DNA from: an uncultured Candidatus Saccharibacteria bacterium
GTDB lineage: Bacteria; Patescibacteriota; Minisyncoccia; Phycocordibacterales; UBA918
Assembly (NCBI GenBank): GCA_964638425.1
Contig: CAZWYM010000004.1
Span: 33,301 to 96,562 of the forward strand
DNA: 63,262 nucleotides
Reading direction: 5' to 3'
The position numbers and the translations under genes are program-made. How positions within the stretch are numbered: position 1 is the first letter of the stretch; the number at the start of each line of letters is the position of its first letter. Below, piece by piece: positions 1-63,262 of the stretch. The notes below the pieces were generated by a model. The model did not search any database. It was not told where the DNA came from and saw only the letters and a list, made by a program, of their open reading frames with translations.

Positions 1-204
1 GGTAGCGGATACGGTACAAGTGGTGGCGATGTAATCGACAACGGATGTTGCGACACTGCAACAGTTATCGATTGGGAAAACTATTCCTATGCCGATTACT
101 ACGGTAGCGGATACGGTACAAGTGGTGGCGATGTAATCGACAACGGATGTTGCGACAATGCAACGGTTATCGATTGGGATAACTATTCATACGAACAAGA
201 TGAA
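1..204 (+). repeat. Two tandem copies of a 102-nt (34-aa) coding repeat; the array may continue upstream of the window
   Basis: nt 1-102 and 103-204 are near identical over the first ~85 nt (GSGYGTSGGDVIDNGCCD(T/N)ATVIDW(E/D)NYSY). Confidence 0.9.
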
Positions 205-1911
205 TATGAGTATCAGTATGATGAACCTGCAGAGTACGTAGAGTATTCATACGGGACACCATCATACTCATACGGTTCACATGATTATTCTCATGACTAT
301 GTGTACGCGTACAATGATAACTATTCATACCCAACATACACACACACAAACCCTACACCAAAGCCACGACCAACCTGTACGCTCACGGTAGATCCAGGCA
401 GTATTGATGAAGGTGAGCATGCAACACTTGCGTGGACGACAAGCAATGCTACATCTATCTCGATTAACAACGAAATCGGTTCAGTTTCAGAAAGTGGAAC
501 AAAGTCAGTCTCACCAGCAACATCTAAGACCTATACACTCGTTGCTACAGGGAAGGGTGGTTCGGTAACGTGTTCAGATACAATTATTGTTAAGGAAGAT
601 ACAAACAATAATGAAGATGTCTCATGTGACGCATTCACCGTAAATGATTCAAACGTCGAAGAGGGGGATGAAGTGACACTCACTTGGCGAACGACGGGAG
701 CTGACGATGTCGACATCAACAACGGAGTTGGAGATGTTGCTGATGACGGAAGTGAGAAGGTGACTGTCGACCGAGACACTACCTTTACCCTCACTGCTCG
801 AAATGGTTCTGATACTGATACCTGTAAAATTACGGTAAATGTTGATGAGGATACAAACAATAACGATGATGTCTCATGTGATGCATTCACTGTGAGCGAT
901 TCACGCGTTGAAGAAGGAGATGAAGTGACGCTCAAGTGGCGAACCACCGGAGCTGACGATGTCGACATCAACAACGGAGTTGGTGATGTCGATGAGGACG
1001 GAAGTGAGGAGGTAACAGTAAAACGAGACACTACCTTTACGCTTACCGCGCGAAATGGTTCTGATACTGACACATGCCGAGTAACGGTAAATGTTGAGGA
1101 GGATAACTCGAGTAGTGATACAGCACCACGATGTTCACTCCATATCTCTGATACAAAAATAACTGCAAACCAAAAGGTTACGCTCTCATGGGATAATACA
1201 CGTACTGATAGAATCATTCTTAAGGATAGTACTGGTCATGAAATTCTCGATTCACGAGATGATCGTGACGTAGACGAAGATAAAGATTCTGTTGTCGTGC
1301 ATCCAACACGTTCAACTGACTACACGCTTACTGTGTACAACGGAAGCAAGAAAAAGACGTGTACCGTAGGGGCAGATATTGAAGGTGTTGTGGTAACGAG
1401 TGTTCGTTCACAGGATGGAATTTCACTTACAAAGGTTCCGTACACTGGATTTGAAGCAGGCCCACTTCTTACATTCATTTTCTACGGAGCAATTGTCCTC
1501 TGGGGTATGGTGATTGCATATGCGCTTGTCATCCGAAAGAAGGCAGCTGTTGTTGGAGCAGAAATGATTGCTCACACACCTCATATCTCCGCGAGTGTTT
1601 CTGATGCTGTCGTAGACGATATTACGTTCCCACTTACAAGTGGAGCACCTGAACACCTTCCTACCGACGAAGTTGAGGATGTTGATATGAACAGTACTGA
1701 AGACACCGTACGTGCACTTGAAACGCATGCACACTCAAAGTTGGCACTTATTTCAAGCGATGCACTCCGACTCATCGAAAGCCAGAAGGGGACGCTCGAA
1801 GAGCAGATGGCGACGCTTGATCATGTGATTGACCTTGCGAAGGCACGTTTCCCAAAGGAAAGTGATTGGATTGTTATTAACAAAGAAAGAGTAATGTCAC
1901 TCCTCGGATAA
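1..1911 (+). CDS. Large surface/envelope protein, 5'-partial. It has Gly/Tyr/Cys-rich 34-aa repeats, a Tyr-rich spacer, four Ig-like ~80-aa modules, then VPYTG + TM helix + RKK and a ~125-aa C-terminal tail.
   Basis: Frame 1 is open from nt 1 (GSGYGTSGGDVIDNGCCD...), so the track start at 301 is an internal GTG. Modules repeat the pattern C..TV....V.EG..VTL.W.T.....I......V...G...V....T.TLTA.N. VPYTGFEAGPLLTFIFYGAIVLWGMVIAYALVIRKK is encoded at nt 1435-1542. The TAA stop is followed by a hairpin terminator. Confidence 0.8.
   Translation, partial: GSGYGTSGGDVIDNGCCDTATVIDWENYSYADYYGSGYGTSGGDVIDNGCCDNATVIDWDNYSYEQDEYEYQYDEPAEYVEYSYGTPSYSYGSHDYSHDYVYAYNDNYSYPTYTHTNPTPKPRPTCTLTVDPGSIDEGEHATLAWTTSNATSISINNEIGSVSESGTKSVSPATSKTYTLVATGKGGSVTCSDTIIVKEDTNNNEDVSCDAFTVNDSNVEEGDEVTLTWRTTGADDVDINNGVGDVADDGSEKVTVDRDTTFTLTARNGSDTDTCKITVNVDEDTNNNDDVSCDAFTVSDSRVEEGDEVTLKWRTTGADDVDINNGVGDVDEDGSEEVTVKRDTTFTLTARNGSDTDTCRVTVNVEEDNSSSDTAPRCSLHISDTKITANQKVTLSWDNTRTDRIILKDSTGHEILDSRDDRDVDEDKDSVVVHPTRSTDYTLTVYNGSKKKTCTVGADIEGVVVTSVRSQDGISLTKVPYTGFEAGPLLTFIFYGAIVLWGMVIAYALVIRKKAAVVGAEMIAHTPHISASVSDAVVDDITFPLTSGAPEHLPTDEVEDVDMNSTEDTVRALETHAHSKLALISSDALRLIESQKGTLEEQMATLDHVIDLAKARFPKESDWIVINKERVMSLLG
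598..1101 (+). repeat. Two tandem copies of a 252-nt (84-aa) coding repeat (Ig-like module)
   Basis: DTNNNEDVSCDAFTVNDSNVEEGDEVTLTWRTTGADDVDINNGVGDV... versus DTNNNDDVSCDAFTVSDSRVEEGDEVTLKWRTTGADDVDINNGVGDV... Confidence 0.9.
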
Positions 1912-1932
1912 TACATCTGAGGAGGCATACAC

Positions 1933-1962
1933 AAAAAACCGCGACATAGGTCGCGGTTTTTT
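1933..1962. terminator. Bidirectional intrinsic terminator between convergent genes
   Basis: aaaaaa-ccgcgac-atag-gtcgcgg-tttttt. Confidence 0.85.
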
Positions 1963-1968
1963 GTGTAC

Positions 1969-3726
1969 CTACATTTTCTTCGTTTCGATTTCTGCAAGGA
2001 GATGGTTCCCAACTGATTCAAGTGTGATTTGTTGGGAATTACCATTTCTTGATTCAAGAGTCACCATTTTTTCTGCCACTTCTTTATCTCCTACAACGAT
2101 GAAGTAGGGGAGTCGTTCCTGTTTTGCTGTTCGGATTTTTTTACCCATTGATTCATTGCTGGTATCTAAGGTCGATCTAATGCCAACTGCGGATAGTTCG
2201 GTATGTACTTGTGTTGCGTACGCGCTATGTGCATCACTCACAGGAATAACGCGAATTTGCTCAGGAGCAAGCCAAAGGGGGAAGTTCCCACCGAGATGCT
2301 CTATAAGTACCGCAGAGAAGCGCTCAATAGATCCCATAATTGCGCAATGGATCATAACGATACGCTCTTTCTGACCAGCTTCATTGATACATGAAAGATC
2401 AAATCGTTCAGGGAGATTCATGTCTAGTTGTATCGTTGCGACCTGATGCTCACGTCCAAGAGAATCCTTTGCCATAAAGTCGAGTTTTGGTCCGTACATA
2501 GCAGCTTCTCCCGGCGCTTCAAAGTAATCTGCGTGTCGTGCTTTCGCAATGTCTCGAAGGGCATTTTCTGCGTTGTCCCATATTTCCTTTGTGCCGAGAT
2601 AGTTTTCGAATTTCGAAGGCTCATGAAAGGAAAGGCGAACGCGGAGGTTGAATCCAAAAGTACTGTAAAACGTATCAATCATGTCCCAAATTCTAAAGAA
2701 TTCTTCCTTTACTTGGCTATGTCTACAAAATACATGAGAATCATCTTGTGTAATAGAAAGCACGCGAGTTAGTCCACCAAGTTCTCCTGATTGTTCATCA
2801 CGATATACCATTGTCGTTTCTGCGTACCGTTGAGGCATCTCTCTGTAGCTATGTGGCTTACGATCAAAGATTTGTGTGTGGTGCGGACAGTTCATTGGCT
2901 TGAGTGCATACTCCTTACCTTCACGTGTTGTAATACGAAATAATTCATCCGCAAATTTTTCCCAATGCCCTGAGGTGACATAGAGATCTTTCTTTGTGAT
3001 GTGTGGGATGGTGACACGAGTGTACCCATGTTTTTCTCTAAGTGCCCAAATGTACGTATCGAGTGTATTACGAAGGATGGCACCTTTTGGAGTCCAAAGA
3101 GGAAGTCCTGATCCTACAAGGTCTGAGAATGTGAAGAGGTCGAGTTCCTTACCAAGTTTTCGGTGGTCACGCTTCTTCGCTTCCTCAATTTGTGTGAGGT
3201 GTGCAGTGAGTGCTTCGCCATCTTCAAATGCAAGCCCGTAAATACGGGTAAGCATTGGATTGTTTGAATCTCCACGCCAGTATGCTCCTGCGAGTGAGGT
3301 GAGCTTGAATGAGTCAGCTGGAATATCAGTTGCTGGGGATTCACTGTGCCCACCTCGACAAAGGTCGGTGAACTCTGTGTGTCCTTCACCCACAGTATAA
3401 AGCGTTATCGTTTCACCAGCCTTTTCGAGGTCATTGATAAGCTCAGTCTTGTACACATTATTTTTGAAAATTTCTCGAGCCTCGTTTGGGGTTACGACAC
3501 GATGGGTAAACGCTTTCCATGATGAAAGCATCTTTTTCATGTTTTTTTCGAGTTGTTTTAGGTCTGCATCACTTGGTGTTGCGCCCCCGCTAAAATCAAA
3601 GTCATAGTAAAATCCTGTTTCAATAGCTGGACCAATAGTAGGAAGGGCATGAGGAAAATCCTTGCGGACGGAACACGCGAGAAGATGTGCGAGAGTGTGA
3701 CGTTTTTGTTCGAGGGATGTTTCCAT
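1969..3726 (-). CDS. thrS: Threonyl-tRNA synthetase (starts at the editing/SAD domain; no TGS domain)
   Basis: 585-aa ORF. N-terminal HTLAHLL...GPAIETGFYYDFDF editing-domain motifs, a class II core (..EYALKPMNCPHH.., ..RVLSITQDDSH..) and an anticodon-binding C-terminus. ATG at 3726. Confidence 0.93.
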   Translation of the reverse strand: METSLEQKRHTLAHLLACSVRKDFPHALPTIGPAIETGFYYDFDFSGGATPSDADLKQLEKNMKKMLSSWKAFTHRVVTPNEAREIFKNNVYKTELINDLEKAGETITLYTVGEGHTEFTDLCRGGHSESPATDIPADSFKLTSLAGAYWRGDSNNPMLTRIYGLAFEDGEALTAHLTQIEEAKKRDHRKLGKELDLFTFSDLVGSGLPLWTPKGAILRNTLDTYIWALREKHGYTRVTIPHITKKDLYVTSGHWEKFADELFRITTREGKEYALKPMNCPHHTQIFDRKPHSYREMPQRYAETTMVYRDEQSGELGGLTRVLSITQDDSHVFCRHSQVKEEFFRIWDMIDTFYSTFGFNLRVRLSFHEPSKFENYLGTKEIWDNAENALRDIAKARHADYFEAPGEAAMYGPKLDFMAKDSLGREHQVATIQLDMNLPERFDLSCINEAGQKERIVMIHCAIMGSIERFSAVLIEHLGGNFPLWLAPEQIRVIPVSDAHSAYATQVHTELSAVGIRSTLDTSNESMGKKIRTAKQERLPYFIVVGDKEVAEKMVTLESRNGNSQQITLESVGNHLLAEIETKKM

Positions 3727-3844
3727 AAATATTTTTAGGTTTCAGTTATTTCCTATGTGTTCATTATCTTATTTAAAATATCACAAAATGGCAAAAATAC
3801 CGAATAGTGTCCTGTCTCACGTTCGTGAGTAGTATTTCCCGTTT

Positions 3845-6800
3845 CTACTCAGGAGTAGCTGAAGGGGCTACAGGTTGGAGGGACTTCATACGGTCAATGA
3901 CAATCGTGGGTTCTTCATTTCGCATCGAAATTTTCCCTTGAATCGCAATACATGAGCCAGGGGTAATGAGCGCAATATTTGCTCGATACAATTCAGGGAA
4001 TGCAACGAGTTCGATACTTTCAAGTCCGTCGCCAAGCATCACAAATGCCATACGGTCACCCTTCTTTGTCAGAATTTCCTGAACACTCTCAATCATCCCT
4101 GCGGTTACTGCAGGGATACCATTTCGTGTTTCCTTCTTGAGAACGCCAATACGTGGACGTTTTGCCAGTTCACTTTGGAATGCATCAAGTGGATGTCCTG
4201 ATACATACACACCGAGAAGCTCCTTTTCCCAAATGAGCTTCTCATTTTTTGTTGCTGGTGTCCCTTCCTCAAGTTCAAGTGTATGAAGGAAAGATTCATC
4301 TCCCGAACCAAAGAGTGAATCTTGTGCAGATGCTTTACCGTGGGATTGCTCTTTGTGGTAGGCGAGGAGCATCTCAGAGTTGTGGAGTATTCTTCCGCGC
4401 TCCCCGAAGCGGTCAAACGACCCCGACATGGTGAGTGCTTCGAGCGATTTTTTATTGAAGTTCTTTCCTGTAATGCGAGAGAGGAAATCTTGGAGGGAGG
4501 TATACGCACCATTTTCTTTACGTTCTTCAATGATTGATTCAGCAATTCCTTCTCCAAAATTTTTAATCGTCGTCAGACCAAAACGAATTTTTGCGGGTAC
4601 ATCCTCGCGAGCAGGCACTACGGAGAACGGGCCAAAACTTTCATTGATGTCAGGAGGGAGTACTTCAATTCCCATGCGAACACACTCATGAATAATTTCT
4701 GAAATTTTCTCAGTGTCACCAGCGTCGGCAGTGAGTACAGCGGACATATATTCAACAGGGTAGTTTGCCTTCATGTACGCTGTTTGGTACGCAACTCTTC
4801 CGTAGCTTGCCGCGTGCGCTTTGTTAAATCCGTACGCCGCAAACGGCTCAATGAGCTTCCAAATTTTCTCTGCAAGGTTCTGTGAAAGTTTTCCGTGGTG
4901 CATGAACCCGCTGATGAGCTTTTCTCGCTCAGCTTCCATCACCGCAGGAATCTTTTTACCCATCGCCTTTCGGAGCATATCTGCCTCGAGCCATGAGTAC
5001 CCACCCAGCTCACGAGAAATCATCATAACGTCGTCTTGGTAGGTGATAACTCCATATGAACGATCAAGAATTTTTTCAAGTCGAGGATCGAGGTAGCTAA
5101 TGAGATTGGGGTTATGCTTACGTTCAATATACTGTGGAATAGATTCCATCGGCCCTGGTCGATAGAGTGCAACCATCGCATTGATGTCGTGGATGGTTGT
5201 TGGTTGGAGTTGCTTAAGGAAGGCGGTCATTCCCGTTCCGTTAAGCTGGAAGAGTCCCATTGTTTCTCCTCGTGCGAGCATGTCGTAGGTTTTTTTGTCG
5301 TCGACGGGAACGTTCTCAATGTCCACCTCAATCCCATGAATTACCTGCACACGACGTACAGCCTCAGAGAGAATTGAGAGATTTTTAATTCCGAGGAAGT
5401 CGAACTTGAGGAGACCGACACCGTCTTCTCCTACTGAGTGCATTTCATACTGCGTAATAAGTTTTCCTGATTTCGGGTCGGGTTGTACGGGTACGAGGTC
5501 GGTGAGTGGTACGGGAGAAATCACCACACCTGCTGCGTGTACTCCCACGTGACGCACACGTCCTTCAATTTGTTTTGCTAAGTCGATGACCTCCTTCGTA
5601 TCAGCATCCTTTTTATAGAGCTCCGCTAGGTCAGGTTCAATCTCCATCGCTTTTAGGATGGTCATTGGAAATCCTTGGCTTCCCATAGGAATGAGCTTTG
5701 CGATACGGTCTCCTGTGGAGTAGGGGTGACCAAGTGCACGCGCAACATCACGCACCGCAGCGCGCGCCATCATTGTTCCAAAGGTACCAATCTGCGCGAC
5801 GTTGTCTGTCCCGTACACGGTACGCGCATATTCAATGATTTCATCTCGACGATTGTCAGCATAGTCCATGTCGATATCAGGAGCAGAAGGTCGCTCAGGA
5901 TTAAGGAAACGTTCGAAGGGGAGTTTGTATTCGAGTGGATTTACATTCGTAATTCCAAGAACGTACGTGGTGAGTGACCCCGCAACAGAACCTCGAATGG
6001 TGGTTAATATTTTTCGCTCACGCGCTTCGCGAAGAAGGTCGCCTACTACGAGAAAGTATTTAGCGTACCCTTTCATTTTAATAACACTGATTTCGTAATC
6101 GAGTCGTTCCTTTACAATAGGGTCATCAAGCGAGAGACCTCGCCATGCGACTCCTTCGTATGCAGTTGCTTGCAGTTCTTCGTCTGGTTCGCGACCACTC
6201 TTTATTTTGTAGTCGGGGAAGTACCATGTTGCACCAAGGTTCATTTCAACGGTACATGCTGAAGCAATCCGAACGGTATTCTGAAGTGCCTCAAGCTCAG
6301 GTGGTGTAACAAACAATTCTTTTGCTTTCTCTTGAGAAATAAAAGAAAAATTTGGTGCAAGTTCTCCCTTGCTGTCGTTCGTCTCAACGACACCACCGTT
6401 CTGTATTTTAATCATCGTCTCTCGTGCAAGATAATCAGTCTGCTCAAGATAATAGGCATCATGTGCCGCAACGAGTTTTGTCTTCGTTTTTTGGCTGAGG
6501 TCAATGATGTTTTTCTGGACTTCTTCGTGACCCTCAATTTCAGGGTGATGCGTAATCTCAAGGTAGCAGTCATCACCAAAAAGATTTTTATACCAGTCGA
6601 GCGTTGATTCAGCTTTTTCTTGATTGAGGTCCTTAAGTGCAAGGATAGGTTCTCCACTGAAAGACGGAATGATACAGACGAGGTCCTTATGGAATTCAGA
6701 GAGAAGGTCATGGTCGATACGCGGTTTGTAGTAAAAGCCGTTCACGAAAGACTCGGTAACAATCTTAATGAGGTTCTTATACCCATCATTATTTTTTGCG

Positions 6801-7096
6801 AGGAGTACGACGCGCCCTCGGGGTTTATCGAGTCCTGCGTCTTTATCAAATCGTGTTCGTGGAGCAAGGTACGCATCTACACCAATGATTGGTTTAATAT
6901 TTTCCTTCGTACACGCCTTATAAAAATTAATTGCTCCGTACAGTGCGCCATTGTCGGTGAGTGCAAGGGCAGGCATGTTGTACTCCTTTGCTCGTTGGGC
7001 AAGTTCTTTTGGGGTGGGGAGCGCATTTAAGAGGGAATAGTGCGAGTGCGTATGGAGGTGGATGAAGTCAGCAGAGAGAGGGTCTTTCGAAGGCAT
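3845..7096 (-). CDS. dnaE: DNA polymerase III alpha subunit
   Basis: 1083 aa. PHP domain at the N-terminus (FIHLHTHSHYSLL..ALTDNGALYG), pol III alpha core (..GLLKFDFLGIKNLS.., ..FNKAHAASYG..) and an OB-fold C-terminus. Confidence 0.95.
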   Translation of the reverse strand: MPSKDPLSADFIHLHTHSHYSLLNALPTPKELAQRAKEYNMPALALTDNGALYGAINFYKACTKENIKPIIGVDAYLAPRTRFDKDAGLDKPRGRVVLLAKNNDGYKNLIKIVTESFVNGFYYKPRIDHDLLSEFHKDLVCIIPSFSGEPILALKDLNQEKAESTLDWYKNLFGDDCYLEITHHPEIEGHEEVQKNIIDLSQKTKTKLVAAHDAYYLEQTDYLARETMIKIQNGGVVETNDSKGELAPNFSFISQEKAKELFVTPPELEALQNTVRIASACTVEMNLGATWYFPDYKIKSGREPDEELQATAYEGVAWRGLSLDDPIVKERLDYEISVIKMKGYAKYFLVVGDLLREARERKILTTIRGSVAGSLTTYVLGITNVNPLEYKLPFERFLNPERPSAPDIDMDYADNRRDEIIEYARTVYGTDNVAQIGTFGTMMARAAVRDVARALGHPYSTGDRIAKLIPMGSQGFPMTILKAMEIEPDLAELYKKDADTKEVIDLAKQIEGRVRHVGVHAAGVVISPVPLTDLVPVQPDPKSGKLITQYEMHSVGEDGVGLLKFDFLGIKNLSILSEAVRRVQVIHGIEVDIENVPVDDKKTYDMLARGETMGLFQLNGTGMTAFLKQLQPTTIHDINAMVALYRPGPMESIPQYIERKHNPNLISYLDPRLEKILDRSYGVITYQDDVMMISRELGGYSWLEADMLRKAMGKKIPAVMEAEREKLISGFMHHGKLSQNLAEKIWKLIEPFAAYGFNKAHAASYGRVAYQTAYMKANYPVEYMSAVLTADAGDTEKISEIIHECVRMGIEVLPPDINESFGPFSVVPAREDVPAKIRFGLTTIKNFGEGIAESIIEERKENGAYTSLQDFLSRITGKNFNKKSLEALTMSGSFDRFGERGRILHNSEMLLAYHKEQSHGKASAQDSLFGSGDESFLHTLELEEGTPATKNEKLIWEKELLGVYVSGHPLDAFQSELAKRPRIGVLKKETRNGIPAVTAGMIESVQEILTKKGDRMAFVMLGDGLESIELVAFPELYRANIALITPGSCIAIQGKISMRNEEPTIVIDRMKSLQPVAPSATPE

Positions 7097-7172
7097 AGTT
7101 CTAGTATTGTATAGTAATATAGAAGAAAGAAAAACTAACGAAAATGGAGACCGATAATACTAAAAATCAAAG

Positions 7173-7859
7173 ATGCTGAGGAAAGTTCGAGAAAAAACAA
7201 GAACTTCAAGCGAGACGTACATAGCGTACGGTGAGCGAAGAGTTCGCAGGTTTGACAAAGAAATTTCCCAGAAGGTTCGATTTTTAATTGGAGTTGATGA
7301 GGCTGGTAGAGGCCCCCTAGCCGGCCCAGTCGCTGTAGGCGTTGCCATTGTGCCGGTCTATTTTGATTGGACGCTTATTCTGGGGGTGGGGGATTCGAAG
7401 AAAGTGACGCCGAAAAATCGCGAAGCGATTTTTCGGCGAGCAAAACAACTCAAAAAAGACGGACTGCTTGATTTTGCCGTTGTCCTTGTTTCTGCGAAGG
7501 TTATAGATAAAATTGGTATTACGAAAGCTGTAGCTCTGGGTATCACGCGAGCATTCGCAAAACTAAATCCCAATCCTGACGCTACTGATGTACGACTCGA
7601 TGGACTCCTCAAGGCTCCTCCACAGTTCACAAATCAACAAACCATTATTAAAGGAGATCAGAAGGAGAAGGTGATTGGCCTCGCGTCTATCATGGCGAAG
7701 GTAACACGAGATGATCATATGGTCCGTCTTGCACGTCTTCATCCCCATTACCACTTTGAAGTTCATAAAGGATATGGCACAAAGGTTCATCGAGGAGCCA
7801 TCCTAAAGTACGGGATTTCTGGGGCGCACCGTCAGTCTTTTTGTAAAAAGTTCATATAA
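7173..7859 (+). CDS. rnhB: Ribonuclease HII
   Basis: IGVDEAGRGPLAGPVAVG and DSKK motifs. A ~35-aa basic N-terminal extension is present if ATG 7173 is the start. Confidence 0.85.
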   Translation: MLRKVREKTRTSSETYIAYGERRVRRFDKEISQKVRFLIGVDEAGRGPLAGPVAVGVAIVPVYFDWTLILGVGDSKKVTPKNREAIFRRAKQLKKDGLLDFAVVLVSAKVIDKIGITKAVALGITRAFAKLNPNPDATDVRLDGLLKAPPQFTNQQTIIKGDQKEKVIGLASIMAKVTRDDHMVRLARLHPHYHFEVHKGYGTKVHRGAILKYGISGAHRQSFCKKFI

Positions 7860-8005
7860 TGAGCCGTTTTATTCGAGTATAGACACGTATTGTTTTTTGT
7901 AGTAGAATATTAGCTTCGTTCCATAGAAAAAGAGCGATAAAAAGAACCATTTACAGGGAAAAGAGTACGTAAATGGGTATTTCAACATTAAAAAGGAGTA
8001 CCTTA

Positions 8006-8422
8006 ATGACAACATTAAGTAACGAAGAACCACATCACAAAAGAAACCTAAAAAGTGATGCATCACGAAGCATTGAACAGCAGGTTGCAAAATGCATTGA
8101 TGTAACTACACGAATCAAGAACATTGTTCGAGTTTGGCTAAGTGAAAACAAGAAATTACTTGGACATATTAATGCACACGTTCGTTTGTTAAATGATGTG
8201 GGAACTATGGAATTGGAATTCAGTGGAGGTAATCTCACCGAAGACCATAAAGAGATAATCAAGAAGTACCTCTTAAACGGGGACTTCAAAACGGCGATTC
8301 AGCTAGTTCTGGAATCAGAACTCGGCTGGTCAAACTTCCGTGTGAGCAGATGTTCATGGGGCAAGTTCGAATTGAAGTACAGTTGGTGCATCCAAAAAAT
8401 TGACCCACTGAAAAAATCATAG
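8006..8422 (+). CDS. Hypothetical protein (138 aa)
   Basis: ORF 7973-8422. The ATG at 8006 has a strong SD (aaaggag-7 nt-ATG). A hairpin terminator follows. No recognisable motif. Confidence 0.6.
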   Translation: MTTLSNEEPHHKRNLKSDASRSIEQQVAKCIDVTTRIKNIVRVWLSENKKLLGHINAHVRLLNDVGTMELEFSGGNLTEDHKEIIKKYLLNGDFKTAIQLVLESELGWSNFRVSRCSWGKFELKYSWCIQKIDPLKKS

Positions 8423-8442
8423 TCTCATTTTATTGAGGCACA

Positions 8443-8471
8443 CCGCGACAGAATCTTGTCGCGGTTTTTTT
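8443..8471 (+). terminator. Intrinsic terminator
   Basis: ccgcgaca-gaatct-tgtcgcgg-ttttttt. It has the same stem core as the terminator at 1939-1956. Confidence 0.85.
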
Positions 8472-8527
8472 ATTTTAGCGATATTTTTACCTAAAATAGC
8501 CCAAAATATAGGTATAGCTCGGTATTA

Positions 8528-8556
8528 TTGCGCTCTTTCAGGATATCTGTTATAGT
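8528..8556 (+). promoter_or_regulatory. Sigma-70-like promoter for rpmF (TTGCGC-17-TATAGT)
   Basis: -35 at 8528-33 and -10 at 8551-56, which is 10 nt upstream of ATG 8567. Confidence 0.45.
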
Positions 8557-8566
8557 GCTTGCCATT

Positions 8567-8845
8567 ATGGTTATACGAATGCGACATACACGATCCCACA
8601 CAGGGAATCGTCGTTCACATCATGCGCTTAAGGCGGCAAATCTTTCTAAGTGTTCACACTGTGGAGAGTCACACCGACCTCATCACATGTGTCTTTCATG
8701 TGGATACTACAACGGCCGTCAGGTTATGGATCTTGCATCAGAAAAGGCAAAGCGAGATGCTCGAATTAAGTTAAAGCAAGAGAGAATTAAAAGCGAACTT
8801 GGAGTAGTCCCAGAACCAGTAGCAGAGGCAAAAGAATCAAAGTAA
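8567..8845 (+). CDS. rpmF: 50S ribosomal protein L32
   Basis: [21 protein letters not shown]...[25 protein letters not shown] (zinc-ribbon CxxC...CxxC). The start could also be ATG 8579. The track start at 8528 falls within the predicted promoter (-35 at 8528-8533). Confidence 0.85.
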
Positions 8846-8862
8846 AACACCAAGTTGGAATT

Positions 8863-8905
8863 GTTTCCACAGAAATGCCCCGAAAAGGGGCATTTCTGTG
8901 GAAAC
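8863..8905 (+). terminator. 19-bp perfect hairpin after rpmF with no U-tract
   Basis: gtttccacagaaatgcccc-gaaaa-ggggcatttctgtggaaac. Confidence 0.5.
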
Positions 8906-8939
8906 GTCTGTTATACTGGTTGCAGTAGTTCATTAGTAC

Positions 8940-9839
8940 ATGGCAAATCGACACCTTTCAAGATCAATCGTTCTTCAATCACTCTTTGAGTGGGATTTAA
9001 ATAATATCGAAAAGAATGAAGTGCACGAGGCACTCGTTCGTAATATTGAAGAATTTGCACCAAACAACGGTGATGCGCCATTTATGAACAAACTCCTCGA
9101 TGGAGTTCTCCAAAAACAAACTGAACTCGACCTCGTTATTGAGAAAGCCGCACCAGAGTGGCCTATCGATAGAATTGCACCTGTAGATAGAAATATTCTC
9201 CGCCTCGGATTATTCGAGCTCCTTTTTGCCGATAGAAAGGAAGTACCCGCAAAGGTTGCTATTAATGAAGCGATTGAATTAGCGAAGCAATTTGGCGGTG
9301 AAAACTCAAGTCGTTTTGTGAACGGTGTACTTGGAGCAGTGTATAAGGAAATCGGTGAACCAGGCAAAGAAGAAATTTCTCGTTCTAAAAAAAAGAAAGA
9401 TATCCCGTTTGAGCAAATGGAGATTGAGCGACTATCGGGTGCAGTAGTGTATGCAATGCATGAAGGAGTTATGTACCTTGCACTCGTGCATGACATTTTT
9501 GGTCACTGGACGCTATCAAAGGGAAGAATCGAAAGTAGCGAATCTGTGGAGGTGGGAGCGGTTCGTTCAATTAAGGATGAGATTGGCCTGACCGTAGTGA
9601 TTGAAGCTGAACTCGGTAAGAATGAGTACGTTGCGTCACACCCAGAAAAGGGGAAGGTTCGTAAGCAAGTTTCGTACTACCTCGCAAAGGCAGAGTATGA
9701 GAATCTCACACTTGAACAGAAGGGAGGACTCGACGCGGCACAGTGGTTTAAGGTGGCTGATATTTTGGAGCTCAATTTCTATGAGGATATACTACCTATC
9801 GTCACGAAAGCCGTCACCATGCTCGTTTCGAGGAATTGA
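8940..9839 (+). CDS. nusB: NusB antitermination-factor domain fused to a C-terminal Nudix-like domain
   Basis: N-terminal 140 aa are NusB-like (..DRNILRLGLFELLF...VAINEAIELAKQFGGENSSRFVNGVLG..). C-terminal 150 aa carry a near-Nudix box, G-RIESS-E-SVEVGAV-R-SIKDEIGL. Confidence 0.85.
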   Translation: MANRHLSRSIVLQSLFEWDLNNIEKNEVHEALVRNIEEFAPNNGDAPFMNKLLDGVLQKQTELDLVIEKAAPEWPIDRIAPVDRNILRLGLFELLFADRKEVPAKVAINEAIELAKQFGGENSSRFVNGVLGAVYKEIGEPGKEEISRSKKKKDIPFEQMEIERLSGAVVYAMHEGVMYLALVHDIFGHWTLSKGRIESSESVEVGAVRSIKDEIGLTVVIEAELGKNEYVASHPEKGKVRKQVSYYLAKAEYENLTLEQKGGLDAAQWFKVADILELNFYEDILPIVTKAVTMLVSRN

Positions 9840-9948
9840 GTTAACTACTTCGTTAGACTACGGTGAATTAAATTTCATCGTATAAAACATACGCCTCAAT
9901 TTAATTCCCTTGTCTGTCTTGTATTTATTCTCAATTCCTCCAAACGAG
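9822..9948 (+). repeat. Imperfect-palindrome element, copy C (127 nt), with the conserved apical module
   Basis: Basal helix ctcgtttcgaggaattgag / ctcaattcctccaaacgag (18/19 bp). Box tacttcgtt at 9846-54. Helix gaattaaatt/aatttaattc. Apical tcatcgtataaaacatacgcctc at 9875-97. Confidence 0.8.
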
Positions 9949-10038
9949 TGAATGTTTGCACAAGCATAGAGCGCGTTTAATTTTGCCTGCTGATGTGCGA
10001 ATGACGGTTTAATTTTTTCATGCTAGTCTAAGCGCAAT

Positions 10039-10749
10039 ATGACAGAACCTCAAGCAATTCCAGAAAGCTTAAAAAAACTCGAGAAACTCATCGGAGTTAC
10101 TTTTGCTGACACTAATCATCTCCTCACCGCGATAACCCACCGCTCATATCTGAATGAGCATAGGGAAGCACGGCAACAGCATAATGAGCGGTATGAATTC
10201 CTTGGGGACGCCGTCCTTGAGCTCGTGGTGACTGACTTCCTCTTTAATGCGTACCCAGAAAAGCCGGAAGGTGACCTTACCGCAATCCGTGCAGCACTCG
10301 TGAACACCGTCTCACTTTCTGAGGTTGCATCAAACATGAACATCAATGAGTTTCTTCTCCTCTCAAAGGGAGAAGAACGTGATACCGGACGCGCACGCCA
10401 ATACATTCTCGCAAACACATTCGAGTCTATCATTGGGGCTATTTATCTTGATCAAGGATATGATGCAGCGAAGGAATTTATAGGCGGTCACCTTTTTGAT
10501 AAGACGGCGACGATTATTGCAAAGCGATTATGGCAAGATGCTAAGAGTCGATTCCAGGAACTTGCGCAGGAGCATGCAAGTATTACCCCAAACTATGAAA
10601 CTTTGAGTCAAACGGGTCCAGACCATGACCGTGTATTCACTGTAGGAGTATTCCTCGGTGAAGCTAAAATTGCCGAGGGGAAGGGACGTTCTAAGCAAGA
10701 GGCCGAACAGTCAGCAGCTGAAGCAGGAATTACCGCAAAGGGTTGGTAA
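10039..10749 (+). CDS. rnc: Ribonuclease III
   Basis: Signature ERYEFLGDAVLE and a C-terminal dsRBD (..GPDHDRVFTVGV....GKGRSKQEAEQSAA..). Confidence 0.93.
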   Translation: MTEPQAIPESLKKLEKLIGVTFADTNHLLTAITHRSYLNEHREARQQHNERYEFLGDAVLELVVTDFLFNAYPEKPEGDLTAIRAALVNTVSLSEVASNMNINEFLLLSKGEERDTGRARQYILANTFESIIGAIYLDQGYDAAKEFIGGHLFDKTATIIAKRLWQDAKSRFQELAQEHASITPNYETLSQTGPDHDRVFTVGVFLGEAKIAEGKGRSKQEAEQSAAEAGITAKGW

Positions 10750-10834
10750 AACGCTACTGCTCTCGCAAGTGAGACAGTCAACTCATTAACACTTGGAAAG
10801 CGTTCTTATCATTTTGCCATGCTAAAATAGAGAC

Positions 10835-11326
10835 ATGAGTTTTTTCGTGTCCCATAAACGCGGTGGATTTTCAATAGCCGAGGTTATTGTTGCGGTAAGT
10901 ATTATTGCACTTCTCGCTTCTGTAGTGATTGTAAACGTGCAAGACGGTCGCAAAAAAGCGCGTGACGCACAGCGTGTGAGTGACTTGCAACAACTACAGT
11001 TGGCAATTCGTGCATACCGCGATGCAAATAGTAGTGATTATCCCGCATCTCTTTCAGGAGAATTAGTTGCGAGGGGTTCAGGCATGGGCGCACTCACCGT
11101 CTCATACCTCACAAAAGCATTAACTGACCCTCTCACCGGAACTTCAGGGTATGGATACTATTACGACACCTCATATACCTGCAATGGATCGCATGTTGTT
11201 TTGATTGCGCGCACGATGGAACGAACGGGTTCAGGAAATTTCGCAAGCAAGTGTGGCTCAGGCCCGTACGAGGCAACTGCTGGAATTACTCCAACAGCGA
11301 GTTCATATATCCTTATTTTGAAGTAG
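10835..11326 (+). CDS. Type IV pilin / type II secretion pseudopilin-like protein
   Basis: Prepilin-type N-terminus (KRGGFSIAEVIVAVSIIALLASVVIV), then a ..ARDAQRVSDLQQLQLAI.. helix typical of GspG/PilA-like proteins. Confidence 0.8.
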   Translation: MSFFVSHKRGGFSIAEVIVAVSIIALLASVVIVNVQDGRKKARDAQRVSDLQQLQLAIRAYRDANSSDYPASLSGELVARGSGMGALTVSYLTKALTDPLTGTSGYGYYYDTSYTCNGSHVVLIARTMERTGSGNFASKCGSGPYEATAGITPTASSYILILK

Positions 11327-11327
11327 T

Positions 11328-13625
11328 ATGCATCTCAAAGAACTCACCATTAACGGTTTCAAATCATTCGCACGAAAAGGCGAGCTTGAGTTCACGACTC
11401 CAGTCACCGCTATTGTTGGTCCAAACGGTTCAGGGAAATCAAATGTTGCTGAGGCGTTTCGCTTTGTGCTCGGGGAACAGTCAATTAAGTCGATGCGTGG
11501 GAAGAAAGGTGAAGATCTTATTTTTAATGGTTCGGAGAGTATCTCTCGCTCAAACCGAGCATCAGTAACGATTACACTTCTCAATCCACTTAAAAATGGA
11601 ACCCGTGTATTCCCACTCGACTTCGATGAAATCACGATTGAACGTGTTGTGAATCGTGATGGAACAAATGAGTATTCTATAAACGGCTCGAAGACGCGTC
11701 TTAAGGACGTACAGGAAATTCTCGCAGTTGCCAATATCGGTTCTACCGGTCACCATATTATTTCACAAGGTGAAGCCGACCGTATTCTTTCAGCAAATCC
11801 AAAGGAACGGCGCGAGATGATTGAGGATGCACTCGGACTAAAAGTATTTCAATACAAAAAAGCAGAGAGTGAACGAAAACTAAAAAAGACACTCGAAAAT
11901 ATCGCCCAAGTAGAATCAATCAGACGCGAAGTGTCACCGCACTTAAAGTTTCTTGAAAAGCAAATCAAAAAAATTGAGCGCTCGCTAGAACTGCAGGAGG
12001 AATTGAAGCATGTGTATGCTGATTATTTGAAACGTGAAGATACATACATTGCTTTTCACTTTGACCGGCTAAATGAAGCGAGAATGGCGCCTGAGGCACG
12101 CTTAAAGAAGCTTGCAGATGCACTCATGGAAGCGAAGGCAAAGCTCCAAGTGCGCGAGCAGGACGATACACGCGATGACCTCGTCTCACTTGAAGGAAGG
12201 ATGCGTGATGTACGTCATAAACGACAAGAAACTGCACGAACCATTGGTCAGCTAGAAGGGCAGATACTTTTTCTTGAGCGACAAATTAAGGAGAAGCAGA
12301 AGAGACAACAAACAGAGGAGGATACGCCAATACCTCGCGCTGAGTTCAAAAAGGCACTCGAACACATAGAGCGTGATGTTACACAAGCACTTTCAAATGG
12401 TGACGTAAAAGTTCTTACGCGAGTACTCGGTGATATTGTTGATTCATTAAAGGTGCTTCTTGCACACACCTTTAAGGGGGATGATGGGAAAGCAGAAAAA
12501 GCACTCGAGGATGAGCTTGAGACATTAACGAAGGAGAAAGAGCGCGCACTCAAGGAAACTGAAGGCATCCATGCTGAGGAAGTGCAACTCTCTGAAGAAT
12601 ACGAAGCGATTAAGAAATCGATTGAATCAGAAAGCGCAGAGAGTCGTGAAGCGGAGCGTGAAGTCTTTACCCTCATGAATGAACAGCGTGAGCTCGAACA
12701 AAAGATTGATGCAATTGATAGAGAACTTTCGATGCTCGAACGTGACCGTTCAGAATTTAAGGAGGAACTGCAAGAAGCTGTCTCACTCCTCGGCCGTGGC
12801 GCGAGTATGTATTTTGAATACGTTGTCCAGGATGGAGAAGGAAAGGCGCTTAATCCAGAGGTGATAGTGAAAGAGGAACGAACACTTCAAATCAATAGAC
12901 ATCGAGAGCTCGAGCGTATGAAAATCCGGCTTGAGGAGCTGGGTACCGGCTCAAATGAAGACGTGATGAAAGAATACAAAGAAGTGAAAGAGCGCGACGA
13001 ATTCCTCGTACGCGAAATTGCTGACTTAACTGAATCCGTTCATAAACTTGAAGCCCTCATACAAGAACTCGTGACTGACCTCAATGAGCAATTTGTTACT
13101 GGTATCGAAAAGATTGGAACAGAGTTTAGTCGTTTCTTCATACTGATGTTTGGAGGCGGAAGTGCGGAACTTGTTCGTGTGAAGCCAAAAGTGATGAAGA
13201 AGAAAGATGAAGACGGTTTACTCGAAGGTGACGCTGAGGAGGGTATCGATGAAGGTGAAGAAGAAACTGAAGAGGGAATAGAGATTGACGTAAAGCTTCC
13301 CAATAAGCGCGTACGGGGTCTCGACATGCTCTCTGGAGGCGAACGAGCACTCACTTCGATTGCGCTCATCTTTGCAATGAGTCAGGTGAACCCACCACTC
13401 TTTGTTATTCTCGATGAGACTGATGCTGCTCTCGATGAAGCAAATAGTCGAAGATACGGTGATATGATTTCTGCGCTTGCAGAAAAGTCACAACTTATTC
13501 TCATCACACATAACCGTGAGACGATGGGACGAGCCGGTGTACTCTATGGAGTCACTATGGCAGGGGACGGCGTCAGTAAATTATTATCAGTCAAATTTGA
13601 TGAGGCGATAGCAGTGGCTAAGTAG
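11328..13625 (+). CDS. smc: SMC-family ATPase, unusually short (765 aa), with no obvious hinge domain
   Basis: N-terminal head MHLKELTINGFKSF..IVGPNGSGKSNV..FVLGEQS.KSMRG. Long coiled-coil heptad-rich middle. C-terminal head LSGGERALTSIALIFA...FVILDETDAALD. Confidence 0.8.
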   Translation: MHLKELTINGFKSFARKGELEFTTPVTAIVGPNGSGKSNVAEAFRFVLGEQSIKSMRGKKGEDLIFNGSESISRSNRASVTITLLNPLKNGTRVFPLDFDEITIERVVNRDGTNEYSINGSKTRLKDVQEILAVANIGSTGHHIISQGEADRILSANPKERREMIEDALGLKVFQYKKAESERKLKKTLENIAQVESIRREVSPHLKFLEKQIKKIERSLELQEELKHVYADYLKREDTYIAFHFDRLNEARMAPEARLKKLADALMEAKAKLQVREQDDTRDDLVSLEGRMRDVRHKRQETARTIGQLEGQILFLERQIKEKQKRQQTEEDTPIPRAEFKKALEHIERDVTQALSNGDVKVLTRVLGDIVDSLKVLLAHTFKGDDGKAEKALEDELETLTKEKERALKETEGIHAEEVQLSEEYEAIKKSIESESAESREAEREVFTLMNEQRELEQKIDAIDRELSMLERDRSEFKEELQEAVSLLGRGASMYFEYVVQDGEGKALNPEVIVKEERTLQINRHRELERMKIRLEELGTGSNEDVMKEYKEVKERDEFLVREIADLTESVHKLEALIQELVTDLNEQFVTGIEKIGTEFSRFFILMFGGGSAELVRVKPKVMKKKDEDGLLEGDAEEGIDEGEEETEEGIEIDVKLPNKRVRGLDMLSGGERALTSIALIFAMSQVNPPLFVILDETDAALDEANSRRYGDMISALAEKSQLILITHNRETMGRAGVLYGVTMAGDGVSKLLSVKFDEAIAVAK

Positions 13626-13861
13626 TAAAGTGAGACGTGAGGAAGTGTGGGGCACTTCCGCAAGACCTTGAGCAGTTTTTGCGAAAGGCTGAAACAAGGA
13701 TTGTTTCAGAAGGTTCTTAATTTATTTAGAACCTGAACAGAATCTGTAAGATTTACAGCTCCTGTATGCAAAGCATCCTTGAACTGCATTCGCATCTTAA
13801 ATCAAAGTAAACTTTGATTTAAATACTCATTTGTTCAAGTAAGGAGGCAGTAGCGGTGGCG

Positions 13862-13897
13862 AAATAAAAAATCCCGACCTTATAAAAGTCGGGATTT
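13862..13897 (-). terminator. Intrinsic terminator of the sigma-factor operon
   Basis: On the minus strand: atcccgac-ttttataag-gtcgggat-tttttattt. Confidence 0.8.
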
Positions 13898-13911
13898 GGA
13901 TTATCTCTATT

Positions 13912-14136
13912 TCAGTCGCAGAGTGTCACGCCTGTTTGAACACGATGTACCCACTGCTCAGCAAATTCTATTATTTGCACTTGATCGACATTCTTATTCG
14001 TACTTATCTTTAATGTAGTATTTCTACCTAAGATTTTCTTCCAATACCACTTGTAGGGTATAACACTTTGTAACTCTTCCAAGAACTCTTCTTTGGAGCT
14101 ATTATCTCCACATAAAATCATTGAAAACGTGGTCAT
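13912..14136 (-). CDS. Hypothetical small protein (74 aa), downstream of and co-oriented with the sigma factor gene
   Basis: ATG 14136 with an aaGGAtGAG SD-like sequence upstream. A strong minus-strand terminator lies directly downstream. Confidence 0.5.
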   Translation of the reverse strand: MTTFSMILCGDNSSKEEFLEELQSVIPYKWYWKKILGRNTTLKISTNKNVDQVQIIEFAEQWVHRVQTGVTLCD

Positions 14137-14215
14137 CTCTCATCCTTTCGTCAATGGTGAACCAATGAATATTATGGCACAAAAACAGTAAATTGCAATA
14201 GTAGTGAGCTGTTTC

Positions 14216-14749
14216 CTAATGAGTGTGGTTGTAGAGTACTGTAAGCTTTTCCATTCCTCGGTGCGCCTGTACCGCAACAGCGTTCCTTGTTTGTCCGGTT
14301 ATGAGCGAAATTTCTTTTAGAGATAAATCTTGAATGTACCGCATACGTAGTATTTTTTGATACACAGGGGGGAGCTCAGCAATGAGAAGTAGTGCATCTT
14401 CGCCATCTAGGATATCAATTTTTCGCTGGTAGTCACTCGTTGCATGTGGTTCAAATCCTTTTTCGAGAAGGAGGTCGAGTGACGTTGGTTTGTTTTTTCG
14501 GTATTCGTCAACGATGAGGTGTCTTAATATATGGTAAAGGAAAGCCTTCATGCTATCAATCTTTTCATTTTTCACGAGATACATCCATGTTTTAACAAAG
14601 GTGTCTTGCACTAAATCATCACTTAATGCGTGATTGTTTGTTTTGAAGTACGCATAGGTATTAAGATCTTTTTCATAATCACAATACGCAACACCCATTG
14701 CATCTTCCTGCGTTGTCTTGTCGCCTTTTTTGAGAGTATATGTCTTCAT
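14216..14749 (-). CDS. RNA polymerase sigma-70 family factor, ECF-type (regions 2 and 4 only)
   Basis: Region 2 (..DLVQDTFVKTWMYL......FLYHILRHLIVDEYRK..) and region 4 HTH (..ILRMRYIQDLSLKEISLITGQTRNAVAVQAHRG..). The alternative upstream ATG is at 14779. Confidence 0.8.
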   Translation of the reverse strand: MKTYTLKKGDKTTQEDAMGVAYCDYEKDLNTYAYFKTNNHALSDDLVQDTFVKTWMYLVKNEKIDSMKAFLYHILRHLIVDEYRKNKPTSLDLLLEKGFEPHATSDYQRKIDILDGEDALLLIAELPPVYQKILRMRYIQDLSLKEISLITGQTRNAVAVQAHRGMEKLTVLYNHTH

Positions 14750-14993
14750 ACATAAGAGCCGGTTTGAAGGGCTTTTCATTACAAGAGTGTTACTGCAAAT
14801 AAGTCATTTGCAGACAATATCTATATATGTGGCTGTGGAGTCATGGTGTGTTGACCCCGTATCATTACATCGATATTACGATGTTGTTGTGAGAAAGCGA
14901 TACTTGTATATGGAGTATAGCACATTTTGGTAGTACAGAGTGAAACTTACATAAATTGTTGTAATAATTTTGGTAGCAAAACGGCGTAATGAC

Positions 14994-15581
14994 ATGATAA
15001 CTAATAAAAAAGATGGGGAGACAATTTCGAAACTAATAAACAGGGCAGATTTTGTGGAAAGTTTTAGTAAGGAATGCTGGATGTATATCAAAACCGTAGT
15101 TGATATTGTTCGTGAACCAATTCTTGTTTTAGATAAAGACCTCAGGGTGCTGACAGCGAATGAAACATTCTATCGGATGTTCCAGGTTGAACAGAAGGAT
15201 ACCGAAGGAAAAATAGTATACAAGCTTGGAAATGGTCAGTGGAATATTCCAGCGCTCAGGAAACTCCTTGAAGAGATTTTACCCCAGAATACCTTCTTTA
15301 AAGGTTTTGAGATGACTCACGACTTTCAATTTATTGGGAGGAAATCAATGGTTCTTAATGCGCGTCAGATTCATACCGTAGAAAACGGAAACCCACCGCT
15401 TCTTCCGCCAATGATATTTCTTGCAATGGAAGATACCACAGCAATAATGGCTGTTGCGGAAACACTCGCCGTCCATGTAAAGGAGCTTGCTGCAAAGAAC
15501 GCAGATAGAACATTGAAACTAGAAATGTATGTTGAAAAGTTAGAAAAACAAATTAAAACACAAAAAAATATTTCAAAGTAG
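14994..15581 (+). CDS. Stand-alone PAS-domain protein with a C-terminal coiled coil
   Basis: ..IVREPILVLDKDLRVLTANETFYRMFQV...GKIVYKLGNGQWNIPALRKLLEEIL......FEMTHDF..IGRKSMVLNARQI... is a PAS-fold pattern. The track start at 14970 is TTG; the first ATG is 14994. Confidence 0.7.
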   Translation: MITNKKDGETISKLINRADFVESFSKECWMYIKTVVDIVREPILVLDKDLRVLTANETFYRMFQVEQKDTEGKIVYKLGNGQWNIPALRKLLEEILPQNTFFKGFEMTHDFQFIGRKSMVLNARQIHTVENGNPPLLPPMIFLAMEDTTAIMAVAETLAVHVKELAAKNADRTLKLEMYVEKLEKQIKTQKNISK

Positions 15582-15679
15582 GCGTCCTTGTAATCAGATT
15601 GCATATGCAACGGCTGGTATGGTAGTAGAGACATATGAAATATCCCTGCATTAAAAATATCTATAATAATTCAAATAAT

Positions 15680-15949
15680 ATGACAAACACATCTAGATTG
15701 TTCTCAGTTCAAAATGTAACACTTGCAATTTTTGCAGTAGTTGCAATTACTCTCTTTGGGTTCACCGCATCTGCACACGCAGCATCATATGCGTACGTTA
15801 CTACAACAGGCGAGGTTAAGTCGGTCACCGCTGATAATTGGATGACTGCAATTAATACCGCTCCTGGCATACACATGCACAGTGGCGTGCTTCTCCTTAA
15901 GGAAGCAGGAGACTTCCAAGTTGTCGGAGACGATGTTCCCGCATTCTAA
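15680..15949 (+). CDS. Small secreted protein (signal peptide ...FTASAHA/AS)
   Basis: Hydrophobic h-region and an AHA cleavage-type site. The alternative start is ATG 15635. A terminator follows. Confidence 0.55.
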   Translation: MTNTSRLFSVQNVTLAIFAVVAITLFGFTASAHAASYAYVTTTGEVKSVTADNWMTAINTAPGIHMHSGVLLLKEAGDFQVVGDDVPAF

Positions 15950-15965
15950 TAAGTGAACACATATC

Positions 15966-15999
15966 AAAATCTGGACTCATTGTGATGTCCAGATTTTTG
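15966..15999 (+). terminator. Intrinsic terminator
   Basis: atctggac-tcattgtgat-gtccagat-ttttt. Confidence 0.75.
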
Positions 16000-16083
16000 A
16001 GTACTGCATGAATGAGTAAAAGTGTTTTTCTCAAGATATACATATGAGTAATTAAGAGTATGCTTACCATGCATCAAATAACT

Positions 16084-17190
16084 ATGAAAATAAAAAAATA
16101 CAAAGGAGCGCTCGGACGTATTGTGTATCTCGCACTTGCAGTTGTTATTGTGTGCGCACCTCTTAAAACTTCTGCATCAAATGAAAAACTCACGTGTTCA
16201 CTTCGAGTAACAACTGAAGTTGGTAGTGTCGTGATAGATGGTGAAAAGGATGTGTTGCTCAGAAAAGGAAGTGCAGTGCAGATTGCTTGGGAAAGTACCG
16301 GTGCGACGAAGGCAAAAAATGAAAAGGGGGTGAGCATTGCGCTTTCTGGAGCAGGAACAACCTCACCAAACAAAACTGTCAAGTATACATATCGGTTTAG
16401 TAATAAGAGTAAGAGTGTCACCTGTTCAGCAACAGTACACGTAGTGGAGGGGAGTATTGCCACAACATCACTTACTTCACAGACATCCAAGCCCACCATT
16501 ACCGGAAAAATATCAGGAGTTAAAACAATACAACTGAAAATATATAAAGAGGGAAGCACGAAAGCCTACTTCTCGAGCTCAGTTGTAAAAGTGAAAAATG
16601 GATCTTGGAAAACAAAAATTCTAAAGAAGCTTCCGGACGGGAACTACATTGTTAACGTTTTGGGTGAAAAAAACATGGCACTTAACACTATTGTGAGTGG
16701 GAAGATACACATTGGTAGTGGGGTGGCGGGAAGTGGAAAGTCATCAGCAATTCTTGTTGTTGAGTCGGTTCCACTCTTAGGTGGAGGAACGATTCAGTCA
16801 GGTGCCACTGCACCAGTATCATATTTGCAAGTCATCAATATCGGGAAAGAAATTGCGCAGGTAAAGGGTTTCTGGGTTAAGCAGAATGGCTCTGCTCCTA
16901 CGGAGTCTATCATTGGGCTTACGATAGTTGATGATACAGAAAGCGCTCGAGGTTCGATAGGTGGTACCGAGGGAGCTGTACTATTCAAGAATGGATCTGC
17001 GCTCGTCCCGATTGATGCGTCATTGCTTCCAGGACAAATGCGCCTCTTTACCATTAAGGCAGTCCTCACAAAAAATCTCACTCCGTATCTAGGGAGAGAA
17101 TTAAAAATTATCGTTACGTCCATGGATACTACTGCGTCAGTTAAAAGTCAGTTTCCAATATATGGAACTACATGGACCTTCGTACATTAG
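16084..17190 (+). CDS. Exported protein with Ig-like/beta-rich modules
   Basis: MKIKKYKGALGRIVYLALAVVIVCAPLKTSASNE signal peptide. A C..V......V..G..V.I.W.S.GA module resembles those in the CDS at 1-1911. Confidence 0.65.
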   Translation: MKIKKYKGALGRIVYLALAVVIVCAPLKTSASNEKLTCSLRVTTEVGSVVIDGEKDVLLRKGSAVQIAWESTGATKAKNEKGVSIALSGAGTTSPNKTVKYTYRFSNKSKSVTCSATVHVVEGSIATTSLTSQTSKPTITGKISGVKTIQLKIYKEGSTKAYFSSSVVKVKNGSWKTKILKKLPDGNYIVNVLGEKNMALNTIVSGKIHIGSGVAGSGKSSAILVVESVPLLGGGTIQSGATAPVSYLQVINIGKEIAQVKGFWVKQNGSAPTESIIGLTIVDDTESARGSIGGTEGAVLFKNGSALVPIDASLLPGQMRLFTIKAVLTKNLTPYLGRELKIIVTSMDTTASVKSQFPIYGTTWTFVH

Positions 17191-19169
17191 GAAACGAGTG
17201 CAAAGTCGAGTACCCGCTCTTCCATGTCGGCCCGAGTAAGCTTCACTCTGATTTCTCCACCGAGTGAAAATACTTTTCCAGTCCTGTTTCCCTTAATGCG
17301 ATACTTACTTGCTTCATGGGTAAAGAAGTCCCCCTTAATACTTGAGAGTCGTATCATTCCTTCACAGCGTGATTGCTTCTCTTCAACGTAGAGACCCCAG
17401 TCAGTAACGCCAGTGATGATGCCGTCAAACTCTTGCCCCACTTTATCGAGCATGTATTCCACCTGTTTGTATTTAATTGAGTCGCGCTCAGCACGGACCG
17501 CTCCCATTTCACGTTCTGAAGATTGGATTGAAAGTTTTTCGTACTTTACGATGTCAGATGATTTGATGAGTGTGCCGTCGAGGTGCTTGCGGAGGAGTCG
17601 ATGTGCCATGAGGTCAGGGTAGCGACGAATCGGTGAGGTGAAGTGTGCGTAGTACTTAAAGGCGAGGCCAAAGTGGCCGATGTTTTTTGTTGTGTAGATA
17701 GCCTTTGCCATAGAACGGATGGTTGCCGTCTTAATGAGATTTTCATCAGGCTTACCCTCGATAGATTTTAAAAGTTCATTGATTGCTCGCGCATCAACTG
17801 CACCTTTGTGTGTTTTGAATTCGTGACCGAGTGCATGGAGGAAAATGGTGAGCTCTTCTATTTTTTCAGGATTTGGAACATCGTGAATGCGGTACACAAA
17901 AACGGCATCGCGCCCCTGTTTCTTTGCTTGCGTATTTACAAATTCCGCAACATAACGATTGGCGAGAAGCATGTAGTCCTCAATCATGAGCATTGTCTCG
18001 GTGCGAACTTTTGCATACACGCGAAGTGGCTTTCCGTTTGCATCGAGTTCAAAGCGCACTTCAGGTTGGTCAAATGCTATTGCGCCATCTTTGTACCGTT
18101 GTACACGGAGCTTTCGGCCAATATTCATGAGGATTTGGAGTTCGTCATACATCGTTCCTGCTTTTACATCGAGGACTTCCTGAGCCTCTTCGTAGCTGAA
18201 GCGTTTATTTGAGTGGATGATTGTTTGTCCGTACCACTCATTGTGGATGTTTCCATCTGCATCCATTTCAAACACTGCAGAAAAACTAAGACGATCCTCA
18301 TTTGGTCTAAGTGAACAGAGGTCGTTTGAGAGTTCTTCGGGGAGCATTGGAATAACGCGGTCAACGAGGTAAATAGAAGTACCACGCTCTTGCGCTTCTG
18401 TATCAATAATATCGTTTTCCCGTACGTAGTGAGAGACGTCAGCAATATGGATACCTATTTCGTAGTTGCTGTTTGGAAGTACATGGAATGAAATAGCATC
18501 GTCGAAGTCTTTTGCATCAGCAGGGTCAATGGTGCAGGTGAGGCGGTCGCGCATGTCACGACGTTTTGGATTTTGTCCCAAGGTGTCTGCAACTGCATCT
18601 CTAAAAATTTCCTCCTTACGTGCGTAGAGGTCTTTCCCCGCTTGAGCAATCTCGTGCGGGAAGTTTTCTGAAAAACCACCACCACGGATGATTGCTTGCA
18701 TCTCGGTCTCGTGGTCTCCTACAGGTCCGAGTACTTCGGTAATAGTACCGATAGGGTCTTGGAGCGGATTGTCCCATGCCTGAATATGCACTACGACTTT
18801 CATCCCTTCATGTGTCGCAGTTGCGTCGGGGAGGAGAGGACGAATGTGAATCCTTTTGTTGTCAGGGATGAGTTTGTAGACGCCATCCTTCTTTTGCGGG
18901 GTGCCAATAAACTCTGTAAATTTATTGTCTATAACACGGAGTACCTTTCCTTCACGACGCTTTCCCTGAACCTTCTTTCCAATCTCAATTTCAACAATAT
19001 CCCCGTCGAGCGCAAAGGAGAGTGCCTCATTCGGAATAAGGATATCTTCATCAAAGCCAGGAACGGGGACGTACCCGATGCCTTTACCTCGAATCATAAT
19101 GACCCCTTCATATACACCTGATTGTGGGGCAGGAGAGGGGTTTTGAGAGTGTGTTGATTCTTCTTTCAT
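17187..19169 (-). CDS. rnr: Ribonuclease R
   Basis: OB/cold-shock N-terminus, RNB catalytic domain (..IDPADAKDFDDAIS.., ..SIYLVDRVIPMLP..) and a C-terminal S1 domain (GIITGVTDWGLYVE). Confidence 0.92.
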   Translation of the reverse strand: MKEESTHSQNPSPAPQSGVYEGVIMIRGKGIGYVPVPGFDEDILIPNEALSFALDGDIVEIEIGKKVQGKRREGKVLRVIDNKFTEFIGTPQKKDGVYKLIPDNKRIHIRPLLPDATATHEGMKVVVHIQAWDNPLQDPIGTITEVLGPVGDHETEMQAIIRGGGFSENFPHEIAQAGKDLYARKEEIFRDAVADTLGQNPKRRDMRDRLTCTIDPADAKDFDDAISFHVLPNSNYEIGIHIADVSHYVRENDIIDTEAQERGTSIYLVDRVIPMLPEELSNDLCSLRPNEDRLSFSAVFEMDADGNIHNEWYGQTIIHSNKRFSYEEAQEVLDVKAGTMYDELQILMNIGRKLRVQRYKDGAIAFDQPEVRFELDANGKPLRVYAKVRTETMLMIEDYMLLANRYVAEFVNTQAKKQGRDAVFVYRIHDVPNPEKIEELTIFLHALGHEFKTHKGAVDARAINELLKSIEGKPDENLIKTATIRSMAKAIYTTKNIGHFGLAFKYYAHFTSPIRRYPDLMAHRLLRKHLDGTLIKSSDIVKYEKLSIQSSEREMGAVRAERDSIKYKQVEYMLDKVGQEFDGIITGVTDWGLYVEEKQSRCEGMIRLSSIKGDFFTHEASKYRIKGNRTGKVFSLGGEIRVKLTRADMEERVLDFALVS

Positions 19170-19239
19170 AATGTGGTCTCGAGTGTACCTCGATAGTACC
19201 CATTTGTGAAGCGTGTTGTTCTAAGCATTCCCCATAGGG

Positions 19240-19268
19240 TTGACCATATTGTCTCATTCTGGTATTGT
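19240..19268 (+). promoter_or_regulatory. Sigma-70-like promoter for rpsP (TTGACC-17-TATTGT)
   Basis: -35 at 19240-45 and -10 at 19263-68. The ATG at 19279 is only 10 nt downstream. Confidence 0.45.
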
Positions 19269-19278
19269 TCTCCCACTT

Positions 19279-19719
19279 ATGTTAAAGATGCGATTACAGC
19301 GTTACGGACGGAAAAACGAACCCTCTTACCGAGTGGTTGTTACCGATTCGCGCAACAGTACAAAAACAGGGAACCATGTAGACGTGATTGGCTCATACAA
19401 TCCAAAGATGGGTGAATTCTCAATCGATGGTGATAAGGCTAAGCACTGGATTTCACACGGAGTACAGGTTTCTGACACCGTATACAATTTCCTCATTGCT
19501 CATAAGGTTATCGAAGGAAAGAAGAAGAATGTTCTTCCACGAAAATCTCCAGTTATTGATGAGGCTAAGGTAAAGGCAGAAGCTGAAGCGAAGGCAGCAG
19601 CAGAAAAAGCTGAGGCGGATGCAAAGGCTGCACAAGAAGCTGCCGATGCAGCACCAGCAGAAGTTGTTGCTGAAGAGGCTCCAGCAGTAGTGGCAGAAGA
19701 AGCTACACCAGTCGCGTAA
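19279..19719 (+). CDS. rpsP: 30S ribosomal protein S16 with an Ala/Glu/Lys-rich C-terminal extension
   Basis: MLKMRLQRYGRKNEPSYRVVV.DSR......G..VDVIGSYNP is canonical S16. The ~65-aa low-complexity tail reads AEAEAKAAAEKAEADAKAA... Confidence 0.9.
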   Translation: MLKMRLQRYGRKNEPSYRVVVTDSRNSTKTGNHVDVIGSYNPKMGEFSIDGDKAKHWISHGVQVSDTVYNFLIAHKVIEGKKKNVLPRKSPVIDEAKVKAEAEAKAAAEKAEADAKAAQEAADAAPAEVVAEEAPAVVAEEATPVA

Positions 19720-19734
19720 ATTATATTCTCAACA

Positions 19735-19770
19735 CAACACGCCTATACGTTTTCACGTATAGGCGTGTTG
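19735..19770 (+). terminator. 15-bp hairpin after rpsP
   Basis: caacacgcctatacg-ttttca-cgtataggcgtgttg. Confidence 0.6.
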
Positions 19771-19874
19771 ACGTATTTATGCTTCCTGATACCATTCTAT
19801 GAGTACGTTTTAGTTTCGTAATGAACGTAATGGTAGCTTAGCAGACAAGTTCTTAATTAATTCAAAATATTTCT

Positions 19875-20228
19875 ATGGAATTAGATCAGCAGTTTCTTGA
19901 ACAGCTTGTAAAGGCACTCGTTGACCACCCGGAAAGTGTAAAGATTACCCGCACTGTTGATGAGATGGGAGTACTCCTTCTTTTGGATGTACATGCCGAG
20001 GACATGGGAAAGATTATTGGACGATCAGGTAATACCGCTAAGGCAATCCGAACACTCCTCCGTGTTGTAGGAATGAAGAATGAAGCACGCGTTAACTTGA
20101 AGATTAATGAACCAGAAGGAGGAACACGAAGTTCAGCATCTTCTGATATGAATGTTGATTCAAGCGTTGATGAGGTGCAGAATACTCCGAAGTCTTTGGA
20201 CGAAGCAATCGAAGGTTTGAGAATCTAA
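19875..20228 (+). CDS. khpA: KH-domain RNA-binding protein (UPF0109/KhpA-like) with a C-terminal extension
   Basis: ..LVKALVDHPESVKI........LLLLDVHAEDMGKIIGRSGNTAKAIRTLL.. has the GxxG KH motif. It sits between rpsP and trmD as in many bacteria. Confidence 0.8.
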   Translation: MELDQQFLEQLVKALVDHPESVKITRTVDEMGVLLLLDVHAEDMGKIIGRSGNTAKAIRTLLRVVGMKNEARVNLKINEPEGGTRSSASSDMNVDSSVDEVQNTPKSLDEAIEGLRI

Positions 20229-20339
20229 ATTGGCAAACTGCTTTGTTGCAGTTCGAAAAAAGACAGTCGCCGTATGCAAATACGTCTTCTGTCTTTTTTC
20301 TTCTGCGCCTCGCATTTTATCCAATTTAGATTCTCAAAC
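20214..20339 (+). repeat. Imperfect-palindrome element, copy D (126 nt)
   Basis: Basal helix gtttgagaatctaaattgg / ccaatttagattctcaaac (19 bp perfect). Box tgctttgtt at 20239-47. Helix aaaaaagacag/ctgtctttttt. Apical tcgccgtatgcaaatacgtctt at 20267-88. Confidence 0.75.
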
Positions 20340-20355
20340 TTAAAGAAGAGAGCAC

Positions 20356-20386
20356 AAAACCCGCACGCTATGCGTGCGGGTTTTGT
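20356..20386 (+). terminator. Intrinsic terminator
   Basis: aaaa-cccgcacgc-tat-gcgtgcggg-tttt. Confidence 0.8.
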
Positions 20387-20407
20387 GTTAGGATACGAAG
20401 TAATTCT

Positions 20408-20878
20408 ATGTCAGAAAAATATAACAAAGAGACAGGTGATGCGGTGTATTTCTACACATCACGATTCTATGAACTCGACAATTTCTCCGCACACGCTGTA
20501 GAAAATTGGGATCGCGTGTTTCCAACTTCTGAACATGCATATCAGTGGAAGAAATTTATTGATAGAAATACTGCGGTTGCAGATAGTATTTTGAATGCAC
20601 GGAGTCCACAGCTCGTAAAAAATATTTCTAATGACAACAAATCTTTGGTTTCGTCCGAATGGGACACAGAGAAGGTCGGTGTCATGGAAGAAATACTAAG
20701 GGTAAAGCTTTCTCAGCATGCTGATGTGGAGGCGGTTCTCAGAAGTACTGGATCAAAAATGATTATAGAAAACTCTCCATCTGATTCATTTTGGGGAATT
20801 GGTCCAACTGGTGAGGGCGAAAATAATTTAGGCAAAATTTGGATGAAATTGAGGAATGAGTTATCTTTAGAAAAATAA
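20408..20878 (+). CDS. NADAR (YbiA/DUF1768) family protein
   Basis: ..FYELDNFSAH.......FPTSEHAYQWKKF ... SFWGIG..GEGENNLGKIWMKLR matches the NADAR-family pattern as I recall it. Confidence 0.65.
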   Translation: MSEKYNKETGDAVYFYTSRFYELDNFSAHAVENWDRVFPTSEHAYQWKKFIDRNTAVADSILNARSPQLVKNISNDNKSLVSSEWDTEKVGVMEEILRVKLSQHADVEAVLRSTGSKMIIENSPSDSFWGIGPTGEGENNLGKIWMKLRNELSLEK

Positions 20879-20879
20879 T

Positions 20880-21566
20880 ATGCATTTTCACGTAATAACT
20901 CTTTTTACGGAAGTCTGCCAAGCGTACACTGACGCCTCTATTCTTGGTCGTGCGCAAAAAACAGATAAAGGTAAAGGCTCGAAGGTTCGTGGAAAGAAAA
21001 TCGAGGTGAAGTACTACGACCCGCGTACTTTTTCGAAGGACAAGCACAAGCGAGTCGACCAACGCCCATATGGAGGTGGCCCTGGCATGGTCATGCAAGC
21101 AGAGCCAATTCTTCGTGCTTGGGAAAAAGCGGTTGGAAAGAAAAAAGAACCGAAGAAAATAAAGACACTCATCATGTCTCCACGAGGAAAGAAGTTTGAT
21201 ACAAAGATGGCGCAAACCCTTGCGGTAAAGTATGACCACATCGTTCTTATTTCAGGTCGCTATGAAGGTATTGATACGCGCGTGAAGAAAATACTGAAGG
21301 CAGAAGAAGTATCAGTAGGGGATTACGTACTTACAGGCGGTGAACTTCCTGCACTTTCTATCATTGACTCTGTCTCACGACAGATTCCTGGCGTACTCGG
21401 CACTTTTGAATCACTCGAAGATGAGCGTGTTTCATCAGGGGTGATGTACACCCGACCCGAGGTTCTCGAATACAAAAAGAAGAAATACAAAGTCCCACCG
21501 GTACTCATGAATGGTAATCACGCTGAGATTGAACGTTTCAAGCTCGAGCAAGAGACTAAGAAATAA
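20880..21566 (+). CDS. trmD: tRNA (guanine37-N1)-methyltransferase
   Basis: ..VDQRPYGGGPGMVM.., ..ISGRYEGIDTRV.., ..SVGDYVLTGGELPALSIIDSVSR.. Confidence 0.93.
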   Translation: MHFHVITLFTEVCQAYTDASILGRAQKTDKGKGSKVRGKKIEVKYYDPRTFSKDKHKRVDQRPYGGGPGMVMQAEPILRAWEKAVGKKKEPKKIKTLIMSPRGKKFDTKMAQTLAVKYDHIVLISGRYEGIDTRVKKILKAEEVSVGDYVLTGGELPALSIIDSVSRQIPGVLGTFESLEDERVSSGVMYTRPEVLEYKKKKYKVPPVLMNGNHAEIERFKLEQETKK

Positions 21567-21570
21567 TGCA

Positions 21571-21606
21571 GTTACATCATAACGTACGGCCGTACGTTAT
21601 GATGTA
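21571..21606 (+). terminator. Perfect 36-nt palindrome after trmD
   Basis: ttacatcataacgtacgg/ccgtacgttatgatgtaa followed by aaaaaa. Confidence 0.55.
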
Positions 21607-21764
21607 AAAAAGTAGCAGAGGCGATATAGGGAAAAAACTAAAGAATCTGAGAAATTGAGGCGAATTCGCGAAAAAGCGAAGTTCCTGACGAAGACGTACA
21701 AGTGTACGGCGAAGGAAGAAACTGATGCTTTGACAAAGAAGTCGTCCAAGTTCACAGGTTCTTA

Positions 21765-21793
21765 TTGACGTTTCATGGGTTTACAGGTATACT
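21765..21793 (+). promoter_or_regulatory. Sigma-70-like promoter for rpoBC (TTGACG-17-TATACT)
   Basis: -35 at 21765-70 and -10 at 21788-93, giving a ~220-nt leader before the rpoB ATG at 22018. Confidence 0.5.
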
Positions 21794-21928
21794 CCTGCCC
21801 ATACCAAACACCTACGAATGAGTCCTGAATGTGCGGTTTTATATGGAGGCTAGGGAAGTTGCGGAACTTTCTTAGAAAATCACAGCACGTGATGTATACA
21901 ATTCAAGCACAATAAAAAAGTGTCTATT

Positions 21929-21957
21929 AAAGACGCGCAGTATGCGCAGTCTTTTTT
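21929..21957 (+). promoter_or_regulatory. Terminator-like hairpin plus T-run inside the rpoB leader (possible attenuator)
   Basis: aaagac-gcgca-gta-tgcgc-a-gtcttttttt, 60 nt upstream of the rpoB ATG. Confidence 0.45.
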
Positions 21958-22017
21958 ATGTCTCTGATTTTTGCGTTTGAAAGAAGATTATTAAAGAGAG
22001 GGTAATTATTTATCACC

Positions 22018-25000
22018 ATGGCGCATACACCAAAAATTCGAGAGGAACAGTCTGTCGGAATGCTTCCTAAAAAGCGGTTTCAAAACTATCGCGATGCACG
22101 AGTATCACTTCCAGATCTCGTAGAGCCTCAGCGATTGTCTTACACAAACTTCATTGAGATTGGTCTCAAAGAAGTATTTAAAGAGTTTTCACCTATTAGT
22201 GACTACTCAGAAAAGAAGTTTGATTTGGTTTTTAAGAAGTATGAACTCGGGAAGCCAAAAACTACCCCAGAGTATGCACACGACAACAAGCTCACCTACG
22301 AAGCGCCACTCCGTGCGCAGGTTGTTTTGAAGAACAAGACATTTGGAGGTGAGAAGGAACAAGAAATTTTCCTTGCTGACATTCCAGTAATGACTGAGAA
22401 CGGAACATTCATCATCAATGGTGTTGAACGTGTTATCGTTCCTCAGCTTGCACGTTCGTACGGTATCTTCTTCACGACAAGTGAATCAAAGGGACGAACA
22501 TTCTTCGGAGCAAAAATCATCCCTGCACGAGGTGCGTGGGTTGAAATCGAATCTGAAGCTGATGGTGTCATCTATGTAAAGATTGACCGAAAGCGAAAGT
22601 TCCCAATCTCTTCACTCTTCCGCGTACTTGGTGTAACTGACGATAAGGAAATTCAAAAGCTCTTCAAGGGCGTTCCGCACGCTGATGAATACATTGCAAA
22701 GACTCTTGCAAAGGACGTTGCGAAGACGGCTGATGTTTCATACATCGAAATCTACAAGCGACTTCGAGATGGAGACCTTGCAACCGTAGATAACGCAAAG
22801 GAATTTGTGAACTCTATTTTTAGTCCTCAGCGATACGACCTCTCAGAAATCGGACGACACCACTTCAATCAACGATTTGGACTCAATACAGATGCAAAGG
22901 CTGACGCACATCGAACTATTGGTGTTGAAGACTTGGTAACAATCATCAAGAACATCATTGAGCAAAACCACACTCCAGGTGCGCTCGCTGACGACATTGA
23001 CCACCTCGGTTTCCGACGTGTTCGATACTTTGGTGAAATGCTCCAACAGCGTATTCGTGTTGGTATGACTCGTGTAAAGCGAAACATCCAAGACCGAATG
23101 TCGACTATCGAAGCGGAGACATCACTTCCAATTCAACTCATCAATCCTCGACCACTCCAAGCAGCAATTAAGGAGTTCTTCACTACAAACCAACTTTCAC
23201 AGTTCATGCAACAGCAGAACATGCTCGCAGAACTCGAAGGACTCCGTACACTCTCAGCACTCGGTCCCGGCGGACTCACACGTGAGCGTGCAGGATTTGA
23301 AGTACGTGACGTTCACACATCTCACTACGGACGACTCTGTCCAATTCATACACCAGAAGGACCAAACATTGGACTTATTCTTCGTCTCTCAATGTATGCT
23401 CGTGTAAACCGATTCGGTATTATCGAGACCCCATACGCAAAGGTAGAGAAGGGTGTGGTAAAGGATGAGATTGTATACCTCAACGCACACGAAGAAGAGC
23501 ATTTCAATATTGCACACGCTGCGATTGAAGTAGCTGATGACGGGAAAATTAAGAAAGATATGATTGAGGTTCGATTCAAGGGTGAGCCACATATCGTTGC
23601 GAAAAAGGATGTGCAGTACATCGACATTGCGACAAACCAAGCATTCTCTGTTGCGACATCAATGATTCCATTCATTAACCATGACGACGCAAACCGCGCA
23701 CTCATGGGTTCAAACATGCAGAAGCAAGCGACTCCATGCATCGTGCAGGAGGCACCGCTTGTTGCGACTGGTGTTGAAGAGATGGCAGCACGAGACACCG
23801 GACGAATGATTGTTGCAGATGAGGCAGGAGAAGTTGTTGAAGCCGATGCACGACACATTGTTCTCAAAAACAAAGAAGGAAAGAAGAAGGAGTACACACT
23901 CACTACATTCCAGCGAACAAACGATTTCTCTGCGTTCTATCACCGCGCATCTGTTTCTGTGGGAGATATGGTTAAGCGTGGAGACGTACTCGCAAACACT
24001 TCATCAACCGATGAGGGACAAATGGCACTTGGACAAAACATGCTCGTCGCGTTCATGAGTTGGAACGGAGCAAACTATGAAGACGCGATTATTATTTCTG
24101 AACGTATTGTTAAGGACAGTAAATTTGCAACCATTCACCTTGATGAGCTCGAAGTATCTGTTCGTGATACAAAACTTGGCCCTGAAGTAACTACTCCAGA
24201 TATTCCAAACGTAAGTGAACAAAAGCTTCGTAACCTTGATGAGGAAGGAATCATCCGTGTAGGTGCTGAAGTGCGCCCAGGTGACATCCTTGTTGGTAAA
24301 GTAACTCCAAAGGGTGAAACACAACTTACTCCAGAAGAGCGACTTCTTCGTTCAATCTTCGGAGAAAAGGCGAAGGACGTAAAGGACACATCACTCCGCC
24401 TTGAAGCAGGAAAGCGAGGACGTGTTATTGGTGTGAAGATATTTACTCGTGAAGCAGGTGACCAACTCGAAAGTGGTGTCATCAAGCGAATTCACATTAC
24501 CGTTGCGCAAGTACGTAACGTTTCTGTGGGAGACAAGCTTGCAGGACGTCACGGTAACAAGGGAGTTATCTCTCGCATCCTTCCTGAGGAAGATATGCCA
24601 TACACCGAAGACGGAAAGCCAGTCGACGTTATTCTTACACCGCTCGGAGTTCCAAGCCGTATGAACCTCGGACAAATTCTTGAGCTTCACCTCGGTATGG
24701 CTGCAAACACACTCGGCTACCAAGCTATCGTTCCACCATTTGCAGGTGCAAGTGAAAAGGAAGTGAAGGAGGAGCTTGTCGCTGCAGGACTTCCAGCTGA
24801 TGGAAAGCTCGCACTCCGCGATGGACGCACAGGAGAATCATTCGCACAGCGAATTTCAGTAGGGTACATGTACATCTTGAAACTGCATCACATGGTGGAA
24901 GACAAAATCCACATGCGATCGATTGGTCCGTACTCTCTCATTACCCAACAGCCACTCGGAGGAAAGGCACAGGTGGGAGGACAACGTTTCGGGGAAATGG

Positions 25001-25227
25001 AAGTGTGGGCGCTTCTCGGTTACGGTGCTGCATATACGCTCCGTGAAATGCTCACTATTAAGTCAGACGACATTGTTGGACGTTCAGCAGCATTTGATGC
25101 AATCGTCCGTGGTGAAAAAATCAGTCATCCGCACACACCAGCTGCATTCAATGTATTAGTAAATCAATTGCGTGGTCTTTCGCTTGATATCGATTTACGA
25201 AAAGGTGATGTCGCAGAGCGCAATTAA
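22018..25227 (+). CDS. rpoB: DNA-directed RNA polymerase beta subunit
   Basis: 1069 aa. Contains ..GDKLAGRHGNKGVIS.., ..SNMQKQATP.., ..GGQRFGEMEVWAL.. Confidence 0.97.
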   Translation: MAHTPKIREEQSVGMLPKKRFQNYRDARVSLPDLVEPQRLSYTNFIEIGLKEVFKEFSPISDYSEKKFDLVFKKYELGKPKTTPEYAHDNKLTYEAPLRAQVVLKNKTFGGEKEQEIFLADIPVMTENGTFIINGVERVIVPQLARSYGIFFTTSESKGRTFFGAKIIPARGAWVEIESEADGVIYVKIDRKRKFPISSLFRVLGVTDDKEIQKLFKGVPHADEYIAKTLAKDVAKTADVSYIEIYKRLRDGDLATVDNAKEFVNSIFSPQRYDLSEIGRHHFNQRFGLNTDAKADAHRTIGVEDLVTIIKNIIEQNHTPGALADDIDHLGFRRVRYFGEMLQQRIRVGMTRVKRNIQDRMSTIEAETSLPIQLINPRPLQAAIKEFFTTNQLSQFMQQQNMLAELEGLRTLSALGPGGLTRERAGFEVRDVHTSHYGRLCPIHTPEGPNIGLILRLSMYARVNRFGIIETPYAKVEKGVVKDEIVYLNAHEEEHFNIAHAAIEVADDGKIKKDMIEVRFKGEPHIVAKKDVQYIDIATNQAFSVATSMIPFINHDDANRALMGSNMQKQATPCIVQEAPLVATGVEEMAARDTGRMIVADEAGEVVEADARHIVLKNKEGKKKEYTLTTFQRTNDFSAFYHRASVSVGDMVKRGDVLANTSSTDEGQMALGQNMLVAFMSWNGANYEDAIIISERIVKDSKFATIHLDELEVSVRDTKLGPEVTTPDIPNVSEQKLRNLDEEGIIRVGAEVRPGDILVGKVTPKGETQLTPEERLLRSIFGEKAKDVKDTSLRLEAGKRGRVIGVKIFTREAGDQLESGVIKRIHITVAQVRNVSVGDKLAGRHGNKGVISRILPEEDMPYTEDGKPVDVILTPLGVPSRMNLGQILELHLGMAANTLGYQAIVPPFAGASEKEVKEELVAAGLPADGKLALRDGRTGESFAQRISVGYMYILKLHHMVEDKIHMRSIGPYSLITQQPLGGKAQVGGQRFGEMEVWALLGYGAAYTLREMLTIKSDDIVGRSAAFDAIVRGEKISHPHTPAAFNVLVNQLRGLSLDIDLRKGDVAERN

Positions 25228-25252
25228 TAGTAGTCTTCAATAAGTAATTAAT

Positions 25253-28200
25253 ATGAAAACACAACCTCGTGATCAATTCAGTGAAGTAAGTCTCAAGCTC
25301 GCTTCACCTGAACGTATCCTTGAATGGTCAAAGGGAGAAATAACAAAACCTGAAACCATCAACTATCGAACACAACGTCCTGAGAAGCATGGACTTTTCG
25401 ACGAGCGGATTTTTGGACCAGTTGAAGACTACGAATGTGCGTGTAAGAAGTACCGCGGTATCAGATACAAGGGTATTACCTGTGAGAAGTGTGGTGTCGA
25501 AATCACTCGCTCAATCGTTCGACGTGAACGAATGGGTCATATTGACCTCTGTGTACCAGTGTCACACATTTGGTTCCTCCGTGGAGTACCAAGCCGAATT
25601 GCACTTATTCTCGGAACAAGCGCTGCTTCAATCGAGAAGGTGATGTACTTCGCTGGATACATCGTTACCAAGGTAAGTACCGACGAGAAGTCACGTATTC
25701 TCAAAGAGCTCGACGTTGAATTCAAAACGAAGTTCAAGGAGCTTGGTAGTGAGAATGCTCGCGAAGAACTCAAGAACCGCATGGATGAGATTAAGCGCGA
25801 AATTGAGAGTATTACTGAAGGTACTATTCTCGATGAGATGCACTACCACAAGTACTCAATGAAGTACTCAACACTCTTTCAGGCACGTATTGGAGCAGAG
25901 GCAATTTATGATATTTTCAAGAAGCTCGACCTCGTGCTTCTTCGTGACCGACTCGAAAAAGAACGTGAGACAGCAGGTGCTGCTGAGCGAACAAAGCTCG
26001 ACAAGCGTCTCTCACTCATCAAGGGAATGATTCATGCTGAGGTACGACCTGAGTGGATGTTCCTTATCCGACTTCCGGTTATTCCACCAGCACTAAGGCC
26101 TATGGTTGCACTTGAAGGAGGACGTCATGCGTCATCAGACCTTAACGACCTCTACCGACGAGTGATTAACCGAAACAATCGTCTCAAGAAGCTCATCGAC
26201 ATCATGGCTCCTGACGTTATTCTCCGAAACGAGAAGCGTATTCTTCAGGAAGCAGTTGATGCACTTATCGACAATTCAATTCGTCACGGCAACACTGCAT
26301 ACTCAGCAATGAGTCAGGCACAAAGGCGACCACTTAAGTCTCTCTCAGATTACCTCAAGAGCAAGCAAGGATACTTCCGACAGAACCTTCTCGGTAAGCG
26401 AGTAGACTACTCAGGACGTTCAGTGATTGTGATTGGTCCAGACCTCGCACTCGACCAGTGTGGTCTTCCAAAGCACATGGCGCTTGAACTCTTCCGTCCA
26501 TTCGTTATCTCACAACTGCTTGCACAAGAGCTTGCATACAACATTCGTGGAGCAGGACGTCTCATTGAAGACGGAGTTCCAGAAGTATGGGCAATCCTCG
26601 AAGATGTGATTAAGGACCGACACGTTCTCTTGAACCGTGCGCCAACACTTCACCGTCAGGGTATCCAGGCGTTCCGCCCAGTACTTATTGAAGGAAACGC
26701 TATTCAGGTTCACCCACTCGTATGTCGTGCATTCAACGCTGACTTCGACGGAGACCAGATGGCAGTACACGTACCACTCTCAGATGAAGCACAGTACGAG
26801 GCACGTGAAATCATCTCTGCAAATAAGAACATCTTGAAGCCAGGTAGTGCTGACCCAGTGGTATCAGAAAAACTTCTCGATATGGCACTCGGCGCATTCT
26901 GGATGACTAAGATTATTGATGGTGCGCAAGGTGAAGGAAAGTTCTTCCCATCACCAAACGCTGCGATTACTGCACATGACTTTGGTGTGGTAGACATTCG
27001 AGCAAAAATTAAGGTTCTTGCAACAGATACTCCAAAGTATGCTCAATACGAGAACAAGATTTTTGAAACATCAGTAGGACGACTCCTCTTTAACTCAGTA
27101 CTTCCAAGTGAGCACGACTTCATCAATGATGTCATTACACAGCGAACACTCTTTGGAATTATTATCGAAATCATCGATGATGAGGGAATTGGTGCGGTAC
27201 CAAAGATTGTTGACCGTATGAAGCGATTTGGTTTCCAATACGCTACTAAATCAGGAACGACATGGGGAATTGATGACGTAGTTGTTCCAGAAGGAAAGAA
27301 GGGGATTATTGAAGCGGCACGTGTAGACGAAGCTCGCGTTCTCGCATTCTTCAACGACGGTCTCATCTCACGAGATGAACGACGACGAATGATTATTGAA
27401 ATCTGGCACAAGGCAAAGACTGAAATTGAATCTATCCTTCCAGAGACTTTGGATGTAAACGGTTCTGCATACGATATGTGGAAGTCTGGAGCACGAGGAT
27501 CAATGGGTCAGATTGCCATGATGGCAGGTATGAAGGGTCTCATCATCAACACACGAGGAGAGACACTTGAATTCCCAATTCTTTCATCAATGAAGGAAGG
27601 TATGAGTCCAATTGAATACTTCATTACTACTCACGGTTCACGTAAAGGTCTTGCCGACACAGCGCTTCAAACAGCGAAGGCAGGATACCTTACTCGACGA
27701 CTCTTCGTTGTTGCGCAAGATGCAATCGTTACTGAAGATGACTGTAAGACAAAGGAGGGAGTTATCATCGGACGGGTCAGTTCATCAGGAATTGAAATTG
27801 CATTTTCAAAGGCAATTCGTGGACGAATCCTTTCAAGCGATGCAGTAACCAGCACTGGCGAGGTACTCTTCAAGAAGGGACACCTCCTCTCACGTGTTGA
27901 AGCTATGGTTGTTGAAAAGTCTGATATCCAAACAGTAGAAGTACGTTCACCAATGACTTGTAAGACACTTCAGGGTGTATGTCAGCAGTGTTACGGTATC
28001 GACCTCACGACAAACAAGCTCGTTGATATTGGAGAAGCGGTAGGTACTGTTGCTGCACAAGCGATTGGAGAGCCAGGTACTCAGCTTACAATGAACACAA
28101 AGCACGCAGGAGGTGCTGCGTCAGTCGGTGGAGACGTAACACAGGGTCTTCCTCGAGTAGAAGAAGTGTTCGAGAAGCGACAGCCTAAGGTTCCTGCAGT

Positions 28201-28909
28201 TATCTCTAAGACTGACGGAGTTATCACCAGTATCCGTACTGAAGGAAAGGAAAAGATTATCACTGTTGCACCAACACTCGGTTCGAAGTATGCAACAAAG
28301 AAGAATGATCCAATCGAGTACCCAGTACACTTCAGACGAGTGGTGACTGTTTCAGAAGGTGAAGCAGTAAAGCAAGGACAACTCCTCACTGATGGTTCTG
28401 TGCACCTTCCTGATCTCTTCAAGTACGCAGGAGAACAAGTAACACAGGAGTACATCATTAACGAAACCAACAAGATTTACGAACTTCAGGGAGTAACCAT
28501 TGCACGAAAGCACATCGAGCTTATTGTGAAGCAGATGATGAGTCGTGTGAAGATTACGAACGTTGGAGATAGTCACTTCACCGTAGGGGACGTTGTAGAG
28601 GAATGGATCTTTGTGAAGACTAATAATGAACTCAGGGAGGCGGGAAATGAGCCAGCGAAAGCAGACAAGCTCATCCTCGGTATCACTGAGACATCACTCT
28701 CACGAAAGAGCTTCCTCTCAGCAGCTTCATTCCAAAACACAACACGTGTTTTGATTAACGCCGCAGTTCGCGGAAGTGAAGACAAGCTTACTGGACTTAT
28801 GGAAAACGTTATCATTGGACGTCTTATCCCAGCAGGTACAGGATTTGTTGGAAGTAACAAGTACGAAGCAATCAAGCAGTTCACTGCAGATTCAAACGAC
28901 GAAGCGTAG
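25253..28909 (+). CDS. rpoC: DNA-directed RNA polymerase beta' subunit
   Basis: 1218 aa. Catalytic NADFDGDQMAVH, an N-terminal Zn motif (C.C.KY......G..CEKCG) and a bridge helix/trigger loop region. Confidence 0.97.
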   Translation: MKTQPRDQFSEVSLKLASPERILEWSKGEITKPETINYRTQRPEKHGLFDERIFGPVEDYECACKKYRGIRYKGITCEKCGVEITRSIVRRERMGHIDLCVPVSHIWFLRGVPSRIALILGTSAASIEKVMYFAGYIVTKVSTDEKSRILKELDVEFKTKFKELGSENAREELKNRMDEIKREIESITEGTILDEMHYHKYSMKYSTLFQARIGAEAIYDIFKKLDLVLLRDRLEKERETAGAAERTKLDKRLSLIKGMIHAEVRPEWMFLIRLPVIPPALRPMVALEGGRHASSDLNDLYRRVINRNNRLKKLIDIMAPDVILRNEKRILQEAVDALIDNSIRHGNTAYSAMSQAQRRPLKSLSDYLKSKQGYFRQNLLGKRVDYSGRSVIVIGPDLALDQCGLPKHMALELFRPFVISQLLAQELAYNIRGAGRLIEDGVPEVWAILEDVIKDRHVLLNRAPTLHRQGIQAFRPVLIEGNAIQVHPLVCRAFNADFDGDQMAVHVPLSDEAQYEAREIISANKNILKPGSADPVVSEKLLDMALGAFWMTKIIDGAQGEGKFFPSPNAAITAHDFGVVDIRAKIKVLATDTPKYAQYENKIFETSVGRLLFNSVLPSEHDFINDVITQRTLFGIIIEIIDDEGIGAVPKIVDRMKRFGFQYATKSGTTWGIDDVVVPEGKKGIIEAARVDEARVLAFFNDGLISRDERRRMIIEIWHKAKTEIESILPETLDVNGSAYDMWKSGARGSMGQIAMMAGMKGLIINTRGETLEFPILSSMKEGMSPIEYFITTHGSRKGLADTALQTAKAGYLTRRLFVVAQDAIVTEDDCKTKEGVIIGRVSSSGIEIAFSKAIRGRILSSDAVTSTGEVLFKKGHLLSRVEAMVVEKSDIQTVEVRSPMTCKTLQGVCQQCYGIDLTTNKLVDIGEAVGTVAAQAIGEPGTQLTMNTKHAGGAASVGGDVTQGLPRVEEVFEKRQPKVPAVISKTDGVITSIRTEGKEKIITVAPTLGSKYATKKNDPIEYPVHFRRVVTVSEGEAVKQGQLLTDGSVHLPDLFKYAGEQVTQEYIINETNKIYELQGVTIARKHIELIVKQMMSRVKITNVGDSHFTVGDVVEEWIFVKTNNELREAGNEPAKADKLILGITETSLSRKSFLSAASFQNTTRVLINAAVRGSEDKLTGLMENVIIGRLIPAGTGFVGSNKYEAIKQFTADSNDEA

Positions 28910-28925
28910 TCACTGCAAAGTGAAA

Positions 28926-28964
28926 CAAAACCCCAGAGAAGTTTTACTTCTCTGGGGTTTTGTT
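28926..28964 (+). terminator. Intrinsic terminator after rpoC
   Basis: aaaaccccagagaag-ttttac-ttctctggggtttt. Confidence 0.85.
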
Positions 28965-29035
28965 ATGGAGGGTAGCTGTTCCCATATAGAAAAACACCCA
29001 TTCGTGATGGGTGTTTGCTGTGTACTACCTATGAA

Positions 29036-29239
29036 CTATAAAAATTTCCCTGCTGTACGAAGTTGTTGATATGTTTGACGATATGCGACAACTTCGGCGA
29101 GAGAGCTCAAATGTGCCGGAAGCCCTTTACCCATAGCTACCTTTGTGGGTAATTCTGGGTCAATCTTTTCAAGATTTATTCGAGCGACTTTTAACTCCTT
29201 TTCGAGTCTTTTTACAACCGCTTCTTGTGTTTCTTTCAT
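29036..29239 (-). CDS. Hypothetical small protein (67 aa)
   Basis: ATG 29239 is preceded by aaGGAGattgta. A minus-strand terminator hairpin (28987-29013) lies downstream. Predicted helical, no motif. Confidence 0.55.
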   Translation of the reverse strand: MKETQEAVVKRLEKELKVARINLEKIDPELPTKVAMGKGLPAHLSSLAEVVAYRQTYQQLRTAGKFL

Positions 29240-29355
29240 TACAATCTCCTTGGGGTGGTGGAACAAGCAGCCAAGACTATACCACAATTTCAAGTCGAGT
29301 CAAAGATGTATTTTGAATTCGTTAATTCTGCCTCCTCACGTATAATAGACACACT

Positions 29356-31101
29356 ATGGCAACTCCGGTGGAACAAATTAAAGAACGCCTCTCAATACTC
29401 GATGTTATTGGTGGGTATGTGGAGCTCAAGCGCGCAGGTAAAAGTTACAAAGGGAAGTCACCCTTTACCAACGAAAAGACACCCTCATTCTACGTGTCAC
29501 CAGACAGAGGAATGTACTTTTGCTTCTCGTCACAAAAGGGGGGAGACATGTTCACCTTTATTCAAGAAATGGAAGGTGTCGACTTTAAAGGAGCGCTCAA
29601 AATTCTCGCAGAGCGAGCAGGTGTAGAGCTTGTTGCCGAAGACCCAAAGAAGCGTGATGCGCGCGAGACACAGTATGCACTCCTCGAAGCTGCGACTGAG
29701 TATTTCTTTACAGCGCGTGACGAAGCGCCACACGTCAATGAGTACATTGGCAATCGGGGAGTGAAGGCGACCACTGTGTACACCTGGAGAATAGGGTATG
29801 CCAAAGATGAATGGCGTTCACTCAAAGCGTACCTTACGGAGAAAGGCTTCACTGAAGAACAAATATTTAAAGCAGGACTCATAAAGAAAGCTGACCAAGG
29901 GAAGGAGTCATACGATGTTTTTAGAGACAGAATCATGTTCCCGATAATGGATTCATCGGGAAGAGTCGTTGCGTTTTCAGGAAGAACGCTTAAAAGTGAA
30001 CCAGGAATTCCAAAGTATGTGAACTCACCCGAGACAGAACTCTTCCAGAAATCAGAAATTCTCTACGGGTATGACAAAGCAAAGAGTGGTATTCGCCACT
30101 ATGATTTTTCACTTGTCGTTGAAGGGCAGTTTGATCTCGTTTTGGCACACCAGGCAGGGTACGCAAACACTGTTGCGGTTTCGGGGACGGCGCTCACGTC
30201 GCATCACATTATGCTCCTCCTCCGCCTTTCAAAGAAAGTGGTACTCGCGCTCGATGCAGATAGGGCGGGAATTAGCGCAGTGAAGCGTGTGGCGCTTCCG
30301 ATGCTCCAACACGGTATGGATGTAAAAGTCGCACACATGCCTGACGGGCAAGATCCAGCAGATGTGGTTCGTAATGACCCGCATGAGCTGAAGCGTATTG
30401 TTGGTGGCGCAGTGCACGTTGTTGAGTTTCTTCTCGATGTATTGCATGAGCACACGAAAGACGAGCGTACCTATAAACTAAGAGTGCGCGAAGAAATACT
30501 CCCGCTCCTCGTCGCTATTGATAATCGCATTGACCGAGAACACTTTGAGGGAATTATCGCCGAAAGAATAGGTGCAACCAAAGAGGGAATTCATTTTGAA
30601 GTAGAGCGACTCTACGAAGCTATGAAGCATTCTGGAGAATTAACCCGTATTGCGCCAAAGGTTGAGGAGAAAGTTGTACAAGAAGTACGTACCCACACGC
30701 AACGGCAAGCACTCGAGAGTCATCTCCGCGCACTCCTTCTCGTGCTCACTGATGAGCGGACATGGATTGCAAAGCGCATCACGACACACCTTCAGGCAAT
30801 CTTAGATTCCGAGGAGTACGCACAATTTATGAGTGATGATACAAAGCAGGTACAGCAGAAGGAAGTATTTACCATTGAAGAACAACTCGAAGGTGTTCGT
30901 GAACGACAGCTTCTCGAAGATATTTCAGATGTACTGACCCGCTTCTCACACATTGTTGCACGGGAAAGACTCGCAACACTTCGCGGAGTACTCAATACAA
31001 TGGGGGATGCGGAACGTCATGAAGAGACACTTGAAGCGTTAAGAAAAGCAAAGGAGGCGGAGAAGTTGCTCCAGACGAGTGTGGTGATAGAGGCAGAGTA
31101 A
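29356..31101 (+). CDS. dnaG: DNA primase with a degenerate zinc-binding motif
   Basis: ..SPFTNEKTPSFYVSP....YFCFSSQKGGDMFTF.. is the Zn-ribbon region with 3 of 4 ligands replaced. RNA polymerase core and TOPRIM motifs are present (..VVEGQFDLV.., ..LALDADRAG..). Confidence 0.9.
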   Translation: MATPVEQIKERLSILDVIGGYVELKRAGKSYKGKSPFTNEKTPSFYVSPDRGMYFCFSSQKGGDMFTFIQEMEGVDFKGALKILAERAGVELVAEDPKKRDARETQYALLEAATEYFFTARDEAPHVNEYIGNRGVKATTVYTWRIGYAKDEWRSLKAYLTEKGFTEEQIFKAGLIKKADQGKESYDVFRDRIMFPIMDSSGRVVAFSGRTLKSEPGIPKYVNSPETELFQKSEILYGYDKAKSGIRHYDFSLVVEGQFDLVLAHQAGYANTVAVSGTALTSHHIMLLLRLSKKVVLALDADRAGISAVKRVALPMLQHGMDVKVAHMPDGQDPADVVRNDPHELKRIVGGAVHVVEFLLDVLHEHTKDERTYKLRVREEILPLLVAIDNRIDREHFEGIIAERIGATKEGIHFEVERLYEAMKHSGELTRIAPKVEEKVVQEVRTHTQRQALESHLRALLLVLTDERTWIAKRITTHLQAILDSEEYAQFMSDDTKQVQQKEVFTIEEQLEGVRERQLLEDISDVLTRFSHIVARERLATLRGVLNTMGDAERHEETLEALRKAKEAEKLLQTSVVIEAE

Positions 31102-31102
31102 G

Positions 31103-31140
31103 AAAAAGCCCCGATTGTATATAAAATACAATCGGGGCGC
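31103..31140. terminator. Bidirectional terminator (dnaG and the micro-ORF)
   Basis: aaaaa-gccccgattgtat-ataaa-atacaatcggggc. Confidence 0.75.
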
Positions 31141-31155
31141 AGCCTTTAACTAATT

Positions 31156-31242
31156 TTAATGGCCTTGAGGGTGTCCGCAAGCGTAAGGAAGTGCAAATGC
31201 AATATGACCTGCCGGAGCATGGCCATGGTGAATCGTTTTCAT
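31156..31242 (-). CDS. Candidate micro-ORF encoding a His-rich 28-aa peptide (MKTIHHGHAPAGHIAFALPYACGHPQGH)
   Basis: Not in the ORF track (<60 aa). ATG 31242 is preceded by gAAGGAGaaacgt. The TAA stop is followed on the minus strand by the bidirectional terminator at 31103-31140. Confidence 0.35.
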   Translation of the reverse strand: MKTIHHGHAPAGHIAFALPYACGHPQGH

Positions 31243-31399
31243 ACGTTTCTCCTTCGGGTCTCGTTAAGAACAAAATCACAACGTGTGTGACTCACCAAAT
31301 ATAGCATAAAATAATGAAAAATAAAGTACTTTTATAGAGTTATATAAAAGCGTACAAAGGGATGGACTTTTCTAGCTTTTAAGGTATAGTAACGGTCAC

Positions 31400-32725
31400 A
31401 TGGCAAAAAAGGCAGTCGCAAAAAATAAAAAAGTAAAATCAACATCGCCTCGAAAAAAGGCGGTTATCAAAAAAACAGCAAAGAAAGCTGTTATCAAAAA
31501 AAAGAGTGTAGTCAAAAAAGCACTCAAAAGGACGCCAAAAAAAGCAGCTCCAAAGAAAATAGTTAAAAAGAAAGTTACTAAAAAAGTAGCGAGTACAAAA
31601 AAGGTTGTTGTAAAAAAATCAGCGCCCGTAAAGGCAAAGAAGCTTTCGAAGGGTGAGCTCGCGCAAGAACAAAAAGCGGAAGCACTACTCACTGTCGGAA
31701 GAACACGTGGGTACATTACCTATGATGAGATTCTGAAAGAGTTTCCAACGATTGAGAAGGATGTTTCTTTCCTTGAAGATTTATACGAGCGTCTATCGAC
31801 GGCAAGTATTGATGTTATTGGGGGAGGCGGAATGCTCGGGGACGACCTGGGGGATAGTCTCCTCGACCGAAAGAACGTATACAAGCGAAATGAAAGTTCG
31901 TACGACTCTATCCAGATGTACCTCCGCGAAATTGGGCAGTATCCACTTCTTACTGCACTCGAAGAGCGGACACTCGCAAAGCGTATCGTTGATGGTGACT
32001 CAGAAGCACGCAACCTTCTCGCACGCGCAAACCTCCGTCTCGTCGTTTCTATTGCAAAGAAGTATGTAGGACGAAGCCCCGACCTTACACTCCTCGACCT
32101 CATTCAGGAGGGTAACCTTGGTCTTTTTAAGGCTGTCGATAAGTTCGACTTCACGAAGGGATTTAAGTTCTCAACCTATGCAACGTGGTGGATCAGGCAG
32201 GCAATCACTCGAGCGCTTGCAGATCAGTCACGAACTATTCGTATTCCAGTACACATGGTAGAAACAATGGCGAAGTACAAGCAGGTATCACGACGACTCT
32301 CACAAGACCTCGGACGTGACCCAATGGCAGAAGAGATTGCAACAGAAATGGACGTCGAAGTTGAGAAAATTTACCAGATTGAAAAAATCAGTCAGGATAC
32401 TATTTCACTCGAACTTCCTATTGGAGATGACGATGACCGTTCACGACTCTCAGACTTTATTGCCGACGACAAAATCATTTCTCCAGACCAAGAGGTTGCA
32501 CACCGTATCCTCGCAGACCAAATGCAAGAAATTCTTTCTTCACTTTCAGAGAAGGAGCGAAAGATTCTCGAAATGCGTCATGGTCTCCTCGACGGTACGT
32601 ACCACACCCTCGAAGAGGTGGGGAAGGAGTTTGGAGTGACGCGAGAACGTATTCGACAAATTGAGGCTAAGGCACTCGAAAAGATACGACAACACGATAA
32701 GGCACGTCGATTGAAGAGCTACTAG
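31400..32725 (+). CDS. rpoD: Primary-type sigma-70 factor with an ~85-aa Lys-rich N-terminal extension
   Basis: Region 1.2 ([11 protein letters not shown]), region 2 ([33 protein letters not shown]), region 3, and region 4 ([20 protein letters not shown]). The N-terminus is [17 protein letters not shown]-type repeats. Confidence 0.93.
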
Positions 32726-32727
32726 TC

Positions 32728-32845
32728 GAGTTGTATTTTCACCCCATCTACTTTGTTGTCTTCGTCGTGACGACGGTCATCGTACGCTTGTACGCCTCCC
32801 GTCCTCACTCCTCGACGCCTCGTATCTGAGGCAAAAATCCAACTC
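32728..32845 (+). repeat. Imperfect-palindrome element, copy A (118 nt)
   Basis: Basal helix gagttgtatttt / aaaatccaactc (11/12). Box tactttgtt at 32749-57. Helix gtga-c-gacgg / ccgtc-c-tcac. Apical tcatcgtacgcttgtacgcctc at 32777-98. Confidence 0.75.
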
Positions 32846-32864
32846 TTTCGAAAATGAAAGTAAC

Positions 32865-32899
32865 AAAACCTCTGAAAAGCTAAGCTTTTCAGGGGTTTT
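32865..32899 (+). terminator. Intrinsic terminator after rpoD and element A
   Basis: aaaacctctgaaaagc-taa-gcttttcaggggtttt. Confidence 0.85.
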
Positions 32900-32924
32900 A
32901 TTATGATGTGTGTTGGGGATTAGT

Positions 32925-32944
32925 GACAAAGGGTCACCCTTCGC
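32925..32944. repeat. Short palindromic element gacaaagggtcacccttcgc, inverted partner of 34292-34311
   Basis: The reverse complement of 34292-34311 (gacaaagggccacccttcgc) matches 19/20. Both lie just after near-identical terminators. Confidence 0.7.
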
Positions 32945-33014
32945 AGGATTTGTGGTGCGTGTGATGACGTGTGTTGGGGATTGGGGAGGGGTGGGTAGGG
33001 TATACTACTAGTAT

Positions 33015-34214
33015 ATGAAAATTGTATTATCACGACGGGAGGTTTTTCTCGCGATGGGGTTGGTGTTTTTGTTTTTATCAGTAACTTTTGCATTTTTACC
33101 AGCACAGGCGAGTGCTTCGGAATGTAGCTTTAGTCGTGACCTTGAATTTGGCGATACGGGTGAGGACGTAAAATGCTTGCAAGAGTATTTGAATGATACT
33201 TCATACACGATTGCACTGAGTGGTGTTGGCTCAAAGGGCATGGAGACAGGTGAATTTAAAACCCTTACCAAAGAAGCGCTCATGAAGTGGCAGAGTGCAA
33301 ACGGAATTGCACCAGCGAGTGGATACTTTGGTCCGAAGTCTCGAGCGACATACATGGTATTGGCGAAGAACGGAATCACCTCTATCCCACCAGTTCCTGT
33401 AGTGTCGCTACCTACACCAAATCCGGTTACTCCAGCGACGGTAAAGTCTTCTGATAATTCGAGTTCGAAAGTAGAGGACGAAAGTTCTCGAGACGTGATT
33501 CTTGATGCAATAGATGCAATAGAGGAAGCAGAAGATGAAATCGACGATAACCCAAGCGCAGAGGATATTGATTCAGCAAAAGAAAACCTTGATGATGCAC
33601 GGAAGGATTTGATGGACGCAATACGGTCGTATTTCGAGGGAGAATTCGATGATGCAGAAAATCAGGCAGAAGACGCATTTAATAATGCGCAAAACGCAAT
33701 CGAGGATGCAGGAGGTGAGTCGAAGAGCCAAGAAGCTGAAGATGCTATAGGCGATGCACAAAATGCAATAGACGACGCACAAGATGAGATCGATACTGCA
33801 GAGGATGATGGAGACGATGTTGATGATGCACAAGATTTGCTCGATGAAGCGCAAGACCTTCTCGATGATGCAGAGGATGCACTCGACAATGACGATGAGG
33901 ATGAAGCTATCGACCTTGCGCAAGATGCAGAAGACAAAGCAAATGACGCAGTTGATGAAATAGGGAACGGCGGAAGTAACGATGTCGAAGATATGCTCGA
34001 CGACGCTCGAGATGACCTCGATGATGCACGGAATGACGTAGATGACGCTATTGATAACAACGACGATGTCGGCGATGCAGAAGACTTCCTCGATGACGCA
34101 GAAGACCTTCTCGATGACGCTGAAGACGCAATCGACAATGGCGATGAGGCTGAGGCAGAAGACTTGATTGATGATGCGCTCGACCTTATAGACGATGCTC
34201 TAAACGAACTCTAG
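33015..34214 (+). CDS. Exported protein with a peptidoglycan-binding (PG_binding_1-like) domain plus a ~240-aa polyacidic helical-repeat region
   Basis: Signal/anchor MKIVLSRREVFLAMGLVFLFLSVTFAFLPAQASA. ..GDTGEDVKCLQEYLN.....G.F...T..A...WQ..NGI.ASGYFG..S is PG-binding-like. It is followed by DDA.D.LDDA.D-type repeats that appear about half Asp/Glu by eye. Confidence 0.75.
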   Translation: MKIVLSRREVFLAMGLVFLFLSVTFAFLPAQASASECSFSRDLEFGDTGEDVKCLQEYLNDTSYTIALSGVGSKGMETGEFKTLTKEALMKWQSANGIAPASGYFGPKSRATYMVLAKNGITSIPPVPVVSLPTPNPVTPATVKSSDNSSSKVEDESSRDVILDAIDAIEEAEDEIDDNPSAEDIDSAKENLDDARKDLMDAIRSYFEGEFDDAENQAEDAFNNAQNAIEDAGGESKSQEAEDAIGDAQNAIDDAQDEIDTAEDDGDDVDDAQDLLDEAQDLLDDAEDALDNDDEDEAIDLAQDAEDKANDAVDEIGNGGSNDVEDMLDDARDDLDDARNDVDDAIDNNDDVGDAEDFLDDAEDLLDDAEDAIDNGDEAEAEDLIDDALDLIDDALNEL

Positions 34215-34247
34215 GTTCTTCATTTGGAGATTGAGAGGGAATATGGG

Positions 34248-34283
34248 AAAACCCCTGAAAAGCTTCGCTTCTCAGGGGTTTGC
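34248..34283 (+). terminator. Intrinsic terminator, near-duplicate of the one at 32865-32899
   Basis: aaaacccctgaaaagc-ttc-gcttctcaggggttt. Confidence 0.8.
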
Positions 34284-34291
34284 TATTTTTT

Positions 34292-34311
34292 GCGAAGGGT
34301 GGCCCTTTGTC
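34292..34311. repeat. Short palindromic element gcgaagggtggccctttgtc, inverted partner of 32925-32944
   Basis: See the partner feature. Together they bracket the PG-binding polyacidic protein gene. Confidence 0.7.
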
Positions 34312-34482
34312 AGGTGGGGGATGTATGGGACATGGTGAGTAGAAAAGAGGGAATATAAGGCACAATCTCGTATATTTGACAGATTGTCAAATATAGAGTA
34401 CTATTTTACGCAGAAGTTTAAGCTCTTACAGGGGATGTCGGCACCTCTTTCAATGCCGATTTTGACAACAGGAGAAATAATT

Positions 34483-35679
34483 ATGGCGAAAGGCCTTCAA
34501 TTAAAGCAGGTAATGCTTGCAGTGGGAGTCTCTTTGGCTCTCGTCTCAGTGGCGCATGCTACGGGGAATGGTGACTCATCTCACGATGACCACGATCAGC
34601 AATCATCATGTAAAGGTATTCCTGGAACGTGTAACAACCAACCAGGGAAACCATGGTGGGCGAAGTTTCCAGGTAACCATGACAAGGATGAACACTATGG
34701 TGAAAACCATGATGCGCACCCGCAACCCAAACCACAACCACATCCAAACCCAGTCCCTCCGGCGAATGTTGAACAACAACAGCAACAAACGCAAACAAAC
34801 GGAGATGTCAACGGTACCGTAAAAGGTACCAATGAAATCAAAGACTCGGGCAATGGGTATGGTGGTGTTGCAAATGCAACGTCGAATGCTGGTGACCAGG
34901 CAGTATCAATTGATGCTGCTGACCGGTCAACAAGTTCAACGAAGTATAGTAGCAAGTCGTCATACATTGTCATTCCACCAGTTATGCCACCCATGCCTCC
35001 GATTGTTACGGAGCAAGGTGATGTGAAAGTGGAGGTGTTGGCGTGTGGTCCACTGCAAACAGTCGTTTCAGAAGATGTAAATGGTTTGTTTGTAGGGTTC
35101 ACCGGCAATGACAACGTCTATCTTGGGCGCGATGAAACACTCGCACCATACTTTGAAGACGGAAAGCGTATACGGTACTTTGAAGAGAAGCAGGGTGATG
35201 GTTCAGTACGTGTCTACGGACATCAACCAATAATCACAACTGCACTCCCGGCAGTATCGGGCGCCCGTCAGTTTGGTGTTGGCGGTTTCGGTTCTGGCGG
35301 TGGTGGGCAAGTTGGTGCTGGCACATCAGGTTCAATGGGACGACTTGTCTCAAAGATCCAGTTGCGCGAGTGTGAACTGCCTGGGTACAAGCTTGTTCCA
35401 AAAGATGTTGTACAAGAAGCACCAAAAGTTCAGTTACAAACAGGCGAGATACAAGTGCCAAAAAAAGTCACTCGTTCTTGCTATCGTGTAACCGATGATC
35501 ATCCACTAAACAAAAAGCCAGCAGGTATGGCAATTTGTCCAAGTCAGGGTGGTGTTCGTTCATACACAAGTACTGTTCCTGGTGAAAAGCGCGACATTAT
35601 CACCGAAGTAACAGCCGGCAAGAAGAAATATCTTGTCGACGATGCCACAGGCAAGTTTACAGAACAGGAGGTGAAGTAG
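34483..35679 (+). CDS. Secreted protein with a His/Pro/Gln-rich low-complexity N-terminal region
   Basis: ATG 34483 is preceded by acAGGAGaaataatt. Signal peptide MAKGLQLKQVMLAVGVSLALVSVAHA. No recognisable domain. Confidence 0.65.
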   Translation: MAKGLQLKQVMLAVGVSLALVSVAHATGNGDSSHDDHDQQSSCKGIPGTCNNQPGKPWWAKFPGNHDKDEHYGENHDAHPQPKPQPHPNPVPPANVEQQQQQTQTNGDVNGTVKGTNEIKDSGNGYGGVANATSNAGDQAVSIDAADRSTSSTKYSSKSSYIVIPPVMPPMPPIVTEQGDVKVEVLACGPLQTVVSEDVNGLFVGFTGNDNVYLGRDETLAPYFEDGKRIRYFEEKQGDGSVRVYGHQPIITTALPAVSGARQFGVGGFGSGGGGQVGAGTSGSMGRLVSKIQLRECELPGYKLVPKDVVQEAPKVQLQTGEIQVPKKVTRSCYRVTDDHPLNKKPAGMAICPSQGGVRSYTSTVPGEKRDIITEVTAGKKKYLVDDATGKFTEQEVK

Positions 35680-35707
35680 TTCTGTAGATTTGTAGTTCTT
35701 TATTAAC

Positions 35708-35740
35708 CAAAGCCCCTTCATTTTTGAAGGGGCTTTTTTT
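35708..35740. terminator. Bidirectional terminator between convergent genes
   Basis: caaagcccctTca-ttttt-gaaggggcttt-tttttt. Confidence 0.8.
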
Positions 35741-36200
35741 ATTCTTCAGAATCTTTGATGCCGAGGTATTTGGCAAGAATATGCTTCAGTCCACGTCGCG
35801 ATATGACTCCAATGGGTCGATTGTCATGGTCGACGATAGGGATGTGTTGCGTCTCTTGAGTAATCGCGGTGCTGGCAATGGTAAGTAGGGAGTCATCAAC
35901 ATGGACTGGCTGTATATCTACCGCCATGAATTCTGCGACCGTTTTGTCTTCAGCGCCTCGAACAGCTTCTTCAAAGCCCCTTTCTGTACCTAATTCTTCA
36001 AGGATATTTTCGGGGTCACTATACTCAGGGACAATAGCATTGAGTAAGTCTGAAACATTTACTTCACCCGAGAGCTTCCCGTCTTCATCAATAACGAGGA
36101 GCGAGTTCGTTTTCTTCGTAACCATGAGTGCTATTGCGTCACGAAAACTTGAATCTTCGCTTATGAGAACTGCTTCCTTTGTAAGGTCACGTATCTCCAT
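35739..36200 (-). CDS. CBS-pair domain protein
   Basis: Two CBS repeats (..AIALMVTKKTNSLLVIDEDGKLSGEVNVSDLL.. and ..AITQETQHIPIVDHDNRPIGVISRRGL..). The first ATG is at 36200; the track start at 36206 is TTG. Confidence 0.8.
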   Translation of the reverse strand: MEIRDLTKEAVLISEDSSFRDAIALMVTKKTNSLLVIDEDGKLSGEVNVSDLLNAIVPEYSDPENILEELGTERGFEEAVRGAEDKTVAEFMAVDIQPVHVDDSLLTIASTAITQETQHIPIVDHDNRPIGVISRRGLKHILAKYLGIKDSEE

Positions 36201-36277
36201 ATACAAGTAATGATACTCCTCAAAGTAAAACCGTCAATAAAAAAGTCGCGATAGGATATCGCGACTGCAGGATTCTT

Positions 36278-36706
36278 TTACGTATTTTTTAAGTGGAGTC
36301 CACGGACTCTGAGTGCTTGTAAGATGTGTGACCGAGATAGGGGTCCACATCCTTTGATTGCACGAAGGTCATCTCGTGACATCTGAAGAAGTTGACCAAT
36401 AGTTGATACTCGTTTTTTCTTAAGACAGTTGTAGGCTCTCCCTGGTAGGTTGAGCTTCGTAATTGATTGGGTCAAAAATGGTTCAGGGCTTGCATCATCT
36501 ATTGGAATGACTTCAAAAAATTGTCCGTGTCCGTCCTTGGCAATAACACAAATAATGTCGTGCAATCCAAGTATGGGCAGTTCTCCCCGTGGTGTTGTTA
36601 CGTGTGCAAATTCCTCTGTGTGTGGTTTTAATGCGGTCCCAGCTTTGAGGAATTCAATTGAATACTTCGAAATGACGGAACTTGGAATAATACGCTTTTT
36701 CAACAT
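36278..36706 (-). CDS. Stand-alone RNA polymerase alpha-subunit C-terminal-domain (alphaCTD)-like protein with an unknown N-terminal domain
   Basis: The C-terminus LNLPGRAYNCLKKKRVSTIGQLLQMSRDDLRAIKGCGPLSRSHILQALRVRGLHL aligns residue by residue with the alphaCTD pattern L.L..R..NCLK......IG.L......EL......G.KS..EI...L...GL.L. ATG 36706 lies 7 nt after aAGGAGa. Confidence 0.7.
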   Translation of the reverse strand: MLKKRIIPSSVISKYSIEFLKAGTALKPHTEEFAHVTTPRGELPILGLHDIICVIAKDGHGQFFEVIPIDDASPEPFLTQSITKLNLPGRAYNCLKKKRVSTIGQLLQMSRDDLRAIKGCGPLSRSHILQALRVRGLHLKNT

Positions 36707-36843
36707 GAACATTCTCCTTCTTTCAATGAATGAGTGACGTACAGTACGGAACTCTCTGCTCACGATTATGTTGTATTTTCTATAAAAGTCAACCAATTCT
36801 GAGTGCGTGGTATACTCTAGGCATCAGGATAAATAATTATTTT

Positions 36844-37563
36844 ATGCGTACAAAAATTCATTATATTGTTATCGCACTCCTTCTCGTTATTGGTGTTTCA
36901 GTAGCATGGATGGAGCAACATAGTGACGAGAGTGCGGGGGAGACTCCAGTAGTAGAGACCCCACAAGGAGAACAAAACACAAACGGTGATGCTGTGAACC
37001 GGCAGGTACCACCAACCGAGACACCAGACAGTGTAGGGCAAGAGGGGGAGAGTGGGACATTTCGTGGAGTACTCGAGAAAGTAGATGTTGGCTGTTTTGC
37101 TGACGGTGAATGTTTCGTCGAAGTAGACGGAAAGCACGTCACTGCCATCATGGGATGGACACAGGGTGTCGTCGGGAGTGTGCAGGGTGTTGATGGTTTT
37201 GGAGATCTCGAAAGTCACATAGGTGAAGTTGTAGAGGTCTACGCAGAGTTACAAGACGACCATACGTACACACTCTATGGCAATAGTGCGTACTACATTA
37301 AGCGTATTGAAGGTGCGAGTACTGCACCAGTAACAACACCAGGGAAAGGATGTGTTATAGGCGGATGTAGCGGTCAGCTCTGTACCGACGCGTCTTTGGG
37401 TGATATGGCGTCAACGTGTGAGTACCGTGAAGAATACGCATGCTACCAAACAGCGACCTGTGAACGACAAGCAACAGGGAAGTGCGGATGGACAGAAACA
37501 CAAGCGCTCACTCAGTGCCTCAACACGAAGAGTGGCGGACCTGAACGACTTGAGGTGCAGTAA
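36844..37563 (+). CDS. Membrane-anchored/secreted protein with a C-terminal eight-cysteine domain
   Basis: N-terminal TM/signal region IHYIVIALLLVIGVSVAW. The C-terminus GKGCVIGGCSGQLCTD....STCEYREEYACYQTATCERQATGKCGWTETQALTQC has 8 Cys. Confidence 0.65.
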   Translation: MRTKIHYIVIALLLVIGVSVAWMEQHSDESAGETPVVETPQGEQNTNGDAVNRQVPPTETPDSVGQEGESGTFRGVLEKVDVGCFADGECFVEVDGKHVTAIMGWTQGVVGSVQGVDGFGDLESHIGEVVEVYAELQDDHTYTLYGNSAYYIKRIEGASTAPVTTPGKGCVIGGCSGQLCTDASLGDMASTCEYREEYACYQTATCERQATGKCGWTETQALTQCLNTKSGGPERLEVQ

Positions 37564-37609
37564 CACCTGTTGAGTAAAATATATTTGAGAATAATTGATT
37601 GTGGTATTT

Positions 37610-40600
37610 ATGGAAGAATCACTTTTTAGGAGCGCATACGAACGACTCAATCCCGAGCAAAAGGACGCTGTAGATACCATTGAAGGTCCGGTAATGGTGA
37701 TTGCTGGGCCAGGGACAGGGAAGACACAGATTCTTACCCTTCGCATTGCAAACATCCTGCTACAAACAGATACGAAGCCAGAAAATATCCTCGCACTCAC
37801 CTTCACCGAGTCTGGTGCAAAGGCGATGAAGGAGCGTCTCGCTTCGTACATCGGTGCACCTGCTTATCGAGTGGCTATTCATACATTTCATGAGTTTGCA
37901 GGGAGGCTCATACGGCAATACCCCGATGCGTATCTGCGCTCGGTAGGAGGGCGTCACGTCACCGACCTTGAGAAGGTGACGCTCATAGAGTCTATTGTGG
38001 AGACACCGAGTATCAAGCTCCTCCGCCCTTCAGGCGCGCCAGAGTACTACATCAAGCCTATTATGAGTGCGCTCTCCTTAATGAAGCGTGAGTACATTAC
38101 ACCAGACCGATTTGCTGAAATTATAGAAACTCAGCAAGCGCATTTAGATGCAATTCCAAAAATGCATGAGAAAGGTGCTCATAAGGGGAAGGTGCGCAAA
38201 GAGTATCTCGATTATGAAAAGAAAGTAGGGAAGAACCGCGAACTCCTTTTTGTGTATCGTATGTACGAAGCAGAGCTTGCAAAGCAAGGACACTTCGACT
38301 TTGACGATATGATTTTTGAGACAGTGAAAGCCCTTGAGTCTAACGAGGATATGCTTCGCTCGGTACAGGAAGAGTATCAGTACGTGCTCGCAGACGAGCA
38401 TCAAGACGTGAACGGAAGCCAAAACAGGATTCTCGAACTCCTTGCCTCATTTCACGACCGCCCGAACTTATTTGTGGTGGGAGACGAGAAGCAGTCTATC
38501 TATCGGTTCCAGGGAGCGTCACTCGAGAACTTTTTATTTTTTGAAGAGAAATTCCCCCATACTAAAACAATTGCACTCACCAAAAATTATCGTTCAGCGC
38601 AAGGAATTCTCGACTTGTCACATGAACTCATTTCAGTTAACGCAGGCATTGCGCGTGAGTTACGCGTCCCGCTTACGGCGTTCCATACACACGAAGCCGT
38701 TATTGAACGAAGGAAGATGAGTCACGAAGCTGTAGAGGATAGCTCTGTCGTTCTACAGATTGGAGCACTTTTGAAAGAGGGTGTAGAGCCGGATGAGATT
38801 GTCGTTATTTTGCGAACGAATCACGAGGTTGAGTCACTCAGCACTCTTCTCCGTAAAGAAGGTATCGAGGTCGAGGCATCTGCAGATGGAGATATTCTTT
38901 CGCATCCACTTACAGGAACGGTACGTACACTCATGCGTGCCATTATAAGCGCGAGCGATGAACGAGCGCTCTTTGAGGTACTCCAAAGTTCCTACGTTGG
39001 CCTTCCAGCAAAAGACATTGTCCGCATCGCTCGAGCGCGTTCATACGCAACACCGCTACGCACCATTCTTGAAGATGCTGAAATCCTCAAGTCCCTTGAA
39101 CTCAGAGAACCCGAAAAAATTACGACCGTAACCGCATGTATTGCACATGCGCGGGAGCGCATGCTCATCGATGCGCCACACAGGGTACTCGAATACATCA
39201 TACGAGAAAGCGGACTCATGCAACATATTCTGACTATTGATCCCTATGAGGGCTCTCGGGTGGTACGTCGTCTCTATGATGAGGTGGAAGCGCTTGTTCG
39301 CCATGAAAACACCGTAACCCTTGCTGATGTAGAAGCTATGTTTGCTACTCGTGTACTCCATGGACTTCCACTCAACGCTCCGTATATCCGCACGGGTGCG
39401 CGCGCTGTACATGTGATGACCGCTCACAAATCTAAAGGTCTTGAGTTTGAGTATGTGTTTATCCCGCACCTTACTGATAATAACTGGGGAGGTAAGTCAC
39501 ACACACAACACTTTGCTATTCCAGTAACGAAGCAAGTGACTGAAGATGCTTTTGATGAGAATGAAGATGAGCGTAAATTGCTCTATGTTGCGATTACGCG
39601 TGCGAAAAAAGGTGTGTATGTTAGTGAGTCTGTAACCAATACCGAAGGGCGAACATTTCTTCCGACACGACTCCTTGAGGACGTGGGAACTACCCTCATA
39701 CACACGATTGATACTGAGAAATTTGAAAGTGACTTTGACCCAAGCGCATCAATTGCGACGAGTGAGAAGGGGGCTCCCCTTGATGTTTCGTATTTACGCG
39801 AGGTACTTACCGAGAGAGGACTTTCGGTGACTGCTCTCAACAATTACCTTCGTGACCCATGGAACTATTTCTATCGAAATATACTCCGTATACCTGAGGT
39901 GCAGGCTGAAAATGCACAGTTTGGTACGGTGCTTCATGAATCACTCCAGAGCGTGTTTACGTATCGCAGAGACAATGGGGGAAAGATGCCAAGCGCAACA
40001 CTGCTCAAAAAGTATATTGAAAACGAACTAGGAAAGTTGCCGATTGGTGCGAGTGAGTATGTTCGTCATCATGAGCGAGCGCTTGTTGCACTCACAAATT
40101 ATCTTGAGTTCATAAAGAACAACCTCCCGTCAGCAACAAAGGAAGAGTATGGTATTCAGGTTATGCTTCCGACAGGTCTTAAAGAATTTCCAGAAGTAAT
40201 GCTCACGGGGAAACTCGACCGACTCGACTTTGACGCCGAGGGGAGACTTCTCCGTGTTGTCGATTACAAGACAGGGAAGCCGAAGACGCGTGGACAAATT
40301 GAAGGCACGACAAAGGATTCAGATGGTGATTACAAACGTCAGCTCGTGTTCTATGTGCTCATGCTTCAACTTCAGGGACGTGAAGATATGATGACGCAAG
40401 AGGGGTTCCTTTCATTTATTGAAGCAGATGGAACAGGGAAGATACACGAGGAATCCTTCGTGATTACGAGCGAAGAGGTGGAATCTTTAAAGCAAGAAAT
40501 TATCAGAGTCGTTCACGAAATCACCCAGGGTACATTCTTAAGCGAAGCGTGTAATCCAGAGAAGTCAGATTATTGTGGGCTTGTTACTGAATTACAAAGT

Positions 40601-40615
40601 AGGAAGGGAATATAA
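37610..40615 (+). CDS. UvrD/PcrA-type superfamily 1 helicase fused to a C-terminal PD-(D/E)XK (RecB-like) nuclease domain
   Basis: LNPEQKDAVD...VIAGPGTGKTQIL, ..VLADEHQDVN.., ..VHVMTAHKSKGLEFEYVF.., ..LYVAITRAK... The C-terminus has ..GKLDRLDF.....LRVVDYKTGK....YKRQLVFY.. plus C-terminal Cys residues. Confidence 0.85.
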   Translation: MEESLFRSAYERLNPEQKDAVDTIEGPVMVIAGPGTGKTQILTLRIANILLQTDTKPENILALTFTESGAKAMKERLASYIGAPAYRVAIHTFHEFAGRLIRQYPDAYLRSVGGRHVTDLEKVTLIESIVETPSIKLLRPSGAPEYYIKPIMSALSLMKREYITPDRFAEIIETQQAHLDAIPKMHEKGAHKGKVRKEYLDYEKKVGKNRELLFVYRMYEAELAKQGHFDFDDMIFETVKALESNEDMLRSVQEEYQYVLADEHQDVNGSQNRILELLASFHDRPNLFVVGDEKQSIYRFQGASLENFLFFEEKFPHTKTIALTKNYRSAQGILDLSHELISVNAGIARELRVPLTAFHTHEAVIERRKMSHEAVEDSSVVLQIGALLKEGVEPDEIVVILRTNHEVESLSTLLRKEGIEVEASADGDILSHPLTGTVRTLMRAIISASDERALFEVLQSSYVGLPAKDIVRIARARSYATPLRTILEDAEILKSLELREPEKITTVTACIAHARERMLIDAPHRVLEYIIRESGLMQHILTIDPYEGSRVVRRLYDEVEALVRHENTVTLADVEAMFATRVLHGLPLNAPYIRTGARAVHVMTAHKSKGLEFEYVFIPHLTDNNWGGKSHTQHFAIPVTKQVTEDAFDENEDERKLLYVAITRAKKGVYVSESVTNTEGRTFLPTRLLEDVGTTLIHTIDTEKFESDFDPSASIATSEKGAPLDVSYLREVLTERGLSVTALNNYLRDPWNYFYRNILRIPEVQAENAQFGTVLHESLQSVFTYRRDNGGKMPSATLLKKYIENELGKLPIGASEYVRHHERALVALTNYLEFIKNNLPSATKEEYGIQVMLPTGLKEFPEVMLTGKLDRLDFDAEGRLLRVVDYKTGKPKTRGQIEGTTKDSDGDYKRQLVFYVLMLQLQGREDMMTQEGFLSFIEADGTGKIHEESFVITSEEVESLKQEIIRVVHEITQGTFLSEACNPEKSDYCGLVTELQSRKGI

Positions 40616-40653
40616 AAATCGCTCGTACGCAGAATGCGTACGAGCGATTTTTT
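40615..40653. terminator. Bidirectional terminator between convergent genes
   Basis: aaaa-atcgctcgtacgc-agaat-gcgtacgagcgat-ttttt. Confidence 0.85.
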
Positions 40654-40663
40654 GAATGAGAGG

Positions 40664-41434
40664 TTATTTTGCCTCTTCTCCAAGTTGTTTAATCACCGTG
40701 TCCACCATTTGCTTTACGGTTGCATATGGCTGAGCCCCATTGATAACACCTTGCTGGTCTCCAACCATGAGGATTGAGTATGGAGTACCGCGAGCACCCG
40801 TCTTAAGCGCAAGCGCAACATCGTCAGCAATCTTTTGAGTAAAGGTTCCTGCAGCAACGCACTCGTTATACTTTGCTTTGTTTACACCTGACTTTTCTGC
40901 ATACTCCGGAAGTTTTGTAAGATTCGTTGGTTCATTGGTTGTTCTATCTCCATATGCAAGTTCTGCAAATTTCCAGAACGCATCGTTGCCACCAAGACTT
41001 GCAACACACTCAGATGCTGCAGCGGTCTTTGGAGCATTTGGGTGAAGTTGTTCGAGAGGGAACTGTCGGAAGACCCACGCCACTTTCCCGTCTTTTCCGT
41101 ACTCTGCCATGATTTTAATCATGGTCTCGTGGAAATTTTTACAGAATGGGCAATCAAAGTCAGAATATTCGACAATCATAATTGGTGCGTTCGGGTTACC
41201 GTAGATATGATCCTTCTCAGTTACTGGAGCGATTTCAATTTCTGCAGTGACTTGATCATTTCCAGTGCCGGCACCTTTTTGTACTGGTGCGGTTTTTTGC
41301 ATACCGGTATAGACAATTGCTCCTGCAATGAGTGCAGCTGCAAGTACAATCGCCACAGGAATACCGAGCGAATTTTTCGCAGCAGCTAGTGGTCTTTGTA
41401 CGGGTGTACCTCCTTGTGTTGGTTCTGTTTCCAT
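40664..41434 (-). CDS. Membrane-anchored DsbA-like thiol:disulfide oxidoreductase
   Basis: N-terminal TM (IPVAIVLAAALIAGAIVYTG) and a thioredoxin fold with a CPFC active site (EYSDFDCPFCKNFH). Confidence 0.85.
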   Translation of the reverse strand: METEPTQGGTPVQRPLAAAKNSLGIPVAIVLAAALIAGAIVYTGMQKTAPVQKGAGTGNDQVTAEIEIAPVTEKDHIYGNPNAPIMIVEYSDFDCPFCKNFHETMIKIMAEYGKDGKVAWVFRQFPLEQLHPNAPKTAAASECVASLGGNDAFWKFAELAYGDRTTNEPTNLTKLPEYAEKSGVNKAKYNECVAAGTFTQKIADDVALALKTGARGTPYSILMVGDQQGVINGAQPYATVKQMVDTVIKQLGEEAK

Positions 41435-41513
41435 ATCACGTAAAAAACTATGTTAAGTAAATGTACAGAGAGTATATCATATCCGTATTTTGGCATGATA
41501 TACTAAGCAGTAT

Positions 41514-42323
41514 ATGGATATTTTTTCAGGCATTATCCTCGGCATCGTGCAGGGTATTACCGAGTTTTTGCCAGTATCGTCATCAGGACATCTTGTCCTT
41601 ACGCATGCAGTTCTCGGAGTTGAGGACACTTCCTCTCTTGCGTTTGATGCGGTGTTGCAACTCGCAACAGCACTTGCGGTTATTGTGTATTTCTTTGATG
41701 AGCTCTTTATTCTTGTACAGACAGTTCTCCGTAAGCTGGGAAGGCTCCCTGTAAATGAGAAAGATCTCACTATTGTTAAGGCACTTGCGATAGGTACAAT
41801 TCCAGCCATTATCCTCGGACTTCTCCTTGAGTCACTCATGGAGCATGCCTTCCGTAATCCTATTTTGGTTGCGGGGGTACTCGTTCTCGGCTCTCTCTTT
41901 TTTATGTACGCAGAGTACATGTACCAAAATAATTTTCATACCGGGGAGATTGATATGAAAACAGGATGGAAAATCGGTCTGTTCCAGACACTTGCACTTG
42001 TCCCGGGGTTTTCACGTTCCGGGGCAACGATTGCTGGAGGTATGCTTCTCGGACTCAGTCGAAATGACGCAACACGATTTTCATTCCTGCTTGCACTTCC
42101 AATTATTCTTGGTAGCGGACTCAAAAAATTGCTCGAGCTCATTTCATCAGACGCACCGGTAGCATGGGGCTCACTAGGGGTGGGTGCAGTCACAGCTTTT
42201 GTCGTGGGACTATGCGCAATTCACTTCATGATTACGTTTCTTCGTAAGCATACGCTCTGGCCATTCATTTGGTATCGTATTATCTTGGCGTTCTTTGTTT
42301 TGTTTGTAGCATTTTTTGGTTAG
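41514..42323 (+). CDS. uppP: Undecaprenyl-diphosphate phosphatase
   Basis: ..GITEFLPVSSSGHL.. and ..PGFSRSGATIAGG.. BacA/UppP motifs in a polytopic membrane protein. Confidence 0.92.
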   Translation: MDIFSGIILGIVQGITEFLPVSSSGHLVLTHAVLGVEDTSSLAFDAVLQLATALAVIVYFFDELFILVQTVLRKLGRLPVNEKDLTIVKALAIGTIPAIILGLLLESLMEHAFRNPILVAGVLVLGSLFFMYAEYMYQNNFHTGEIDMKTGWKIGLFQTLALVPGFSRSGATIAGGMLLGLSRNDATRFSFLLALPIILGSGLKKLLELISSDAPVAWGSLGVGAVTAFVVGLCAIHFMITFLRKHTLWPFIWYRIILAFFVLFVAFFG

Positions 42324-42336
42324 TAATATATAAAAT

Positions 42337-42831
42337 ATGGATATCATTTCACATGGACTATACGGAGGAGTTGCCTTCGGTCGAAAATCAAAGATTTCAT
42401 ATTGGAAGGCGTTCTTCTTTGGAATCATGCCCGACTTGTTTTCATTTGGGATTCTCTTTGCACTTTCAATTTTGAGCATCGCATCAGGTCCTGACTTTAG
42501 CGCAGGGCCACCAGACCCAGCATCTATCCCACAATACGTACATTCGCTTTACAACGTAACCCACAGCCTCGTAATTGCAGGGATTGTGATTGGTATCGTC
42601 TGGTTTGTACGAAAGAAACCACTGGTAGAGATGTTTGCATGGCCACTGCATATGCTCGTTGATATTCCAACCCACTCAAGCTCATTTTTCCCGACGCCAT
42701 TCCTTTGGCCTGTTTCCGATTTTCATGTTGATGGCATAAGTTGGGGGACGCCGTACATATTTATTCCAAACGTTATCCTGCTCATCGCTCTCTACACCTG
42801 GTTCTATTTTTCAAAAAGAAAGGCGCAATAA
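42337..42831 (+). CDS. Membrane-bound metal-dependent hydrolase-like protein (YdjM/DUF457-like)
   Basis: MDIISHGLYGG... His-rich N-terminus, 4-5 TM segments, ..HMLVDIPTH.. Confidence 0.5.
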   Translation: MDIISHGLYGGVAFGRKSKISYWKAFFFGIMPDLFSFGILFALSILSIASGPDFSAGPPDPASIPQYVHSLYNVTHSLVIAGIVIGIVWFVRKKPLVEMFAWPLHMLVDIPTHSSSFFPTPFLWPVSDFHVDGISWGTPYIFIPNVILLIALYTWFYFSKRKAQ

Positions 42832-42861
42832 AAAAATCCCAAGCATAGCTTGGGATTTTGG
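42831..42861. terminator. Bidirectional terminator
   Basis: aaaaaa-tcccaagc-atag-gcttggga-tttt. Confidence 0.8.
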
Positions 42862-42873
42862 TTTAGCAACTTG

Positions 42874-43200
42874 TTAGGAAACGTAATGGGTACCCACAGG
42901 GTCATCTTTGTCAGCATATGTAGGTACATAGATTTGTCCTATTGGCGCCTTGACCAAGATAGCTTCACTGCCGAAGTCCGCTACGAACAAAAGTTTATTT
43001 ACATCGCGTTCAAATACATCAAATTCTTCTGACGTAATACCGAGTTCTTCAGGCGTTACCCCGAGTGCTCGGAGAGGGAGAGGTCCCATCTTTTTTCCGT
43101 CACGCCGTACTTTACAGAGCGTAAATGCTAAGGCAAGTTCACGAATTCGTTCATCGCTCATTGTGATTTTACTCGCAATTCCAGTACCATCATTTGTCAT
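42874..43200 (-). CDS. Hypothetical protein (108 aa)
   Basis: ATG 43200 is preceded by agAAGGAGGaagt. A promoter-like TTGCGT-16-TATAGT lies upstream. No motif recognised. Confidence 0.6.
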   Translation of the reverse strand: MTNDGTGIASKITMSDERIRELALAFTLCKVRRDGKKMGPLPLRALGVTPEELGITSEEFDVFERDVNKLLFVADFGSEAILVKAPIGQIYVPTYADKDDPVGTHYVS

Positions 43201-43247
43201 ACTTCCTCCTTCTAAGAAACTAAGCCACCATTGACTTATCTGCGACA

Positions 43248-43275
43248 ACTATACCATAAATATTCAAATACGCAA
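43248..43275 (-). promoter_or_regulatory. Sigma-70-like promoter (TTGCGT-16-TATAGT) for the CDS at 42874-43200
   Basis: On the minus strand, -35 is at 43270-75 and -10 at 43248-53. Confidence 0.4.
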
Positions 43276-43610
43276 TAGCTCTGTAAAATAGGTTTTTACG
43301 CTCAAAAGGGCAGGGAGAAGGTGGCCTAGAAGTTAAGGAACAACGTGACTATAACTTCTGGTCTGTGGCCTAGGAAATAATGAACGTAGTGAATATATTT
43401 TCCTGGTCTGCCATCTTTCTTTTTCGTGGAAGAAAGATGGCCTTTCTTCTGCCAAAGAAGAAAAGTCGACCGGTGCAATTAAATAATTACGCTCAAAAGG
43501 GCAGGGAGAAGGTGGCCTAGAAGTTAAAGAACGAAGTGACTATAACTTCTGGTCTGACGTTTTTTCTTCTACACAGAAGAAAAAACGGCCCGCGCAATAA
43601 ATAATTACAC
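43261..43610. repeat. Composite array of direct repeats and hairpins, including two relic copies of the exonuclease gene 3' end
   Basis: 70-nt direct repeats at 43296-43365 and 43487-43556. Hairpins with constant GGCCTAG...CTGGTCTG flanks at 43322-65, 43366-43410 and 43513-56. T/A-arm hairpins at 43411-40, 43441-65 and 43557-87. Confidence 0.85.
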
Positions 43611-44186
43611 TCAAAATGGCAATGAAAACGTCATTCTATGGTTATCCTCTGGAACCCAACCACTTGTATCAAGGGGGATTTCTCGCTTCTTAGTACCGTC
43701 TTTGTAGAGTACTTTTTTATTTTCTAGAGCAAATTCAAATATTTCTTTTGTTACCTTCACATCTTGTTTGCAGTATTTTTTGATTGATTCAATGTCACCC
43801 TCACGCCACCATTTCACTGCTTGCAAACCATTGGCAGATTTCTTTGCTCCTATTGTTGCTTGTGCTACTGAGTCGAGACGAATACGCTTACCAAGACTGA
43901 GTCGGATATCTTCGAGGAGGTCGATACTTTTAATTTGAGTCAAATCACCCGGGTAGTACTTATTGAGGAGTGGAATATCAAAATGGTTGCTGTTGTATCC
44001 AACAAGTACGTCTGCTTCTTCAAAAATTGGCCAGAGCTTTTGTAGCTCATCGTGAGTTGCGACGGTGTATGTGTCGGTACCAGAATCATACGCGCAGGCA
44101 ACAGAAATATCCAAGTCAGCTGGGTTGCTACTTTCGATGTCGGAAAAAATATTTTGAGTTTCTAGGTCAAATACTACGTATCGCAT
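43611..44186 (-). CDS. DEDD-type 3'-5' exonuclease (RNase H-like fold; PolB-exo/YprB-like)
   Basis: MRYVVFDLETQNIF (ExoI), ..LVGYNSNHFDIPLL.. (ExoII), ..KYCKQDVKVT.. (ExoIII). The track start at 44210 is TTG; the first ATG is 44186. Confidence 0.75.
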   Translation of the reverse strand: MRYVVFDLETQNIFSDIESSNPADLDISVACAYDSGTDTYTVATHDELQKLWPIFEEADVLVGYNSNHFDIPLLNKYYPGDLTQIKSIDLLEDIRLSLGKRIRLDSVAQATIGAKKSANGLQAVKWWREGDIESIKKYCKQDVKVTKEIFEFALENKKVLYKDGTKKREIPLDTSGWVPEDNHRMTFSLPF

Positions 44187-44314
44187 AAAATTACATTCTA
44201 AAATCCTCAATTACTTTGTTACCCGTCGTCGAGAGGCCGTTCATCGTATACCACATACGCCTCACGGTCTCTCTCCTTGGCTCCTCGTACTTGAGGATTT
44301 TTGAGATGTAATTT
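44187..44314 (+). repeat. Imperfect-palindrome element, copy B (128 nt)
   Basis: Basal helix aaaattacat-tct-aaaatcctcaa / ttgaggattttt-gag-atgtaattt (~21 bp with an internal loop). Box tactttgtt at 44212-20. Helix gagaggccgt/acggtctctc (one G.U). Apical tcatcgtataccacatacgcctc at 44241-63. Confidence 0.8.
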
Positions 44315-44327
44315 GAACTAGTCATAG

Positions 44328-45563
44328 TTAGTTGGAAAGTACTGTAAGCAAGTCCGCAACTGTCCCTGTCGTTTCTATTCGTGTCTCAAGCTCTTTCATG
44401 GTGAGTGTTTCTGTACCTTCTGCATTAAGGGTAAGTATGAAACGAGCACCTACTTTCTCTGCCGTTGCTTTTTTCTTGTCAGACTTTCTACCGCTTATGT
44501 CTGTCGAGACACGGATTCCTGCTGAACGAAATTCTTGTGCAATCTTTTGAGCCTCTAAATTAAGTGAATCATTCTCTGGAATAATGATGAGTGTCGGTGC
44601 GGTGATACCAATATGCTTAGGGAGGAGATTGTGGGTTTCGAGGAAATCGCGCATGGTTACGTCTCCCATACCAAATCCTATACCTGAAATTGGTTCACCA
44701 TCAAAGAGTGAGGTGAGGTTGTCGTAGCGCCCACCACCAATGAGTGACCGGTTGTTCTCCTTTGAGGTGTCAAAGATTTCAAAGATAACTCCTGTGTAGT
44801 AATTGAAACCACGTACCGTTGAAGGAGAGAAACGAACGTTAGTGATACCGAGAGCTTTGAGTGCATCAACAACCTGCGCAAGCTTACTTCCTGGGATAAT
44901 TTCGCTCGGTGGAACAAAAGGCTTACCCGCTATTTTTTCGGCTTCCTCGTCAAAATTATCTATCTTTTCCTTTCGGTCCATGAGGGCAAGAAGGGCATTG
45001 CTCTGCTCATGTGAGAATCCTTCTTTCTTAAAAATTTCATTGAGCCACGCTCGATCATTGAGACGAACTTCAAATGCATCAGGATTTGTTCCAAATGCAG
45101 TAAGTACCGAATAGGCAAGGGTAATCATTTCTATATCGGCAGAAATATCGTCAACGCCAAACATATCGCAGTTAAGTTGCCAGTGTTCTCGAAGTCGTCC
45201 GCGTTGTGGTCGTTCATATCTAAAGAGATTAGGAATTGAGTACCAACGAATAGGGAGTGAGAGTTCACGTCTTCGTCCGGCCACCATACGTGCAACCGTA
45301 GGGGTCATTTCTGGCCGGAGAGTCACTTCACGATCACCTCGGTCGGTAAAGGTGTATGTTTGGTCATTGATTATTTCTTCATTTTCAACGCTCTTACTTC
45401 GGTAGAGTTCTGAAGGCTCAAGAACGGATGCGTCATAACGCTCGAATCCAAACGATTCTGCCGTTTTTGACCAGGTATCAAAAATATACCGCAGAACTGC
45501 CATGTCCTCTGGATAGAAGTCTCGTGTTCCTTTATAGGGCTCTGTGCTCAATTTTTTCTCCAT
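44328..45563 (-). CDS. hisS: Histidyl-tRNA synthetase
   Basis: ..LRPEMTPTVARM.., ..RYERPQRGRLREHWQ.., ..IGGGGRYDNL.. and an anticodon-binding C-terminus. Confidence 0.93.
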   Translation of the reverse strand: MEKKLSTEPYKGTRDFYPEDMAVLRYIFDTWSKTAESFGFERYDASVLEPSELYRSKSVENEEIINDQTYTFTDRGDREVTLRPEMTPTVARMVAGRRRELSLPIRWYSIPNLFRYERPQRGRLREHWQLNCDMFGVDDISADIEMITLAYSVLTAFGTNPDAFEVRLNDRAWLNEIFKKEGFSHEQSNALLALMDRKEKIDNFDEEAEKIAGKPFVPPSEIIPGSKLAQVVDALKALGITNVRFSPSTVRGFNYYTGVIFEIFDTSKENNRSLIGGGRYDNLTSLFDGEPISGIGFGMGDVTMRDFLETHNLLPKHIGITAPTLIIIPENDSLNLEAQKIAQEFRSAGIRVSTDISGRKSDKKKATAEKVGARFILTLNAEGTETLTMKELETRIETTGTVADLLTVLSN

Positions 45564-45616
45564 AATGTGATACTCGATTGTAAGGGAAAGTTAGCGTTTA
45601 GGGAAGTCAGCCTTCA

Positions 45617-46177
45617 TTATACCTCGGTACCGGTATGAGTAGCTGTGGCGGTTACTTCTCTACGCACAGGGTCACTTCCATTGAAAATGAGGCTTTTAAT
45701 TCCTGCGGGGTTTGGAAGTCCATGAGCAATAAAATTGTTAATCTCGCTCGCATTTTGTATCTCTAGACTCCCGTAATTAAACATAGTCGCAATAATCCCG
45801 TTTACAGAGACGATGACATCCTGAACGCGCTCAAGTCTGAAACTCGCAGTATTTCTAAAGAAAAATCCTCGCTGGTCTACAGCGATGACGCGCTTATTGG
45901 TAATCGTCCATACGTCGAGATAGTAGTTAGTCCAGATACTGAAAAGAAGCATCCATAAGATGACAAGCCACGCTGAGTAGAGTGAGATGAGGATGGGGTA
46001 ACTCAGCGATACTTGAATGAGTGGGACGGGGAGCGACTTGAGTATAGACGCAAAGAAAATAGGAAGTACCCCAAGAATAAAAATATTGAGTATCTGGAGT
46101 GAAAGGAGAAACCAGTGTTTACGAACTTGGATAACAATGTGTTCGCCCGCTTCGAGTTGTAGTTGTTCTTGAGTCAT
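45617..46177 (-). CDS. Membrane protein with a bacterial PH (bPH_2/YdbS-like) domain
   Basis: Two or three TM segments, then ..VWTITNKRVIAVDQRGFFFRNTASFRLERVQDV.. Confidence 0.65.
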   Translation of the reverse strand: MTQEQLQLEAGEHIVIQVRKHWFLLSLQILNIFILGVLPIFFASILKSLPVPLIQVSLSYPILISLYSAWLVILWMLLFSIWTNYYLDVWTITNKRVIAVDQRGFFFRNTASFRLERVQDVIVSVNGIIATMFNYGSLEIQNASEINNFIAHGLPNPAGIKSLIFNGSDPVRREVTATATHTGTEV

Positions 46178-46386
46178 ATTGAATTGAGGGCAACTGAGAA
46201 CGTAAGAAATAAAATAGCACCACCCATCAAATATACCGAGAGTGCAGTGAGTGAAATCTTTCTACTCGACCCGTAGGTAAACCAGTGATACGAAAGGAAC
46301 ACTGACTGAATCGTAAATGCGAGGAGTAGCAAAAAAAAGAGAATTTCAATCACTTGCGTGAGGACTGCGGGTACATTTTGTTCCAT
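46174..46386 (-). CDS. Small membrane protein (70 aa, 2 TM)
   Basis: Its stop overlaps the start of the PH-domain gene (ATGA). Two hydrophobic helices. Confidence 0.55.
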   Translation of the reverse strand: MEQNVPAVLTQVIEILFFLLLLAFTIQSVFLSYHWFTYGSSRKISLTALSVYLMGGAILFLTFSVALNSI

Positions 46387-46391
46387 ACCAA

Positions 46392-47150
46392 TTATTGTGC
46401 CACGAGTGAGGGCGTTGTGCGACTACATACTGTGTAGCGCGCGACTCCAAATTGATCAGGGTATGTTTGGCATGTAAACCCATGTATGAGTGCGTACCGA
46501 GCGATTGCGTCTCCTTGTTCAGGTTCATGTTCGAGTACGAGTACGCCCCTATCGGTGAGGTGTATCGGGGCGTTATCTATAATGTGAGTAATGAGTTCCA
46601 TTCCGTCTGCACCTCCATAGAGGGCGATTTCTGGTTCGTACTTTTTTACACTGTCGGCAGTTCGGTTTAGTGAAGCATCAATGTATGGAGGATTGGAAAT
46701 GATGTAATCGTACTTCTGTGTAATTTTCTCAAATAAGCTCCCTCCGTATATTTCAAACACTCGGCTACTCAGATTATTCTCTTCAATATTTCTTCGAATG
46801 GTCGGGTGGTGCATTTCGTCGATTTCTGCAAAGTCGACAGATGCGCGTGGAATATCGTTAAGTATCGCAACGCCAATACAGCCAGACCCAGCACATAGGT
46901 CGAGTATGGACACTTCATTCTCGTGAGACTGGAGTACTTTCGAAATTACTTTTTCTACCCAGAACTCGGTCTCTGTTCGGGGAATGAGCGGGCGAGAATC
47001 GAGGAAGATTTTTGTGTGGAGAAAGGGAATTGACCCAATAATATATGCGAGTGGTTCACCAGCCCTGAGACGTTCAACATCATGGAAAAATGCCTCGGTT
47101 TCAACACCTGAGTATTTTTCCTGTAATAACCACGCTTCATCTTGTGACAT
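46392..47150 (-). CDS. prmC: Release-factor glutamine N5-methyltransferase
   Basis: SAM-binding site ILDLCAGSGCIG and the NPPY motif (IISNPPYI). Confidence 0.88.
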   Translation of the reverse strand: MSQDEAWLLQEKYSGVETEAFFHDVERLRAGEPLAYIIGSIPFLHTKIFLDSRPLIPRTETEFWVEKVISKVLQSHENEVSILDLCAGSGCIGVAILNDIPRASVDFAEIDEMHHPTIRRNIEENNLSSRVFEIYGGSLFEKITQKYDYIISNPPYIDASLNRTADSVKKYEPEIALYGGADGMELITHIIDNAPIHLTDRGVLVLEHEPEQGDAIARYALIHGFTCQTYPDQFGVARYTVCSRTTPSLVAQ

Positions 47151-47193
47151 AGTATCGGACTATACGCCTTTTGTATGATAAACTCAAACAACT

Positions 47194-47925
47194 ATGTCAG
47201 AGGATATTCTCATTATTGATTCACTCACAAAGAAGTACGGTGAGAAAGTTGCGGTAAACAACCTATCACTTACGATAAAACGGGGAATGTTTTTTGGACT
47301 CCTCGGTCCAAACGGCGCAGGGAAGTCGAGTACCATCCACTGCATTACGGGAATCTCTAAAATAACCTCAGGGACTATCGTTGTCGACGGAGTAGATGTG
47401 GTACGTGAGTATAAAGAAGCTCGGAAAAAAGTAGGACTTTCGCCACAAGAATTTAATGTAGATATTTTTTCTACGAGTGCTGAGCTTCTTGATTATATGG
47501 GGGGATACTATGGTATTCCCGAAAAAGCCCGCAAGGTTCGTATCGCTGAGCTACTCACGCGGTTTGGTCTCCTTGAGCATAAAGATAAAAAATTTAAAGA
47601 ACTCTCAGGAGGATTGAAGAGAAGGCTCATCCTTGCCCGTGCGCTCGTGCACACACCAACGCTTCTCATCCTTGATGAACCAACCGCTGGGGTGGATGTG
47701 CAACAACGCCATGACTTGTGGGAATATCTCCGTGAACTCAATGCATCTGGGACTACAATCATTCTCACTTCTCACTACCTAGAAGAAATTGAAGCGTTGT
47801 GTACCGACATTGCAATCATTAACAACGGCGTCATTGTTGCGTCAGGCACAAAGGAAGAATTTACCAAAGACGGTTCAACAATCGAAAAGAAGTATCTCGA
47901 GATAACTAAAGGCGCTAATTATTAA
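47194..47925 (+). CDS. ABC transporter ATP-binding protein (ABC-2 type)
   Basis: Walker A GLLGPNGAGKSS, signature LSGGLKRR and Walker B LLILDEPTAGVD. Confidence 0.92.
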   Translation: MSEDILIIDSLTKKYGEKVAVNNLSLTIKRGMFFGLLGPNGAGKSSTIHCITGISKITSGTIVVDGVDVVREYKEARKKVGLSPQEFNVDIFSTSAELLDYMGGYYGIPEKARKVRIAELLTRFGLLEHKDKKFKELSGGLKRRLILARALVHTPTLLILDEPTAGVDVQQRHDLWEYLRELNASGTTIILTSHYLEEIEALCTDIAIINNGVIVASGTKEEFTKDGSTIEKKYLEITKGANY

Positions 47926-47930
47926 ATAGT

Positions 47931-48701
47931 ATGAACATGATTAACTGGATTGGGGTCTATACAATGGTCAGACGCGAAGCGAAGCGAACCATGCGCGTCA
48001 TGATTCAGACACTCGTGTCTCCAGTAATGTCTGCTGCATTGTATATTTTTATATTTGGACATGTTATTGGTGGGAAAATAGATACCATAGCAGGAGTTCC
48101 ATACATCACGTTTGTATTCCCGGGTATTCTCATGCTCTCCGTTATCAACGCAGCGTTTGGAAGTAGTTCGAGCTCACTCTATTTTGCGCGCTTCATGAAG
48201 AGTATTGATGAGGTACTCATTGCACCTTTTTCATACATCGAAATGATTTTTGGTTTTATGCTCGGAGCGATGATTCGTTCTATCATGGTTGCTGGGCTTA
48301 TTATTCTCGTAGGCATACTCTTTGGAGCGGTAGTTCTCCTCCATCCTGTTTCGTTCTTTCTCTACATTTCTGCAGTCGCCGCAATCTTTTCACTCCTTGG
48401 GATGCTCGTCGCACTCTGGGCGCAAGGTTTTGAACAGCTCTCTTCACTCAACACCTTTGTGATTACTCCGTTTACCTACCTTGGGGGAATCTTTTATTCA
48501 ATCACGATGTTGCCACCACTCGCGCAAACGATTACCCGCGCAAACCCATTTTTCTACTTTGTAGATGGTCTGCGGAGCTCAATGATTGGGGTAAATGAAG
48601 CAAATACATACGTCGGTCTCGTTGTCATTATTGGACTTCTTACCGCACTTATCTCGCTCATTCTCTATTTATTTAAGATTGGGTGGCGCATTCGCTCATA
48701 A
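47931..48701 (+). CDS. ABC-2 type transporter permease
   Basis: Six predicted TM segments, adjacent to the ATPase gene. Confidence 0.85.
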   Translation: MNMINWIGVYTMVRREAKRTMRVMIQTLVSPVMSAALYIFIFGHVIGGKIDTIAGVPYITFVFPGILMLSVINAAFGSSSSSLYFARFMKSIDEVLIAPFSYIEMIFGFMLGAMIRSIMVAGLIILVGILFGAVVLLHPVSFFLYISAVAAIFSLLGMLVALWAQGFEQLSSLNTFVITPFTYLGGIFYSITMLPPLAQTITRANPFFYFVDGLRSSMIGVNEANTYVGLVVIIGLLTALISLILYLFKIGWRIRS

Positions 48702-48782
48702 GCTCCTCCTCTGGGTATGCCGTAGTCCTTGTGCATAGGTCAGACCTTTTTGATAATACGTGTGTGATACACTTTGTGTACT

Positions 48783-49805
48783 ATGCGAGATAATAATGAT
48801 TTATACACGACAGTAGCTCAGCTCATGCAGAGCGGAAAGGGTATTTTAGCAGCTGATGAAAGTGATGCGACTGCGGGGAAGCGTTTGCTCCTCGCCCAAT
48901 TACCAAACTTACCAGGAAATCGCCAAGATTTTAGAGAGTTGTTATTTACAGCTCCTGGAATTGAAGAGTATCTCTCTGGTGTTATTCTCTTCGACACAAC
49001 ACTTCGTGAGAGTACGGATCAAGGTGTTCCTTTTGTAGACGTGCTTGCAGCACGAGGTATCGTACCGGGTATTAAAGTAGACAAGGGGACTACAGCTATT
49101 CCTGGTTTTGACGGGGAGGTGGTATCACAAGGTCTTGATGGCCTCGATGAACGCTTTAAGGAGTACTATACGATTGGTGCACGCTTTGCGAAGTGGCGAG
49201 CAGTTATCACCATTGGAGAAGGAATTCCTTCTGATGAGTGTATGCACATGAATGCTGAGCGTATGGCTGAGTATGCACTCGTTGCTCAAGCAAACGGTAT
49301 CGTTCCAATGGTTGAACCAGAAGTTATGTTCCCTGGTACGCACTCAATTGATGTTGCAGAAGAAGTAACCACACGAACATTAAATATTCTTTTTAGTGTT
49401 CTCAAAAAGTACCGTGTTGATCTTAAGGGTCTTATCCTCAAATCAAGTATGGTTCTTGCAGGAGACACCAACAAAGAGCAATCAACACCAGAGGAGGTTG
49501 CAGCTGCGACACTCCGTACCTTCAAATTGTCAGTCCCACGTGAAGTTGGAGGTATTGTATTTCTTTCAGGTGGGCAATCACCAAAGCGTTCAACAGAGAA
49601 CCTTCAAGCGATTGCGACATTCGGAAAGCAGGTTTGGCCAATTACATTCTCATACTCACGAGCTATCCAAGAGCCTGTCCTTACCACTTGGCAAGGAAAG
49701 CCTGAAAATGTTGCAGAAGCACAGAAGATGCTCCTCTACCGTTCACAGATGAACAGCCTCGCGCAAGTAGGAAAGTACGAAGCAGATAAAGATATCGCAA
49801 AATAA
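48783..49805 (+). CDS. Fructose-bisphosphate aldolase, class I
   Basis: ..GKGILAADESDATAGKRL.. and ..LKSSMVL.. Schiff-base aldolase family pattern. The track start at 48774 is TTG; the ATG is at 48783. Confidence 0.85.
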   Translation: MRDNNDLYTTVAQLMQSGKGILAADESDATAGKRLLLAQLPNLPGNRQDFRELLFTAPGIEEYLSGVILFDTTLRESTDQGVPFVDVLAARGIVPGIKVDKGTTAIPGFDGEVVSQGLDGLDERFKEYYTIGARFAKWRAVITIGEGIPSDECMHMNAERMAEYALVAQANGIVPMVEPEVMFPGTHSIDVAEEVTTRTLNILFSVLKKYRVDLKGLILKSSMVLAGDTNKEQSTPEEVAAATLRTFKLSVPREVGGIVFLSGGQSPKRSTENLQAIATFGKQVWPITFSYSRAIQEPVLTTWQGKPENVAEAQKMLLYRSQMNSLAQVGKYEADKDIAK

Positions 49806-49840
49806 AAAAATCCCCGAGCGAATGCTCGGGGATTTTTGTT
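49804..49840 (+). terminator. Intrinsic terminator after the aldolase gene
   Basis: aaaaaaa-tccccgagc-gaat-gctcgggga-tttttgtttttt. Confidence 0.85.
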
Positions 49841-49943
49841 TTTTGGGTCAAGTTTCTAACCTCGCTACGCTCGCTCAGAACTTTCTCCCCGGTCTCGCAG
49901 TCAGGACATTATGTATAGTCCTGACATTGCTCCGACTAGAAGA

Positions 49944-49971
49944 AATGAAAAATCGAGGTACTAACCTCGAT
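49944..49971 (-). terminator. Intrinsic terminator after rpmG
   Basis: On the minus strand: atcgagg-ttagta-cctcgat-ttttcattt. Confidence 0.7.
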
Positions 49972-49975
49972 TTTG

Positions 49976-50149
49976 CTATTTCTTCTCCTTATAAACAGTG
50001 TGTTTTTGTGCTACTGGGTTGAATTTCTTGAATTCAAACTTCTTATCTGCATGCTTCTTCTTATTCTTTCGTGTGTAGTAAGTATGACCTTTTCCAACAC
50101 CTTTAGAATCGCCCTGCGATACGAGTTTTATTAGTTTATCCTGTGACAT
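49976..50149 (-). CDS. rpmG: 50S ribosomal protein L33
   Basis: 57-aa Lys-rich MSQDKLIKLVSQ......KGHTYYTRKNKK....K.EFKKFNPV..KHTVYKE. The upstream part of the track ORF overlaps truB and is rejected. Confidence 0.8.
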   Translation of the reverse strand: MSQDKLIKLVSQGDSKGVGKGHTYYTRKNKKKHADKKFEFKKFNPVAQKHTVYKEKK

Positions 50150-50202
50150 AGTGTGATGATAGTACCAAACAGAGCCGTATAAGTCAAACCCAACTTTCGG
50201 TA

Positions 50203-51036
50203 CTAGAAACGAGTGGTCCAAGTGCCAAAGTTTCCAATAATTCTACGGTAGGTCCCAATCTTTGTGCGGTGAATAGAGTACGCAAGCCCTGAGGTTCCGA
50301 GCATGTGGGCTATATGTTCAGCAAGTGAACGCATGTATGTCCCCGAGGAGGCAATACACGTGATTGATACTATTTGGTATACGTCGGCACCATCCTGTGC
50401 AAATTGTTCCCATGACTTTCTCACTTCCTCTCGCCTAAAATCTGCCCCGAGTGCTTTTTTAGGGTCGCTTACCCGGGGAATTGTCTCAATTTTTTTTGTT
50501 ACGGTATCTACAACTTCTTGCTTTGGCACGGTGCGGATATCTCGAAGGGTGAGTTTGTGTATGTGAGAACTTTTTTTAGGTATCTCTATTTCATTCAGTC
50601 GATTTTCAAGAGTCCATGTATGGAGGGGTTTGCCCTGAACGGTTTTTGAAGAAAAGTGAGGATAGGGGAGCGTGATAGTACCAACACACTGTGAGAGTGC
50701 GTTAAGAATTGCTTCTTTCGGTGCCACCTTACTTTGAGTATCCTTCAGAAGTCCGAGGACGTCACCGGTGTCAGAAGATGTTCCGAAAAGGATTTCCACC
50801 TCGTACTCTTTATCAAACGCATGATACTTCTCTTGCACCTTACACTCATCTCCTACGAGGATGAGGAGCTTCCCCGATGCCATAGGGTCTAGTCTCCCTG
50901 CGTACGCAAGGGGGATTGATGCATCGAGGTGGTGCTCATCGCGGAGTCGTTCAAGTGCCACAAGTGGTGTTTCGCCAACTTCTTTAGTTGTTGTGAGATA
51001 GCGGGGAAGTTTCTTTGAGGGTGAAGGATGAGACAT
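50203..51036 (-). CDS. truB: tRNA pseudouridine synthase (TruB-like)
   Basis: ..VGETPLVALERLR.....PLAYAGRLDPMASGKLLILVGDE.. has the catalytic Asp motif. The start is ATG 51036 or 51054. The longer track ORF runs through a terminator hairpin. Confidence 0.75.
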   Translation of the reverse strand: MSHPSPSKKLPRYLTTTKEVGETPLVALERLRDEHHLDASIPLAYAGRLDPMASGKLLILVGDECKVQEKYHAFDKEYEVEILFGTSSDTGDVLGLLKDTQSKVAPKEAILNALSQCVGTITLPYPHFSSKTVQGKPLHTWTLENRLNEIEIPKKSSHIHKLTLRDIRTVPKQEVVDTVTKKIETIPRVSDPKKALGADFRREEVRKSWEQFAQDGADVYQIVSITCIASSGTYMRSLAEHIAHMLGTSGLAYSIHRTKIGTYRRIIGNFGTWTTRF

Positions 51037-51063
51037 GTGTGTACAGTTATACATCTTGTTGGG

Positions 51064-51096
51064 GCAAAAATAAACCGCAAGCGTTGCTTGCGGTTC
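51064..51096 (-). terminator. Intrinsic terminator after the 55-aa ORF and upstream of truB
   Basis: On the minus strand: aaccgcaagc-aac-gcttgcggtt-tattttt. Confidence 0.7.
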
Positions 51097-51112
51097 TTCA
51101 CATACGTGAAGG

Positions 51113-51280
51113 TTAGAACATTTCTGCTTGCTTTTGTGTTCCGTCAGAGTGCTCGGTCGCCTCATCATTATGAGGTATTTGTCCGTGTGTATCTGGGGAG
51201 GTTTTTTTGCTCACATGACTATTCATGTTGGACTGAGCAATGCGTGCTTCTCGTTTCTGTTTGTACTGGCTTGGGTTCAT
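51113..51280 (-). CDS. Candidate small ORF (55 aa, hydrophilic): MNPSQYKQKREARIAQSNMNSHVSKKTSPDTHGQIPHNDEATEHSDGTQKQAEMF
   Basis: Not in the track. ATG 51280 is preceded by cAGGAGaactga. The TAA stop is followed on the minus strand by a hairpin aaccgcaagc/gcttgcggtt plus a T-run. Confidence 0.35.
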   Translation of the reverse strand: MNPSQYKQKREARIAQSNMNSHVSKKTSPDTHGQIPHNDEATEHSDGTQKQAEMF

Positions 51281-51398
51281 TCAGTTCTCCTGTGCTTTGT
51301 GTGGTCTTTCTCAAGTACTAAGAGGATACTTAGCTTGAAAGACGAAAATATACTCTAAAATTTGTCTTAAGTCAAGACGAGACGTGTGTCTTTTTATA

Positions 51399-51427
51399 CA
51401 AAAACAGCAATCATTTTATGATTGCTG
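51399..51427 (-). terminator. Intrinsic terminator
   Basis: On the minus strand: cagcaatcat-aaa-atgattgctg-ttttt. Confidence 0.75.
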
Positions 51428-51452
51428 TATGTGTTTGGTTTATTGAACAGTA

Positions 51453-51764
51453 CTATGATGCCTGTTGCGTTGGAAGGCAAAGTCTACATATTACTTGGGT
51501 CCCAAGATTGGAGAGTTTTTCAATGACTACATTAAACGTTTCGGTTATCTTAGCAATGAGCCTTTCGATTTCCGTCTTTTGTGTTTCATTGAGGACTCTG
51601 TAGCCACCCCTCTTTTTGACTTTAGGGCCACCATTTCCAATGACTAACTTGACGCTATTGCCGACGCGTTCGCATTTGTAACCGAATTCCTGGTGTTCTA
51701 GGAGCCATTTTTTGACGTGCTGTTCAATTTTTTTAACTAATTCGTGATTAGTAACCTTTTTCAT
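51453..51764 (-). CDS. Hypothetical protein (103 aa, basic)
   Basis: ATG 51764 is preceded by agatGAGGGGtaaaaa. A minus-strand terminator lies downstream at 51399-51427. Confidence 0.6.
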   Translation of the reverse strand: MKKVTNHELVKKIEQHVKKWLLEHQEFGYKCERVGNSVKLVIGNGGPKVKKRGGYRVLNETQKTEIERLIAKITETFNVVIEKLSNLGTQVICRLCLPTQQAS

Positions 51765-51917
51765 TTTTTACCCCTCATCTGTACTCTGTGAAATAACATG
51801 TTCTACTATAGAACGGCAACACTATAGCACCACCATCTGTACACGACAAGGACACCTCATAATCAGGCGAGTAAGTATTAATTGTCAGATACGTCTAGAG
51901 TAACGTAATATGTATGT

Positions 51918-53117
51918 ATGATATTTTTTAAATCTTTGAAACAATTCTCTCTTTTTGCGCTCATTGGAATTTCTTTATTAGTTCCTGCTTTATCATACGC
52001 AGGTGAAAGTGATTTTGAGGTAGCAGGCTGGATTCCATACTGGCGAGACAGTGAGGGAATTAAGGACGCAAAAAAGCACCTGAGTAGTATCAATATGGTT
52101 TTCCCATTCGCATTCACGGTCACAACACAAGGGGTCATTAAAGACCAAGCTAATCTTTCTGCTAAGGAATGGACGAGCTTTGTAAAATCAGCGCAATCAA
52201 AGGGAGTTGAAGTGGTCCCTACCGTCATGTGGAGTGATGGAGCAAGCATCCATGCAGTACTCAGCGCCACTTCAACACGTAAGGCGCATATCGATGGAAT
52301 TGTTGAAATGGTTACAAAGGGGAAGTATGACGGAGTAGATATTGATTATGAGTCAAAGCAGGCAGAGACCATTAATTACTTCTCACTTTTTTTGAAGGAG
52401 CTTAAGACTAAGCTTGGGAATAAATTACTCACGTGCACCGTTGAAGCGCGGACTCCGCCTGATTCACTCTATAAAGAAGTCCCGGCTGTTCTCACCTATG
52501 CAAATGATTACAAGGCAATCGGAACATACTGTGATCGCGTAGAAATCATGGCGTATGACCAACAGCGTGCTGACCTAAAACTCAATGAAGCACGAACAGG
52601 GCAACCGTACATGCCGGTCTCCGATGTTGATTGGGTACGTAAAGTGGTTGCGCTTGCAGTAAAGGATATTCCAAAGGAAAAAATCCTCCTCGGACTTTCT
52701 ACATATGGACACCATTACACCGTTACTGTTGCGCCTAATTGGTATAAAAATTATCAAAAAATCGGAGCGCTCAATGTCCCCGGGATACTCGATATCGCAA
52801 AGGAACATAAAGTAACCCCATCTCGAAATAGTGCCGGAGAAATGAGCTTTACGTATCTCCCTCGAGGTTCAAAATTAAAGTTCCCAAAAACATTGGTCAT
52901 TCCAAAGGATACCCCAAAGGGAAATACCGTCGCTGCACAGGCACTTGCATATGCAAACAAGACAGGAGAAACCGTCACCTTTAACTTAGCGTGGTATTCA
53001 GATGCAGGAGCGATGAAACAAAAAATTGACCTTGCGAAAGAATTTAGGCTCGCTGGAGTAGCTCTCTTTAAATTTGATAAAGAGGAGGATCAGAAAGTAT
53101 GGACGTATCTTAAGTAG
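51918..53117 (+). CDS. Secreted glycoside hydrolase family 18 protein (chitinase/YaaH-like)
   Basis: Signal peptide MIFFKSLKQFSLFALIGISLLVPALSYA. Catalytic DGVDIDYE motif. Confidence 0.85.
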   Translation: MIFFKSLKQFSLFALIGISLLVPALSYAGESDFEVAGWIPYWRDSEGIKDAKKHLSSINMVFPFAFTVTTQGVIKDQANLSAKEWTSFVKSAQSKGVEVVPTVMWSDGASIHAVLSATSTRKAHIDGIVEMVTKGKYDGVDIDYESKQAETINYFSLFLKELKTKLGNKLLTCTVEARTPPDSLYKEVPAVLTYANDYKAIGTYCDRVEIMAYDQQRADLKLNEARTGQPYMPVSDVDWVRKVVALAVKDIPKEKILLGLSTYGHHYTVTVAPNWYKNYQKIGALNVPGILDIAKEHKVTPSRNSAGEMSFTYLPRGSKLKFPKTLVIPKDTPKGNTVAAQALAYANKTGETVTFNLAWYSDAGAMKQKIDLAKEFRLAGVALFKFDKEEDQKVWTYLK

Positions 53118-53604
53118 TTCCTTTTAGCTTCTTATACTCAACATTAATGAGGAAGAGGATGAACACATCGATACAGATAATGGCGAGCAAAATAAGTGAA
53201 TGCGTAAATGTGAATCTAAATAATCCGTACGCAATAAAGAATGCAATGAGGAGCATGGTAACAGGAAAGGCTTTATAGATATGTCTAAGGAGACACCCTG
53301 AAAGAACGACATCAACTACTCCCCAGAAAATAAAATAACTTGCAATAAAATAGGTAACGGTGAAATCGTGCGGTTCGAAAAGCATGTATATTTTTTCCAA
53401 AACAGCGTCACCTGTCTTGCCGGTGAGTTCGTGCGACATGATGGTATACAAAAACTCAGAAAGCGGTTGCCCGACTCTTTGCAAAAAGGCGACACCAAGA
53501 ACTACGCGGAGTATTCCATAGACAATTCTCCACCACATACTCAAGCGAAAAAAGAGTGTAAGGCTCGCAGGCGAAGTGAGGTCTTCTACATCGATAGTTT
53601 CCAT
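53110..53604 (-). CDS. Integral membrane protein (4 TM; DUF2127-like)
   Basis: Hydrophobic helices. Its 3' end overlaps the GH18 3' end by 8 nt (convergent). Confidence 0.5.
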   Translation of the reverse strand: METIDVEDLTSPASLTLFFRLSMWWRIVYGILRVVLGVAFLQRVGQPLSEFLYTIMSHELTGKTGDAVLEKIYMLFEPHDFTVTYFIASYFIFWGVVDVVLSGCLLRHIYKAFPVTMLLIAFFIAYGLFRFTFTHSLILLAIICIDVFILFLINVEYKKLKGTT

Positions 53605-53648
53605 ATTTGTACGAGAAGTATATAGCAGATACTTCTAATGATGAAGTG

Positions 53649-53691
53649 CAAAAAAGCACAAAGCCCCGTAACGGGGCTTTGTGCTTTTTCT
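53649..53691 (-). terminator. Intrinsic terminator after the DEAD-box helicase gene
   Basis: aagcacaaagccccg-taa-cggggctttgtgctt flanked by A and T runs. Confidence 0.85.
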
Positions 53692-53702
53692 GCGGTAGTA
53701 CT

Positions 53703-55145
53703 TTATTTTGTTTCTATGAAGGTGAGTGCTTTACCGTTTTCCTTACCACGTCCTGTTCGTCCAATCCGGTGAATATAATCTTCGTAGGTCGCAGGGAGGT
53801 CGTAGTTAATTACGTGGGTCACGTTGTCTACGTGGATTCCTCGAGCAGCAACATCGGTTGCAACGAGTACTCGTGCATGGCCGTCCTTAAATTTCTTAAG
53901 TGAGCGTTGTCGTTGTGGGTGTGACTTGTTTCCGTGAATAGATTCGGCAGTAATTCCATGGACAACGAGTTGTTGTGCAAGCTTTTCAACACTGTGTTTC
54001 ATTGCTCCGAAGATAAGTACTCGCTTGAAAGCGGGGTCTCCGAGTAGTGCAGTGAGTACTTCAAACTTATGTACGTGTGTGTACTTCACGACATCTTGCT
54101 CGATACTTCCGGTAATATCTTGCTTTCGCACCGATACGGTTACTGGGTCGCGAAGGAATTCGCTCACCAATTTCTTGATATCGTCAGACATTGTTGCAGA
54201 AAAGAAGAGTGTCTCACGTTCCTTAGGAATTCCCTTAAGGATGAGGCGCATGTCATTGATAAATCCCATGTCGAGCATTCTGTCTGCTTCATCGAGAACA
54301 ATCGTTGAGATTTGTGATGACTTAAGCGCACCACGTTCGATGAGGTCGATAACGCGACCCGGTGTTCCAATAATGAAATGGTTCTTTCGCTTGAGGCTGA
54401 AGATTTGTGGGCGGATGTTTGTTCCACCAACACATGTTGTTGAGTAAAGTTTAAATGTGCCACTGAGCTTCTTCACTTCAGCTTCAATTTGAATCGCGAG
54501 TTCTCGAGTTGGCGTAAGGATGAGTGTTTGTCGTCCGTACTCACGAAGTGTCTTATCAATAAGTGGGATAAGGAACGCAGCAGTCTTACCGGTTCCTGTA
54601 TTTGCAAGACCAATAACATCCTTACCTTCAAGAATGTGTGGAATGATTTCGTCTTGAATCGGTGTTGGCGAGGTAAGTCCTGATTCTGTAATAGTGAAAG
54701 CAAGCTTCTTATCAAGTCCAAATTCAGTGAATTTGTGCTTTGGTGTAAATACTTCAACTTCTACAGCTGTTGCTGGAGCTTTGTTAATAAACTTTGAAAC
54801 ATCAAAGGTTTTCATAACACGTCCTCCACGTCCGCTCTGTGATGAGCGATTGTGCGTAAATGGGCGAGAACCTCCCTGTGAGCTTGATTCACGTCGTGGT
54901 CCTCGTGAACCAGATCGTGGAGCGAAGCTACTTCCTCCTGTGCTCGCACGCTTAAATCCTCCCGTAGAAGGTCTCCTTGGTGCTGAAGAAGCGCCTGCAT
55001 TTCGTGATGCTGGACGTTCTGATTTATTTGAACTCCATGATGAGCTCGTTTTTTTGGTAAAAGTACCAACGCGTCCTGTTGGTCGCGAGTGCGAAGCGTT
55101 TCTCGCTGATGAGGCACCTCGACTTGGTCGACTAAAATTATTCAT
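53703..55145 (-). CDS. DEAD-box ATP-dependent RNA helicase with a ~110-aa Arg/Ser/Gly-rich N-terminal extension
   Basis: Q motif (F.EFGL...L......G...PTPIQ), GLANTGTGKTAAF, VLDEADRMLDMGF, SAT, HRIGRTGRGK. Confidence 0.93.
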   Translation of the reverse strand: MNNFSRPSRGASSARNASHSRPTGRVGTFTKKTSSSWSSNKSERPASRNAGASSAPRRPSTGGFKRASTGGSSFAPRSGSRGPRRESSSQGGSRPFTHNRSSQSGRGGRVMKTFDVSKFINKAPATAVEVEVFTPKHKFTEFGLDKKLAFTITESGLTSPTPIQDEIIPHILEGKDVIGLANTGTGKTAAFLIPLIDKTLREYGRQTLILTPTRELAIQIEAEVKKLSGTFKLYSTTCVGGTNIRPQIFSLKRKNHFIIGTPGRVIDLIERGALKSSQISTIVLDEADRMLDMGFINDMRLILKGIPKERETLFFSATMSDDIKKLVSEFLRDPVTVSVRKQDITGSIEQDVVKYTHVHKFEVLTALLGDPAFKRVLIFGAMKHSVEKLAQQLVVHGITAESIHGNKSHPQRQRSLKKFKDGHARVLVATDVAARGIHVDNVTHVINYDLPATYEDYIHRIGRTGRGKENGKALTFIETK

Positions 55146-55366
55146 TGTTTTATTTCGTTATTAGAACATCCACAGTCATCGCGACTCTGATTACAAAGCA
55201 AAAATAGCTTGTGATAGGGAAGTGTACGACTATCCATTGTGGTGTCTGTATGCTTCCAACATTTAATATGTGGGGCTCTGTGTGCAGGTAGTAAACCGAA
55301 CTGGGTGACTGTCAGTGACAGTCGCTCGAACCCTAGAGCCCTACACGAGAATCTTAAGGTGCTTAT

Positions 55367-55395
55367 ACAATAATATATAATTGAGCTAATGTCAA
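55367..55395 (-). promoter_or_regulatory. Sigma-70-like promoter (TTGACA-17-TATTGT) for the DEAD-box helicase gene
   Basis: On the minus strand, -35 is at 55390-95 and -10 at 55367-72, implying a ~215-nt 5' UTR. Confidence 0.5.
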
Positions 55396-55471
55396 CTTCT
55401 CTGAATCGAGAATAGCACTATGCACTCGTGATGCTATGAGAAAGATATGTGGTGTCGTATAGTTTTACTAT

Positions 55472-55906
55472 ATGTTAGAAATTGTCTTTGCCAATATTGA
55501 GCTTACGTTCATTTTCAATTTAACGCTTTCACTCCTCGCTGGTATTGCAATTGGAATTGAGCGCGAGACCAAAGGGAAGGATGCGGGTATTAGTACGCAC
55601 GCACTCGTAATTATGGGTTCTATGCTCTTTACCTTCATGTCAGCGACAGTCGAACCTGCATTTGCCGCGCGAATAGCCGCTAACGTCGTCACGGGTATTG
55701 GTTTCCTTGGCGCAGGTCTCATCCTCAAAGAGGGAACTACGGTACACAATCTTACCACTGCAGCGAGTTTGTGGTTTGCTGCGGGGATAGGGATGGCGAT
55801 TGGTTTTGGTTTCTATACCATTGGAATATTTTCGACACTCATTGCAATCCTCACGCTTAGAATTCCGCGCATCCCACACCATAATGGAGAAACCGTAGGA
55901 AAGTAG
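55472..55906 (+). CDS. MgtC/SapB family membrane protein
   Basis: ..GISTHALVIMGSMLFT...VVTGIGFLGAGLILKEG..V.NLTTAASLWFAAGIGMAIG.. Confidence 0.8.
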   Translation: MLEIVFANIELTFIFNLTLSLLAGIAIGIERETKGKDAGISTHALVIMGSMLFTFMSATVEPAFAARIAANVVTGIGFLGAGLILKEGTTVHNLTTAASLWFAAGIGMAIGFGFYTIGIFSTLIAILTLRIPRIPHHNGETVGK

Positions 55907-55965
55907 TTTTGAATTTTATATAAGAAAAGCCCAGCATAACATTTGCGGGGCTTTTGCTAAAAACA

Positions 55966-56373
55966 CTATGCACGCGCTAACTCACGTTGAGTCAGTGCTG
56001 TTGGAGTGTATTTGTCACCAGGAAAGAACATATTCTTTGAGTTACACGACTCGCCGTGAAGTATCTTCTGGATAGTGTTAATCGAAGTTTTAAATTCGTC
56101 ACCACTACTCGTTGAATTTATTACTTCGACGAGTGCATTAATTTGGCGTCCTTCACTTGTTTGAGGTCCATCAAATTTTGCACCATTGTAGTTATCAGTA
56201 ATTTTTGGAAGTGGATTTTTTTTCAAATAAATCTGAAATTTTTGCCACGGAATAATGTGTACCGGAGGTAATTCACTAGACCGTCTTTCTTCCCGCTTTG
56301 CTTCAAACTGTACCATGGTGATGAAGCTTGTAATAACATTAATGTAATTACTCATGTGATGAACTTTTTCCAT
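55966..56373 (-). CDS. Hypothetical protein (135 aa)
   Basis: ATG 56373 is preceded by cAAAGGAGttctta. No motif recognised. Confidence 0.55.
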   Translation of the reverse strand: MEKVHHMSNYINVITSFITMVQFEAKREERRSSELPPVHIIPWQKFQIYLKKNPLPKITDNYNGAKFDGPQTSEGRQINALVEVINSTSSGDEFKTSINTIQKILHGESCNSKNMFFPGDKYTPTALTQRELARA

Positions 56374-56487
56374 TAAGAACTCCTTTGTTGAGAACAAAGC
56401 CCAATATAACACACATGTAGCGTATGTCTATGCACCGTACAATACTTCTAGTATTCAAACAGCTCCAGAACGTGTAAAATTGGATAC

Positions 56488-57897
56488 ATGATAGATTCAT
56501 CAAAACACAGCCACCCAACAGCAATTGTTGTATTTGGTGGAACAGGTAACCTTACAAAAACAAAGCTTATACCCGCGCTCTTTGACTTGTACCGGAGGAA
56601 AATGCTCCCCCAGACGTTTGTCATTATTGGGCTTTCGCGAAAGAGTCTTTCGCATGAGGAGTACCGAGCGTTTGTTCGAGAGCAACTTGAGGCAAAGGGA
56701 GGAGACCGCGATATGCAGGAGATTGTTGATTTTTGTTCTCATATTCAATACATATCGGGAAGTTCTGAAGAAGACTCAGCCTATGAAGACGTACGTACTG
56801 AATTAGAGGCTTTTGATAGTCGTGTAGGGGTTTGTACAAACAAGCTCTTCTATCTTGCAGTAACGCCCAACTTATATAGTGGCATATTTGAAAAGCTGAA
56901 GCAGAGTGGAGTACTTAGTCTCTGTGATAGCGTTGGCTCATGGTCGCGACTTTTGGTGGAAAAGCCGTTTGGAAGAGATTTGGAAACAGCAAAAGCACTC
57001 GAAGAGCGCCTCTGTCAGATTTTGTCTGAAGAGCAAATTTATCGAATTGATCACTACCTCGCAAAGGATGCAATTGAGAACATTACCTCACTTCGTTTTG
57101 CAAATAGTATCTTGTCAGACTCATGGAAGGGGACGAAGATTGAAGCAATTGAACTGAGACTTTTTGAATCACAAGATGTGAGTACGAGAGGTTCTTTTTA
57201 TGAGGAAATTGGAGCGCTTCGCGACGTGGGACAGAACCACATGTTGCAAATGCTCGCGCTACTCACGATGCATCAAGCAAAAGATGGATCTGCAGCATCA
57301 GTACGCGCAAGCAGACTTGCGGCACTTACGTCACTCACCATGCATGGCACTGATGTGGCTATTCGTGGGCAGTACAAGGGGTACCGTGATACGGTCGGCG
57401 TTGCAGAGGGAAGTGAAACAGAAACATACTTCAAGATAGAAACACACCTTGATAGTGAACTATGGGAGGACGTCAAAGTAACCCTTGAGTCAGGAAAAGC
57501 GCTCCATACGTCACTCGCTGAAGCGGTGGTAACTTTCAGACCAACAGATGCATGTACCTGTGACGCAGAATCTGTACCTCATGCACACAAAAATATTCTC
57601 AGGATACGGTTTTCTCCTGAGCAGAGTATTCGTCTCACTATGTGGGTGAAAGAACCAGGCTTTGGTTTTGTCCTTCGTGAACGTGAACTTACTCTTACCG
57701 AAGAGCAGGGAGGAGGATTCCGTTCGCCGGAAGCATACGAGCGAGTACTCTACGATTGCATCGTCGGTGATCAGACACGTTTCGTGAGTGGCGAAGAAGT
57801 TGTCGCTGCATGGGAATTTATTACACCAATCCTTGAATCATTCAAAAACCTTCCCCTCCATGTGTATGAACCAGGAAGTGAACCCCCAGTCGTGTAG
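56488..57897 (+). CDS. zwf: Glucose-6-phosphate 1-dehydrogenase
   Basis: VVFGGTGNLTKTKLIPALF, VEKPFGRDL, IYRIDHYLAKD. Confidence 0.9.
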   Translation: MIDSSKHSHPTAIVVFGGTGNLTKTKLIPALFDLYRRKMLPQTFVIIGLSRKSLSHEEYRAFVREQLEAKGGDRDMQEIVDFCSHIQYISGSSEEDSAYEDVRTELEAFDSRVGVCTNKLFYLAVTPNLYSGIFEKLKQSGVLSLCDSVGSWSRLLVEKPFGRDLETAKALEERLCQILSEEQIYRIDHYLAKDAIENITSLRFANSILSDSWKGTKIEAIELRLFESQDVSTRGSFYEEIGALRDVGQNHMLQMLALLTMHQAKDGSAASVRASRLAALTSLTMHGTDVAIRGQYKGYRDTVGVAEGSETETYFKIETHLDSELWEDVKVTLESGKALHTSLAEAVVTFRPTDACTCDAESVPHAHKNILRIRFSPEQSIRLTMWVKEPGFGFVLRERELTLTEEQGGGFRSPEAYERVLYDCIVGDQTRFVSGEEVVAAWEFITPILESFKNLPLHVYEPGSEPPVV

Positions 57898-57913
57898 GTG
57901 TGTAATTCGTCTA

Positions 57914-58684
57914 CTAAGAAACTGAGAGAATTGAGGTGATGGTGGTGAATATTTCTGTCGGTGTACTGATGGCTTTAACCAAGAATGCATCAGCACCGAG
58001 TGTTTTAGCCCGTTCAATATCTTCTTGTTGACTGAGGTTTGAGAGAATGATGACGTGGATGTGTTTTGTTGCTTCGTTCGCCTTAATCTTTTCGAGTGTT
58101 TCAAATCCGTTGATTCCAGGAAGCACGAGGTCGAGAAGTATAAGGTGAGGTATTTCACGCGCAGACATTTCTACTGCCATTTCGCCACTCGTTGCGTGAA
58201 TGACGATACACTCTTCGTTTTGAAGTTTCTTCGTCATTACTTCCGAAAGGAAGCTATCATCTTCAACGAGGAGAATCTTCTTTCCTGCGAGACTAATTTT
58301 TGAGCCACGTCCTGCAAGCGGAGCGAGCATCTTTACCTTTGAGACAATGTCATCAGGGTCGAGCTGTGCCTTAATGAAATAATCGAGAGCGCCGAGTTCG
58401 AGCGCTCGTTCAAGCTCAACGGGCTGACCTGAATTTGAAATGATAATAACAGGAATTTCCTTTACTGTTGGGTCAGCACGCTTTGCTTCAAGAATTTCGT
58501 ACCCATTCATTGTGGGAAGAAGAATATCAAGAAGAATTAAATTCGGTTGCCAACTCTTCATTGTCTCAAGACCCACTCCTCCGTCAATAGCGAGTTTTGT
58601 CTCGTACCCTTCTTCTTTAAGCTTCTTTTCAAGAATCTCTCCGAGAATTTGATCGTCTTCGATAATTAAAATTTTTGGTCCCAT
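57914..58684 (-). CDS. Response regulator made of two tandem receiver (REC) domains with no output domain
   Basis: REC1: KILIIEDD...LILLDILLP..NGYE....PVIIISN. REC2: KILLVEDD...LILLDLVLPGINGFE...HVIILSN...K. Confidence 0.88.
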   Translation of the reverse strand: MGPKILIIEDDQILGEILEKKLKEEGYETKLAIDGGVGLETMKSWQPNLILLDILLPTMNGYEILEAKRADPTVKEIPVIIISNSGQPVELERALELGALDYFIKAQLDPDDIVSKVKMLAPLAGRGSKISLAGKKILLVEDDSFLSEVMTKKLQNEECIVIHATSGEMAVEMSAREIPHLILLDLVLPGINGFETLEKIKANEATKHIHVIILSNLSQQEDIERAKTLGADAFLVKAISTPTEIFTTITSILSVS

Positions 58685-58687
58685 ATA

Positions 58688-59506
58688 TTAAGCGTTTTTA
58701 GTTATTGGTAACGTAACGAAAAAAGTCGTGCCTTCATTTTCCTTGCTTTCAAAGCGAATAGTCCCTTGGTGCCTTTGAATTATACTCTCTACAATATATA
58801 AGCCAAGTCCAGTACCATCCGTCTCCTCATGCACCGCATTCGGGGCGCGGAAAAAGCGCTTAAAGATACTTGACTGGTTTGCTTGAGGAATGCCGATACC
58901 GTGGTCTTTTATTTCGATATTAATAGTTGATTCAGTCTTTTTGACGATAACATTAACTTCGCCTTTTGGTTTAGAGTACTTTATTGCGTTATCCACGAGG
59001 TTTTGAATAACGATACGCATATTTTCAGGGTCAATCATGAGCGGAGGAATATCACCGTCAGTAGTAAAGGTGACGGAGATATTTCGTTTTTCAGCAATCT
59101 GTCGCAGTTCAATGAGAATGTTTTGGAAGAGGTAGGTGAGATTTGTGGGGGTAAACTTGAATTTGAGCGTACCACTTTCTACACGATCTGCCTGAAGCAT
59201 GTCATTAATGAGGGTAATCATTCGATTATTGCTCCCGTAGGTTTTCATGAGATAGATTTTTTGTTCAGGAGCAAGAGGTCCCATATCGCCATTAAGGAGC
59301 ATCGAAAGAGACCACCGTACGCCCGAGAGAGGCGTACGCAATTGATGTGTGGCAAGCGAAACGAATTCTGATTTCATTTTGTCGAGGTCGCGAAGTTTTT
59401 CATTTGCACGAGATAGTTCAAGGTCGCGCTGAATCAGCAACTTTGTACTGTTGTTCAGGCTCTCTACTATCTCTTCAAGCTCTTCTACGCTCTTATGTTC
59501 TTCCAT
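58688..59506 (-). CDS. Soluble histidine kinase (coiled coil + HisKA + HATPase_c, no TM or sensor domain)
   Basis: H-box FVSLATHQLRTPLSGV, N box LVDNAIKYS, G boxes KDHGIGI and GTGLGLYIV. Confidence 0.9.
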   Translation of the reverse strand: MEEHKSVEELEEIVESLNNSTKLLIQRDLELSRANEKLRDLDKMKSEFVSLATHQLRTPLSGVRWSLSMLLNGDMGPLAPEQKIYLMKTYGSNNRMITLINDMLQADRVESGTLKFKFTPTNLTYLFQNILIELRQIAEKRNISVTFTTDGDIPPLMIDPENMRIVIQNLVDNAIKYSKPKGEVNVIVKKTESTINIEIKDHGIGIPQANQSSIFKRFFRAPNAVHEETDGTGLGLYIVESIIQRHQGTIRFESKENEGTTFFVTLPITKNA

Positions 59507-59508
59507 AT

Positions 59509-60717
59509 TTACGAAGTTACTTTGTCGCCAACAACGGCGATTACAACGGTTTCATTATGGAATGCGGGGTTACACTTTTCGATGTTGCGCACCTCACCGC
59601 CAAGTGGCGCTTGTTCGCCGTATGTGTAGAAACCGATGAGTGGTGTTTCAAGGCCGACTGCCTTTTGGATTTCGCGGATTTCTTCACCTGAGCGTTCCCC
59701 AAAAAGTTTATTGCGCGCAATACAATTAAAAATAATTACCGCCTTTGGCTTTGCTCCGTTTAGTTGTTCAACCGCATTTTGTGCAGCGATACCCGCTACT
59801 TTAATGGCCTCATCACGACTTCCAAGCATGAGTTGAATAGACGAGTCTTGTGGGATTTCTGCAGCGCAAGTAATCGAACCATTTGCATCAACGGTGAGTG
59901 GGTCTCGAATGAGCATTTCCTCACTACCCACAACCTTCATCCCAAGTGGGTAACTTACGGCTAGTTTAGCGAGCGTTTCGGTACGGAGCACAGCTGCTTC
60001 CTTTTCTCCAAAGTATTCATCGTAAATTGAAATAGCTGGCTTACCATCAAGTTCATGGATGACTGACCCGTTTGAGCGGGTTACCTTCTTTGGTGTACCT
60101 ACGGGTACCCAGCCATGCTTCACTCCAATTCCAAGCTCAAAATCACCAACCCAACCAAGGCCAACAACTACTCCCGAATACACCTTGTCATTGAGGTGCT
60201 GGTACGTTTTTTCAAATTTAAAATCATCGCCTGACGCACCACCGACGACAGGGAAGTGTTCTCCAAGTGAAGCAAGTACACCGCGGACGATGTCAGCCCC
60301 ATTTCCCACAAGTACATCGGAAAGCATCATAAATGCACGAAGCTTTTCTTGTGTTTGGTTTTTTGTATTTTCTGCCGCCGTTTTTCCTGCGAGAAATGGG
60401 TCTTGTGCGATGCCTTCACCGAGTCCTGCATAAAATTTTGTGGTATCAGAGCGGATAGCCATGACGACAACTGAATGTCGAGATGATGGTCCTGTGGTAG
60501 TAATTTCGCCTGCTGTTGAGGACCCAACAAGAAGTGCATCACCACTTACTGAACGCACACCAGCGTTTACCTTTTCTTGGTCGTACTTTACAGAAGAAAA
60601 CAAAATGACGACATCTGGTTGCCCACCCATTGTGCTCACTGCTTGCTGGCACGCGTTAACTCCTACTACGTGTGAATCTTCACCATCGCTCATCCCTACA
60701 CCAACAAAAAATGCCAT
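59509..60717 (-). CDS. FIST-domain (FIST_N + FIST_C-like) sensory protein
   Basis: 402-aa soluble protein, first gene of the kinase/regulator operon with a 2-nt gap. The overall pattern (..VVILFSS......V..GV......LVGSSTAGEI.. / ..GFYTYGEQAP..) fits FIST as I recall it. Confidence 0.6.
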   Translation of the reverse strand: MAFFVGVGMSDGEDSHVVGVNACQQAVSTMGGQPDVVILFSSVKYDQEKVNAGVRSVSGDALLVGSSTAGEITTTGPSSRHSVVVMAIRSDTTKFYAGLGEGIAQDPFLAGKTAAENTKNQTQEKLRAFMMLSDVLVGNGADIVRGVLASLGEHFPVVGGASGDDFKFEKTYQHLNDKVYSGVVVGLGWVGDFELGIGVKHGWVPVGTPKKVTRSNGSVIHELDGKPAISIYDEYFGEKEAAVLRTETLAKLAVSYPLGMKVVGSEEMLIRDPLTVDANGSITCAAEIPQDSSIQLMLGSRDEAIKVAGIAAQNAVEQLNGAKPKAVIIFNCIARNKLFGERSGEEIREIQKAVGLETPLIGFYTYGEQAPLGGEVRNIEKCNPAFHNETVVIAVVGDKVTS

Positions 60718-60796
60718 ATATGTATTTAATTTTTAGTGACTAATATTTCACATAATTGTATCACTTGTAACCATTCGTTCTGTGCTGTTACGCACA

Positions 60797-60833
60797 ATAA
60801 AAATACCCCACAATGACTGTGTCATTGTGGGGT
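60797..60833 (-). terminator. Intrinsic terminator
   Basis: accccacaatgac-tgt-gtcattgtggggt with a T-run on the minus strand. Confidence 0.75.
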
Positions 60834-60843
60834 AGGTTTTAAC

Positions 60844-61341
60844 TTAGGAGCATCCTTCACACGTTGATCGGGATATAATGTCGATAGATTCCTTGATGAA
60901 ATAATCGAGGAGACCTCCTGGTGCGGACATGTTTGGGTGAGTGAAATTTTCGTCATTTGATAAAACAATTAAATCACCTAAAACTGTTTTTTCACCTTCC
61001 GTATCACCAAACGAAAAGAATGGAGCATTGTAGAGTGCTTGAGCATCATACAGAGCATCTAAATCTTCATCGTCGGTCGCAGGGATTGGGCCACGCCTAT
61101 CCAGTAGCAAAAAAAAGAAACTAAGCACCCTATTTTCTGTTTCTACCATTTGAATGGCGTCAATAAGTGTTTGGGCTCTGGGCATACCTACTTTGCCATA
61201 GAGATTTTTTGCTGCTGCAATTGATTCTTTATCGGGTAATGCGCGGTAAAATTTTGCATTTGCTCTTGGTACGATGTGCACACACGAGTACAGGCACATG
61301 AGTGTATTGTTTATAACAACTTCTTTTGTCATAAATTGCAT
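60844..61341 (-). CDS. Hypothetical protein (165 aa), paralog of the next gene
   Basis: ATG 61341 is preceded by aAAGGAGaatacgcc. A terminator lies downstream. Confidence 0.65.
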   Translation of the reverse strand: MQFMTKEVVINNTLMCLYSCVHIVPRANAKFYRALPDKESIAAAKNLYGKVGMPRAQTLIDAIQMVETENRVLSFFFLLLDRRGPIPATDDEDLDALYDAQALYNAPFFSFGDTEGEKTVLGDLIVLSNDENFTHPNMSAPGGLLDYFIKESIDIISRSTCEGCS

Positions 61342-61422
61342 GGCGTATTCTCCTTTTTAAAGGAACAACTGGCTAGAAGAACTCTATCATAGAGGGCAGA
61401 GATGGCAATTTCTTCTTTAAAT

Positions 61423-61458
61423 AAAACCCCATGGAAACTACGTTTCCATGGGGTTTTG
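61423..61458 (-). terminator. Intrinsic terminator
   Basis: aaaaccccatggaaac-ta-c-gtttccatggggtttt. Confidence 0.8.
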
Positions 61459-61469
61459 ACTACGAAGGG

Positions 61470-61958
61470 TTATTGAAGAGAACCGATGCCAGTTGCACGC
61501 GCAATAAGACGTGACGTTCTTTCAAACCCAAGTGAAAGATAGCTACGTTGACGCTGGGTGATGGTAAATAGTTGTGAGTTATGTGAAAGCTTTACCATAT
61601 CTCGGAGTACGGAATTACTCCAGTCACGACTACCAAACGAGGAGCAGGGGAGGTGCATAAGATTCTTGATATACCCCGCCTCAGTTTCTTCAGTTTGCCA
61701 GTCGTATAAGTTGGGTGATTGAAGTGAAAAGCCTATGTACCCAACGAGAGCTTGAGAAGTCTCTAGTGCGAGAATAGTATCCATGAGAAGCACAACACCT
61801 GTAACTCCGGTTTGGATAAATCGCTCTTTTGCAGATACAATTTCCTGCTCAGTGGGTACTATATTTTTACCTTCAAACATTTCCCGAGATGCCAGTGCTA
61901 TATTTGCAACAATGACGATTCGTTTTTCCTGCACTTCCTGCCGTGTTGATGTTTCCAT
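61470..61958 (-). CDS. Hypothetical protein (162 aa), paralog of the previous gene
   Basis: ATG 61958 is preceded by ttAGGAGaatctcg. Shared blocks are P..(E/Q)(S/E)I..AK......G......(I/M)D.I...ET and P..SFG......VL.D...LS....F. Confidence 0.65.
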   Translation of the reverse strand: METSTRQEVQEKRIVIVANIALASREMFEGKNIVPTEQEIVSAKERFIQTGVTGVVLLMDTILALETSQALVGYIGFSLQSPNLYDWQTEETEAGYIKNLMHLPCSSFGSRDWSNSVLRDMVKLSHNSQLFTITQRQRSYLSLGFERTSRLIARATGIGSLQ

Positions 61959-62029
61959 CGAGATTCTCCTAAAATATGTAAAGAGCAATACGCCGTTAGA
62001 CTAGCACAAACGAGCTTCTTGGCAATATA

Positions 62030-62767
62030 TTATAGATTTGCGTATATGAGGTAGAGAGCGGGGATACAGAGTAGGAGAGTCATTACTTTCGTCACACCAA
62101 AGTGAGTGTGAGATTGCTCAACATGGGGAAGCTTCAGGTAGGTAACTCCAATGAATGTCGCAAGACCAATAAAAACACAATTGATACCGTATAAATGAAA
62201 TGCTCCGTAGACGAATACGGGTTGCACTGTCGCGATTCCAAAGCCAATGGTTGCGAGTGGAAGAATGAGCGCTGTTGCAATAGCAACTCCAGCAATAATC
62301 GTATCTTTTTCTGCACGGGTGAGAGCGACTATGCCCGCTAGTCCACAAATAAAGGCAATGAGGATGTCATACGGGGTGGTTACCGTCCGCAAGAGTAACT
62401 GTGAAAGGTCATTACTCTGTGGAGCTATCGAAAAGAAAAGTGCAGAGATTGCAATGGTGACGACGGTCACAATGACAAAATTGCGCATCGACTTTTTTAA
62501 AAATGACGTGTCATGAATACCAAGAGAAAGTCCAATGCCAATTATTGGACCCATGAGTGGGGAAATGAGCATTGCACCAACAAGGATGACGACTGAGTTT
62601 ATGTGGAGGCCAATGGCGGTAAGAAGGGAGGCGCATATGAGCATCCAAATATTTGAACCGCGAAATTCTGCTTGTCGTTTGATATCTTCAATTATTTTTA
62701 CCTCGTGTTGTTTCCCGTAATGGAGATCGAGAATGTGGTTTATCTTTTTCCGGAGACGTTTAAGCAT
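62030..62767 (-). CDS. Polytopic membrane protein (DUF389/TIGR00341-like)
   Basis: ..NIWMLICASLLTAIGLHINSVVILVGAMLISPLMGPIIGIGLSLG.. and 6-7 TM segments. Confidence 0.6.
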   Translation of the reverse strand: MLKRLRKKINHILDLHYGKQHEVKIIEDIKRQAEFRGSNIWMLICASLLTAIGLHINSVVILVGAMLISPLMGPIIGIGLSLGIHDTSFLKKSMRNFVIVTVVTIAISALFFSIAPQSNDLSQLLLRTVTTPYDILIAFICGLAGIVALTRAEKDTIIAGVAIATALILPLATIGFGIATVQPVFVYGAFHLYGINCVFIGLATFIGVTYLKLPHVEQSHTHFGVTKVMTLLLCIPALYLIYANL

Positions 62768-62797
62768 GCTCTGAAGTATATCTCAGAGTATGCAAAG

Positions 62798-62822
62798 TAA
62801 AATCCCCAAGAAGGGGATTTTA
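62798..62822 (-). terminator. Terminator-like hairpin 30 nt upstream of the DUF389 gene start, i.e. leader position on the minus strand
   Basis: On the minus strand: taaaatcccc-ttctt-ggggatttta-ctttg. Confidence 0.6.
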
Positions 62823-62837
62823 CTCAATCATTTGCGC

Positions 62838-63262
62838 GCTCCGGCGGCAGGATTCTCCCATTACATGGGCAGTACACCTTGTCGATACTTTATTTCCTGA
62901 TGTCATAAATTATCAGACAAGGTCTTCGAATCCTGACGTAACAGTTTCCCAAACTGTTACTCCGCCTACGCGCTACAAAACAAAATACCCCTTGCGGGGC
63001 ATTTTGTTTAAATGATTGATAGGCTCCGGCGGCAGGATTCTCCCATTACATGGGCAGTACACCTTGTCGATACTTTATTTCCTGATGTCATAAATTATCA
63101 GACAAGGTCTTCGAATCCTGACGTAACAGTTTCCCAAACTGTTACTCCGCCTACGCGCTACAAAACAAAATACCCCTTGCGGGGCATTTTGTTTAAATGA
63201 TTGATAGGCTCCGGCGGCAGGATTCTCCCATTACATGGGCAGTACACCTTGTCGATACTTTA
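62838..63262. repeat. Head-to-tail array of a 185-nt non-coding unit (2.3 copies visible, truncated by the window end); candidate structured RNA
   Basis: Units at 62838-63022 and 63023-63207, with a third from 63208. I see no differences between them by eye. Each contains a three-way junction, a 10-bp hairpin and a terminator hairpin. Confidence 0.9.

Follow-up and report, generated by a model that had tools for sequence, protein, structure and literature searches.

A dispersed, structurally conserved palindromic repeat family in Paceibacteria, with one copy in a nusB-rnc spacer

In a 63,262-nt stretch of DNA from an uncultured patescibacterium (the whole of which is called the window here), a long imperfect palindrome lies between a nusB-Nudix gene and the RNase III gene rnc. 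This palindrome, copy C, belongs to a hairpin family that is real and structurally conserved. With moderate confidence we read it as a member of a class-wide, dispersed palindromic repeat family of Paceibacteria, with arms made by fold-back and with recognition as single-stranded DNA (ssDNA). Our best guess for the element itself is a folded single DNA strand with conserved protein-recognition boxes.

The CPR/Patescibacteria have tiny, streamlined genomes in which almost no non-coding features have been characterised experimentally. The repeat occupies roughly 1% of such a genome and must therefore act or spread efficiently, since its architecture is conserved class-wide and since it is placed behind core genes (tuf, secY, atpE, rpoD, mreB).

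Results

Six copies in the window share one fold

An earlier note on this DNA had described four elements (C, D, A and B), and these lie where it placed them and carry the boxes it described. Each folds into a long hairpin on the + strand, with z scores against shuffles of -9.1, -10.3, -5.0 and -8.1. The apex pattern CGTAY-N3-6-RTACGYCT occurs six times in the window against 0.01 expected and exposed two further copies, E and F, which are degenerate and fold less strikingly (z = -3.0 and -2.1). Both are on the minus strand, so that the common plus orientation claimed for the elements holds for the four intact copies but not for the two weaker ones. A scan of the window with covariance models R1 and R2, filters off, recovers exactly these six copies, which score 58-91 bits, while no other place exceeds 15 bits.

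Among the six window copies 91.7% of cells are paired, compared with 63.7% in shuffles and 32-48% in slid controls; double changes occur in 16 of 22 pairs, and none of 500 shuffles matched the copies on any of five covariation measures. The idea of a family in which conserved unpaired boxes accompany helices that pair despite sequence change is borne out by 107 copies from other genomes, which have 88.9% of cells paired (shuffles, 59.6%) and a covariation score of 0.685 (shuffles, 0.176; slid controls, about 0.1). Double changes are found at 21 of the 22 core pairs. The conservation of the boxes is partly ascertained, because the pattern used to find loci requires conserved boxes. The helices had been described as unrelated in sequence, which is not wholly the case, as A and B have 14 of 20 bases in common over the length of H3 and the TCAT loop. 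Two additional helices covary, one of 3 bp (T-N-C/G-N-A) and one of 4 bp.

The unit that emerges is a core of 86-88 nt, with four nested helices split by conserved unpaired boxes, and outer arms of about 15-23 bp whose median identity is 91%; the whole repeat measures about 90-130 bases. The window copies and their parts are listed in Table 1.

Table 1. Copies of the repeat in the window, parts of copy C and adjacent hairpins (window coordinates)
Feature	Position	Strand	Remarks
Copy C, whole palindrome	9822..9948	+	spans nusB-Nudix stop TGA 9837-9839; 80-82 bits
C left basal arm, CTCGTTTCGAGGAATTGAG	9822..9840	+	native coding sequence (L V S R N stop)
C right basal arm, CTCAATTCCTCCAAACGAG	9930..9948	+	reverse complement of left arm at 18/19 positions
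C conserved core	9843..9930	+	
C core H1	9846-9848/9921-9923	+	
C core 5' box TTCGTT	9849-9854	+	
C core H2	9855-9858/9912-9915	+	
C core H3	9865-9874/9898-9907	+	
C core loop TCAT	9875-9878	+	
C core mini-hairpin	9879-9893	+	
C core loop CCTC	9894-9897	+	
C core 3' box	9916-9920	+	
Copy D	20214..20339, core 20236-20321	+	spans khpA stop TAA 20226-20228; 88-91 bits
Copy A	32728..32845, core 32746-32831	+	starts 3 nt after rpoD stop
Copy B	44187..44314, core 44209-44296	+	14 nt beyond stop of minus-strand hisS
Copy E, degenerate	7161..7286, core 7179-7265	-	between dnaE and rnhB
Copy F, degenerate	21630..21775, core 21658-21743	-	between trmD and next + strand gene
Terminator-like hairpin with T-run (A-run on other side)	20358..20390	+	18 nt after D; outside element
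Terminator-like hairpin with T-run	32866..32900	+	20 nt after A; outside element

Copy D has orthologous copies that trail khpA at seven other loci (L135, L145, L146, L158, L161, L173 and L174), and rpoD likewise carries a copy at L055. Copy B is antisense to hisS, since that gene is on the minus strand. Copy E, the arms of which (7161-7183/7264-7286) are 74% complementary, lies in frame within the rnhB ORF, among its first 38 codons. The weak Rfam matches at the hairpin behind D are all terminator-type leaders.

Copies trail the same genes in distant genomes

The apex-plus-box pattern is found in at least 119 GTDB genome stretches, nearly all of them Patescibacteria/Paceibacteria MAGs, and covariance models recovered about 198 copies. 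Copies elsewhere trail tuf, secY, atpE, mreB, gap, rpoD, rpsG and khpA, and the first six of these genes are followed by a copy in distant genomes as well. In a test for vertical inheritance, copies that follow one and the same gene in such genomes were no more alike at variable columns (0.34, one identical pair dropped) than random pairs (0.33).

Of the 86 flanking-gene contexts that were classified, 48 have the copy in sense orientation between co-directional genes and 16 in antisense orientation between such genes; 19 are convergent and 3 divergent. Sense orientation is favoured about 3:1. Copies sit inside transcription units, between a TAA or TAG stop and the terminator or the next gene. 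The adjoining stop codons are TAA in 82 cases, TAG in 27 and TGA in 3 (background, 480/215/115), and the distance from stop to core peaks at 17-19 nt. Separate terminator-like hairpins follow at least 23 of 111 sense copies outside the window. Close pairs of copies are arranged tail-to-tail in five cases and head-to-head in none. Replication and transcription were compared as causes of the orientation bias: GC skew correlates with gene strand, and the cases in which the two conflict split 14 versus 8, which singles out neither cause.

Outer arms repeat the gene end in inverted form

In each genome the outer arm repeats the end of the adjoining gene in inverted form and follows the codon changes of that gene. 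Arm and gene end match at 18/18 positions in L160, 19/19 in L179 and 18/19 in the window. At L099, L003 and L102 and in window copy D (by 12 nt into khpA) the palindrome extends beyond the stop codon and enters the coding sequence, and the arm at L138 reaches about 40 nt into it. The left arm of copy C is native coding sequence, because the same C-terminus, ...TMLV(S/A/G)(K/R)(K/R), is found in nusB-Nudix orthologues that carry no element. The apparent covariation of the basal helix arises largely because the right arm repeats the end of the gene in inverted form. A stem that co-evolves with the last codons of a gene can mimic RNA covariation, which calls for caution in covariation-based RNA discovery.

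Gain, loss and amplification

A filled (L134) and an empty (L146) nusB-rnc spacer show a clean insertion difference, with no direct repeat seen in this comparison. In the Kaiserbacteria genome MFLT01, five copies at unrelated sites have cores that are 89% identical (82-93%), arms that are 65% and flanks that are 32% identical; the unit of this young subfamily extends from TAG... to ...CTA over about 127 nt. Near-identity of this type is absent among the six window copies. Tandem arrays occur at L146, with a period of 127 nt, and at L060/L062, with a period of 131 nt. TA stands at both ends of four of the five young copies, but it is its own complement and belongs to the palindrome as well, which often continues into the flank. 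In a search for a relic stop codon as a trace of TA duplication, the right-hand TA was followed by a purine in 26 of 35 cases, which continuation of the palindrome would likewise predict. The sampled loci revealed no gene for a transposase, RAYT or recombinase; the genes bracketed by copies there are housekeeping genes (atpE, mraZ, def, rpsG, msrA/B, nusG). Nor did the fetched loci show an autonomous IS whose ends match those of the repeat. The element behaves like a dispersed, occasionally mobile REP/MITE-like repeat that is gained and lost among relatives.

Comparison with known systems

Rfam 15 at gathering score gave no match in the whole window, and permissive Rfam scans of D and L060 returned terminator-like or miRNA-like chance matches or nothing; no tRNA or tmRNA was found. 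An intrinsic terminator was also rejected for copy C, where a GC-rich stem with a U-run is not predicted, and at A and D terminator-like hairpins follow the element as separate structures. A phage or plasmid origin was discarded as well, as the pattern matched none of 2.9 million viral contigs and blastn against plasmids and phages was empty. A literature search on palindromic repeats, MITE/REP elements or RNA motifs of the CPR found nothing relevant. The family is uncatalogued and, in kind, comparable to elements of the REP/REPIN, ERIC or Correia type.

Like the REP/BIME and REPIN sequences of Proteobacteria, which are associated with RAYT, it forms many extragenic palindromes within transcripts, enriched at 3' ends and between convergent genes, follows the logic of a strand-specific single-strand hairpin and combines long persistence with occasional amplification. 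However, REP hairpins are short (20-40 nt), GC-rich and GTAG-footed, whereas the core here has 86-88 nt, four helices and 22 pairs and lacks an invariant GTAG foot, the corresponding position of the opposite strand being A, T or G in equal thirds. Furthermore, from one copy to the next in the same genome the helices here can differ fully, the arms repeat the end of the adjoining gene, and RAYT is missing from the sampled loci.

The Correia/nemis elements of Neisseria, RUP of Streptococcus and MITEs in general resemble the repeat in their size (about 100-150 bp), in their terminal inverted repeats, in inserting next to genes, possibly at TA, and in being co-transcribed as hairpins; nemis hairpins are substrates of RNase III. 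MITE-like features of the family are the inverted repeats of 15-23 bp that bound a short non-coding unit and the near-identical copies at unrelated loci of MFLT01. MITE copies are, however, similar throughout, whereas here the unpaired boxes alone are conserved class-wide while the stems covary and the arms derive in part from the flank; any target-site duplication or parent IS is putative. The 127-bp ERIC/IRU elements of enterobacteria are alike in length, imperfect palindromy, transcribed intergenic location and occurrence in both orientations, but ERIC copies are conserved in sequence and not in structure alone, and there is no sequence similarity: blastn against 5,426 E. coli genomes returned nothing.

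Two systems that act as folded DNA were also considered. Integron attC sites are palindromes with conserved structure and variable sequence that abut the stop of the upstream ORF, and they are read as one folded DNA strand, with strand selectivity residing in unpaired bases. The repeat differs from them in having a conserved rather than a variable apex and no R''/R' pair (RYYYAAC...GTTRRRY): its sole box containing GTT (TTTGTY) is on the 5' side without an AAC partner, and the 3' box is KYCKC. Its neighbours, moreover, are housekeeping genes and not cassettes (in the window nusB, rnc, khpA, rpoD, hisS, trmD and rnhB, in both orientations), with neither cassette array nor integrase seen. The ssoA origins of rolling-circle plasmids are imperfect palindromes of about 130 nt that work only as one folded DNA strand. 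They carry conserved unpaired boxes (RSB, CS-6) in otherwise variable stems. Unlike ssoA, the repeat is chromosomal, has dozens of copies per genome and matches no plasmid sequence. TIGR-Tas arrays, which occur in the CPR, consist of tandem stem-loops with box C/D motifs and two spacers of 8-12 nt next to a Tas (Nop-domain) gene (PMC12045711). This system was rejected, as copies here are dispersed, without spacers or a RUGAUGA/CUGA pair, and no Tas was seen among the window genes examined.

Discussion

The selected hairpin is on the opposite strand

The earlier note had taken the + strand RNA to be the selected structure. Mismatches and energies contradict this. The opposite strand is the favoured one for 177 of 190 copies, with a median of -49.0 kcal/mol compared with -38.3 on +; in all four elements of the note, too, the minus strand folds more stably. 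Read on the + strand, arm mismatches involve C in 193 cases and G in 44 (C:G ratios of 116:18 for sense and 22:2 for antisense contexts), and there are 20 of G-U type versus 103 of A-C type. The mismatch spectrum and the folding energies place the selected hairpin on the strand opposite to +, regardless of gene direction. Mutation bias was rejected as the source of this asymmetry, as it would need to be about 5-fold between strands and opposite to the GC skew of the genome. The result is a puzzle: the hairpin under selection is on the strand that usually is not transcribed.

Our preferred reading, a folded ssDNA element, would account for this as follows. Intrastrand fold-back copying, of the template-switch kind known from quasipalindromes, may make and extend the arms and keep them complementary; this step is deduced from its products, and a coding arm would act in it as the constrained template. 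The conserved boxes would be the recognition surface of a putative conserved trans-acting protein that reads the element as folded ssDNA, be it an enzyme of mobilisation or one with which the host handles its DNA. Hairpins in mRNA 3' regions, including the nusB-rnc spacer, would then be a side effect that may secondarily affect RNase III processing. The A-run/T-run hairpins that follow A and D after 18-20 nt lend support to the ssDNA reading, because they leave no room for an antisense promoter there. The scarcity of G-U pairs in the core, the lack of tetraloop enrichment and the intactness of antisense copies, given with the next reading, are DNA-like traits as well. It is possible, if rather doubtful, that the family represents a new type of ssDNA element, with a strand-specific folded core, conserved class-wide, that a protein of Paceibacteria reads, and with propagation or establishment by fold-back synthesis, which writes the inverted copy of the gene end into the stem. 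If so, the target duplication would be inverted and not direct, and one mechanism would keep coding sequence and stem co-evolving.

Several points speak against this explanation, besides the absence of a transposase, RAYT or recombinase gene from the sampled loci and the overlap of the TA ends with the palindrome. Class-wide boxes and recurrence behind the same host genes are easier to explain by a function for the host than by selfishness alone; the sense bias and the five to zero excess of tail-to-tail pairs tie orientation to genes or replication; and a structured RNA of the opposite strand would likewise favour wobble-capable bases in the free arm.

Other readings of the family

We consider it unlikely that the repeat is a cis-acting element of + strand mRNA, that is, a 3'-UTR or intercistronic hairpin that shields the upstream mRNA against 3' exonucleases or serves as an RNase III site, in the manner of REP and Correia/nemis hairpins, with a protein binding its pyrimidine-rich loops. 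Such an element would suit the placement within transcription units, just after stops and before terminators, the prevalent co-orientation with the upstream gene, the recurrence behind highly expressed genes and between str-operon genes, the considerable stability that + hairpins still have and the RNase III gene next door. However, the arm mismatches favour the other strand, and do so even where the mRNA carries that strand; a quarter of the copies are antisense and equally intact (core pairing 0.864, compared with 0.858 in sense contexts); core pairs include very few G-U (35 versus 2032 Watson-Crick); GNRA/UNCG tetraloops are not enriched among the apical loops; and occupancy of orthologous sites is patchy.

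An immobile housekeeping ssDNA site of the host, such as a priming or restart hairpin or a site of topoisomerase action behind heavily transcribed genes, is quite unlikely. It would resemble ssoA, in which conserved unpaired boxes likewise accompany variable stems. Hairpin selection that is strand-specific and independent of the direction of transcription speaks for it, as do the class-wide boxes, the enrichment behind highly expressed genes and the spacing of copies in the window, about one per 10 kb. It is difficult to reconcile with the patchiness among close relatives and with the recent multiplication of copies in one genome; matches to known enzyme motifs were not found, and by GC skew the stable strand mostly is not the lagging-strand template.

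A structured RNA of the opposite strand, either an antisense transcript or an insulator hairpin against antisense or read-through transcription entering the 3' end of the gene, is improbable, even though its mismatches are wobble-compatible and its free arm is rich in G and U, the classical signal of the strand of origin. The fold of that strand is about 9 kcal/mol more stable, its internal loops (GAGR/RUGA and GMGRM/RACAAA) are purine-rich as is typical of RNA motifs, and 19 copies lie between convergent genes, where read-through would produce such an RNA. Against this, both neighbours run the other way in 48 of the 86 classified contexts, promoter room is lacking at A and D, no promoter-like site was seen near C, and none of 46 loops on that strand is GNRA or UNCG.

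The nusB-rnc spacer

As the earlier note described, the left arm of copy C consists of the last nusB-Nudix codons and the TGA, and rnc starts 90 nt downstream of the copy. Neither a promoter nor a terminator is predicted in this spacer; copy C is therefore probably part of a nusB-rnc co-transcript, in which cleavage of its hairpin by RNase III would be possible. The special link to rnc that the note had drawn did not survive: the element stands behind nusB in only 16 of 73 orthologous nusB-Nudix loci with a readable gene end, so that a stem conserved across relatives, as in an rncO-like leader, is not found, and the same element trails many unrelated genes. In the closest relatives (83-86% protein identity) the spacer lacks it. 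A dedicated autoregulatory rnc leader cleaved by RNase III, to which the long stem in a probable co-transcript had pointed, is highly improbable and as a conserved function largely refuted, as the filled spacers are few, the five other window copies have no connection with rnc, and the distance from stop to element shifts by lineage (3, 15-24 or 16-18 nt).

The family is a natural example of a non-coding stem evolving jointly with the final codons of a protein-coding gene, and the repeat, with its covariance model, is a ready marker for Paceibacteria contigs. The window itself has a match in a contig of SRR12762297. In passing, the element exposed a case of mis-binning, a contig labelled 'Patiriisocius' that is syntenic with the window.

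A family of hairpin elements with conserved boxes

The hairpins form a real, widespread and uncatalogued family of elements, a new form of REP/MITE/ERIC-type intergenic palindrome. The family departs from that kind in that its unpaired boxes are conserved class-wide while its stems are sequence-free, in that its outer stem is written from the end of the neighbouring gene, and in that the hairpin is selected on the strand that usually is not transcribed. Re-inspection of the window bore out the four elements of an earlier note with their positions and boxes, and each of them folds as one long hairpin (z of -5.0 to -10.3 against dinucleotide shuffles). The apex pattern, expected 0.01 times in the window, is present six times, which adds the degraded copies E and F. 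Covariance models were built from the six window copies (R1) and, later, from 107 foreign copies (R2); run unfiltered, both return exactly these six in the window.

Positions of the elements and of neighbouring features, in the window or in retrieved loci of other genomes and metagenomes (L numbers)
Feature	Source	Positions	Strand	Remark
Copy E	window	7179-7265 (core)	-	degraded
Copy C	window	9822-9948	+	90 nt before rnc
Copy D	window	20214-20339	+	
Copy F	window	21658-21743 (core)	-	degraded
Copy A	window	32728-32845	+	
Copy B	window	44187-44314	+	
rnhB ORF, start to RNase HII motif	window	7173-7290		ATG at 7173
nusB-Nudix fusion	window	8940-9839		Pfam NusB 3e-36, NUDIX 1e-11
TGCTA(N3)T motif	window	10019-10027		12 nt before rnc ATG
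Perfect 36-bp palindrome	window	21572-21607		TTACATCATAACGTACGGCCGTACGTTATGATGTAA
Tandem array behind khpA	L146	12776-13117		three elements, 127-nt period
Tandem copies	L060	1-320		131-nt period
Tandem copies	L062	1-220		131-nt period
ACCGTGAGAAAGTYTGGGAGACTTTCGCAAGAGGTT insert	L168	about 945-1010		
ACCGTGAGAAAGTYTGGGAGACTTTCGCAAGAGGTT insert	L158	about 5790-5975		
ACCGTGAGAAAGTYTGGGAGACTTTCGCAAGAGGTT insert	L169	about 2380-2465		

From the base upward, the consensus comprises a variable basal helix, helix H1 (3 bp, T-N-C/G-N-A), a box TTTGTY opposite KYCKC, helices H2 (4 bp) and H3 (10 bp), the loops TCAY and YCTC, and the apical mini-hairpin CGTAY-N4-5-RTACG. In the six window copies 91.7% of the cells are paired versus 63.7% in shuffles, with double changes at 16 of 22 pairs; for the first 107 foreign copies the values are 88.9% versus 59.6%, with double changes at 21 of 22 pairs and a covariation score of 0.685 (0.176 in shuffles, about 0.1 in slid controls).

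The 36-bp palindrome, 6 nt past the trmD stop, is separated from copy F by about 50 nt; CGTAC-GGCC-GTACG at its centre is like the apical mini-hairpin of the family, but here the flanks are fully paired. Copy E sits in frame within the first 38 codons of rnhB, the RNase HII motif of which (GVDEAGRG) begins only at 7290, and the intervening stretch holds no other in-frame start codon. Either copy E is translated as an N-terminal extension of the rnhB product, in which case it would resemble the Rickettsia palindromic elements that are translated within proteins, or the rnhB start is misplaced.

Outer arms as inverted copies of gene ends

The helices had been described as fully covarying; in the outer helix, this covariation is the product of copying one arm from the other, given that the right arm tracks each genome's codons. 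In copies at nusB, the left arm codes for the conserved C-terminus ...TMLV(S/A/G)(K/R)(K/R)stop; because sites lacking the element have the same C-terminus, this arm is native. The right arm repeats the codons of its own genome as their reverse complement, matching at 18/18 positions in L160, 19/19 in L179, 18/19 in the window, 16/18 in L168 and 15/19 in L176. The inverted copy extends about 40 nt into the coding sequence in L138, and in both L134 and L169 the native left flank is mirrored on the right (AGAATCC, AAAATCC), by a sequence absent there in empty relatives. In many other copies, the perfect palindrome runs on beyond the stop into the coding region. These products suggest that fold-back (quasipalindrome template-switch) synthesis writes one arm from the other, during which the coding arm would be held by selection.

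The Kaiserbacteria genome MFLT01 carries a young subfamily in which the two arms change together, faster than the core. Its five copies, at unrelated sites, share 89% identity in cores, 65% in arms and 32% in flanks, the shared unit being about 127 nt, from TAG/TAA... to ...CTA/TTA. This is direct evidence of recent amplification. There are also tandem arrays (L146, L060/L062). In L146, each unit opens with a direct copy of the last khpA codons, AAGATATAA; the first two units are identical, and the third, with a different core, is the orthologue of copy D. Copies bracket housekeeping genes, and no transposase was seen.

Genomic context and the strand that folds

The copies lie at gene 3′ ends; by flanking genes, 48 are in a co-directional context in sense orientation and 16 in antisense, with 19 between convergent and 3 between divergent genes. 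The stops adjoining copies are TAA in 82 cases, TAG in 27 and TGA in 3, compared with 480/215/115 among all ORFs in these loci; the favoured distance from the stop to the core is 17-19 nt. Both A and D in the window, and at least a fifth of the sense copies, have a separate canonical terminator behind them. Element orientation agrees with gene strand in 81/111 and with local GC skew in 76/113; cases in which these conflict divide 14 to 8, which does not separate the two. In the window, the intact copies follow the leading, G-rich plus strand, including B among minus-strand genes, and the degraded E and F are inverted relative to them. Where two copies lie close together with no gene between them, they are arranged tail-to-tail (5) or in tandem (9), and in no case head-to-head.

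The core helices hold 2032 Watson-Crick pairs versus only 35 G-U, and core mismatches are mostly pyrimidine-pyrimidine on the strand on which the element was first described ('+'). The outer arms were excluded from the covariance models, and their mismatches are therefore free of model bias; here, on '+', C-type mismatches (C·A 71, T·C 47, A·C 32, C·T 24, C·C 19) number 193 versus 44 of G-type (G·T 14, T·G 6, G·A 10, A·G 5, G·G 9), in the same direction next to sense (116:18) and antisense (22:2) genes. The unconstrained arm is rich in C and A on '+', that is, in the wobble-capable G and T on the opposite strand, and RNAfold gives that strand the stabler fold in 177 of 190 copies (medians -49.0 versus -38.3 kcal/mol), in every context. 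To explain the asymmetry by mutation, a strand bias of about five-fold would be needed, counter to the positive GC skew of the genome itself. The selected hairpin is therefore that of the strand opposite to '+'.

About three quarters of the copies carry '+' in the mRNA, there is no space for an antisense promoter at A and D, copies in antisense context are no less intact than those in sense context, and the apical loops show no GNRA or UNCG enrichment on either strand. For these reasons we tentatively favour a folded single-stranded DNA form over RNA. Candidate roles are selfish spread, a host DNA transaction or an RNA role.

Distribution

The window genome belongs to the Paceibacteria (CPR): part of the window is identical to a Logan contig from SRR12762297, and its DNA is 70-78% identical to MAGs of Kaiserbacteria and other Paceibacteria. 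A strict pattern combining the 5′ box with the apex matched at least 119 stretches in GTDB species genomes, nearly all Patescibacteria; the matches listed include Kaiser-, Nomura-, Campbell-, Zambryskii-, Lloyd- and Azambacteria and MAGs labelled 'Saccharibacteria', and the few among them labelled as other taxa are suspect. In the pattern-matched loci the covariance models recovered 107 + 55 copies. The element matches no Rfam family, was not found in viral contigs, plasmids, phages or E. coli, and is not described in the published literature searched.

Contigs that carry the element but are filed under non-CPR taxa include L095 ('Patiriisocius sp.' MAG) and L026/L106 ('Azotimanducaceae'). L095 is syntenic with window 40.8-45.5 kb and 72-75% identical to it, and hence most likely a mis-binned Paceibacteria contig. 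A high-GC MAG labelled Bacillota (L060/L062/L096) may be a real exception. The tandem copies of L060 and L062 (GC 0.66) are near-identical and reach the contig ends, following a gene that we assign, on its translation alone, to the DksA/TraR zinc-finger type; they could stem from the assembly or be a genuine array outside the CPR.

The nusB-rnc site

The position of copy C before rnc had led the earlier note to propose RNase III autoregulation, which is unsupported: among 80 metagenomic loci retrieved with NusB-Nudix orthologues (64-86% identity), the gene end is readable in 73, and only 16 of these carry the element after nusB; it is missing there in the closest relatives, while elsewhere it trails tuf, secY, atpE, mreB, gap, rpoD, khpA, rpsG, nusG, def and other genes. 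Its offset after the nusB stop varies by lineage (3, 15-24 or 16-18 nt). As neither promoter nor terminator is predicted between nusB and rnc in the window, copy C is probably co-transcribed with both and thus could be an RNase III substrate, which would be incidental to the family.

The nusB-Nudix fusion itself is widespread, with relatives encoded in more than 570 metagenomic stretches. In element-less relatives (L129, L139, L144, L146 and others), the motif TGCTA(N3)T is conserved directly after the nusB stop, and it recurs in the window before rnc, where it may be an extended -10 element that the simple promoter scan did not call. A second conserved insert, unrelated to the element and without Rfam match, contains ACCGTGAGAAAGTYTGGGAGACTTTCGCAAGAGGTT and is nested in the element or replaces it behind nusB in three metagenomic relatives, splitting the apical mini-hairpin in L169.

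Follow-up and report, generated by a model that had tools for sequence, protein, structure and literature searches.

How do copies of a gene's last codons come to lie behind that gene, among hairpins, and to differ from it only where the protein stays the same? This question is raised by a short array downstream of an exonuclease gene in the window, the 63,262-nt stretch of Paceibacteria (CPR) DNA analysed here. The CPR bacteria (Patescibacteria) have tiny genomes, and little is known of their mobile DNA or of the turnover of their accessory genes. The array belongs to a sequence-defined, strain-variable slot between two housekeeping genes, in which recombination tracts reach into coding 3' ends and 'fossil' gene ends appear to be left behind.

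Layout of the array

The segment 43296-43631 holds the exonuclease tail, two downstream copies of that tail, and three hairpins of each of two kinds, A and H (Table 1). On the minus strand, the exonuclease end is followed by unit 1, relic 1, unit 2, relic 2, unique DNA, a putative promoter and an orphan gene. Unit length is 97-170 nt. A preliminary description of this DNA had reported two 70-nt direct repeats, three hairpins with constant flanks and compensated stems, and three hairpins with a T-arm and an A-arm, and all of them were recovered. The direct repeats (43296-43365 and 43487-43556) are 96% identical. The constant-flank hairpins, of the form GGCCTAG...CTGGTC, occupy 43323-63, 43367-408 and 43514-54, and the 63-kb window contains no others (0.04 expected by chance). 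Two of the T-arm/A-arm hairpins are perfect inverted repeats, and the one at 43441-65 is weaker. The inverted repeat of TA1 (43558-70/43575-87, 13 bp) has a folding energy of -11.9 kcal/mol as DNA, with z = -6.6, and all hairpins of the array fold as predicted in the folding computation. The 27-nt relic sequence has no further match in 63 kb, with 0.00 expected by chance. The middle junction of the array is a hybrid: the H and relic portions are 96-100% identical between units, and the spacers that follow the gene tail and relic 1 are homologous to each other.

Table 1. Features of the array and of the surrounding slot, with positions in the window
Feature	Position	Strand	Description	Basis or remark
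Exonuclease gene	43611-44186	-	RNase H-fold, PolB-exo-like, 191 aa; left slot border	Pfam PF13482, PF10108
Functional gene tail	43611-43631	-	ACG TTT TCA TTG CCA TTT TGA (TFSLPF-stop)	Sequence; motif conserved in homologues
Unit 1 spacer	43588-43610	-	GTGTAATTATTTATTGCGCGGGC, 23 nt	Homologous to unit 2 spacer
TA1	43558-43587	-	A hairpin of unit 1; 13-bp perfect pyrimidine/purine stem, GTGT loop	
H1	43512-43556	-	H hairpin; 5' CAGAC, compensated stem, conserved 16-nt loop, 3' GGCCAC	Covariance model, covariation
Relic 1	43487-43513	-	ACC TTC TCC CTG CCC TTT TGA, then GCGTAA, then gene-type spacer	
Unit 2 spacer	43466-43486	-	TTATTTAATTGCACCGGTCGA	
TA2	43441-43465	-	A hairpin of unit 2	Weaker inverted repeat
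TA3	43410-43441	-	A hairpin of unit 2; 12-bp perfect inverted repeat 43410-21/43430-41	
H2	43366-43410	-	H hairpin; stem differs (AGGAAA/TTTCCT), loop and flanks same	Covariance model, 55-58 bits
H3	43321-43365	-	H hairpin, 93% identical to H1	Covariance model
Relic 2	43296-43322	-	Same as relic 1 over 27 nt, then unique DNA	
Putative small-gene promoter	43248-43290	-	Extended -10 TGGTATAGT	Consensus match only
Orphan small gene	42874-43200	-	108 aa from ATG at 43200; slot cargo	
Membrane-like ORF	42337-42831	+	164 aa; slot cargo	
uppP (BacA)	41514-42323	+	Right slot border	Synteny in relatives

The gene tail and its relics

Translated, each of the two relics gives ATFSLPF-stop and is preceded immediately by an in-frame TAG, and the gene itself ends in MTFSLPF-stop. 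As described earlier, the five differences between gene tail and relics within TFSLPF are all synonymous (5/5). The similarity had also been said to continue for ~25 nt past the stop. This holds for the gene-proximal relic and fails for the distal one, which shares just GCGTAA. Chance, the alternative named in the preliminary description, does not account for the similarity: the 34-mer of the gene tail matches the relics at 28/34 and 24/34 positions, no other site in the window reaches 24, and none of 20 shuffles exceeded 24.

The same pattern extends across the three lineages in which such relics occur. Every pairwise difference among seven tails and relics keeps TFSLPF-stop, with 3-7 differences per pair among the three functional tails and the relics; the silent fraction among random substitutions is about 25%. 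The relics of L002 and L015, two of the related loci compared here, differ at six sites, all of them at permitted positions (P = 0.0015). Between the window and L002, the non-wobble positions of the relic are identical at 14/14, as against a third-codon identity of 52% in the exonuclease. The relics do not behave like the decaying products of a single local slip duplication, and the earlier preference for diverged functional alleles over such a slip is strengthened by these comparisons. Since the differences preserve the codons, the relics would be real gene ends, would be repeatedly overwritten by real gene ends, or would be constrained at the positions that matter to the gene.

A family of compensated hairpins

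A covariance model was built from H copies and used to scan the window and the related loci. H members score about 55-67 bits; they comprise the three in the window (61-67 bits for H1) and the copy in L015. Two further copies are found in L017, at two other intergenic sites within 8.5 kb, one in the dsbA leader and the other abutting the uppP stop codon on the opposite strand. L024 has one copy, at a contig end. The preliminary description had asked whether such hairpins occur elsewhere, and H does lie at other intergenic sites in related genomes. In the window its three copies share one locus, with none elsewhere in 63 kb when the model filters are off.

Across seven H copies, 97.4% of cells are paired and 8/11 pairs have changed on both sides. 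The observed pairing is reached by 0/500 shuffles, and slid controls pair at 27-55%. The small apical stem of H covaries as well (AC/GT, GC/GC, AT/AT). A perfect A hairpin precedes each H, often bounded by GTC...GAC, with the linker [A/G]GAC. L015 and L017 have A hairpins homologous to TA1, and TA2 resembles that of L002, which gives two unit subtypes, one with an A hairpin like that of L015 and one with an A hairpin like that of L002.

The L017 copies differ in their surroundings. Neither site has direct repeats or a target-site duplication flanking H, the exonuclease tail is absent after H, and the sequences that follow H have second matches at that locus at chance level only. Of the relatives available, L120 and L121 are closest to L017, and neither has an H. 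Rfam 15 gave no match in the window at gathering thresholds, chance-level matches only for 43150-43700 at E up to 10, and no match for the H copies of related loci. With its conserved loop, compensated stems and strong covariation, H is a new family of structured hairpins, and it has no Rfam counterpart. The likeliest roles of H and A are those of an RNA 3'-end or insulator structure, or of a palindromic, recombination-prone element.

The slot between exonuclease and uppP

Relatives share the gene order HisRS, exonuclease, variable slot, uppP (convergent) and dsbA. The slot contents differ in practically every lineage: there are orphan small genes that have promoters of their own, there are long hairpins, and some slots are empty. 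In L120, the stop codons of exonuclease and uppP overlap. The exonuclease has 3564 homologues at E <= 1e-10, and nearly all of the best 120 of these 3564 are 191 aa long. The start codon is most likely the ATG at 44186, as in the best 120 homologues, rather than the TTG at 44210. The C-terminal MT[FH]SLPF is conserved, with minor variants, in nearly all of the best 120. The protein has no match in PDB or NCBIfam.

The two slot genes of the window are poorly represented elsewhere. The orphan small gene is 30% identical to the L002 slot gene, has no homologue outside its own cluster, and matches nothing in Pfam or NCBIfam. The 164-aa ORF, which has no Pfam match, is missing from most relatives; L020 is the sole one with a homologue, in the opposite orientation. 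A Pfam scan of 53 ORFs of the window, ~15 of which match no family at all, found no recombinase or transposase family. The same scan yielded no HUH transposase and no RAYT/TnpA, and no TnpB, IscB, Cas or IS110-type protein. The earlier statement that the window contains no recombinase stands within that scope.

Block exchange between strains

Three contigs, L122, L124 and L123, encode an identical exonuclease protein of the L015 type. Module, relic and an orphan ORF of 160 aa are present in L122 and L124 and missing from L123, whose exonuclease stop is followed by one long hairpin and then by uppP. Aligning the locus across strains had been proposed earlier as a check; units do come and go, and L123 lacks the entire module.

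The divergence between these strains is sharply localised. Their HisRS region is identical at 1153/1176 positions, and nucleotides 1-539 of the exonuclease gene contain 5 differences. In its final 37 nt (from nt 540) there are 8, and 8/8 of them are synonymous. A concentration of 8/13 differences within 37/576 nt has an estimated chance of about 3e-7. The slot sequences cannot be aligned. The 3' end of uppP is identical at 157/162 positions, and 5/5 mismatches lie <=31 nt from the stop. Divergence between L122 and L123 starts 17 nt upstream of the 21-nt repeat and ends 31 nt inside uppP. This clustering implies that the slot and the last codons of both flanking genes have been exchanged between strains that are 98-99% identical. 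Breakpoints inside exonuclease and uppP are a signature of homologous recombination in the flanking genes. Replacement at the gene 3' end, as suggested in the preliminary description, is seen here, with the last 37 nt swapped and only synonymous differences introduced; the block exchange is seen in one strain pair, of another lineage than that of the window. The empty-site tail of L123 differs at 3 positions from the L015 relic and at 5 from the L015 functional tail.

Distribution of the module

Tail, hairpins and tail copy occur together in three lineages only, at exonuclease identities of 100, 92 and 79%. L002/L003 (92%) have one unit in which H is partly deleted, and L015 (the same as L122 and L124; 79%) has one clean unit. 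The module is absent from ~85 other lineages examined, including those at 83-88% exonuclease identity. A control-calibrated scan of ~85 lineages for relics of their own exonuclease tail flags only the window, L002 and L015, and tail duplication is not a general feature of the exonuclease-uppP slot. An own-tail match in L072 was rejected as chance, being antisense and inside a coding gene, and an inverted tail copy at a contig end of L013 is probably an assembly fold-back. In L066, a 'T-SLPF-stop' after an inserted small gene is suggestive, yet it falls within the control range.

Where the module is present, its geometry is constant. The H loop motif begins +63 to +69 nt past the stop in all three lineages, and the junction between H flank and relic (G-N-C-A-C, then the Thr codon) is identical in all three. 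The cargo beyond the last relic differs among them. The modules of the window and L015 are ~70% identical at a third-codon identity of 33% in the exonuclease, so the module is either constrained or moves faster than its hosts.

Origin of the relics

The explanation that we favour, at a little short of an even chance, is that the exonuclease-uppP interval is a replacement slot driven by homologous recombination, with the relics as former gene ends left by out-of-register joining. The two conserved gene ends, of exonuclease and uppP, would serve as homology arms, and imports would therefore include the last tens of exonuclease nucleotides. The imported 3' ends would differ only synonymously because the TFSLPF C-terminus is under strong selection. 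A new exonuclease 3' end and the module may have been joined out of register, so that the old functional end was stranded behind the module. The joining would be an unequal or homology-facilitated illegitimate recombination at the junction of H flank and tail. Recombination between relic and gene tail could then multiply or remove units, and may have made the second unit in the window; such an origin would account for the mixed make-up of the middle copy, whose left half is of the relic type and whose right-hand spacer is of the gene type. The empty-site junction predicted for the window lineage is ...CATTGCCATTTTGAGCGTAAAAACCTATTTT. From the strain-pair exchange, the closeness of the relic to the empty-site allele, the codon-preserving differences, the hypervariable slot, the patchy module, the hybrid junction and the lack of a recombinase in the window, we infer that the relics are displaced functional tails and that they were displaced along this route.

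Several findings fit a replacement slot poorly. The same H-flank/relic junction in three lineages indicates one founding event, which replacement explains badly. After a single event, codons could stay preserved from relic to relic only if functional tails overwrote the relics again and again or if the relic itself were directly constrained. A stretch of 21-27 nt at ~80% identity is a poor substrate for recombination of the RecA type, which counts against a replacement slot, and a module that is constrained or fast-moving, as the ~70% identity between window and L015 indicates, fits it poorly too. The founding junction, the codon consistency and the conservation of the module thus keep alive two kinds of explanation, by an att element and by a cis-acting module.

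The att explanation, which is unlikely though it deserves appreciable weight, holds that the units are miniature, cargo-less, non-autonomous elements that depend on a recombinase in trans and on an att site overlapping the exonuclease stop. In this scheme attL would correspond to the gene tail and attR to the last copy, with an attP-like junction at the middle copy; the arm beside H that resembles the tail would mimic the target and be constrained only where host genes do not vary. Direct repeats of the gene 3' end do bracket the inserts, with units in tandem, and likewise in L002 and L015. H, the relic arm and TTTTGAGCGTAA are identical in both units and the downstream sequence differs, as P-O-P' differs from P-O-B'. 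The codon-periodic conservation of the relics, the patchy distribution and the two unit subtypes agree with such elements, and hairpins with bulged bases and compensated stems recall the substrates used by recombinases whose target is a folded single strand. Published analogues exist in the ssrA repeats of Dehalococcoides (PMC3146451) and in CIME accretion (PMC5704250). The units, however, measure only 97-170 nt, both H modules of L017 lack flanking direct repeats, no attP-like copy turned up in viral, phage and plasmid collections, and the sole observed gain or loss has its breakpoints within uppP and at least 17 nt upstream from the repeat, and none at the repeat itself. The 53 window ORFs gave no Pfam match to an integrase, transposase or Xer-type protein, and since no recombinase was found a site-specific att mechanism is unsupported. 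The preliminary description had read the locus as a site-specific, att-like hotspot. That reading is not upheld, given the missing recombinase, an exchange tract that runs beyond the 21 nt and into uppP, H copies elsewhere without flanking repeats, and a duplication that is not general. A related proposal, which we consider quite unlikely, is that the A+H pair is an undescribed miniature mobile element of Paceibacteria in which, at the exonuclease locus, a wobble-tolerant mimic of the conserved gene tail directs re-insertion or homing. The form in which the pair is processed would be either folded single-stranded DNA or an RNA scaffold. If true, CPR bacteria would possess a targeting system of a new kind, site-specific or guide-based, and a mobile hairpin module would be among the first small mobile elements described in Patescibacteria. 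A guide-RNA-like unit, with H as scaffold, the adjacent 21-27 nt as guide to the exonuclease tail and an RNA-guided system encoded elsewhere, is very unlikely. A conserved hairpin does directly precede a copy of a nearby target, in constant orientation to it. The copy nevertheless has 3-6 mismatches to that target in 21 nt, no protein of the TnpB, IscB, Cas or IS110 type is encoded in the window, what follows H in L017 finds no meaningful second match at that locus, and Rfam gave no match of the omega-RNA or HEARO type.

Immobility is the premise of the cis explanation, which is rather unlikely: the module would be an old structured 3'-UTR or insulator, acting as RNA or DNA, and the second tail copy one of its working parts, for example a second site for a factor that binds to the 3' end of the gene as well. 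Unequal crossing-over would alter the number of units, and the module would have been lost from most lineages. Compensatory changes in both kinds of hairpin speak for this, as do the similarity of the window and L015 modules despite saturated synonymous divergence, the fixed position of the H loop motif with the same junction in three lineages, and the invariant non-wobble positions of the window and L002 relics. Presence in 3 of ~90 related lineages is odd for a useful cis element, however, and L123 manages without the module while encoding the identical exonuclease protein. H copies elsewhere have no tail copy, no known RNA family in Rfam matches, and the free wobble positions are unexplained except by mimicry of coding sequence. 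The codon-periodic, stop-preserving differences could also arise if a relic was translated, by bypassing, by reinitiation or as a small ORF, under purifying selection on the peptide. A TAG lies in frame directly upstream of the relic in the window and L002, no start codon is present, and the tail-to-relic distances of 118, 191, 121 and 117 nt mean that the frame between tail and relic is not conserved; for these reasons translation is very unlikely and close to refuted. Codon-periodic conservation in non-coding DNA can stem from displaced or target-mimicking gene ends and does not by itself imply translation. Hardly credible is an origin in chance similarity or faulty assembly. Short-read contigs of the window's own lineage do break inside the repeat, other contigs with the small slot gene begin exactly at it, and L013 shows a fold-back. 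Yet independent assemblies from four samples or lineages (window, L002 with L003, L122, L124) show the same architecture, shuffles do not reach the higher observed similarity, and the pattern matches are far above chance.

Comparison with known systems

A full-text literature search returned no paper that links CPR bacteria with such repeats. The closest analogue of the relics is e14 in the E. coli icd gene with its icdC fragment (PMC13626634, citing Hill et al. 1989). This prophage of 15 kb encodes an integrase and has a defined att site. Nearly all differences between the two gene copies are synonymous, and their alleles are swapped when the copies recombine (PMC13626634). The likeness lies in a functional 3' end that comes with the insert and a displaced copy of the 3' end (icdC) beyond it. 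The array differs from e14 in that its 'insert' is a hairpin unit of 97-170 nt, no integrase is seen in the window, and the one observed exchange resembles homologous recombination in the genes on either side.

The nearest match to the tandem 3'-end repeats is found in the Dehalococcoides ssrA islands and in CIMEs, which likewise place a hypervariable region after a conserved single-copy gene, with 20-bp repeats of the gene 3' end between units, and some of their units have no integration genes at all (PMC3146451, PMC5704250). They differ in having kilobase units, many with a serine-recombinase module, and near-identical ends of an RNA gene, whereas the repeats of the array are wobble-diverged coding ends. 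REP, BIME and MITE sequences (reviewed in PMC3184786), the nearest counterparts of the hairpins, are short, palindromic, structured intergenic elements, often clustered, with compensated stems and a patchy occurrence among relatives. H is likewise a conserved imperfect palindrome that folds as a hairpin. Unlike REP sequences or MITEs, it forms a single cluster in 63 kb, has no terminal inverted repeats and no target-site duplication at its other copies, and is accompanied by no RAYT/TnpA in the window; neither class is associated with duplicated gene tails. In each of these three comparisons a defining feature is missing from the locus.

Integron attC sites share with H the extrahelical bases, a structure conserved over the stem sequence, and a head-to-tail arrangement beside variable small genes. 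In attC, the base of the stem (the R boxes, with cores RYYYAAC/GTTRRRY) is conserved and the loop varies. Conservation in H is the opposite, with the loop kept and the stem varying, and attC cassette junctions do not duplicate 21-27 nt. An attC or cassette array was rejected, as no R''/R' cores were seen by sequence inspection and the window has no IntI. A diversity-generating retroelement (DGR) was also rejected: the window relics have C where the gene has G, T or A, the protein tail is invariant, and no reverse transcriptase is present in the window. A CRISPR array and a type III toxin-antitoxin repeat array were dismissed on sequence grounds.

Searches outside the locus for the H loop followed by a relic gave 15 matches in metagenomes, all of them chance pyrimidine-rich sequences without exonuclease gene or stop codon, and chance matches only in viral sequences. 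A viral scan for the H pattern gave one match, which was rejected because it has no stem and lies within a phage coding region. Viral protein searches returned nothing relevant, and the array had no blastn match in phage and plasmid collections.

Replication and transcription signals near the array

GC skew has no sign change near 43 kb, and a replication terminus or dif site at the array was rejected on that ground. In an intrinsic-terminator test, neither TA1 nor the H hairpins score, and the only signal comes from the TA2/TA3 pair, whose members resemble weak, mutual terminator sites. The extended -10 motif class of the putative small-gene promoter also precedes slot genes in relatives. Canonical terminators are present near the array, for example at 42833-42859.

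Occupants of the slot

The variable interval between the exonuclease gene and uppP, here called the slot, is occupied in relatives by more than one kind of structured element. Lineages that lack the module (the A hairpin, H hairpin and relic) carry a conserved long hairpin in this interval, with a conserved interior of the form ...ATTTCGAGGCGAAACAAG...CGTACAATG...GTTTCA.CAAAGAAAT... (see the table). The hairpin has no match in Rfam, and it may be the ancestral occupant, acting as a convergent terminator or a small RNA. A second, distinct long hairpin found in the same slot of other lineages follows the pattern AAAACGAGCATGAAGGCGT...ACGCCTTCA.G.TCGTTTT. The DUF3800-IX RNA motif is a further kind of occupant. 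Next to the uppP start, a MITE-like element is bounded by the terminal inverted repeats CCCGTTAGAAGT...ACTTCTAACGGG; in L120 it is a tandem duplicate with ATCCAT at its flanks.

L017 has two H copies at other intergenic sites. At 5163-5230, uppP, which runs on the opposite strand, takes its stop codon from the 3' flank of one of these copies (GGGTCAG), and the final uppP residues are IFN, as opposed to FFG in relatives. When the L017 exonuclease tail is reverse-complemented, the 21 nt following this flank match it at 15 of 21 positions, which is near chance level.

Positions of elements in or near the slot and of repeats in the window (L numbers denote loci or contigs of related genomes with the exonuclease gene)
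Feature	Position	Remarks
Conserved element, ~110-180 nt	L123 1828-1961; L008 3577-3758; L114 2577-2680	Exonuclease-uppP interval; module-less lineages
Second conserved long hairpin	L004 3780-3930; L112 2700-2860	Same slot; lineages at 87-88% identity
Rfam DUF3800-IX RNA motif	L024 4634-4703	Directly 3' of exonuclease gene; 52 bits, above gathering score
MITE-like element	L120 5883-6135; L015 6089-6280 (related copy)	Adjoins uppP start
109-aa orphan gene and terminator	L066 2354-2831	Exonuclease tail to possible relic
Tandem repeats (89-102 nt; 252 nt)	window 1-191 and 568-1071	
Periodic 21-nt-type repeats	window 33504-34156	Within 399-aa PG-binding/DUF4398 protein
Exact 185-nt tandem repeat	window 62838-63262	Two full copies plus 55 nt; reaches window end

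The exonuclease tail and its possible displaced copies

The exonuclease C-terminus, MT[FH]SLPF (window 43611-43631), is near-invariant down to 75% identity among the best 120 of 3564 homologues. This end resembles sliding-clamp-binding motifs of the QL[SD]LF or QLSLPL type, and the resemblance would account for the restriction of changes in the tail to synonymous ones.

A possible relic in L066 reads ACA TCC TTG CCA TTT TAA, or T-SLPF-stop with the His codon absent. The arrangement there is not above controls and is suggestive of the process seen at the relic loci, with the orphan gene as cargo. At one contig end, the 3' end of the exonuclease gene recurs in inverted form around a terminator hairpin, and the same MAG contains a second partial exonuclease contig (L013 3340-3474; L036). 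The inversion is probably an assembly fold-back or the product of collapsed strains.

Beyond the relic, the small genes of the window (42874-43200) and L002 (3796-4107) share ~30% identity, while the exonucleases of these genomes are 92% identical. Among 5.8 billion proteins, the window gene has no homologue besides that of L002. The small gene is therefore either very fast-evolving or replaced.

Assembly of repeats

Short-read contigs stop exactly within the 27-31-nt repeat or the H hairpin (the ends of L001 and L024; the starts of L110 and L111). Such arrays will therefore be systematically under-represented in public assemblies. Elsewhere in the window, the 185-nt tandem repeat may be real or an assembly-end effect. 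The repeat at 568-1071 falls within an ORF (301-1911).

Follow-up and report, generated by a model that had tools for sequence, protein, structure and literature searches.

The window analysed here is a 63,262-nucleotide stretch of DNA from an uncultured Candidatus Saccharibacteria bacterium (contig CAZWYM010000004.1). Near its right-hand end it carries, on the minus strand, a gene for a DUF389 membrane protein, and upstream of that gene a head-to-tail array of a 185-nt unit that runs off the end of the window. Read on the minus strand, each unit consists of a 13-nt spacer, a terminator-like hairpin and a 136-nt structured element whose last 18 nt have the sequence of a tRNA 3' end. The features are as follows.

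62030..62767 (-): DUF389 membrane-protein gene (Pfam PF04087, E = 6e-36), a downstream neighbour only and not part of the element.
62796..62837 (-): native tRNA trailer (GCGCAAAUGAUUGAG) plus the proximal terminator-like hairpin, a perfect 12-bp hairpin at 62796-62824 just upstream of the DUF389 start codon at 62767; shared with a relative that has no unit.
62838..63022 (-): repeat unit, copy 1 (185 nt); covariance model R1 (below) matches 62838-62973(-) with 134.1 bits.
63023..63207 (-): repeat unit, copy 2, identical to copy 1; R1 matches 63023-63158(-) with 134.1 bits.
63208..63262 (-): repeat unit, copy 3, cut off by the end of the window; partial match to model positions 83-137, 46.2 bits.
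62838..62855 (-): 18-nt core GAATCCTGCCGCCGGAGC (minus strand), equal to tRNA-Asn(GUU) positions 57-74, that is the 3' half of the T-loop, the T-stem 3' strand, the acceptor 3' strand, G73 and C74; it forms the 3' strands of helices P3 and P1, and is repeated at 63023-63040 and 63208-63225.
62857..62869 (-): hp3, CCCAUGUAAUGGG, with the conserved loop UGUAA.
62876..62923 (-): hp2, a long hairpin of 12 bp with one bulge (62876-87 / 62911-23) plus an apical extension.
62928..62935 (-): P3 5' strand CAGGAUUC, part of the conserved CGUCAGGAUUCGAA, a motif that recurs in 8 loci from the genome-contig scan; it pairs with 62848-62855 and closes the inner three-way junction.
62938..62960 (-): hp1, a perfect 10-bp hairpin in the place of the D and anticodon arms in the tRNA-like three-way junction.
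62962..62973 (-): P1 5' strand (GCGCG-UA-GGCGG), complementary to the acceptor-derived part of the core.
62978..63009 (either strand): 14-bp terminator-like hairpin inside each unit (A-tract, CCCC/GGGG stem, U-tract), symmetric and so able in principle to act in either direction; second copy at 63163-63194.
63010..63022 (-): spacer CUAUCAAUCAUUU, which follows each internal core and is complementary to the native trailer at 62824-62833.

The initial annotation described a perfect 185-nt tandem array of a highly structured non-coding unit, and that observation holds in full. Tandem Repeats Finder reports 62838-63262 with period 185 and 100% matches without indels, in 2.3 copies, a count cut short by the end of the window 55 nt into the third copy. 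All of the helices that had been named are present, including the 14-bp hairpin, which is 93% complementary with a single A.C (plus strand) = G.U (minus strand) position, and the ORF 63012-63200 exists, although the array is non-coding. Predicted folding is far beyond chance (z = -10.8 on the plus strand and -11.2 on the minus strand for 62768-63022, and z = -5.9 for the 136-nt core alone), and the minimum-energy fold of the unit by itself gives the structure listed above. No other copy lies in the remaining 62.8 kb of the window. Since the unit-to-unit junction gattgatag|gctccggcggcaggattc|tcccatt occurs twice and could not exist in a genome with only one unit, at least two units are present. 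An independent Logan assembly of the locus (SRR12762297; L001) breaks 30 nt into the first core, as a k=31 graph would at a repeat boundary.

We next asked whether the array matches any described element. Rfam 15 gave nothing on the window at gathering score, and for 62600-63262 at E <= 10 there were only chance-level hits (14-19 bits against gathering scores of 45-69), so that no curated riboswitch or leader family matches; a search of 13 related loci found only tRNAs and group I introns. Our literature searches did not turn up the family either. ARAGORN found no gene in the window and there was no RF00005 hit at E <= 10, so the unit lacks the cloverleaf of a tRNA gene. The unit is also neither a CRISPR array, since the whole 185 nt is repeated identically with no variable spacer, nor a ToxI-like type III toxin-antitoxin repeat; the latter are short (about 34-45 nt) and are followed by a terminator and an endoribonuclease toxin gene, while here the unit is 185 nt and the downstream gene encodes a DUF389 membrane protein. 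BLAST of the unit against phages and plasmids gave no match, and three successive pattern scans of viral contigs gave six chance hits in coding DNA, then 0, then 0. Exact 33-mer and 23-mer scans of the metagenome and genome collections gave 0 hits, and the window's exact unit is therefore not in those collections. The spurious 62-aa ORF, looked up in order to find other assemblies, was not on record, and searches with the neighbouring proteins for longer contigs of the same organism returned only L001.

The history of the locus can be read against its closest relative, locus L002, which has a 79% identical DUF389 protein and is syntenic over 9 genes. L002 has the same DUF389 gene, the same proximal hairpin and the same start-codon hairpin, but no unit; in its place is a tRNA gene split by a group I intron (RF00028, 82.5 bits) with an HNH ORF. 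We first read this tRNA as Thr(UGU), but its exons are identical to intron-less tRNA-Asn(GTT) genes, such as that of locus L112, and U1-A72/G73 fits Asn. The window and L002 align from DUF389 through the trailer to tRNA position 57, and similarity then stops exactly inside the T-loop. The 18-nt core of the window is identical to the 3' end of the tRNA in L002, L084 and L112. The tRNA itself would lie beyond the window end, and its presence upstream of the array rests on L012 and L013. These two loci from the same SRR series as L001, only inferred to be from the same organism, are syntenic with the left side of L002 at similar identity and GC content and end in the 5' half of tRNA-Asn; contigs retrieved through the intron-encoded HNH protein came from other samples.

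A scan of genome contigs for the 18-nt core gave L084, in which two cores lie exactly 185 nt apart in the order tRNA-Asn, hairpin, one homologous unit, hairpin, and a scan of metagenomes gave 34 more loci. A covariance model built here (R1) found 72 matches at E < 0.01, all in Patescibacteria-type loci and none in the many non-CPR loci that share the same tRNA core. Most lay 7-46 nt downstream of a same-strand tRNA, mostly Asn but also Tyr, Arg(TCG), Arg(ACG) and Trp, and in 18 of 19 non-redundant cases unit and tRNA share an identical 3' block of 12-22 nt. The P1 5' strand changes to match the acceptor stem of the neighbouring tRNA, for example GCTCCTCGGG/CCCGAGGAGC in L136 and GTGCGGAGGG/CCCTGCGCAC after tRNA-Tyr in L164. 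Because the collection scans required GAATCCTGCC and GTCAGGATTCGAA, the invariance of P3 and the list of partner tRNAs are biased by how members were found. Hairpins equivalent to the one at 62978-63009 follow the tRNA and every unit in relatives. Natural multi-unit arrays, some of them unambiguous arrays of diverged units, also lie inside other contigs, namely L136 (two units 185 nt apart, plus a third), L163 and L159 (two units after the tRNA), L144, L082 and L092.

All five helices show heavy compensatory change. On the 40 distinct sequences of the scored alignment (A2), which was fitted to the model, 90.1% of cells are paired, against 64.8% after shuffling and 36-44% with partners slid, and 37 of 45 pairs have changes on both sides. 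The covariation score is 0.524, reached by 0 of 500 shuffles, against 0.137. By helix, 9 of 10 P1 pairs, 8 of 8 hp1 pairs (95.9% of cells paired), 15 of 15 modelled hp2 pairs and 4 of 4 hp3 pairs covary, and the hp3 loop TGTAA is nearly invariant in the type-A alignment. RNAalifold on a plain MAFFT alignment recovers P3, hp2 and hp3 independently, with 10 compensated pairs. The hp1 loops are not conserved across the family, and we therefore rejected the idea that hp1 (loop UUGGGAA) is an anticodon arm. Hammerhead-like CUGAUGA motifs in hp2 were likewise dropped, since they have no Rfam support and the sequence is not conserved. The stems show no strand bias (46 G.U against 37 A.C in 1645 cells) and are almost purely Watson-Crick (in hp1, 279 Watson-Crick, 1 G.U and 1 A.C), which is unusual for an RNA read from one strand and fits equally well a constraint at the DNA level or on both strands.

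The interpretation offered with the original observation is only partly supported. Its preference for the minus strand as sense was correct, since this is the strand of the tRNA whose 3' end each unit carries, and its fallback, an array of individually terminated sRNA genes, is close to the best reading, although it missed that each unit ends with a tRNA 3' end. Its preferred model, a tandem transcription-attenuating riboswitch or leader of the DUF389 gene, is not supported. The array does lie upstream of DUF389 on the same strand, is highly structured, and has a terminator-like hairpin after each unit. However, L002 retains the gene and both hairpins without a unit, tblastn found DUF389 in none of the other approximately 45 loci that carry family members, and downstream genes vary, the constant neighbour being an upstream tRNA. 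In the minimum-energy and centroid folds of both strands the terminator-like hairpins are self-contained and the junction element closes on itself, so the predicted folds show no mutually exclusive pairing of sensor and terminator. Tandem riboswitches or attenuators such as the tandem glycine aptamers also have repeated structured modules upstream of a gene, each with a terminator-like hairpin, but here there is no conserved downstream gene and no aptamer/expression-platform interplay, and the units are identical copies rather than cooperating diverged aptamers. We consider this model all but excluded.

The closest known analogue is the 178-bp repeat of the E. coli tyrT/tyrV genes and its rtT (RttR) RNA (RF00391). 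In NC_000913.3 we confirmed that tyrV is followed on the same strand by 3.1 copies of a 178-bp unit, each ending in the last 19 nt of tRNA-Tyr (AATCCTTCCCCCACCACCA), and that the predicted fold pairs that end with an upstream complement; as here, the shared end starts in the T-loop and copy number is plausibly set by unequal recombination. There is no sequence or covariance-model similarity between the two (no RF00391 match even at E <= 10). The E. coli unit is weakly structured (z = -0.9, against -5.9 to -11 here), has no terminator per unit, overlaps the small tpr ORF, and is confined to enterobacteria and tRNA-Tyr, whereas the present family has a conserved double three-way-junction body, follows at least four tRNA species and is found in Patescibacteria. 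Bacterial tRNA-like small RNAs (YrlA / Y RNA-like, RF02553) and eukaryotic mascRNA-type tRNA mimics also imitate the acceptor/T-arm half of a tRNA and are handled by tRNA-processing enzymes. The window has no RF02553 match at E <= 10, no Ro/Rsr or other recurrent partner gene is nearby, the T-loop is replaced here by a three-way junction, and the helix is longer than in a tRNA.

The best explanation, in our view, is that the array is a tandem amplification, of at least two and probably more identical copies, of one member of an apparently undescribed family of tRNA-linked structured elements in Patescibacteria (CPR bacteria). On the tRNA strand, a family member follows a tRNA gene, starts with a terminator-like hairpin and continues with an element of about 137 nt. 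The two ends of this element pair into P1, a helix of about 10 bp that reproduces the acceptor stem of the neighbouring tRNA; P1 stacks on the 8-bp P3, built from T-stem and T-loop sequence; hp1 branches off where the D and anticodon arms would be; and P3 opens into a second three-way junction carrying hp2 and hp3. We infer that, since the core is a direct repeat of the tRNA's own 3' end, unequal homologous recombination or replication slippage between cores can delete, duplicate or amplify whole 185-nt units, which would give 0 units in L002, 1-2 units in other lineages and an identical multi-copy array here; this logic has long been proposed for the E. coli repeats. We further infer that the units are most likely transcribed on the tRNA strand, by read-through from the tRNA promoter or from promoters not yet recognised, and cut out as stable tRNA-like small RNAs, because P1 and P3 mimic the acceptor/T-arm half of a tRNA that RNase P and the 3'-end processing enzymes recognise. 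The anatomy, the family, the link to tRNAs, the covariation and the lack of any link to DUF389 rest directly on our analyses, whereas transcription, processing and any cellular role are inferred from sequence alone. Several features sit uneasily with the expressed-RNA part. A terminator-like hairpin lies between the tRNA and the first unit and between units, with almost no room for a promoter, and simple scans of 62000-63262 found no sigma-70-like site and no terminator (the hairpin inside the unit was not called because its A and U tracts pair with each other). In addition, the acceptor-plus-T helix is 16-18 bp long rather than the 12 bp of a tRNA, so recognition by RNase P or RNase Z is not assured, and in a multi-unit transcript the cores can pair in shifted registers. 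We thus hold the identity of the array, a tRNA-linked family member and not a DUF389 leader, with high confidence, regard expression as small RNAs as about an even possibility, and have moderate confidence in the statement as a whole.

The most serious alternative, which we consider possible but less likely, is a selfish or mobile palindromic DNA cassette, like a REP element or MITE, in which the constraint on the hairpins acts on single-stranded or cruciform DNA, the three-hairpin module spreads between tRNA genes by recombination through the universally conserved D-arm and T-loop sequences, tandem arrays are a by-product, and no RNA function is needed. Like REP/BIME elements and MITEs, the units are short, multi-copy, palindromic and non-coding, the complement of the core (interrupted by hp1) faces the core, and they break assemblies; about 8 of the 34 metagenome contigs end at or near a unit. 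The lack of strand asymmetry in the stems, the symmetry of the flanking terminator-like hairpins, the presence or absence of units in close relatives (the window against L002) and the attachment of the same module to the ends of four different tRNA species all fit this view. Several diverged copies occur per locus, including some not next to a detectable tRNA in the 8-kb stretches examined: L138 has two copies 7.7 kb apart, L112 has a second partial copy 2.7 kb away, and L089 has one module on the opposite strand. In L013, L089, L163 and L022, "5'-type" versions are fused to a tRNA leader, a 5' acceptor strand and a D-arm relic, upstream of tRNA-Asn. On the other hand, no transposase, integrase or reverse transcriptase recurs within 3 kb of units in 32 loci and no RAYT was seen, no target-site duplication was seen other than the tRNA core, and there were no matches in the phage, plasmid or viral-contig collections. 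Nearly all copies lie directly after a tRNA and point the same way, their ends derive from the neighbouring tRNA rather than being specific to the element, and unpaired nucleotides such as the UGUAA loop and the GUACYG linker are conserved, which a pure palindrome constraint does not need.

A direct repeat of a tRNA 3' end starting in the T-loop, with homology to L002 breaking exactly there, is also the classic signature of integration into a tRNA gene, and the array might be the later-duplicated 167-nt stub of an integrative element that duplicated its att site in tRNA-Asn. We find this very unlikely, since only 167 nt lie between cores, no integrase or cargo is present, the element also carries the complement of the core at its 5' end, which an att site does not need, and independent decay products would not conserve the same approximately 137-nt body, with compensatory changes, across distant lineages and after four tRNA species. 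Finally, the tandem arrangement could be an artefact of an assembler circling its graph at a contig end, the genome then holding one or two units rather than a longer array. The perfect identity of the copies, the window ending inside the third, and the inability of short-read graphs to count identical 185-nt repeats leave room for this, but we think it improbable given the unit-to-unit junction, the break of the independent assembly exactly at the repeat boundary, the unambiguous arrays of diverged units inside other contigs and the comparable natural array in E. coli.

A more speculative possibility, unlikely on present evidence but not ruled out by it, is that the units are a new class of modular tRNA chimeras, in which a conserved module of hp1, hp2 and hp3 is grafted between the acceptor strands and T-arm of whichever tRNA it follows (Asn, Tyr, Arg or Trp) and moves between tRNA genes through the conserved D-arm and T-loop sequences. 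The products would be abundant tRNA-top-half mimics with a specific cellular role, perhaps as a decoy or sponge for enzymes or toxins that recognise tRNA acceptor/T-arm helices. Another possibility concerns U-G-U anticodon loops, since the hp3 loop N-U-G-U-A-A-N copies the tRNA-Tyr anticodon loop, the motif recognised by tRNA-guanine transglycosylase and by colicin-E5-type anticodon nucleases. Tandem amplification, as in this window, would then be a way of tuning dosage.

Patescibacteria make up a large share of bacterial diversity, yet almost none of their non-coding RNAs have been characterised. The present work turns one odd repeat into a directly testable family with strong compensatory evolution, a working covariance model and a simple defining rule, that each unit copies the 3' end of the tRNA it follows. 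In practical terms, identical copies break metagenomic assemblies at tRNA loci, and these elements should not be annotated as riboswitches, tRNAs or small ORFs. If the units are expressed, they are a new kind of tRNA mimic and the first relative in kind of the enigmatic E. coli rtT RNA; if they act as DNA, they are a new type of repeat that parasitises tRNA gene ends.

We first asked whether the tandem array is present as described. Tandem Repeats Finder reports a single array at one end of the window, and reading of the sequence together with an inverted-repeat scan confirmed, in place, every helix that the initial annotation had described. The features of this region that are needed below are as follows.

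62838-63262, tandem array with a period of 185 nt, 2.3 copies, 100% identity and no indels
62978-63009, 14-bp hairpin with a single A.C position on the plus strand, which is G.U on the minus strand
63012-63200, the only ORF of any length, present as the initial annotation had described it
62764-62793, 11-bp inverted repeat (GCATGCTCTGA / TCAGAGTATGC) that encloses the start codon of the DUF389 gene; no Shine-Dalgarno sequence is evident, and the repeat may control translation initiation
61470-61988 (minus strand), 172-aa ORF with no Pfam match, between DUF389 and the next conserved gene

Predicted folding of the array is far beyond chance, with z = -10.8 on the plus strand and -11.2 on the minus strand for 62768-63022, and z = -5.9 for the 136-nt core alone. 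Nothing like the unit occurs elsewhere in the window. Other repeats are present, however: tandem repeats of 102 nt (1.8 copies, 96%; 1-188) and 252 nt (2.1 copies, 84%; 588-1105) lie at the very start of the window and overlap the long ORF 301-1911, which probably encodes a repeat-domain protein, and they suggest that the other end of the sequence also lies in repetitive DNA. In addition, a cluster of 21-nt (7-codon) tandem repeats at 33504-34135 lies within ORF 33015-34214 and is probably an acidic repeat region in a protein.

The key to the identity of the array came from a relative. The DUF389 protein has a 79% identical homologue in a Patescibacteria genome assembly (GCA_043719255.1, here locus L002), in which synteny with the window runs over nine genes, although the 172-aa ORF has no counterpart there. 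In L002 the space upstream of DUF389 holds a tRNA gene on the same strand, which is split by a group I intron (RF00028, 82.5 bits, E = 3e-21) that encodes an HNH endonuclease. Its anticodon was at first read as UGU, but the exons are identical to intron-less tRNA-Asn(GTT) genes found later (for example in locus L112), so it is tRNA-Asn. Such a split is found in several Patescibacteria (L002 9295-9945, and also the loci L082 2327-2573, L136 8889-9129 and L092 ~3560-3670), where the tRNA-Asn(GUU) gene is interrupted in the anticodon loop by a group I intron (RF00028, ~82 bits) carrying a ~104-aa HNH endonuclease ORF; this protein has 1594 homologues at E <= 1e-10, mostly from CPR-type sources. 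The window and L002 align from DUF389 through the proximal hairpin and the trailer GCGCAAATGATTGAG into the tRNA 3' end, and similarity stops exactly at T-loop position 57. The 18 nt GAATCCTGCCGCCGGAGC (window 62838-62855, minus strand) are therefore tRNA-Asn positions 57-74, and because they belong to the repeat, every unit ends with a tRNA 3' end. This fixes the minus strand as the sense strand. The inverted repeat around the DUF389 start codon is conserved in L002, which has no repeat units. The 10-mer TCAATCATTT in the native trailer (62824-62833) is moreover the exact complement of AAATGATTGA in the unit spacer (63010-63019), so the last unit is enclosed by an extra 10-bp helix, while in L002 the motif AAATGATT flanks the tRNA on both sides, in the leader and the trailer, as a direct repeat.

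We next sought other members of what might be a family. A scan of one genome per species for the 18-nt core returned 119 loci, mostly ordinary tRNA genes from many phyla. One of these, L084 (Moraniibacteriota, about 60% GC), has two cores exactly 185 nt apart and reads tRNA-Asn(GTT), a terminator-like hairpin, one unit with the same layout as that of the window but with very different hairpin sequences, and another hairpin. The conserved motif GTCAGGATTCGAA then picked out seven more Patescibacteria-type loci (an eighth match, in locus L040, was coding sequence), and a metagenome scan gave 34 further loci. We aligned 21 units (alignment A1), wrote the five-helix structure on the alignment, and from this built a covariance model, R1, with 137 positions and 45 base pairs. 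R1 finds the two full window copies at 134 bits and the cut third copy at 46 bits, and in all it finds 72 matches at E < 0.01 in about 45 loci, although its E-values are rough. All hits lie in loci labelled, in their records, Saccharibacteria, Paceibacteria, Moranbacteria, Lloydbacteria or Patescibacteria, or in unnamed small-genome bins, apart from one weak hit in a bin labelled Omnitrophica; none lies in the Paracoccaceae, Streptomyces-like or other non-CPR loci that carry the same tRNA core. Both collection scans required GAATCCTGCC, and one of them also required GTCAGGATTCGAA, so the invariance of helix P3 and the list of partner tRNAs are biased. A weak model hit (22 bits) at L134 2237-2365, directly after tRNA-Trp(CCA), has its last 19 nt identical to that tRNA's 3' end even though the T arm is different, which suggests that the family is broader and hints that it reaches tRNAs outside the search pattern.

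On the tRNA strand the parts of the element follow one another in this order.

Spacer, then a symmetric hairpin made of an A-tract, a GC stem and a U-tract
P1 5' strand, the complement of the acceptor 3' strand; it is complete in, for example, locus L031, where GCTCCGGCGG pairs with CCGCCGGAGC
AG, then hairpin hp1
The conserved CGUCAGGAUUCGAA, whose CAGGAUUC pairs with the GAAUCCUG of the core to form P3
Hairpin hp2, which is long
Linker GUACYG
Hairpin hp3, with loop UGUAA in type A units
The core

P1 stacks on P3 through a continuous 3' strand, as the acceptor and T stems do in a tRNA, and hp1 stands where the D and anticodon arms would be. A second subtype (type B: L084, locus L108, and the second unit of L136) has a different inner junction. 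Further tRNA-like modules with different T-stem sequences follow the first unit in L082 (2931-3069) and L092 (3730-4010), and in L092 there are two nested CAGGATTCGAA...GAATTCCTG modules with no hairpin between them; the family is therefore more modular than the window copy suggests.

To measure support for this structure we used alignment A2, which contains 40 distinct sequences. In A2, 90.1% of cells form standard pairs, as compared with 64.8% after shuffling and 36-44% when partners are slid by 1-3 columns, and 37 of 45 pairs have changes on both sides. The covariation score of 0.524, against 0.137, was reached by 0 of 500 shuffles. By helix, hp1 covaries at 8 of 8 pairs, hp3 at 4 of 4, hp2 at 15 of 15 and P1 at 9 of 10. 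A2 was fitted to the model, which favours the structure; however, RNAalifold on the plain MAFFT alignment recovers P3, the base of hp2, and hp3, with 10 compensated pairs, and the minimum-energy fold of the window unit alone gives the same structure.

The constant partner of the units is a tRNA and not DUF389. In the loci where the tRNA is intron-less, ARAGORN places a same-strand tRNA 7-46 nt upstream of the unit. This tRNA is mostly Asn(GTT), but it is also Tyr(GTA) in loci L148, L152 and L164, Arg(TCG) or Arg(ACG) in L149, L162 and L165, and Trp(CCA) in L134. In 18 of 19 non-redundant cases the 3' end of the unit shares an identical block of 12-22 nt with the 3' end of that particular tRNA (at least 14 nt in 15 of the 19), and the P1 5' strand changes to match. 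DUF389, on the other hand, occurs only in the window's own relatives, and downstream genes differ between loci. No integrase, transposase or reverse transcriptase recurs nearby, and the recurrent neighbours are housekeeping genes of one syntenic group plus the intron-encoded HNH. Rfam finds only tRNAs and group I introns in 13 such loci, and literature searches found no description of the family.

Multi-unit arrangements are natural. Locus L136, inside a 19-kb contig, reads tRNA (with intron), unit A, unit B (185 nt further on), an ORF, and then unit C. Loci L163 and L159 read 5'-type element (see below), tRNA-Asn, unit, unit, and locus L144 as well as L082 and L092 also have several modules. 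These units are diverged from one another, so their assembly is unambiguous. About eight of the 34 metagenome contigs end at or near a unit, which is what near-identical copies would cause and is what happens in the window, where the copy number is at least 2. L001, a Logan contig with the identical DUF389, stops 30 nt into the first core, and L003, a contig of the relative, stops at the equivalent tRNA position.

We also looked for the other flank of the array. The glutaredoxin-like gene (Grx) next to the tRNA in L002 has a homologue in two Logan contigs, L012 and L013, from the same SRR series as L001. They are syntenic with the left half of L002, and their identity to L002 (64-93%) and their GC content (0.448 against 0.444 for the window) are similar to those of the window. 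Read towards the tRNA, L013 shows the leader, then a 222-nt "5'-type" element made of the first 11 nt of the tRNA, a 75-nt insert, a D-arm relic, hp1, GCAAG, hp2, GAACAG and hp3, and then the 5' half of tRNA-Asn, where the contig ends. Such 5'-type relatives of the unit lie upstream of tRNA-Asn in L013 (reverse strand, 50-254) and in the loci L089 (4375-4490), L163 (968-1080) and L022 (4898-5022); they consist of a copy of the tRNA leader, the 5' acceptor strand and a D-arm relic, fused to the same hp1-hp2-hp3 module, but without the T-arm and 3' acceptor part, and in L013 the 75-nt insert that interrupts the element is flanked by TGTA repeats. The likely layout is therefore Grx, 5' element, tRNA-Asn, n x 185 nt, trailer, hairpin, DUF389; this order is inferred, and no single sequence joins the two sides.

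The core is a direct repeat of the tRNA's own end, so in our view recombination or slippage between cores removes or adds whole units. L002 looks exactly like the deletion product, since its tRNA is followed by the trailer that in the window follows the last unit, and the window looks like the amplification product. The best-known precedent was examined directly. In E. coli K-12, tyrV is followed by 3.1 copies of a 178-bp unit (95% identical), each ending in the last 19 nt of tRNA-Tyr, with the sRNA gene rttR annotated in the first unit; PMC3318445 cites Bosl and Kersten (1991) for rttR being encoded by one of these repeats. The predicted fold of that unit also pairs the tRNA-derived end with an upstream complement, although its overall structure is weak (z = -0.9).

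The anatomy of the element, its recurrence as a family, its covariation and its association with tRNAs rest directly on these analyses, whereas the layout of the whole locus, the origin of the array, and any expression or function of the units are inferred. Our preferred model is that the units would be transcribed with or after the tRNA and released as tRNA-like small RNAs, but four observations weigh against it. The stems carry no strand signature (46 G.U against 37 A.C, with hp1 at 279 WC, 1 G.U and 1 A.C), and the constraint may act on DNA or on both strands. Terminator-like hairpins separate the tRNA and the units, with no room for a recognisable promoter; the stacked helix is longer than in a tRNA; and in a multi-unit transcript the cores can pair in shifted registers. 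A selfish palindromic DNA cassette that spreads among tRNA gene ends is therefore a serious rival, though we think it less likely than the preferred model. It is supported by the 5'-type variants, by copies that lie away from detectable tRNAs (locus L138, and L112), by an inverted module in L089, and by presence or absence among relatives, but the lack of any associated enzyme gene, the absence of matches in the phage, plasmid and viral collections searched, and the conserved unpaired nucleotides all argue against it.

The observation made in the initial annotation thus holds, and the array is a real feature. Its interpretation was only partly supported: its preferred reading of the array, as a transcription-attenuating riboswitch or leader of the DUF389 gene, misassigned the function. 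The array is a tandemly amplified member of an apparently undescribed family of structured elements in Patescibacteria that are linked to tRNAs and mimic the tRNA end, and it resembles the E. coli tyrT/rtT repeats in kind but is not homologous to them.
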